From a virus (lineage: Duplodnaviria; Heunggongvirae; Uroviricota; Caudoviricetes): DNA of 4,208 nucleotides. The stretch lies in the IMG/VR virus record IMGVR_UViG_2690316348_000006; one strand, written 5' to 3'. Below the pieces are notes generated by a model. That model had not been told where the DNA came from. It did not search any database and saw only the letters and a list, made by a program, of their open reading frames with translations. Each line of letters opens with the position of its first letter. Within the stretch, counting starts at the first letter, position 1. The position numbers and the translations under genes were made by a program. This document shows, one piece after another, positions 1 through 4,208 of this stretch.

Positions 1-162
1 GTTGGGTTTTTCTGCTCATTATTAGCTCCTTCTGATGCCATTCTATTTCAGGAAGGAGTGTCCGTTAAACTCAGGCTACCTCAATCTAAATACTGATCTC
101 CCCCTCGCCAAAAACGAGCGTCTAAAAAATTCGAGCCGGAGGCTATTGAGCTGCCCGATTGG

Positions 163-432
163 TTGCCGGAAACACTCTGGCATGAGTGGGTCCGGTTCAG
201 ACAGGCATTGCGAAAACCGATTCGAACGGAGCAGGGCGCTAACGGGGCGATACGGGAACTGGAAAAATTCCGTCAGCAGGGTTTTACACCTGAGCAGGTG
301 ATTCGACACAGCATCGCCAATGAATACCAGGGCCTGTTCGCGCCGAAAGGTGTTCGGCCTGAGACGTTGCTCCGACAGGTTAACACCGTCTCGTTGCCGG
401 ACAGTGCGATCCCGCCAGGCTTCAGGGGGTAA
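163..432 (+). CDS. Replication initiation protein fragment (O-like / DnaT-like C-terminal domain), probably a 5'-truncated remnant. Frame is open from 97 to 432 but has no ATG; candidate starts are only CTG 151 or TTG 163.
   Basis: Frame-1 ORF ends at TAA 430-432, 6 nt before the DnaC-like start, the usual initiator-loader arrangement. The translation (LPDWLPETLWHEWVRFRQALRKPIRTEQG...FTPEQVIRHSIANEYQGLF) resembles, from memory, the conserved C-terminal domain of phage replication initiators. All three + frames carry stops within the first 96 nt (23-25, 33-35, 94-96), so no long gene enters from upstream. Confidence 0.45.
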   Translation: MPETLWHEWVRFRQALRKPIRTEQGANGAIRELEKFRQQGFTPEQVIRHSIANEYQGLFAPKGVRPETLLRQVNTVSLPDSAIPPGFRG

Positions 433-438
433 CGGACC

Positions 439-1185
439 ATGAAAAATATTGCGACAGGCGGCGTTCTGGAACGCATCCGCCGACTGACCCCGCCACATGT
501 AACCGCCCCATTCAGAACGGTAGCGGAGTGGCGCGAGTGGCAACTTGCTGAAGGCCAGAAACGTAGCGAGGAGATCAACCGCCTGAATCGCCAGTTGCGG
601 GTGGAAAAAATTCTGAATCGCTCAGGCATCCAGCCGTTGCACCGTAAATGCTCGTTTGCGAATTACCAGGTGCAGAACGACGGCCAGCGATACGCGTTAA
701 GCCAGGCGAAATCCATCGCCGATGAACTGATGACCGGGTGTACAAATTTTGCGTTCAGCGGAAAACCTGGTACCGGGAAGAACCACTTAGCGGCAGCTAT
801 CGGGAATCGCCTGCTGAAAGACGGTCAGACAGTGATTGTGGTTACCGTGGCTGATGTTATGAGCGCCCTGCACGCCAGCTATGACGACGGGCAGTCAGGC
901 GAAAAATTTTTGCGGGAGCTGTGCGAAGTGGATCTGCTGGTTCTTGATGAAATTGGCATTCAGCGCGAGACGAAAAACGAGCAGGTGGTGCTGCACCAGA
1001 TTGTTGATCGCCGGACAGCGTCGATGCGCAGCGTGGGGATGCTGACAAACCTGAACTATGAGGTGATGAAAACATTGCTCGGCGAGCGGGTGATGGATCG
1101 CATGGTCATGAACGGCGGGCGCTGGGTGAATTTTAACTGGGAGAGCTGGCGTCCGAATGTTAGCCATTCGAGGGTTGTTAAGTAG
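439..1185 (+). CDS. DnaC-family replicative helicase loader (phage replication protein, lambda P functional analog)
   Basis: 248-aa ORF with strong similarity, recalled from memory, to E. coli DnaC along its length. Walker A is FSGKPGTGKNHLAAAIG (about nt 754-804) and Walker B is LLVLDEIG; the C-terminal GERVMDRM motif is present. G-rich stretch upstream of the ATG; sits directly after the initiator fragment. Confidence 0.92.
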   Translation: MKNIATGGVLERIRRLTPPHVTAPFRTVAEWREWQLAEGQKRSEEINRLNRQLRVEKILNRSGIQPLHRKCSFANYQVQNDGQRYALSQAKSIADELMTGCTNFAFSGKPGTGKNHLAAAIGNRLLKDGQTVIVVTVADVMSALHASYDDGQSGEKFLRELCEVDLLVLDEIGIQRETKNEQVVLHQIVDRRTASMRSVGMLTNLNYEVMKTLLGERVMDRMVMNGGRWVNFNWESWRPNVSHSRVVK

Positions 1186-1199
1186 TTTCAGGAGGATTT

Positions 1200-1622
1200 A
1201 TGGCGAAACCTTTTACTCCCGAACAGCGGGAAGAACTGAAGACGCGAATTGTGGAACTCGTGCATCAGGACGGTCGGGTCACGATTCGGCAGTTGTCAGA
1301 TGAAACAGGTATCAGTCGTGCGTCTGTCGGTCGCTTATGCATAGAACTGGTCGCAAGTGGTGATGTATATAATTCTGGCTACGGCTTATTCCCGTCTGAA
1401 CAGGCTCGCAAGGACTGGCAAAGCGCCCGCAAAAAACTCTCGAGAGTAAAGGTGAGGAAACCGGTTGTTGTTGATCCGGACCTTATCTGGTCATTACCTG
1501 ACGGAGAAATACGCCGCTACGACAGGCGCCTGAATATAATCTGTCGCGAGTGCCGGAAGAGCGAAGCTATGCAGCGTGTACTGGCTTTCTATCAGGGTAA
1601 TTTTCAGGAGGCGATACTGTGA
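1200..1622 (+). CDS. Winged helix-turn-helix DNA-binding protein, function unknown
   Basis: 140-aa ORF with a strong SD (AGGAGG, 1189-1194) 5 nt upstream of the ATG. The N-terminus (RIVELVHQDGRVTIRQLSDETGISRASVGRLCIELVASGDV) has the pattern of a winged HTH. Stop TGA 1620-1622 abuts ATG 1623. Confidence 0.75.
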   Translation: MAKPFTPEQREELKTRIVELVHQDGRVTIRQLSDETGISRASVGRLCIELVASGDVYNSGYGLFPSEQARKDWQSARKKLSRVKVRKPVVVDPDLIWSLPDGEIRRYDRRLNIICRECRKSEAMQRVLAFYQGNFQEAIL

Positions 1623-1679
1623 ATGAAATTAGCTATCAGGCTTCAATTACCGCTGGCATTCGCATCAAAGGAGAGGAGC

Positions 1680-2036
1680 ATGGAAATAAAACCAGAAGAT
1701 GAGTTAAGCAATATTGTTTTATTTCCGGTAAAAGAGGATAACCCTCGTAATCAGGTTAATTTTCTTTATGAGCCATCGGAAAGACCATATTGCCATCACG
1801 CCTCTGTACGGGTTGACGAAAAAGAGCGTCAGGTCCGCTGTAAAATCTGCGGTGCGGTTGTGGAGCCGTTTGACTGGATGCTCTCTGTGGCAAAAAGAGA
1901 AACCAGACTGGCAGATGATGTAAGGCTATTGCGCCAGGAGGAACAGGAAAGGCGGAGAAATATAGAAAAGCTGATACAGATTGAGCGTAACGCGAAAGCG
2001 CGGATACGCAGGGCGACAAAATCCAGAACTGAATAA
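1680..2036 (+). CDS. Zn-ribbon plus coiled-coil protein, function unknown (alternative start ATG 1623 would add 19 aa)
   Basis: Open frame 1623-2036. ATG 1680 has a near-ideal SD (AGGAG, 1669-1673, 6-nt spacing). The protein has a C-x-HH ... C-x-x-C arrangement (PYCHHASV ... RCKICGAV) followed by a charged helical tail (RLLRQEEQERRRNIEKLIQIERNAKARIRR). Confidence 0.65.
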   Translation: MEIKPEDELSNIVLFPVKEDNPRNQVNFLYEPSERPYCHHASVRVDEKERQVRCKICGAVVEPFDWMLSVAKRETRLADDVRLLRQEEQERRRNIEKLIQIERNAKARIRRATKSRTE

Positions 2037-2183
2037 TTAAATTTAGCACTGTTAAAAATTTAATCCTTAACCGGAGGGATTTCTGCACCCTCAAATCATC
2101 AGGAGACCACCCGAAAGGGCGGGGAGCAGTCACACATCTGTTTCCGATAGCCCCGTTCTAATGCTACACTCTTTGATATTTTT

Positions 2184-2870
2184 ATGACCCCAATAAACAT
2201 ATTTATGACAGTTGCTGATTTCAAACGGCCCAAATTGGAGCTCCCAAACGGGGCAAACAAACTACTACTGCACTCTTGCTGTGCTCCATGTTCCGGTGAG
2301 GTGATGGAGGCGCTTCAGGCCTCGGGAATCGACTACACCATCTTTTTCTACAACCCGAACATTCATCCTCAGAAAGAGTATTTAATTCGTAAGGATGAGA
2401 ATATTCGCTTTGCTGAACAACACGGCGTGCCGTTTATTGATGCTGATTACGACACAGACAACTGGTTTGAACGAGCCAAAGGAATGGAATGGGAGCCCGA
2501 ACGAGGGATCCGTTGCACCATGTGTTTTGACATGCGTTTTGAGCGGACAGCGCTGTACGCCGCTGAAAATGGTTTCAGTGTGATCAGCAGTTCACTGGGC
2601 ATTTCACGCTGGAAAAATATGCAGCAGGTTAACGACTGTGGGCGGCGAGCCGTCGCGCATTATCCGGGCATGGTGTACTGGGATTATAACTGGCGCAAGC
2701 AGGGCGGCTCGTCCCGTATGATTGAAATCAGCAAGCGCGAAAAATTCTATCAGCAGGAATATTGTGGCTGTGTGTATTCTCTGCGCGATACCAATCTACA
2801 CCGCAAATCTCAGGGACGCCCTCTTATCAAAATTGGTCAACTCCACTACGGTAAAGAAGAGAAGGAGTGA
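2184..2870 (+). CDS. queH: QueH-like epoxyqueuosine reductase homolog (DUF208 family); alternative start ATG 2205
   Basis: 228-aa ORF with the N-terminal [11 protein letters not shown] motif (C32, C33, C36; nt 2277-2291) characteristic of QueH/DUF208 as recalled from memory, plus a later CxxC (C111, C114) and a CGC motif near the C-terminus. No obvious SD before either ATG. Preceded by a 147-nt intergenic gap after the replication-module operon. Confidence 0.8.
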
Positions 2871-2891
2871 TTTTATGGGGCACCTTTCTGA

Positions 2892-2921
2892 TTGATTTCA
2901 TATTGGCGAGGTAAGTAGAAT
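2892..2921 (+). promoter_or_regulatory. Putative sigma70 promoter of the hok/mok mRNA (-35 TTGATT 2892-2897, 18-nt spacer, -10 TAGAAT 2916-2921)
   Basis: Hexamers read directly from the sequence. The predicted start site (about 2927-2929) coincides with the 5' edge of the fold-back element at 2926-2939. Confidence 0.4.
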
Positions 2922-2925
2922 GACT

Positions 2926-2939
2926 GCGGGTGCTTGAGG
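2926..2939 (+). promoter_or_regulatory. hok mRNA 5' element (tac/fbi-like) complementary to the 3' end of the transcript
   Basis: GCGGGTGCTTGAGG (2926-2939) is complementary to CCTCAACGCACCCGC (3310-3324) with one bulged nucleotide, giving 14 bp. Next to it is a hairpin CTATCTGC(2940-2947)/GCAGATAG(2969-2976), analogous to the 5' hairpin of plasmid R1 hok mRNA as I recall it. Confidence 0.5.
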
Positions 2940-2976
2940 CTATCTGCTTCAGGCATGAACACCAAAAGGCAGATAG

Positions 2977-3047
2977 AGAAAAGCCCCAGTTAACATTACG
3001 CGTCCGGCAAGACGCTTAACATTAATCTGAGGCCAATTTCATGCTTT
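2977..3047 (-). ncRNA. sok: Sok-like antisense RNA (approximate boundaries)
   Basis: Minus-strand promoter candidate: -35 TTGCCT (complement of + 3079-3084), 17-bp spacer, -10 TAACCT (complement of + 3056-3061), start about 3047. The transcript would cover the mok SD (GAGG 3029-3032) and mok ATG (3041), contain a GCGTC/GACGC hairpin (3000-3015) and end in a U-rich tail (complement of AGAGAAAAG 2974-2982). Position matches the hok/sok paradigm; boundaries are inferred, not measured. Confidence 0.35.
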
Positions 3048-3253
3048 GCACATGTAGGTTAGCCTCTTACATGCCGAAAGGCAAGGAGAAGCAGGCTATG
3101 AAGCAGCAAAAGGCGATGTTAATCGCCCTGATCGTCATCTGTTTAACCGTCATAGTGACGGCACTGGTAACGAGGAAAGACCTCTGTGAGGTACGAATCC
3201 GAACCGGCCAGACGGAGGTCGCTGTCTTCGTAGACTACGAATCCAGGAAGTAA
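3041..3253 (+). CDS. mok: mok-like upstream reading frame, in frame with hok and starting 57 nt upstream (modulation of killing)
   Basis: ATG 3041 is preceded by GAGG (3029-3032) and shares the hok stop. The 57-nt in-frame extension mirrors how chromosomal mok/hok pairs are annotated in E. coli K-12, as I recall. Whether it is translated cannot be told from sequence. Confidence 0.4.
   Translation: MLCTCRLASYMPKGKEKQAMKQQKAMLIALIVICLTVIVTALVTRKDLCEVRIRTGQTEVAVFVDYESRK
3098..3253 (+). CDS. hok: Hok/Gef-family membrane toxin (type I toxin), 51 aa, closest to HokD/RelF-type
   Basis: Translation MKQQKAMLIALIVICLTVIVTALVTRKDLCEVRIRTGQTEVAVFVDYESRK matches, from memory, E. coli HokD almost exactly except for the last ~7 residues. 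SD AAGGAGAAG (3082-3090) sits 7 nt before the ATG. Has the single transmembrane helix and conserved Cys typical of Hok. Confidence 0.9.
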   Translation: MKQQKAMLIALIVICLTVIVTALVTRKDLCEVRIRTGQTEVAVFVDYESRK

Positions 3254-3309
3254 GAGTGACCGGGCGGGGAGCTGATCCCATCCCCGCCCACCTCTGATGT
3301 GTCAGGCAT

Positions 3310-3324
3310 CCTCAACGCACCCGC
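3310..3324 (+). promoter_or_regulatory. hok mRNA 3' fold-back-inhibition (fbi-like) element pairing with 2926-2939
   Basis: CCTCAACGCACCCGC is the reverse complement of the 5' element apart from one bulge. It lies between the hok stop and the terminator. CCCGC-type motifs recur at 3283-3290 and 3331-3338. Confidence 0.5.
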
Positions 3325-3330
3325 ACTTAA

Positions 3331-3376
3331 CCCGCCCATCGCTGTGATCTCTCAGCGTTTCGGCGGGTTTTTTGTT
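3331..3376 (+). terminator. Rho-independent terminator of the hok transcript
   Basis: Two-tier stem: CCCGCC (3331-3336) pairs with GGCGGG (3362-3367), and an inner CGCTG (3340-3344) pairs with CAGCG (3353-3357). Followed by TTTTTTGTTGTTT (3368-3380). Confidence 0.6.
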
Positions 3377-3393
3377 GTTTATTTCCGGTGAAT

Positions 3394-3421
3394 TTGATTC
3401 GCGCACCTTCGCAGATAGAAT
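3394..3421 (+). promoter_or_regulatory. Putative sigma70 promoter for the downstream ORFs (-35 TTGATT 3394-3399, 16-nt spacer, -10 TAGAAT 3416-3421)
   Basis: Hexamers read directly from the sequence. Lies just after the hok terminator and about 80 nt upstream of ATG 3503. The hexamers and the following GACT resemble the hok promoter at 2892-2925. Confidence 0.3.
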
Positions 3422-3502
3422 CGACTCACTTAAGTAGCGCGCAGGGAGAAGAGGGATGGACCCCGAACAGGGGAGAGCTATTTATCTGGAAGGATTCTGA
3501 AG

Positions 3503-3790
3503 ATGAAAATCGAAGAATTGCGTGAAATTTTTAGTGAAAATGGCCTCTATGCTGTGCGCGTTGAGAATGGAGCGATTGTCAGCCATTGCCGCATTAGATG
3601 TTTGCAATCTCAACAAAGGAAGAGCGGTGCTGTGTTATTTTATTTTTGTAATGGACTTCTGACGGACGGTTTTATTTTGCGTGAGGACGAATTTGTCACA
3701 TCATTACGGGTTTTGAAAGAGATTGGTTTTAAGGCTGGTTTTCTGCTTTTGCTGAAGAATAAACTCATCTACAATCTTGAGCAGGATTGA
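3503..3790 (+). CDS. Hypothetical protein, 95 aa, AT-rich orphan ORF
   Basis: ATG 3503 is preceded by GGAAGGA (3488-3494). Base composition is visibly more AT-rich than neighbouring genes. The C-terminal half is hydrophobic (GFKAGFLLLLKNKLIY). No family recognised. Confidence 0.5.
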   Translation: MKIEELREIFSENGLYAVRVENGAIVSHCRIRCLQSQQRKSGAVLFYFCNGLLTDGFILREDEFVTSLRVLKEIGFKAGFLLLLKNKLIYNLEQD

Positions 3791-3828
3791 ACTCCTGCTG
3801 TGTAACACCGTGCCACCGGAGAAAGCCG

Positions 3829-4182
3829 ATGGCACATATACAACTGGTCAAACAAACCTCTTCCGGATTACTTCTCCCGGCGACGCCGGAGAGTTGCGAT
3901 TTTCTGCATCAAATCAAAATAGGTGAGTGGATACACGCAGACTTTAAGCGTGTGTGTAACTACGCATTCCACAAGCGTTTTTTCAAACTCCTGCAACTGG
4001 GTTTCGATTACTGGACTCCGGTCGGTGGGGCGATCACGCCTCGCGAACGAAAACTGGTGTCCGGTTTCGTTGATTACCTGTGTGAATCAGTAGGCCGGGA
4101 ACATACGCCAGCTCTGAGCGAAGCCGCAGAGCAATTGAGGTGTACTGGCAATAGCGGACACTACCATTTGTTCTTTTTTTAA
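3829..4182 (+). CDS. Conserved lambdoid nin-region protein, probably YbcN/DUF1367-like, apparently C-terminally short (117 aa)
   Basis: ATG 3829 is preceded by GGAGAAA (3817-3823); the ORF-track start at 3787 is a TTG and is less likely. The motif block HADFKRVCNYAFHKRFFKLLQLGFDYWTPVGGAITPRERKLV resembles, from memory, the N-terminal region of YbcN-like proteins. The ORF ends in an atypical tail (RCTGNSGHYHLFFF) 26 nt before the window edge. Confidence 0.55.
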   Translation: MAHIQLVKQTSSGLLLPATPESCDFLHQIKIGEWIHADFKRVCNYAFHKRFFKLLQLGFDYWTPVGGAITPRERKLVSGFVDYLCESVGREHTPALSEAAEQLRCTGNSGHYHLFFF

Positions 4183-4208
4183 GCAGCCATCTGATGATAT
4201 TTTTCCCT

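Follow-up and report, generated by a model that had tools for sequence, protein, structure and literature searches.

Layout of the window

The window, i.e. the whole 4,208-nt stretch of DNA analysed here, consists of a 4052-bp phage segment lying between two directly oriented IS600 copies, and is very probably the entire contig of a short-read draft. At its left edge an IS600 element of the IS3 family contributes its left end (1-83, minus strand; 100% identity over 83 nt to Shigella sonnei IS600 copies), and at its right edge a second copy contributes its right end (4136-4208, minus strand; IRR, TGAGGTGTACTGG...; 100% identity to IS600 copies). The left end is followed on the plus strand by the 3' remnant of a prophage gene for a ydaU-like replication initiator (84-432) and an intact ydaV gene encoding a DnaC-like helicase loader (439-1185; Pfam IstB_IS21, 1.1e-19, and Bac_DnaA, 2.5e-8), which starts 6 nt past the stop codon of the remnant and whose exact protein is found in 5731 blocks of a public collection. 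Adjoining the second IS600 is an ORF (3829-4182) that is cut by this element at 4135/4136 and matches positions 1-102 of the 198 in the Pfam DUF1367 profile.

Several features typical of IS600 can be recognized at the start of the window. The terminal inverted repeat occupies about 57-83 (minus strand) and ends in ...CCTCA at 83. A minus-strand promoter-like site (68->40), the only such site in 1-600, heads into orfA, the first 19 nt of which (minus strand, ATG 19-17) lie within the window as six codons (ATGAGCAGAAAAACCCAAC at 19-1, translation MSRKTQ), with the gene continuing past the left edge. In a related locus (L003) an annotated 'IS3-like element IS600 family transposase' CDS begins on the minus strand at the equivalent of position 19, and the full transposase CDS is annotated there with a programmed frameshift. 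The inverted-repeat arms at the two edges (57-85 vs 4134-4162) are 72% complementary, with the termini ..CCTCA (83) and TGAGG.. (4136), and the IS600 copies of S. sonnei and E. coli that match both 1-83 and 4136-4208 at 100% are 1263-1264 bp in length with TG..CA ends. For positions 1-100 alone, 6267 matches to E. coli genomes were found, with a maximum of 43 in one genome, and these lie under IS600 transposase features.

The preliminary description of this DNA had called the start of the window closed, with stop codons in all three plus-strand frames within nt 1-96. This closure is indeed present (TGA 94-96 in frame 1, where it is the sole stop before TAA 430-432; TAG 23-25 in frame 2; stops at 33, 66 and 87 in frame 3), but the description overlooked the IS600 end itself, the minus-strand orfA, the out-of-frame stretch at 84-99 and a 10-bp deletion (see below). 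The closed start of the window is, to judge from these matches, the left end of a minus-strand IS600, and this element is oriented against the replication operon.

The initiator-gene remnant and its lesions

Alignment of 84-4135 with the intact loci L001 and L005 (blastn) gave 99.6% identity with one gap. These loci contain a 789-nt ORF (262 aa) between ydaT and the DnaC-like ydaV, and positions 84-432 of the window correspond to nt 431-789 of this gene minus 10 bp. The alignment proposed in the preliminary description thereby located a breakpoint, namely 83/84, inside codon D144 and right after an acidic linker encoded by a (GAGGAA)n array. Profile comparisons point to the same relationship. 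The intact 262-aa protein matches phrog_2509 'replication initiation protein' over positions 1-277 of 277 (E 1.2e-89); the fragment matches only positions 180-277 of 277 (E 1e-11), i.e. not the full length, and phrog_6451 'primosomal protein' with E 7e-36, its matches to replication-initiator and primosomal PHROGs alike falling in their C-terminal parts only. Pfam recovered no family for the fragment, and none for the intact 262-aa protein at E <= 1. The view that a C-terminal initiator fragment has here been cut from its N-terminal part is upheld by these C-terminal-only matches, together with the presence of the intact 262-aa gene in E. coli prophages and viable phages, where it invariably lies right upstream of ydaV.

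The first 16 nt of the remnant (84-99) are a relic of codons 144-149 (..LNTDL), which contains the TGA 94-96 and is out of frame with the downstream ORF. At 99-105 there is a single TCCCCCT where the intact genes have TCCCCCTAAATCCCCCT, a 10-bp deletion that arose by slippage between 7-bp direct repeats and causes the frameshift. From window 100 (P153) onward the reading is again in the native frame, and therefore 110 native codons survive (100-432, initiator residues 153-262, ending in ..NTVSLPDSAIPPGFRG with the stop at 430-432), encoding a region resembling the C-terminal domain of DnaT. It is because of the 10-bp deletion that TGA 94-96 stands in frame with the downstream ORF, and also that a spurious hybrid ORF exists (35-301, plus strand), which begins at an ATG in the IS600 end and crosses the junction into the frameshifted tail. 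No gene on record has exactly the product of this hybrid ORF. For the same reason S. sonnei 53G, whose initiator gene contains no IS, displays a 224-aa ORF (L009 9189-9863) that ends in the same tail, at the equivalent of window 301. The deletion is present in 21 of 21 Shigella-type loci (L004, L006-L015, L019, L021-L023, L026, L028-L032) and missing from L001, L005 and L027. It is the older lesion, and the gene was already frameshifted before it was cut by IS600. In the part of the initiator gene that encodes the N-terminal half, about 150 bp upstream of the window 84 position, a poly-A stretch is A6 in the intact copy and 1-3 bases longer in S. sonnei copies (L009, L006, L004 etc.), a further frameshift in the pseudogene.

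A codon scan also confirmed that there is no in-frame ATG in 97-432, those at 182 and 320 belonging to frame 2. The first in-frame alternative starts are ATT 145, CTG 151 and TTG 163. Given the base composition of the segment, the probability of finding no ATG in 111 codons is about 0.21, and the intact protein likewise has no Met across the region matching 97-432; for a random 96-nt stretch the probability of stops in all three frames is estimated at roughly 0.5. Taken singly, neither the missing ATG nor the three-frame closure is statistically unusual. With no ATG, the TGA at 94-96, the 10-bp deletion and IS600 at 83/84, the remnant has no usable start or uninterrupted frame.

Intact relatives and the lost palindromes

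In the Rac phage record the 789-nt gene bears the name ydaU; its annotation in the complete genome of phage vB_EcoS-666R9 is 'DNA replication protein O'. Both records have the same gene order as the prophage discussed here, namely cro, ydaT, initiator, ydaV, DUF977 and so on, with the same spacing to ydaV and a 3' end of the initiator gene that is 95-96% identical in nucleotide sequence to the remnant. An initiator gene lies directly upstream of ydaV, within the early-right operon, in L001, L005, L024 and L025, and the remnant occupies that position too. Unlike the Rac and vB_EcoS-666R9 genes, the window keeps codons 144-262 only, in frameshifted form, with IS600 replacing the N-terminal 143 codons.

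Three perfect 19-bp palindromes of the form GTAACGC-N5-GCGTTAC are found in the intact locus L005 (9174-9192, 9366-9384 and 9573-9591), spaced 192 and 207 bp apart, with one just upstream of the intact initiator gene and two within it; by chance, 0.09 would be expected in 20.7 kb. Copies at the equivalent positions are found in L001, L024, L025 and most S. sonnei loci, and the sites are also conserved in vB_EcoS-666R9 and the Rac record. All three fall in the lost part of the gene, and the window has none. These palindromes are possible initiator-binding or origin sites, and in intact genes they provide candidates for a phage origin that can be tested. The arrangement recalls the lambda O gene with the ori inside it, where likewise the initiator lies beside the helicase-loader gene, and symmetric repeats are found in or next to the initiator gene in the intact relatives. 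Unlike in lambda O, the palindromes are about 200 bp apart and not clustered, and their origin role is putative. As to lambda O-type status, no Pfam O-protein domain is found in the intact 262-aa protein and the 'O-like' designation comes from PHROG names only. The same source underlies the label 'origin-binding' for the N-terminal half of the initiator, which should accordingly be read as a putative one.

The surviving domain is related to the C-terminal domain of DnaT

Searches with phmmer recovered the C-terminal domain of DnaT as a relative of the fragment (PDB 2ru8, E 3e-5; 9zbt_D, DnaT residues 92-179, E 9.7e-5). The tails of the two proteins are nearly identical (NTVSLPDSAIPPGFRG in the fragment vs NTVSEPDSQIPPGFRG in DnaT), with the shared pattern NTVS.PDS.IPPGFRG. 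The NCBIfam equivalog model for DnaT (NF002770) scored 17.3 bits against a cut-off of 201, over the last 19 residues only, and since this curated model failed, the domain is regarded as homologous to the DnaT C-terminal domain and not as part of a DnaT orthologue. In the intact phage protein the PDB and NCBIfam matches cover residues 170-262 and 244-262 only. The fragment aligns to residues 92-179 of E. coli DnaT, whose C-terminal domain is known from several structures (PDB 2RU8, 6AEP, 9ZBT), and the phage version is encoded immediately upstream of a DnaC homologue. The N-terminal domain of the intact phage protein has no detected similarity to DnaT, and the overall similarity is weak (27.8 bits for the fragment).

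The DnaT C-terminal domain binds ssDNA and forms filaments (PMC13377028, PMC4132743), which in the preprimosome assemble on ssDNA of the lagging strand, and the dnaT and dnaC genes belong to one operon (PMC13377028). By analogy, the phage domain might handle ssDNA at the phage origin beside its DnaC-like partner. In Rac-type phage initiators the C-terminal domain is a homologue of the DnaT domain and has a DnaC homologue encoded beside it, an organization that mirrors the host dnaT-dnaC operon. The titles and abstracts found in the literature on YdaU/YdaV and on DnaT with DUF1376 and prophages do not address this domain relationship.

Domain architecture across relatives

A smaller homologue search yielded 21 candidates, which were mostly contig-edge partials, and architecture was therefore judged from an exhaustive HMMER search of 1.84 billion representatives, which returned 3010 relatives. 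Among the best 150 of these 3010, the domain is preceded by at least 60 residues in 128, typically starting at position 120-320 of proteins of 190-430 aa, and in 13 it begins no later than residue 10 of a short protein. One of the short matches, P0010, was examined in detail and is a fusion with frameshifted ydaV sequence, and is therefore a pseudogene product. In L020 a 399-aa DUF1376-type initiator gene shares its 3' end with window 124-438 at 95.6%. Thus, given that 128 of the best 150 relatives carry at least 60 N-terminal residues, this is not mainly a standalone family, and the short standalone homologues that the preliminary description had thought could overturn its reading are not the rule. 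Instead, it is normally a C-terminal module borne on varied N-terminal parts.

The junction at 83/84 and its Shigella relatives

At 83/84 the exact terminus of IS600 abuts initiator codon 144 (IS600|ATCTAAAT). A megablast search with window 1-1200 against 5426 complete E. coli genomes returned thousands of matches, none starting before nt 99 and none crossing 83/84. The exact 50-mer and 25-mer over the junction were not found in GTDB species representatives, nor was the 25-mer in JGI metagenomes. The junction was also absent from 32 of 32 related loci, and the contigs that carry the 118-aa variant of the window (see below) or the 89-aa ORF from TTG 163 showed only other left ends. Having been found nowhere else searched, the junction depends on the window itself for its reality.

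A same-orientation IS600 is nevertheless common at this locus. It is present at gene nt 105-107 in 7 of 9 complete or near-complete S. sonnei-type loci (L004, L007, L008, L010-L013), as well as in L028. In 6 of those 7 loci the element is simply inserted and flanked by a GGT target duplication, the usual left flank in S. sonnei being ..GGGAAGGT, and in L007 the left flank is replaced. That flank (L007 8034-8053) consists of unrelated sequence and not of the 5' stump of the gene, which shows that an IS600-adjacent rearrangement happened at this copy in another strain, one with a complete genome. The possibility that an intact initiator gene lies immediately upstream, also considered at the outset, finds no counterpart in the relatives: none was found, and of this initiator gene the DNA upstream of their IS retains just the 5' stump.

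Between the end of the resident IS600 and the position equivalent to window 84, the relatives have 328-346 bp of the gene, a spread that arises because the (GAGGAA)n array varies between 3 and 11 units. This hexanucleotide array, VNTR-like in Shigella and E. coli copies and coding for the acidic linker, is located just 5' of the window 84 position (e.g. L004 about 9610-9645, L030 about 2599-2664), and the IS600 junction of the window coincides exactly with its 3' edge. The junction may have arisen by an independent IS600 insertion or by a deletion that began at the resident IS600, 328-346 bp upstream, and reached codon 144; both stand, as the junction was found nowhere else and the other flank of the element lies outside the window. 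In dozens of S. sonnei drafts 'partial' proteins of 87-109 aa start inside the fragment (window about 100-170), which indicates that contigs break just past the variable repeat and the region of the 10-bp indel. This suggests that short-read assembly is confounded either by the repeat or by the presence of two diverged module copies.

Interpretation and alternatives

The above observations are best explained if the ORF at 97-432 is the dead 3' end of an initiator gene of the Rac (ydaU-like) type, truncated by IS600 and frameshifted, in a heavily rearranged cryptic lambdoid prophage of S. sonnei, a reading to which we assign a probability of about 0.92. Two lesions are evident from the sequence: the gene is frameshifted by the 10-bp slippage deletion in the linker (99-105), common to all Shigella copies examined, and an IS600 oriented against the operon ends at nt 83 and abuts codon 144, the N-terminal domain, the acidic linker repeat and the three palindromes being gone from this side of IS600. 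The remnant is probably untranslated, since there is no ATG and no plus-strand promoter-like site, and a pR-type transcript would have to cross the antisense IS; the scan for plus-strand promoter-like sites covered 1-600 and recovered none. Given the lesions in the initiator gene and the second IS600 cutting the DUF1367 ORF, the prophage is likely to be replication-defective. The deletion or recombination junction in a cryptic prophage that the preliminary description had envisaged can thus be equated with the IS600 terminus at 83/84.

According to Hawkey et al. 2020 (PMC7373316), IS600 belongs to the five IS that have expanded in every Shigella species and has recently been highly active in S. 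sonnei; it disrupts coding sequences and promotes deletions, and pseudogenes caused by IS are documented in Shigella. Other IS600-linked rearrangements are found at this locus among S. sonnei complete genomes. The truncation at 83/84 is a case of ordinary IS-driven prophage decay in Shigella; it is the same in kind as the known IS-interrupted pseudogenes and IS-mediated deletions, and only the position of the junction is new among the sequences searched. Its significance beyond annotation is small. For annotation, the frame 97-432 is best labeled a pseudogene fragment, and nt 1-83 the end of an IS600, rather than a new short gene.

Two of the alternatives concern the fate of the domain itself. 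We regard it as very improbable that a standalone DnaT-CTD-like protein is translated from CTG 151 or TTG 163 and keeps a function such as ssDNA binding or an interaction with YdaV or host restart. CTG and TTG are weak start codons. A GGAGG (138-142, plus strand) is positioned 8 nt before CTG 151, but in the intact gene both it and the candidate starts within 138-165 simply belong to the coding sequence (..EPEAIELPDWL..). The DnaT-CTD-like region is complete in the fragment, and hypothetical proteins have been annotated from TTG 163 (89 aa, 8 contigs) and TTG 208 (74 aa, 458 contigs). In the window, however, an antisense IS lies upstream, and 1-600 contains no plus-strand promoter-like site. 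The 13 short proteins with the domain at their start likewise speak for such a product, but they are set against the 128 of the 150 best representatives with an N-terminal extension, and the one of the short matches examined proved to be a fused pseudogene product. All Shigella copies are identical here, and hence give no signal of selection. Very unlikely, too, is the proposal that the orphan domain is still made in S. sonnei from these same codons and serves as a free ssDNA-binding or filament module hindering or aiding PriA-PriB-DnaT restart.

The other alternatives concern the origin of the junction. The preliminary description had also allowed for a module swap, in which a mosaic joint leaves the N-terminal domain and the origin encoded elsewhere. 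The domain is indeed modular in nature, as seen in the DUF1376-type gene of L020 and in N-terminal parts of very different lengths. Yet the DNA preceding nt 84 is precisely the end of IS600 and contains no phage module or other N-terminal module, and identity to the cognate 262-aa gene reaches right up to the IS end, including the 16 out-of-frame nt (84-99). With IS DNA upstream of the remnant, a module swap was rejected, its probability being practically negligible. There is also a very small probability that the join at 83/84 is an artefact of short-read assembly and that the true genome has the usual S. sonnei arrangement. In line with this, no second instance of the junction was found in any of the collections searched, contigs of many S. 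sonnei drafts begin near the variable (GAGGAA)n array, and the window resembles a whole draft contig bounded by IS600 repeats, with a 118-aa protein variant seen only on contigs under 10 kb. On the other hand, the join falls at the precise last base of IS600 (..CCTCA), and a de Bruijn mis-join would not be expected as the join shares no k-mer with the sequence replaced (..GAGGAAG). Moreover, IS600 has recently been active in S. sonnei (PMC7373316). Truncation of an already frameshifted initiator gene by IS600 hence remains the favored account of the locus.

The second IS600 and other genes of the window

The junction at 4135/4136, where the second IS600 cuts the DUF1367 ORF, recurs in S. sonnei complete genomes (locus position 13697/13698). 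For each of the two IS600 copies the window includes a single flank. In the complete genomes the element on the DUF1367 side shows no target duplication (AAT vs GTT) and is followed by an integrase fragment and modC, which indicates that the late region was rearranged or deleted through the action of IS600. Protein variants of the window are annotated in S. sonnei drafts. Relative to S. sonnei complete genomes the window differs by three substitutions only (783, 1715 and 1740) over 4125 bp. The substitution at 1740 affects the first position of a codon in an ORF encoding a 118-aa zinc-ribbon protein (1680-2036), and this variant, annotated in S. sonnei, is confined in its exact form to draft contigs under 10 kb in length.

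Between the replication genes and hok lies an intact prophage-borne homologue of the epoxyqueuosine reductase QueH (2184-2870; Pfam E 1.9e-65). Next to it is a hok/sok type I toxin-antitoxin locus that appears to be intact (2928-3253), comprising a match to the Rfam sok family (117 bits, 2928-3103) and a Hok/Gef ORF (3041-3253), which is annotated as hokD in relatives.

Follow-up and report, generated by a model that had tools for sequence, protein, structure and literature searches.

A Ren-type DUF977 gene and a zinc-knuckle/long-helix cassette behind the helicase loader gene of a Rac-like prophage: probably two independent early genes

The window considered here, that is, the whole 4,208-nt stretch of DNA that was analysed, comes from a virus of the Caudoviricetes (IMG/VR record IMGVR_UViG_2690316348_000006). 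It represents a degraded Rac-like lambdoid prophage with an ordinary lambdoid early-region arrangement, and all features given below with coordinates lie on the + strand. A DnaC-like helicase loader gene of the ydaV type occupies positions 439–1185. Its product matches IstB_IS21 (1.1e-19) and Bac_DnaA (2.5e-8) in Pfam, belongs with the DnaC-like helicase loaders of phrog_50 (9.8e-83), and is labelled 'ydaV ATP-binding protein' in RefSeq. As an earlier note on this DNA had described, two open reading frames follow this gene; they are given here as ORF1 (1200–1622) and, with a start revised below, ORF2 (1680–2036). Both are real genes, since homologues are kept across genera with invariant functional residues. 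The gap between ydaV and ORF1 is only 14 nt and contains the Shine-Dalgarno sequence of ORF1, AGGAGG (1190–1195), 4 nt before the ATG at 1200. No promoter or terminator was detected on the + strand between positions 1100 and 2300. Because none separates the loader gene from ORF1, the latter presumably shares a transcript with the replication genes. The link to the replication genes that had been proposed for ORF1 is supported. A hok/sok toxin–antitoxin locus lies 0.9 kb downstream.

ORF1 encodes a protein of 140 amino acids that matches the Pfam family DUF977 (PF06163) along its entire profile (positions 1–134 of 134; 1.1e-33; 116.5 bits, cutoff 22.1 bits). The corresponding RefSeq entry is WP_001118169, 'DUF977 family protein', and ORF1 is 74–77% identical to genes annotated as LygF in Rac-SA53, mEp460, POCJ13 and others. 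A literature search for DUF977 and LygF returned nothing functional, and LygF was found as a gene name only. The length and the winged helix-turn-helix that had been read from the sequence earlier both hold. Residues 1–82 (1200–1445) match HTH_24 (7e-6), HTH_IclR (6e-5) and MarR_2 (2e-4) in Pfam, and the confident AF2 model contains helices at residues 7–24, 29–36 and 40–53, a wing, and a further helix at 67–82 (pLDDT 78–92 for these elements, and about 87–92 for residues 1–82). Foldseek searches of the PDB gave generic winged-helix matches of the MarR, IclR and MntR kinds, of which the best had an E-value of 8.5e-3 and none fell below 0.001. Across 61 loci, DNA identity is 0.63–0.78 over this N-terminal part versus 0.89–0.97 downstream. 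The variable, allele-specific part comprises the first ~50 codons, with a mosaic breakpoint at about codon 50.

The earlier note had seen no match to the canonical lambda ren or nin proteins. For ORF1 this proved wrong, given its PHROG family, a shared motif and its position after the loader gene. The family phrog_142, 'Ren-like exclusion protein', is matched by ORF1 (2.7e-44, profile positions 1–115 of 116), by lambda Ren itself (NP_040633; 1.6e-41, positions 11–110 of 116) and by Salmonella DUF977 (1.4e-30). Towards the C-terminus, residues 112–131 of ORF1 (1533–1592) carry the Ren-type motif NIICRECRKSEAMQRVLAFY, which is identical to residues 73–92 of lambda Ren at 12 of 20 positions (BLASTP, E 3e-7). 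The DUF977 profile likewise aligns with Ren over 23 columns in hhalign (88.6% probability, E 2.6e-6). Beyond this motif of 20–23 residues, pairwise similarity between ORF1 and Ren is not significant in either BLASTP or hhalign, and lambda Ren gives no match to Pfam DUF977. On the strength of PHROG clustering, the motif and gene position, ORF1 is a homologue of lambda Ren and its Rac-type counterpart. In lambda, ren is carried on the pR transcript together with O and P and has been described as 'likely involved in DNA replication', while a two-hybrid assay detected interaction of Ren with the Rex proteins (Thomason et al., bioRxiv 10.1101/2021.04.19.439022).

At the junction of the two genes, the TGA of ORF1 (1620–1622) directly abuts an ATG at 1623, as was noted before, and the frame opened by this ATG extends to 2036 (137 aa). 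ORF2 most likely begins not with this codon but with the ATG at 1680, which gives a protein of 118 aa. The strong Shine-Dalgarno sequence remarked on at 1669–1673 is indeed present (AGGAG) and is repeated at 1674–1678, so that a tandem AGGAG AGGAG (1669–1678) serves ATG 1680. RefSeq places the start at 1680, this methionine is the first aligned residue in both the PHROG and the homologue alignments, and the left boundary of the cassette described below, ~1641, is downstream of 1623. The 57-nt spacer between the lone TGA and the start (1623–1679) is open and in frame with both genes, and it is probably an untranslated leader that carries the ORF2 Shine-Dalgarno sequence.

This geometry could also suggest that the lone in-frame TGA is read through at low frequency, producing a programmed DUF977–ORF2 fusion protein. 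ORF1, the spacer and ORF2 do share one frame with a single stop, and fused versions of 278 aa (P0375–P0378) occur, though rarely, in several contigs. These variants, however, carry tryptophan or arginine in place of the TGA, and are thus stop-codon substitutions and not read-through signals. A run of 19 stop-free codons would, by our calculation, arise by chance in about 40% of cases ((61/64)^19), and conservation of the frame is uninformative because the block is 96–97% identical across loci. Furthermore, ORF2 has its own strong Shine-Dalgarno sequence and a conserved methionine start, and elsewhere it is present without DUF977. Programmed read-through is accordingly regarded as very improbable.

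ORF2 falls within PHROG 1621, which it matches along its full length (1.8e-55, profile positions 1–120 of 134), with further matches to phrog_8538 (4e-11) and phrog_4865 (4e-9). It is entered in RefSeq as WP_001343130, 'hypothetical protein', and shows 98% identity both to gp17 of ArgO145 and to proteins from several phages that convert to Stx2a. In addition to 148 homologues, an exhaustive profile search recovered at least 1590 cluster representatives (50% identity) at E ≤ 1e-3, and the family extends from enterobacteria as far as GC-rich phages that are probably actinobacterial. A species-genome scan with the single peptide pattern KLIQIERN yielded 12 loci, and a further word-indexed protein search with the distant set A2 mostly returned close relatives again. 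Pfam, NCBIfam and PADLOC contain no family for ORF2, and Pfam searches of 30 distant relatives produced scattered coiled-coil noise only. A sequence-profile search of the PDB found no solved structure for the family, and the match to the EzrA coiled coil that it returned is spurious (E 0.25). A literature search for PHROG 1621 proteins found nothing.

The protein has three conserved parts. The first is an N-terminal peptide, ELSNIVLFP (residues 8–16; 1701–1727). In alignment A1, E6, L9, F15 and P16 are invariant and E8 and N11 nearly so, and the motif [NK]-[VIL]-[VIL]-x-[FL]-P is kept in most of the distant relatives. This peptide lies in predicted disorder, with pLDDT below 50 at residues 1–4, 12–18 and 26–34. 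The second part is a putative zinc knuckle, C38-x-H40 ... C54-x-x-C57, followed by a (D/E)PFD turn (1791–1850). All four ligands are invariant in A1; in A2 the three cysteines are invariant and H40 is present in at least 90% of sequences. The AF2 model places two beta-hairpins here, at 43–46 and 51–54. The earlier note had proposed a C-x-HH ... CxxC zinc site, of which the Cys/His ligands stand, but the pattern is CxH ... CxxC, as H39 in C38-H39-H40 is not an invariant ligand.

The third part is a single long helix (residues 63–117; 1866–2030), in line with the highly charged helical C-terminus that had been noticed, and is modelled with a pLDDT of 87–96 at residues 81–110. It contains the near-invariant stretch LRxEExxRRxNIEKLIQIERNAKARIR, with invariant columns between L84 and R110 in A1 and L98, E102, N104, K106 and R108 conserved family-wide. 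Its hydrophobic residues follow a heptad-like pattern, in a register that is our own reading of the sequence. Any likeness of the helix to a bZIP or to an N-protein-like arginine-rich motif is a visual impression with no tool support and is not claimed. The AF2 model as a whole is of moderate quality (pLDDT 70.7, pTM 0.35), and Foldseek searches with it against the PDB and BFVD returned nothing below an E-value of 0.001. The Ead/Ea22 domain (PF13935) has no match in ORF2 alone. It is found in P0002 and P0122, where an added Ea22-like N-terminus is joined at ORF2 residue 2; in ArgO145, the Ea22-like gene and the ORF2 homologue are separate coding sequences.

The distribution of ORF2 is that of a cassette in a variable slot. 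In loci that carry DUF977 only, homology to the window stops at 1611–1640 and restarts at 2017–2058, which places the presence/absence cassette, comprising the Shine-Dalgarno sequence and the coding sequence, at approximately 1641–2016. In nine distinct loci ORF2 is cleanly missing as one gene-sized piece, with 20–26 bp between the flanks. Other DUF977-only loci hold 522–611 bp of different cargo, such as a DNA methyltransferase (phrog_954, 2.7e-87) or a DUF4406-like protein (phrog_355, 5.5e-47), and elsewhere the slot contains other small genes or is empty. The right flank of the slot (2017–2122) is kept with or without ORF2, at 84–92% identity in 17 of 22 distinct DUF977-only loci (BLASTN). 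A tR2-like terminator or structured RNA within this flank was considered and rejected, as there is no + strand terminator or promoter and the RNA fold has a z-score of −0.79. Many prophages that are otherwise alike lack ORF2, which is therefore dispensable.

The two genes had been proposed earlier to form a coupled pair or module, an idea that breaks down when their co-occurrence is surveyed. Among 79 close loci anchored on DUF977, ORF2 is adjacent in 46 and absent in 25. When near-identical copies of ORF2 are taken as the anchor (n = 79), DUF977 is directly upstream in 49 and within 3.2 kb in 23 more. The phages vB_EcoS-640R1 and vB_EcoS-813R8 have the two side by side. E. coli genomes contain 5014 DUF977 places versus 2134 ORF2 places (2.3 to 1), and at the level of complete E. 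coli genomes DUF977/'LygF' occurs in two-thirds and ORF2 in 31%. Copies of ORF2 that are 93–100% identical (median 97) are paired with DUF977 copies at 55–100% identity (median 77), and the Spearman correlation of 0.49 between the two identities arises from shared mosaic blocks. One such block, with 93–97% DNA identity, runs from about codon 54 of DUF977 to the ORF2 stop, and thus includes the C-terminal two-thirds of DUF977 together with ORF2. Of the diverged elements, Salmonella alone retains DUF977, 2.2 kb upstream of ORF2. More distantly, a Ren/DUF977-like gene is absent within 6–8 kb in all 12 informative diverged ORF2 loci (from Serratia, Yersinia, Erwinia, Pantoea, Photorhabdus and a metagenome contig), and ArgO145 and a Klebsiella phage have none either. 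ORF1 and ORF2 are therefore no dedicated pair, and their pairing is local to E. coli/Shigella prophages.

A functional two-protein unit, for example of a DNA-binding and a zinc-ribbon/coiled-coil subunit acting as a replication accessory or regulator, could still exist, in the E. coli/Shigella/Salmonella lineage at any rate. Such a unit would fit the frequent adjacency seen from either anchor, the 93–97% block, the single frame with one stop codon and its natural 278-aa fusions, the presence of both genes in one Salmonella region, and the lack of a promoter or terminator between them. Nevertheless, behind similar DUF977 genes ORF2 is cleanly absent or swapped for unrelated cargo, DUF977 copies are in clear excess in E. 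coli, and a single ORF2 allele is combined with DUF977 alleles of 55% to 100% identity. Inserted genes often part the two, and in six other genera, in ArgO145 and in the Klebsiella phage, the cro-to-Q region contains no Ren/DUF977-like gene. Nor do fused proteins help, since in other chimeras the partner of ORF2 is either unrelated or a DUF977 placed in reversed order. The DUF977–ORF2 and Ea22–ORF2 'fusions' were rejected as Rosetta-stone evidence on these grounds, together with their abrupt junctions and, in the former, the replaced stop codon. Those with unrelated partners or reversed order (P0040/P0043, P0015, P0112, P0120 and P0388) look like recombination or assembly chimeras. A two-protein unit is thus judged unlikely, although a functional interaction within the E. 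coli/Shigella lineage may exist because of the frequent linkage and the shared 93–97% block.

Elsewhere, ORF2 homologues occupy several different positions. In the phages of Serratia, Yersinia, Erwinia and Klebsiella they are found in the interval from NinG/RusA to Q, where no Ren-like gene is close by, and in Serratia, Yersinia, Klebsiella and the metagenome contig the gene order is RusA/NinG/NinH, ORF2, YlcG, Q. In Stx phages such as ArgO145 the homologue is in the ea22 region, and in a GC-rich contig it adjoins TerL. No Ren-like gene was found at the RusA/NinG–Q, ea22 or TerL-adjacent loci.

These contexts bear on what ORF2 might do. One explanation makes ORF2, by itself or together with ORF1, a prophage defence or superinfection-exclusion determinant that shields the lysogen from other phages. 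Its slot is hypervariable and accessory, as are those of many prophage defence genes, it is very widespread among complete E. coli genomes (31%), and the hok/sok locus is close downstream. The PHROG category of the Ren-like family, 'moron, auxiliary metabolic gene and host takeover', would also be compatible with such a role. However, a search of PADLOC-DB 2.0 gave no match for ORF2 and, for ORF1, only weak HTH-level matches to Csa3/CARF regulators (E ≥ 0.0017), so that neither protein is matched as a defence component. Both genes belong to the early rightward operon, whose expression is repressed in a lysogen, and no promoter of their own was detected. ORF2 has no enzymatic or membrane domain of the kind typical of effectors, and the places it takes in other phages, next to the terminase gene or in the ninG–Q interval, are lytically expressed. 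As for ORF1, Ren is said to have been characterised genetically by Toothman and Herskowitz in 1980 as a means of escape from exclusion, with no exclusion function of its own. A defence role is consequently considered improbable.

ORF2 might otherwise be a nucleic-acid-binding regulator, that is, a dimeric zinc-ribbon/basic-helix protein acting on DNA, RNA or RNA polymerase and tuning the passage from delayed-early to late expression. Its closest, though weak, resemblance is to the TFIIB-type zinc ribbon, which contacts RNA polymerase. The C-terminal helix carries basic charge and hardly varies on any face, and in many phages only ylcG separates the ORF2 homologue from the gene for the Q antiterminator. 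The resemblance itself, however, is slight: Zn_Ribbon_TF (PF08271) scores 21.5 bits against a gathering threshold of 29 bits and reaches E ≤ 0.01 in only 4 of 30 family members, while the Foldseek alignment to the TFIIB zinc ribbon 1pft has an E-value of 0.14 (probability 0.96, rmsd 1.8 Å) over 27 columns, in a region of the model with pLDDT of about 71–74. In addition, not all homologues lie next to Q, the gene is dispensable and missing from many similar prophages, and no DNA or RNA element was seen to recur in its neighbourhood. Regulation of this kind is rather unlikely.

The arrangement is probably best explained by two independent early genes that form no two-gene system: a Ren-type ORF1, and an ORF2 that forms an accessory cassette complete in itself. 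Ren belongs to the replication module as a non-essential accessory, through which the replicating phage escapes Rex-type exclusion; this escape is what defines ren genetically. Judged by homology and position, ORF1 would act as Ren does, as a replication-module accessory that permits escape from Rex-type exclusion. Its C-terminal motif may make protein contacts and its winged helix may provide specificity for DNA or for a partner. The winged helix varies in sequence by allele, as do the upstream replication genes, with the C-terminal part conserved. To our knowledge, the mechanism of Ren has been undefined since 1980, and because of this, to say that ORF1 works like Ren has little mechanistic content.

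ORF2, for its part, is a cassette with its own ribosome-binding site in the hypervariable slot behind DUF977. Its predicted layout is a disordered N-terminal peptide (ELSNVVxFP), a CxH...CxxC knuckle, and an amphipathic helix of 55 residues whose basic end is almost invariant. It could form a coiled-coil homodimer and work as a stand-alone, zinc-dependent adaptor that needs no DUF977 partner. Early in lytic growth it may bind a broadly conserved target, either a nucleic acid or a protein of the host, in the manner of host-takeover or counter-defence proteins. ORF2 is swappable and its slots are shared with a DNA methyltransferase, and it is therefore a possible member of a new class of host-takeover or counter-defence factor. 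More specifically, the conserved N-terminal short linear motif, the CHCC knuckle and the coiled-coil helix with its invariant E-x-N-x-K-x-R might mark a family directed at one conserved target. Such a family would perhaps be a new small host-takeover/counter-defence class and possibly cooperate with the Ren-like C-terminal half in E. coli phages, a suggestion that is put forward only tentatively.

Genes annotated as DUF977 or 'LygF' may now be read as Rac-type equivalents of ren, which offers a handle on Ren itself. The breakpoint within DUF977 divides an allele-specific winged helix from a conserved half that bears the Ren motif. The remaining interest attaches to the zinc-knuckle/long-helix family, which is very large and is carried by many temperate phages, including Shiga-toxin phages. 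Since the presence or absence of ORF2 is a gene-sized polymorphism, naturally isogenic comparisons are available for the study of its function.

Compared with known systems, both proteins are ordinary members of named families. ORF1 does not differ in substance from Pfam DUF977 and the 'LygF' proteins of Salmonella Enteritidis and Rac-type phages, and ORF2 does not differ from PHROG 1621 and the related PHROGs 8538 and 4865. In the Rac prophage of E. coli K-12, the gene after ydaV is ydaW, whose product also has an N-terminal HTH. YdaW, however, belongs to DUF1627/phrog_630, whereas ORF1 is DUF977, and Salmonella prophages carry DUF1627 and DUF977 as separate genes, one after the other. The ydaW gene has been reported to block retron-Sen2 RcaT (bioRxiv 10.1101/2020.06.22.160242). 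This activity is not transferable to ORF1, because YdaW belongs to the other family, and a retron-blocker phenotype for ORF1 was rejected.

The TFIIB-type zinc ribbon (PF08271; 1pft) shares with the predicted form of ORF2 a small two-hairpin knuckle with four ligands and is its best resemblance in both Pfam and Foldseek. The ligands are C4 in the former and CHCC in the latter, and the ribbon is followed by cyclin folds in TFIIB but by one 55-residue helix in ORF2. As for lambda Ren, it is shorter than ORF1 (96 versus 140 aa), the extra ~44 residues of ORF1 (about residues 84–113) lying between winged helix and motif, and the lambda loader is P, while that upstream of ORF1 is of the DnaC/IstB type. 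The two proteins nevertheless have in common the C-terminal motif ECRxSxAMxRVLAxY and an N-terminal MarR-like winged helix, which in Ren is matched by phrog_1687 MarR (1.5e-10) and weakly by Pfam HTH families. Each gene also lies directly 3' of a helicase-loader gene, with the stop of P and the start of ren overlapping in lambda.

The window holds part of a Rac-like lambdoid E. coli/Shigella prophage. From 84 to 4135 it matches E. coli FDAARGOS_943 at 99.5% identity, and the remainder (1-83 and 4136-4208) consists of IS600 ends that are 100% identical to IS600 copies in NZ_CP065615. These insertions truncate an O-like replication gene at 84 and a DUF1367/NinB-like gene at 4135, leaving a degraded prophage remnant flanked by IS600 on both sides. 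Such remnants are typical of Shigella-like genomes. The reference record carries, in order, a cI-like repressor, cro, ydaT, a 260-aa 'hypothetical' protein with a C-terminal match to O-like/primosomal replication PHROGs, ydaV (the DnaC-like loader), the DUF977 gene (ORF1, 1200-1622), a 118-aa hypothetical protein (ORF2, 1680-2036), queH, hokD, a 95-aa protein and DUF1367 (NinB-like), with further genes beyond. No sigma-70-like promoter or intrinsic terminator was detected on the + strand between 1100 and 2300, so ORF1 and ORF2 presumably share the early rightward transcript of the replication genes.

The earlier note had proposed that ORF1 and ORF2 form an uncharacterised gene pair coupled to replication, and the surveys do not support such a module. 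In the 80 viral contigs whose DUF977 is closest, ORF2 lies directly downstream in 46 loci and 0.9-3.5 kb away in 8, and is absent from 25 (one locus was too short to tell). When 80 contigs carrying ORF2 at >=97% identity were surveyed, DUF977 was directly upstream in 49, 0.7-3.2 kb upstream and separated by inserted genes in 23, and absent within 6 kb in seven, one again being too short. Where the two are adjacent, identity to the window is 93-100% for ORF2 but 55-100% for DUF977. Complete E. coli genomes contain ORF2 at 2134 places (1679 genomes) and DUF977 at 5014 places (3617 genomes); the contiguous pair occurs at high coverage in only 240. Megablast covers at least 80% of the DUF977 gene in only 87 of the 3617 genomes with a match.

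ORF2 behaves as a cassette (~1641-2016) in a variable slot behind DUF977. In the 22 distinct loci with DUF977 only, homology to the window ends at 1611-1640, and in 17 of these it resumes at 2017-2058; nine have just 20-26 bp between the flanks, and the other eight have the gap filled by a 522-611 bp segment. Where ORF2 is missing, DUF977 is followed by, among others, genes for a DNA methyltransferase (phrog_954) and a DUF4406/nucleoside-deoxyribosyltransferase-like protein (phrog_355), by Ead/Ea22-like genes, and by genes for small proteins of unknown function. Just past ORF2, 65-105 bp of the segment 2017-2122 are kept at 84-92% in 17 of 22 distinct loci lacking ORF2 or carrying other cargo. 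This segment, in which no promoter, terminator or significant/stable RNA structure was detected, acts as the right-hand anchor of the slot. Directly after the slot, within the prophage early region, lies the gene for epoxyqueuosine reductase QueH (2184-2870, RefSeq start at 2205; Pfam 1.9e-65; phrog_3217), which modifies tRNA and is carried by the phage as cargo. A complete hok/sok type I toxin–antitoxin locus (2928-3253), comprising sok (2928-3103; RF01794, 117 bits) and hokD (3098-3253; Pfam HOK_GEF, 4.3e-23), follows 0.9 kb downstream of ORF2, and many related loci also carry hok homologues downstream of ORF2. Between hokD and the DUF1367 gene is the 95-aa ORF, hypothetical in RefSeq (3503-3790; phrog_340, unknown function, 6e-20).

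A second discontinuity falls inside ORF1. Across 61 distinct loci, the DnaC gene and the DUF977 N-terminus are variable in DNA identity, which is 89-97% from ~1360 to ~2080 and then drops sharply. The mosaic breakpoint at 1340-1360 (~codon 47-54), where cross-locus identity is 0.45-0.78 upstream and 0.89-0.97 downstream, coincides with the end of the winged-helix domain.

Inspection of the sequence confirmed the two ORFs and their abutting stop and start codons (1620-1625), as well as the AGGAG motif (1669-1673), the Cys/His ligands and the charged helix. The second ORF, previously begun at 1623 (137 aa), most likely starts instead at ATG 1680 (118 aa), since RefSeq places the start there, the PHROG profile and all cross-genus homologues begin at that Met, a tandem AGGAG lies just upstream, and the cassette edge at ~1641 falls inside the supposed 137-aa ORF. 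A single TGA divides ORF1 from a 57-nt spacer and ORF2, all in one reading frame (1620-1680). Four 278-aa database proteins (P0375-P0378) fuse DUF977, spacer and ORF2 exactly, with Trp or Arg in place of the stop and GTG in place of ATG 1623. A perfect 11-nt inverted repeat, GGAAATAAAAC ... GTTTTATTTCC (1682-1692 / 1716-1726; arms 23 nt apart; chance occurrence in that region roughly estimated at ~6%), begins on the final base of the ORF2 ATG and could fold the mRNA into a hairpin where translation starts. Its first arm codes for EIKP, a stretch absent from the homologous proteins of Serratia and Yersinia.

ORF2 falls in PHROG 1621 (1.8e-55), a catalogued family with no assigned function, and matched no family in Pfam, NCBIfam or PADLOC. 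A word-indexed search returned 148 relatives, almost all from Enterobacterales, and an exhaustive profile search 1590 cluster representatives at E<=1e-3, including GC-rich versions of 175-190 aa. The family conserves an N-terminal peptide, ELSNVVxFP (NVVPFPR in GC-rich forms), the invariant putative metal ligands C38-x-H40 ... C54-x-x-C57, a DPFD turn, and helix residues L98, E102, N104, K106 and R108, with L84 to R110 almost invariant within Enterobacterales. In the AF2 model (pLDDT 70.7) the N-terminus is disordered and is followed by two short hairpins and a single helix (63-117). A PDB sequence search and BFVD returned nothing, and a literature search found no paper mentioning the family. 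The sole structural resemblance is to the TFIIB zinc ribbon (E 0.14 over 27 columns), and a transcription or nucleic-acid regulator is possible. A defence role is also possible. Tentatively, ORF2 would work independently as a coiled-coil adaptor, stabilised by zinc and probably dimeric, whose target, bound early in the lytic cycle, might be a conserved host protein or nucleic acid.

Beyond Escherichia/Shigella, the nin region of Serratia, Yersinia, a metagenomic contig and a Klebsiella phage carries the ORF2 homologue at its distal end, in the order RusA/NinG/NinH, ORF2, a small YlcG-like gene, Q. In Stx phage ArgO145 the homologue is gp17, beside Ead/Ea22-like genes in the early-left accessory region. 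The setting on GC-rich phage contigs differs markedly from the enterobacterial ones and is that of a packaging region: on two of them (the P0387 contig, JGI 3300067032; L175, 872-2265) 186-aa relatives sit two genes behind a DUF5681 gene, and in one case the relative shares 4 bp with the start of the large-terminase gene. PHROG scan, phmmer and a joint HMM found no Ren/DUF977-like ORF in any of these loci; the sole exception is Salmonella, with DUF977 2.2 kb upstream of ORF2. ORF2 may still be a lineage-specific partner of the DUF977 C-terminus. Given cassette loss or replacement and these diverged loci, the adjacency in the window is, as judged from sequence comparison, a lineage-specific mosaic block and not a conserved module. 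Family memberships, architecture, conserved residues, cassette behaviour and the lack of conserved linkage are established; the locus is an ordinary arrangement, and what remains of interest is how large and well conserved the ORF2 family is, and that DUF977 has a mosaic break within it.

YdaW, commonly cited as the product of the gene following ydaV, stands in K-12 where ORF1 stands here, but is a different protein (DUF1627/phrog_630, not DUF977; K-12 Rac locus 3753-4313). In Salmonella prophages, DUF1627 and DUF977 are two successive genes (L176/L177, 2676-3778), and K-12 Rac has apparently lost DUF977 along with the whole stretch as far as rzpR. The report that ydaW blocks a retron toxin (bioRxiv 10.1101/2020.06.22.160242) consequently does not apply to ORF1.

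ORF1 instead belongs to a known family with a named lambda homologue. It matches the DUF977 model over its full length (116.5 bits; cutoff 22.1), and phage records name such proteins 'LygF' or 'Ren-like exclusion protein'. AF2 modelled residues 1-82 confidently and 84-140 poorly, and Foldseek returned only generic wHTH regulators. Lambda Ren is transcribed from pR, is 'likely involved in DNA replication' and contacts Rex proteins in a two-hybrid assay (bioRxiv 10.1101/2021.04.19.439022); according to the literature, P-lethality and replicative killing do not need it. ORF1 would act similarly: not itself essential, it would accompany the replication module and counter Rex-type exclusion, with an allele-specific winged helix and a conserved C-terminal interaction motif. 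The suggestion that neither protein resembles ren/nin products thus fails for ORF1: like lambda Ren, it matches PHROG 142 nearly end to end (2.7e-44; Ren, 1.6e-41), carries the C-terminal motif NxxxxECRxSxAMxRVLAxY (BLASTP E 3e-7; hhalign 88.6%), has an N-terminal MarR-like winged helix, and is encoded directly after its helicase-loader gene.

Follow-up and report, generated by a model that had tools for sequence, protein, structure and literature searches.

Why would a lambdoid prophage of Escherichia coli carry its own enzyme to complete queuosine (Q) synthesis in tRNA, when its host already encodes one? In a reaction independent of cobalamin, QueH reduces epoxyqueuosine-34 (oQ) to Q by means of a [4Fe-4S] cluster and a metal next to it. 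Q is found in tRNA-Asp, -Asn, -His and -Tyr, at position 34, and the core genes of E. coli include tgt and queA of the preceding Q pathway. DUF208 genes reportedly complement an E. coli queG mutant, A. baylyi is said to lose Q only after deletion of both genes, and a cobalamin-free QueH mechanism that uses the cluster and the adjacent metal has reportedly been described. We addressed the question in a 4,208-nucleotide stretch of viral DNA (the window), in which an original prediction, made from the letters alone, had placed a QueH-like (DUF208) epoxyqueuosine reductase homolog carried as a prophage moron.

The window contains an intact ORF on the plus strand (positions 2184 to 2870, 228 aa), and its translation contains the three cysteine motifs that had been predicted, CCAPC at residues 32 to 36, C-T-M-C at 111 to 114 and C-G-C at 194 to 196. 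The protein matched the Pfam QueH profile PF02677 (DUF208) with 220.6 bits (E = 1.9e-65) over profile positions 1 to 174 of 175. This match, against a gathering score of 23.5, is far above chance level, and the family assignment thus held along the full length of the domain. A scan of the protein against the NCBIfam profiles matched no model, and the PGAP name QueH must therefore rest on other evidence. In a comparison with PDB sequences, the sole solved relatives of the window protein were the QueH entries from T. maritima, with 33% identity to 7lc5 (E = 5e-22; residues 27 to 203 aligned). An AlphaFold (AF2) model, based on an alignment of 32 homologs (pLDDT 77, pTM 0.77), agreed with this assignment: all of the first five PDB entries ranked by Foldseek were QueH entries (TM 0.71 by target, 0.59 by query; probability 1.0), followed by TtuA-type adenine-nucleotide-alpha-hydrolase enzymes. 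The predicted model thus has the adenine-nucleotide-alpha-hydrolase-like fold of solved QueH.

The conserved cysteines of QueH (CC motif, CxxC and CGC) hold the cluster and the adjacent metal, and the corresponding residues C32, C33, C111, C114, C194 and C196 were invariant in an alignment of the window protein with ten homologs, including T. maritima QueH. Residue 36, the last position of the CCAPC motif, is a cysteine in the window protein, and its T. maritima equivalent is Asp13, which was mutated by the depositors of entry 9DCO (D13N). We took a census of the motif in the 150 best-matching representatives of 50%-identity clusters of the family. The motif was present in 113 of these, with CC[AGS]PC in 109 and CCAPD in 3, and cysteine is thus the majority state at this position. 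Because Cys36 replaces Asp13 of the crystallised enzyme, mechanistic details may deviate from the structural model. The comparison with T. maritima QueH (PDB 7LC5, 7LC7, 9DEU; IPR003828) therefore shows a shared full-length domain, predicted fold and set of six cysteines, but also a sequence identity of only ~33%, the Asp13 replacement, a prophage location and an extra C-terminal tail (residues ~201 to 222), which is basic and conserved and extends past the aligned T. maritima segment. Judged by its sequence, the prophage gene product is a canonical QueH and a plain member of the known family.

The gene lies among the following features of the window, all on the plus strand:

1 to 83, plus strand: right end of an IS600 element; the same 83 nt close the 1265-bp element of locus L005, annotated by PGAP as an IS3-like IS600 family transposase
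439 to 1185, plus strand: DnaC-like helicase loader of the ydaV type (NCBIfam PRK12377, 510 bits)
1200 to 1622, plus strand: DUF977 / Ren-like gene that is usually found to the left of queH (Pfam DUF977, 1.1e-33; phrog_142; synteny)
1623 to 2036, plus strand: Zn-ribbon hypothetical gene (PGAP start at 1680), limited to prophages of the window type
2134 to 2183, plus strand: conserved block before queH that forms the left edge of its cassette with hok; similarity begins at 2134 in most of 80 viral-contig loci
2162 to 2170, plus strand: extended -10-like motif TGcTACACT (TGCTACACT), with its hexamer at 2165 to 2170, conserved across genera
2184 to 2204, plus strand: in-frame upstream ATG with 7 codons, probably 5' UTR and not coding; missing from chromosomal homologs, and a site where allele variation clusters
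2205 to 2870, plus strand: queH coding sequence from its probable start, epoxyqueuosine reductase QueH, 221 aa (PF02677, 7lc5, Foldseek; PGAP WP_012421537.1 at the same coordinates)
2892 to 2921, plus strand: promoter-like site for the hok mRNA, TTGATT-18-TAGAAT, 22 nt past the queH stop codon (consensus scan)
2928 to 3103, plus strand: sok antisense region with the leader of the hok mRNA (Rfam RF01794, 117 bits, E = 3.6e-27)
3098 to 3253, plus strand: hokD-type toxin coding sequence, with a longer mok-like ORF from 3041 (Pfam HOK_GEF, 9.8e-23; PGAP hokD at the same position)
3329 to 3381, plus strand: hairpin rich in G+C with a U-run behind it, at the right end of the cassette (fold of 3255 to 3385: -50.3 kcal/mol, z = -4.0)
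3829 to 4134, plus strand: NinB/Orf-like DUF1367 gene, cut by IS600 (Pfam DUF1367, 1.5e-46; phrog_319)
4135 to 4208, plus strand: left end of another IS600 element, oriented like the first

Two in-frame ATG codons could begin the reading frame, and the length of 228 residues originally predicted corresponds to the first. The true start is probably ATG 2205 (Met8 of that ORF), since chromosomal homologs begin at the Met8 equivalent, the RefSeq/PGAP coding sequence starts there and the few amino-acid differences among the prophage QueH alleles (81 copies) concentrate in residues 2 to 10. Inspection of the sequence revealed no purine-rich Shine-Dalgarno element before either ATG 2184 or ATG 2205, and a gap of 147 nt (2037 to 2183) separates the ORF from the preceding gene. 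In both of these respects the original description of the gene was accurate.

To describe the upstream region, we aligned the 110 nt before the start in eight loci, namely the window, E. albertii and the chromosomal loci of Scandinavium, Kluyvera, three Enterobacter and Symbiopectobacterium. The sole block conserved across the eight was TGCTACA(A/C)T, which lies 34 to 35 nt before the ATG in every one of them, with flanks that are otherwise unrelated. The motif occurs once in the window, compared with 0.02 occurrences expected, and a weak -35 candidate, TTCCGA, is found at 2142 to 2147. As a promoter the candidate is weak (7 of 12 consensus positions plus the TG); a consensus promoter scan, for which it fell below threshold, called no plus-strand promoter upstream of queH. 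Nevertheless, the conservation of the motif in both prophage and chromosomal loci suggests that the gene brought its own promoter with it and that the 2162 to 2170 element is a candidate native queH promoter carried into the prophage. ATG 2184 is only 13 nt past the -10-like hexamer, and the predicted 5' UTR of ~27 nt would contain it. Expression may be very low, because the gene lacks a Shine-Dalgarno element. An Rfam search of the whole window at E <= 1 returned sok only, with no cobalamin or preQ1 riboswitch upstream of queH, and hence no tie between queH expression and B12 status was apparent from regulatory RNA elements.

At its 3' side, queH adjoins a locus with both a Hok peptide and a structured leader/sok region, as in hok/sok type I toxin-antitoxin systems. 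With the DnaC-like loader and DUF977 gene upstream and the RF01794 and HOK_GEF matches downstream, the placement of queH between a replication module and hok/sok was as originally described. Comparison with 80 IMG/VR loci showed that the two neighbours form a fused, conserved cassette (2134 to 3335). Similarity to the window typically ran from 2134 to 3033 or 3335, covering queH and hok/sok, and in most loci it stopped at 3333 to 3335. Upstream of 2134, the sequences belonged to several unrelated types, and the cassette edge was constant. No terminator-like site was found between queH and hok (2870 to 2928) in a consensus scan, and the first terminator-like structure 3' of queH is the hok 3' hairpin with its U-run. 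An 83-nt conserved block to the left of the cassette (2040 to 2122) was considered as a structured element and rejected, as its fold was no better than that of shuffled sequence (z = -0.95); it is unannotated intergenic DNA in other phages, and we treat it as mosaic-junction sequence.

The window itself is a fragment of a Rac/Qin-like lambdoid prophage. A nearly identical locus, with 99.8% identity over window positions 99 to 4135, is found in E. coli FDAARGOS_944 as part of a complete lambdoid prophage flanked by ybhA and pgl. The genes of that prophage run in the order int and xis; a cI-like repressor, cro and ydaT; an O-like gene, ydaV, DUF977 and a hypothetical gene; QueH and hokD; a hypothetical gene, DUF1367, DUF1364 and DUF1133; four tRNA genes; lysis, head and tail genes; and ipaHb. 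Since PHROGs classifies DUF977 as Ren-like and DUF1367 as NinB/Orf-like, queH occupies the classical ren/ninB (nin-type) slot. The same arrangement surrounds queH in a Qin-like prophage of ST131, a Rac-like prophage by trkG carries a 93%-identical queH allele with no adjoining hok, and in a related prophage DUF4014/DUF551 genes fill the slot in place of queH. In the window, the IS600 ends truncate the O-like and NinB-like genes (the intact DUF1367 gene is 600 bp in locus L001), and a 4.05-kb prophage remnant, in which queH and hok are still intact, is left between the two IS600 copies. The IS600 load and the ipaHb of the sister prophage suggest that the window comes from an IS-rich genome, probably one of the Shigella/EIEC type.

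The gene is thus prophage-carried, as predicted, and is cargo in a slot that lies between functional modules and varies among related phages. The term moron fits it in part. Like morons and other nin-region accessory genes, queH has a variable ren/ninB position and presence/absence polymorphism, and its conserved promoter-like element may be a promoter of its own. Unlike them, it has no terminator of its own before hok, and its base composition does not stand out (GC 0.47 to 0.52 over queH, 0.44 to 0.56 around it), with no island signal.

This position also bears on whom the enzyme might serve. The same enzyme could act for the phage itself, being transcribed from pR as a delayed-early gene during lytic growth and topping up Q for NAU/NAC decoding or for the maturation of new tRNAs in the burst. 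Such a role would fit a gene that lies inside the early rightward operon, in the same orientation, between the replication genes and a Q-type antiterminator, with no terminator dividing it from its neighbours; queH is also present in an isolated phage, HannyBb, and the tRNA genes of these prophages show that translation-related cargo is common there. Against it, the conserved native promoter motif points to expression independent of pR, and the prophage tRNAs are those for Ile, Arg, Thr and Gly, with no Q-tRNA among them. Moreover, the IS-bracketed remnant is incapable of lytic growth, but its queH is intact and under purifying selection, and a single infection cycle is short for altered tRNA modification to have much effect. 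We therefore regard service to the phage as an unlikely main role, although it is compatible with a role for the host and the two are not mutually exclusive.

The gene is well preserved. All 81 full-length queH copies in the fetched viral-contig loci were intact, comprising 19 nucleotide alleles and 7 protein variants. The window allele differs from the commonest allele by 19 synonymous and 3 non-synonymous changes (dS = 0.149, dN = 0.0055, dN/dS = 0.037), showing that the QueH protein is under strong purifying selection. We found queH in 995 of 5426 complete E. coli genomes (18%), in 985 of them at a coverage of at least 80%; it is almost always single-copy and chromosomal in location and bears the PGAP name 'epoxyqueuosine reductase QueH'. 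The gene for QueG, on which E. coli-type hosts had been expected to rely, is present in 5426 of 5426. Since queG is universal, each queH-positive strain has two non-homologous oQ reductase genes.

These data allow us to weigh whether queH is a neutral passenger, active or semi-active and without benefit, that is kept by its linkage to hok/sok and to a successful prophage backbone. The conserved block that queH and hok/sok form in nearly all loci, the supply of the activity by queG in every genome and the restriction of queH to 18% of genomes are all as expected for a passenger. The selection data are not: a dN/dS of 0.037 at a dS of ~0.15, with 0 of 81 copies disrupted, indicates selection on the protein itself, beyond that on linked DNA. 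In addition, the 93%-identical allele of the Rac-like prophage has persisted with no neighbouring hok, and chromosomal hok loci are generally considered poor addiction modules. Neutral carriage is therefore improbable in our judgment, slightly more so than the phage-directed role.

The relatives of the protein point to its source. The closest at the species level is that of E. albertii (99%), whose gene has the same prophage surroundings, followed by those of Scandinavium (92%), Kluyvera (91%) and Enterobacter (89 to 90%) and then by proteins with 75 to 87% identity in many gamma-, beta- and alpha-proteobacteria. The chromosomal QueH proteins of Erwinia, Providencia, Proteus, Serratia and Photorhabdus are 79 to 86% identical. 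Among the best relatives other than E. albertii the phage neighbours of the window were absent, and the nine loci inspected were mostly ordinary chromosomal ones. From this mostly ordinary chromosomal setting of its close relatives, the prophage gene appears to be a housekeeping queH of Enterobacterales that was captured recently. The prophage copy resembles the chromosomal Enterobacterales genes (79 to 92%) in length, sequence, upstream TGCTACA(A/C)T and leader lacking a Shine-Dalgarno element; however, those genes lie in variable non-phage neighbourhoods, whereas the prophage copy is joined to hok/sok in lambdoid prophages of E. coli and E. albertii.

Among deposited phage genomes, the only bona fide carrier that we counted is the isolated temperate Escherichia phage HannyBb, whose QueH is 96.5% identical and annotated as hypothetical. 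Other tblastn matches in the phage collection were mostly unannotated faecal-metagenome fragments labelled 'Bacteriophage sp.', and 'Acinetobacter phage MD-2021a' was rejected as a carrier, being a piece of bacterial chromosome. PHROGs places QueH in phrog_3217, 'unknown function'. Full-text searches found no paper on prophage or phage QueH, and the E. coli matches concerned queG. The description of the locus as under-described thus stands for papers and for PHROGs, in that QueH as phage cargo is undescribed in searchable papers, but not for RefSeq, in which the family is known and the name QueH is given in ~1000 complete genomes.

A different substrate, such as a 7-deazaguanine-related nucleic-acid modification, or an anti-defence role had been raised as an alternative in the original prediction. 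In this reading, the enzyme would reduce an epoxy-7-deazaguanine in the DNA of phage or host, or would serve in anti-defence or defence. Phages do use 7-deazaguanine DNA chemistry (PMC6884629), and the region is rich in exclusion and toxin-antitoxin genes. Phage FolE, QueD, QueE, QueC and DpdA are likewise phage-borne enzymes of queuosine-related chemistry, but they build preQ0-type bases for phage DNA, whereas here the tRNA-specific last step is present alone. Indeed, neither the complete H1 prophage nor HannyBb has an annotated dpdA/tgt-like transglycosylase, queA, queC/D/E or folE, and PADLOC gave no match for QueH. The 79 to 92% identity to housekeeping chromosomal QueH also leaves scant room for a new specificity. 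We know of no report of oQ in DNA. The alternative thus fared poorly, and we consider it very improbable, by far the least probable of the explanations discussed here.

The reading that we favor, with a probability of roughly 0.6, is that the locus encodes a canonical, functional QueH, captured with its own promoter, joined as cargo to hok/sok and expressed in the lysogen, where it provides a cobalamin-independent backup of QueG. In this mechanism, the source of queH would be a chromosome of Enterobacterales, from which the gene would have come with a short leader lacking a Shine-Dalgarno element and with its own promoter, a weak one of the extended -10 type. Rac/Qin-like lambdoid prophages would now carry it in their ren/ninB slot as accessory cargo joined to hok/sok. 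With a putative promoter of its own, queH is probably expressed while the prophage is repressed. In such a lysogen, QueH would act on host tRNA-Asp, -Asn, -His and -Tyr, duplicating the activity of the cobalamin-dependent QueG. Q maturation would then be free of imported B12, and this independence is the likely benefit because E. coli cannot make cobalamin de novo.

QueG and QueH are non-homologous enzymes predicted to catalyse one and the same reaction on one set of tRNAs. QueG is encoded by a core chromosomal gene found in every genome with prophage queH, but is itself cobalamin-dependent, as shown in E. coli for the step that QueG catalyses (PMC4646009, which cites Frey 1988), and is among the few cobamide-dependent enzymes of this species (PMC11841063). 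The identity and integrity of prophage queH, the purifying selection on it, its context and its coexistence with queG are observations; from these and from the sequence we infer promoter activity, lysogen expression, enzymatic activity and a fitness benefit. The gut is generally cobamide-rich, and a limitation of QueG by B12 in nature is thus an assumption.

A bolder version of the cobalamin-independent backup, which we advance only tentatively and think more doubtful than not, is that queH acts as a lysogenic-conversion gene, uncoupling Q maturation from both cobalamin supply and BtuB uptake with a measurable effect on fitness or virulence. If so, lysogens would keep fully Q-modified tRNA in corrinoid-poor niches, such as those of intracellular Shigella/EIEC, in which virulence regulators are reported to be translated in a Q-dependent manner. 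They would also keep Q-modified tRNA after loss or repression of BtuB, which is a receptor for phages and colicins.

This phage-delivered second Q-finishing enzyme is present in approximately a fifth of the sequenced E. coli genomes, among them those of ST131, O157:H7, EAEC 042, APEC O1 and Shigella-like strains. If the enzyme is active in lysogens, the Q status of E. coli would be strain-dependent in B12-free conditions, which would bear on experiments on tRNA modification, codon bias and virulence translation in K-12, a strain without queH. Hutinet et al. 2019 (PMC6884629) found no QueA, QueG or QueH homologs in the viruses that they analysed. An enzyme active in lysogens would be a clean case of a phage tRNA-modification enzyme as host-benefiting cargo, a class absent from that viral survey.

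Both edges of the window coincide with insertion sequence ends, and the same early region is found uninterrupted in a complete sister prophage from E. coli FDAARGOS_944 (L001/L165; 99.8% identity over window positions 99-4135):

Window 1-83: end of IS600 (IS3 family), in the same orientation as the IS600 end at 4135-4208
Window 4135-4208: end of IS600 (IS3 family), in the same orientation as the IS600 end at 1-83
NZ_CP065613.1 4286289-4329172: sister prophage, intact and integrated between ybhA and pgl

The window thus represents what is left of a prophage, 4.05 kb lying between two IS600 elements. Two of its genes are truncated, one O-like (84-432) and one NinB-like (DUF1367, 3829-4134). In a related locus with a 1265-bp IS600 element (L005), the left element is located 328 bp farther upstream than in the window. 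In the sister prophage, four tRNA genes (Ile, Arg, Thr and Gly) follow the Q-like region, and the right end holds ipaHb, which encodes a T3SS effector; such contents point to a Shigella/EIEC-type host, though the record is labelled E. coli.

Two features separate the Ren-like DUF977 gene from the conserved block that contains queH and hok/sok:

Window 1623-2036 (PGAP start 1680): Zn-ribbon hypothetical gene, phrog_1621, with a weak TFIIB zinc-ribbon match
Window 2040-2122: unannotated intergenic block of 83 nt

The Zn-ribbon gene is restricted to prophages of the window type; at most other loci it is missing and the queH cassette directly follows DUF977. The intergenic block recurs with 89-94% identity in Stx2a-converting phages, ArgO145, Rac-SA53 and others, where its counterparts likewise lie between early-region genes. 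Its predicted RNA fold was no better than that of shuffled sequences (z = -0.95), and the block may represent a recombination sequence or a mosaic junction.

Only 22 nt separate the queH stop codon from the -35 element of the hok promoter, and no terminator was found between the two (window 2870-2928). A queH transcript, if made, would thus run into the hok mRNA leader, lengthening its structured 5' end. A divergent queH allele (L169, NZ_CP172169.1 2001116-2001784; 93% nucleotide identity) resides inside a Rac-like prophage, where it adjoins trkG and lacks a neighbouring hok; a DUF1971 gene is encoded there on the other strand. The queH-hok linkage is therefore common, not obligatory.

The QueH subfamily to which the window's protein belongs is unusually conserved, with 75-87% amino acid identity over gamma-, beta- and alpha-proteobacteria (loci L084-L162). 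A few matches in this set come from unexpected taxa (a contig of Bacillus subtilis, a MAG labelled 'Candidatus Avacidaminococcus') and suggest either contamination or recent transfer.

Among the PHROGs, phrog_3217 ('unknown function') matched the protein encoded at 2205-2870 over residues 34-221 only; this phage-derived profile therefore takes an internal Met as its start and leaves out the CCAPC motif, a possible reason why pipelines for phage annotation miss QueH. In the 328-kb record 'Acinetobacter phage MD-2021a' (CAKLQH020000001.1), QueH is surrounded by bacterial chromosome (soxR, cynX, tadA) and is labelled 'putative prophage protein', a name apparently carried over from annotation of the E. 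coli prophage copies. Among the cluster representatives, P0125, P0128, P0135 and P0138 are far longer proteins (719-1398 aa) with the QueH domain at the C terminus.

What the first reader, a model, noticed from the sequence alone, without database searches (positions are those of the whole stretch)
2892..3380. Complete hok/mok/sok type I toxin-antitoxin locus with intact regulatory RNA architecture
Seen directly: a Hok toxin ORF with an in-frame mok-like extension; a promoter-like TTGATT-18-TAGAAT upstream; 14-bp complementarity between the 5' end (2926-2939) and 3' end (3310-3324) of the predicted transcript; a 5' hairpin (2940-2976); an antisense promoter and hairpin consistent with Sok; and a terminator. 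By established knowledge, this matches the fold-back-inhibition mechanism of plasmid R1 hok/sok. Many chromosomal hok loci are decayed, so an apparently complete set of elements suggests this copy is functional. Its C-terminus (VFVDYESRK) differs from the K-12 HokD sequence as I recall it. In a prophage such loci can stabilise the element or act in abortive infection.
Basis: partly seen in the sequence, partly recalled or inferred. Interest (0 to 1): 0.45.

Follow-up and report, generated by a model that had tools for sequence, protein, structure and literature searches.

The report
Intact prophage hok/mok/sok toxin-antitoxin locus
This is an ordinary, apparently intact copy of the well-known hok/sok "host-killing" toxin-antitoxin module, a near-twin of the characterised hokW-sokW of Shiga-toxin phages, sitting in a lambda-like E. 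coli prophage.

Summary
Window 2892-3380 holds a complete hok/mok/sok type I toxin-antitoxin locus.

- **Toxin:** the 51-aa Hok matches Pfam HOK_GEF (E 9.8e-23). It differs from the tested toxin HokW of phage 933W/Sp5 by one residue, E50R.
- **Leader:** it matches Rfam RF01794 at 117 bits (threshold 59).
- **5'/3' pairing:** 2928-2939 pairs with 3310-3322 in the minimum-energy fold with probability about 1. Across 40 hok loci from several genera, 91% of these pairs hold, against 33-55% when the partner columns are shifted, with compensatory changes.
- **Other R1-type elements:** all are present. These are a 5' metastable hairpin, ucb pairing with the mok Shine-Dalgarno, a feasible tac/ucb switch after 3' trimming, an in-frame mok, and a hok start codon buried in a conserved helix.
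- **Sok:** the antisense Sok has the same -10 hexamer (TAACCT) that was mutated experimentally in sokW.
- **Prevalence:** the DNA is 100% identical to an E. coli chromosome where RefSeq annotates hokD. Relatives occur in 4713 of 5426 complete E. coli genomes.

Corrections are minor. The 14-bp duplex has a 1-nt bulge and only 12 bp lie within the likely transcript. The 2940-2976 hairpin forms only in the closed state. The C-terminus is the common prophage type.

Expression and toxicity were not tested. Interest is low.

The parts
2892..2921 (+). hok/mok promoter: -35 TTGATT (2892-2897), 18-nt spacer, -10 TAGAAT (2916-2921)
   Evidence: The consensus scan finds it. A TAnnnT hexamer lies 6 nt upstream of GGG(T/C)GC in every clade of alignment A1. 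The -35 lies in sequence shared with the QueH-linked lineage such as phage HannyBb, not with 933W.
2928..2939 (+). tac element (GGGUGCUUGAGG) at the predicted 5' end of hok mRNA. G2928 is the inferred transcription start.
   Evidence: The Rfam RF01794 match starts at 2928. It pairs with 3310-3322 at probability 0.97-1.0. Across 40 loci, 91% of cells are paired, against 33-55% when the partner columns are shifted; column 38/443 reads U-A 29, C-G 7, U-G 3.
2930..2956 (+). Metastable 5' hairpin: 2930-2940 pairs with 2946-2956, sequestering tac in nascent and 3'-trimmed RNA
   Evidence: It is the minimum-energy fold of the first 53 nt and of RNAs ending at 3296-3309. Across 40 loci, 97.5% of cells are paired against 30-50% when shifted, and 4 of 11 pairs show compensatory changes.
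2940..2976 (+).
   Evidence: It appears in the full-length fold. Helix 2 in A1 is 93% paired, with 3 pairs changed on both sides.
2981..2989 (+). ucb (anti-SD, AAGCCCCAG). It pairs with the mok SD in the closed form and with tac 2928-2935 in the open form.
   Evidence: The full-length fold pairs 2983-2985 and 2987-2989 with 3027-3033. In RNA trimmed to 3292-3296, enforcing tac/ucb costs only 1.6-1.9 kcal/mol, against 12.4 kcal/mol in full-length RNA. The GCCC core is invariant in A1 and the fourth C is at least 90% conserved. Element names follow PMC9841398.
2979..3049 (-). Predicted Sok antisense RNA (about 71 nt): 15-nt single-stranded 5' tail, long hairpin, U-rich 3' end. It covers the mok SD and start codon.
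   Evidence: The position is homologous to the sokW annotated in 933W. It is 64/71 identical to SokW, with all differences in the first 16 nt. Fold -28.6 kcal/mol, z -4.7. Expression was not tested.
3056..3084 (-). Sok promoter: -35 TTGCCT (3084->3079), 17-nt spacer, -10 TAACCT (3061->3056)
   Evidence: The sequence is read directly. 28 of 29 nt match 933W. The same -10 was mutated to abolish sokW in PMC8621323 (primer YO-421). It is below the threshold of the consensus scan.
3028..3031 (+). mok Shine-Dalgarno (GAGG), 9 nt upstream of the mok ATG
   Evidence: The sequence is read directly. GAGG is invariant in A1. It is paired with ucb in the full-length fold.
3041..3253 (+). mok reading frame (70 codons), in frame with hok and ending at the same stop codon
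   Evidence: ORF list. mokW and hokW have the same in-frame arrangement in 933W. The Mok peptide differs from MokW at 3 residues.
3060..3066 (+). dcb (UAGCCUC), complementary to the mok SD region GAGGC
   Evidence: The AGCCUC core is conserved in A1: the A, the first C and UC are invariant, G is invariant in every locus that has the position, and the second C is at least 90% conserved. It pairs with 3029-3033 when tac/ucb is enforced in trimmed RNA. The name follows PMC9841398.
3098..3253 (+). hok toxin gene (51 aa; SD GGAG at 3086-3089). It has Cys30, and Tyr47 is encoded by TAC within TACG (3236-3239).
   Evidence: Pfam HOK_GEF E 9.8e-23. One residue differs from HokW. RefSeq annotates it as hokD, WP_014532198.1. 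The start codon is buried in conserved helix 3096-3107 / 3221-3233, which is 93% paired in A1.
3262..3289 (+). GC-rich hairpin just after the stop codon. It is the likely 3' end-protecting stem of the processed, active mRNA.
   Evidence: The stem is 9 bp in the minimum-energy fold. Its inner part is 95.5% paired in A1 (helix 17). The role is inferred from the R1 model.
3297..3309 (+). 3' segment that pairs with the mok start region (3041-3053) in the full-length RNA, extending the closed state
   Evidence: Minimum-energy fold. Helices 6-7 in A1 are 67-68% paired, with 10 of 12 pairs changed on both sides.
3310..3322 (+). fbi element (CCUCAA-C-GCACCC), complementary to tac with one bulged C (3316)
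3329..3378 (+). Intrinsic terminator: two-tier hairpin 3329-3369 followed by a U-run
   Evidence: Fold -22.8 kcal/mol, z -4.85. It carries an insert of about 24 nt in the loop relative to the common CCCGCTTCGGCGGG form.

Best explanation
The locus is a functional-looking member of the hok/mok/sok type I toxin-antitoxin family, of the prophage hokW/hokD subtype. It most likely works as in plasmid R1.

1. **Closed full-length mRNA.** A stable transcript of about 445 nt (2928 to about 3372) is made from the TAGAAT promoter. During synthesis its 5' end is held in a metastable hairpin. Once the 3' end is made, tac (2928-2939) pairs with fbi (3310-3322) and ucb masks the mok ribosome-binding site. 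This RNA is neither translated nor bound by Sok.
2. **Activation by 3' trimming.** Slow 3' exonucleolytic trimming back to the GC-rich hairpin at 3262-3289 removes fbi. tac can then pair with ucb, which exposes the mok start region.
3. **Repression by Sok.** While the short-lived antisense Sok RNA (3049->2979) is being made, it pairs with that region and the duplex is destroyed.
4. **Killing.** When Sok disappears, ribosomes translate mok. This opens the helix that buries the hok start codon, so Hok is made and damages the inner membrane.
5. **Likely role.** By analogy with hokW-sokW, the payoff in a prophage is probably earlier lysis and more phage release after induction. Stabilisation of the prophage or abortive infection remain possible.

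What is shown here: homology, the sequence elements, the predicted alternative folds and their covariation. What is inferred: transcription starts, 3' processing, Sok expression, toxicity and biological role.
For: **Homology**
- Pfam HOK_GEF matches at 79.9 bits, E 9.8e-23.
- Rfam RF01794 matches at 117 bits against a gathering score of 59, E 3.6e-27, over the full model.
- The DNA is 100% identical to an annotated hokD locus in E. coli FDAARGOS_943.
- It is 92% identical to the annotated hokW/mokW/sokW of 933W and VT2-Sakai.
- Hok differs from HokW by one residue.

**RNA design**
- tac/fbi is in the minimum-energy fold at probability about 1; transcript z-score -8.3.
- The whole fold mapped on 40 loci is 83.4% paired against about 41% when partner columns are shifted. 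51 pairs carry compensatory changes against 28-34.
- The tac/fbi helix is 91% paired; the metastable hairpin is 97.5% paired. The same tac position (U/C) covaries with both partners.
- Removing fbi switches the 5' end to the alternative hairpin.
- tac/ucb is within 1.6-1.9 kcal/mol of the optimum in trimmed RNA, but 12.4 kcal/mol worse in full-length RNA.
- The hok AUG has unpaired probability 0.0 in all states, as expected for translational coupling to mok.

**Sok**
- The promoter -10 is identical to the one whose mutation released HokW toxicity.

**Published function of the closest relative (PMC8621323)**
- HokW is toxic and sokW neutralises it.
- Sok is lost after mitomycin C in a RecA-dependent way.
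- Deleting hokW-sokW halves phage release.

The R1 element scheme is taken from PMC9841398.
Against: - There are no expression, processing or toxicity data for this allele.
- The Sok -10 (TAACCT) matches the consensus at only 3 of 6 positions and fails the generic scan.
- The hok promoter match alone is no better than chance.
- In trimmed RNA the computed optimum is the metastable hairpin, not the tac/ucb form. The open state is therefore plausible but not predicted outright.
- Chromosomal hokA, hokB and hokC loci were reported not to mediate post-segregational killing (cited in bioRxiv 10.1101/2025.08.07.668861). An intact sequence does not guarantee activity.
- The effects of E50R and of the enlarged terminator loop are unknown.
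- The prophage carries an IS1 insertion downstream and may be defective. That would make a lysis-helper role moot.
Confidence: 0.9

Rival explanations
1. The sequence is intact but the copy is silent or neutral. All elements are present, yet the locus is not activated under any natural condition, as was reported for chromosomal hokA, hokB and hokC. It persists only because it rides in a mobile prophage module.
For: - Chromosomal hok loci failed to mediate post-segregational killing or to respond to rifampicin (cited).
- Relatives are present in 4713 of 5426 genomes, often in several copies, so many copies may be passengers.
- The prophage shows an IS1 insertion.
Against: - The near-identical hokW-sokW is active and has a phenotype.
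- RNA pairings are kept through compensatory changes across genera. This indicates selection on the regulatory RNA design, not drift.
- The hok ORF and both promoters are intact.
Confidence: 0.12
2. The mechanism is the same but the role differs. The locus mainly stabilises the prophage or genomic region by killing cells that lose it, or it acts as an abortive-infection defence against other phages, rather than helping the prophage's own lysis.
For: - R1 hok/sok mediates post-segregational killing and reduces T4 plating (summarised).
- hok genes are about four-fold enriched in prophages.
Against: - The only direct test in a prophage found no growth effect without induction and a positive effect on phage release.
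- hok is not enriched near defence systems (section heading; discussion text).
Confidence: 0.3
3. The toxin gene is transcribed mainly as part of the prophage early-right operon rather than from its own promoter. On induction, read-through from the upstream genes on the same strand both supplies hok RNA and blocks the convergent Sok promoter. This would explain why Sok is lost on induction.
For: - All flanking genes lie on the + strand with hok: a DnaC-like gene, DUF977, QueH, hok and DUF1367.
- QueH ends 21 nt before the hok -35.
- sokW disappears after induction in a RecA-dependent manner by an unknown route.
Against: - This is pure inference with no transcript data.
- In 933W the locus lies in a different genomic position.
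- hokW mRNA levels did not rise after mitomycin C.
- The conserved -10 hexamer and the conserved 5' end argue that the locus has its own promoter.
Confidence: 0.15

Closest known systems
hokW/mokW/sokW of Stx2 phages 933W and Sakai Sp5 (VT2-Sakai)
   Same: - DNA is 92% identical over window 2908-3332.
- Hok differs by one residue (E50R) and Mok by three.
- Shared features: in-frame mok, the same tac and fbi, an identical Sok body, identical Sok promoter hexamers, and the same -10 for hok.
   Different: - 7 of the first 16 nt of Sok, the single-stranded recognition tail, differ.
- The sequence upstream of 2908 (including the -35) and downstream of fbi (the terminator) is unrelated.
- The genomic position differs: here the locus lies between QueH and DUF1367 in the early-right region of a Rac-like prophage. 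In 933W it lies in a different gene neighbourhood, flanked by unrelated hypothetical genes.
hokD (relF) of the E. coli K-12 Qin prophage
   Same: The Hok core is the same (residues 1-44 identical) and the fbi region is shared. RefSeq names this gene hokD.
   Different: - K-12-type copies match only window 3084-3335. They lack the promoter, tac, ucb, mok start and Sok region (hits H22-H24).
- The K-12 C-terminus is VFTAYEPEE, against VFVDYESRK here.
hok/mok/sok of plasmid R1 (parB)
   Same: The regulatory logic is the same: tac/fbi closure, a metastable 5' hairpin, ucb/dcb switching around the mok SD, mok-hok coupling, Sok antisense to the mok start, and a processed form ending at a protective hairpin (scheme in PMC9841398).
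   Different: - HokW is only 44% identical to R1 Hok (PMC8621323).
- From my own recollection of the R1 sequence, which was not checked here: R1 mok is out of frame with hok, whereas here it is in frame, and the R1 full-length RNA is about 398 nt against about 445 nt predicted here.
- R1 is a plasmid, where the role is post-segregational killing.
hokC (gef)/mokC/sokC of the E. coli chromosome
   Same: It shares the in-frame mok arrangement, tac and fbi with the same bulged C, and the TACG Tyr codon near the C-terminus (rows L016-L023).
   Different: The protein is about 80% identical. The target hairpin is shorter, with about 23 nt missing, and the Sok -10 region differs.

Membership tests
Hok/Gef type I toxins (Pfam PF01848) | A peptide of about 50 aa with an N-terminal hydrophobic helix and the conserved TRKDLCEV...EVA.F core | tested here: met
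   HOK_GEF scores 79.9 bits against a cut-off of 22 and covers the full profile, positions 1-42. One residue differs from HokW.
Hok/Gef type I toxins (Pfam PF01848) | Two cysteine positions: one hard-coded, the other Cys or an editable Tyr (TAC within TACG) | tested here: met
   Cys30 is present. Tyr47 is encoded by TAC at 3236-3238, followed by G. This matches the pattern reported for hokC, hokD and hokE (PMC5630033). Editing itself was not tested.
hok/mok/sok locus (R1 type) | hok mRNA leader homologous to the family leader | tested here: met
   Rfam RF01794 matches at 117 bits against a gathering score of 59, model positions 1-157 of 157, on the + strand at 2928-3103.
hok/mok/sok locus (R1 type) | An overlapping mok frame with its own SD, starting upstream of hok | tested here: met
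   ATG at 3041, with GAGG 9 nt upstream, 70 codons, in frame with hok. mokW has the same arrangement.
hok/mok/sok locus (R1 type) | Long-range tac/fbi pairing between the 5' end and the 3' UTR | tested here: met
   12 bp plus one bulge, probability 0.97-1.0. 91% paired in 40 loci, with compensatory U-A to C-G changes.
hok/mok/sok locus (R1 type) | A metastable 5' hairpin that sequesters tac in the nascent RNA | tested here: met
   It is the minimum-energy fold of the first 53 nt and of trimmed RNAs. 97.5% paired, with 4 compensatory pairs.
hok/mok/sok locus (R1 type) | ucb masks the mok SD in the closed form; tac/ucb and SD/dcb form in the processed form | tested here: inconclusive
   The closed form is predicted. 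The open form lies 1.6-1.9 kcal/mol above the computed optimum in trimmed RNA, against 12.4 kcal/mol in full-length RNA. The elements are too conserved to show covariation.
hok/mok/sok locus (R1 type) | A cis-antisense Sok RNA with its own promoter and terminator, overlapping the mok start | tested here: met
   This holds at the sequence level only. The promoter hexamers are identical to sokW, and Sok is 71 nt with a tail, a hairpin and a U-rich end. Transcription was not tested.
hok/mok/sok locus (R1 type) | 3' exonucleolytic processing to a translatable mRNA; unstable Sok and stable hok mRNA | not testable with these tools
   This needs Northern blots or a rifampicin chase. A candidate protective hairpin lies at 3262-3289.
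hok/mok/sok locus (R1 type) | Hok is toxic and Sok neutralises it | not testable with these tools
   This was shown for HokW/sokW, which differs by one residue (PMC8621323).

The most novel reading that the evidence does not exclude
The allele-specific features may have a function.

- **Sok tail.** The 5' recognition tail of Sok and its target at the mok start form a small hypervariable cassette: 7 of 16 nt differ from SokW, while the rest of Sok is identical. This could make co-resident hok/sok copies blind to each other's antitoxins.
- **Terminator.** The enlarged two-tier terminator could retune how fast the mRNA is trimmed into its active form.

Together these would give each prophage its own private kill timer.
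Probability: 0.25. Interest if true: 0.3.

Novelty: already known. Interest (0 to 1): 0.1.

Why it matters
It matters little beyond annotation.

- **Annotation gap.** The locus is a textbook regulatory RNA design, and the result confirms that sequence reading alone can recognise it. RefSeq annotates only the toxin here, as hokD. The mok frame, the Sok RNA and the regulatory RNA elements are unannotated in this record.
- **Naming.** hokW-type is a more accurate label than hokD.
- **If active.** By analogy with hokW-sokW, the module would contribute to lysis timing and phage release of a Rac-like prophage.
- **Side observations.** The divergent Sok tail and the conserved TadA-editable Tyr codon are small leads for work on cross-talk between multiple hok copies and on RNA editing of toxins.

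Tried and rejected
1. **Generic terminator scan.** It found nothing in 2700-3600. I rejected this as evidence of absence, because direct folding shows a strong two-tier hairpin followed by a U-run.
2. **Generic promoter scan on the minus strand.** It found no Sok promoter. I kept the promoter on grounds of homology to the experimentally mutated sokW -10.
3. **Unrestricted duplex search between 5' and 3' segments of all loci.** It over-extended the duplexes, and its shuffled controls were barely separated from the real sequences. I replaced it with alignment-based pair counting.
4. **My first guess about the open form.** I thought tac GAGGCU pairs with AGCCUC at 3061-3066. I dropped this after reading the R1 scheme: AGCCUC is dcb, the partner of the mok SD, and ucb is the GCCCC box at 2983-2987.
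5. **Reading the Rfam 'sok' hit as evidence for the antisense RNA.** I rejected this. The model matches the sense strand from the transcription start to the hok AUG, so it supports leader homology only.
6. **The idea that the C-terminus marks a new variant.** I rejected this. VFVDYES[E/R][K/E] is the most frequent form among the fetched loci.
7. **One script timed out** and was rerun in lighter form.
8. **Not used.** Large protein searches, structure prediction and fold searches would add nothing to a 51-aa peptide with a clear family match.
Full report
**What the window is**

The 4208-bp window is part of the early-right region of a lambda-like prophage of the Rac type. All genes lie on the + strand. 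In order they are:

- a DnaC/IstB-like ATPase (439-1185);
- DUF977 (1200-1622);
- a small zinc-ribbon ORF;
- the epoxyqueuosine reductase QueH (2184-2870);
- the hok locus;
- an orphan 95-aa ORF (3503-3790);
- DUF1367.

Region 2871-3400 is 100% identical to the chromosome of E. coli FDAARGOS_943. There RefSeq annotates window 3098-3253 as 'type I toxin-antitoxin system toxin HokD'. The surrounding annotation (Rha, Cro/CI, YdaT, ydaV, holin, RrrD) confirms a prophage.

**Checking the observation**

- **ORFs.** The 51-aa Hok ORF (3098-3253) has an in-frame ATG at 3041, giving a 70-codon mok-type frame.
- **Promoter.** TTGATT-18-TAGAAT lies at 2892-2921. The scan result alone is no better than chance. 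However, a TAnnnT hexamer sits exactly 6 nt upstream of GGG(T/C)GC in E. coli, Photorhabdus, Pantoea and Erwinia loci whose hexamers differ. This supports both the promoter and a start at G2928, which is also where the Rfam model begins.
- **5'/3' complementarity.** It is 14 bp with one bulged C (3316). Twelve of these pairs lie in the predicted RNA.
- **Full-length fold.** In the minimum-energy fold of 2928-3372 these pairs have probability 0.97-1.0. The transcript folds far better than shuffles (z -8.3).
- **Terminator.** It is a two-tier hairpin (3329-3369, -22.8 kcal/mol, z -4.85) followed by a U-run. The simple scan missed it because of its internal loop.
- **Antisense promoter.** TTGCCT-17-TAACCT (3084->3056, minus strand) is weak against consensus. 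It is homologous to the sokW promoter. The published promoter-less sokW construct changes exactly this -10 (primer YO-421 in PMC8621323).
- **Sok.** The predicted Sok (3049->2979) has a 15-nt free 5' tail, a long hairpin and a U-rich end.

**Is it more than chance?**

Three lines of evidence say it is.

- **Family models.** Pfam HOK_GEF matches at E 9.8e-23. Rfam RF01794 matches at 117 bits against a threshold of 59. The Rfam 'sok' model matches the sense strand from the transcription start to the hok AUG. It therefore supports homology of the hok leader, not the antisense RNA as such.
- **Covariation.** I fetched 129 related loci and aligned 40 distinct ones from Escherichia, Shigella, Kluyvera, Citrobacter, Photorhabdus, Pantoea, Erwinia and Kalamiella.
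  - The window's full-length fold mapped on this alignment is 83.4% paired, against about 41% when the 3' partners are shifted. It has 51 pairs with changes on both sides, against 28-34.
  - The tac/fbi helix is 91% paired, against 33-55%.
  - Part of the shortfall in the tac/fbi helix comes from Photorhabdus loci. They lack the bulge and so pair one column off.
- **Coupled covariation.** The variable tac position (U in E. coli, C in Photorhabdus and Pantoea) changes together with its fbi partner (A to G). It also changes together with its partner in a second, mutually exclusive hairpin.

**The switch**

- **Metastable hairpin.** This alternative is 97.5% paired across the 40 loci, with four compensatory pairs. 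It corresponds to the metastable structure described for R1 hok mRNA (PMC9841398).
- **Closed form.** In the full-length fold the mok ribosome-binding site (GAGG, 3028-3031) is paired with the near-invariant GCCCC box (ucb, 2983-2989). The mok start region (3041-3053) is paired with 3297-3309.
- **Open form.** Forcing tac to pair with ucb costs 12.4 kcal/mol in the full-length RNA. It costs only 1.6-1.9 kcal/mol in RNA trimmed to the GC-rich hairpin at 3262-3289. The mok SD then pairs with AGCCUC (dcb, 3061-3066). The R1-type closed-to-open switch is thus thermodynamically plausible, though the open state is not the computed optimum.
- **Coupling to mok.** The hok start codon is fully paired in every state, in a conserved long-range helix (3096-3107 with 3221-3233, 93% paired). 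This fits translation coupled to mok.

**Comparison with known systems**

- **hokW/mokW/sokW.** The closest described relative is hokW/mokW/sokW of Stx2 phages 933W and Sakai Sp5. DNA is 92% identical over 2908-3332. Hok differs by E50R only. Mok is in frame in both. The tac and fbi elements, the Sok body and the Sok promoter hexamers are the same.
- **Published function of hokW-sokW (PMC8621323).**
  - HokW is toxic.
  - sokW, from its own promoter, neutralises it.
  - sokW disappears after mitomycin C in a RecA-dependent way.
  - HokW reaches the inner membrane.
  - Deleting the locus delays growth arrest and halves phage release.
- **K-12 hokD.** It matches only 3084-3335, so it lacks the whole 5' regulatory half.
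- **C-terminus.** VFVDYESRK is simply the HokW type. VFVDYES[E/R][K/E] is the commonest form among the fetched loci, and the exact protein occurs in other E. coli, in Shigella flexneri and in viral contigs.

**How unusual is completeness?**

It is not unusual.

- Relatives occur in 4713 of 5426 complete E. coli genomes, and 3737 have a copy covering at least 80% of this region.
- 78 of 115 assessable fetched loci pass all five crude element tests.
- A recent survey reports 44,248 Hok homologues and a four-fold enrichment in prophages (bioRxiv 10.1101/2025.08.07.668861).

**What is specific to this allele**

- **Upstream flank.** The sequence upstream of 2908, including the -35, belongs to a QueH-linked lineage also seen in the isolated phage HannyBb.
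- **Sok tail.** Seven of the first 16 nt of Sok differ from SokW, while the remaining 55 nt are identical.
- **Terminator.** The terminator loop carries an insert of about 24 nt relative to the common form. This explains why most database matches stop at 3335 and why only two E. coli records reach 99% identity or more.

**Verdict**

The locus is an already known kind of element, annotated in public records and a near-twin of a characterised system. Function of this particular copy is inferred, not shown. Interest is low.

Noticed in passing
window 2184-2870: An epoxyqueuosine reductase QueH gene (Pfam PF02677, E 1.9e-65) lies directly upstream of hok inside the prophage. The same QueH-hok adjacency occurs in the isolated phage HannyBb (96.5% aa identity). 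Only 25 of 50,697 phage records have any QueH homologue. Why a lambdoid phage carries the last enzyme of queuosine-tRNA synthesis is unexplained.
   Followed up: partly
window 3236-3239: The Tyr47 codon TAC is followed by G, giving TACG. This is the TadA A-to-I editing motif reported to recode the equivalent Tyr to Cys in hokC, hokD and hokE (PMC5630033). TACGA is invariant in all 40 aligned loci. Editing could add a second cysteine and raise toxicity.
   Followed up: partly
window 3034-3055 (Sok 5' tail / mok start): This is the most variable patch of an otherwise highly conserved leader, and it occurs as discrete alleles. Sok here differs from SokW at 7 of its first 16 nt and at none of the other 55. 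It may set antitoxin specificity between co-resident copies.
   Followed up: partly
window 3394-3421: A second promoter-like site, TTGATT-16-TAGAAT, has the same two hexamers as the hok promoter. It lies just after the hok terminator and upstream of an orphan 95-aa ORF (3503-3790) with no Pfam match.
   Followed up: no
window 3336-3361: The terminator loop holds an insert of about 24 nt, itself a small hairpin (CGCUG/CAGCG), relative to the common CCCGCTTCGGCGGG terminator of related loci. Among the 40 aligned loci only L004 (S. flexneri) and L050 share the insert. A 14-nt direct repeat links 3283-3296 and 3331-3344.
   Followed up: partly
window 2928-3103, + strand: The Rfam family named 'sok' (RF01794) matches the sense hok-leader strand from the transcription start to the hok AUG, not the antisense strand. 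Hits to it should not be read as locating Sok itself.
   Followed up: yes
L001 8507-9204 (E. coli FDAARGOS_943 prophage): An IS1 element sits between the DUF1133 gene and a tRNA cluster in the host prophage, downstream of the window. The prophage may therefore be partly defective.
   Followed up: no
L015, L020, L049 (genome-contig hits): Short contigs of 275-2995 bp labelled Acinetobacter idrijaensis, Xanthomonas pisi and a 'Candidatus Scatousia' MAG carry near-identical E. coli-type hok sequences. These are most likely assembly contaminants rather than true hosts.
   Followed up: no
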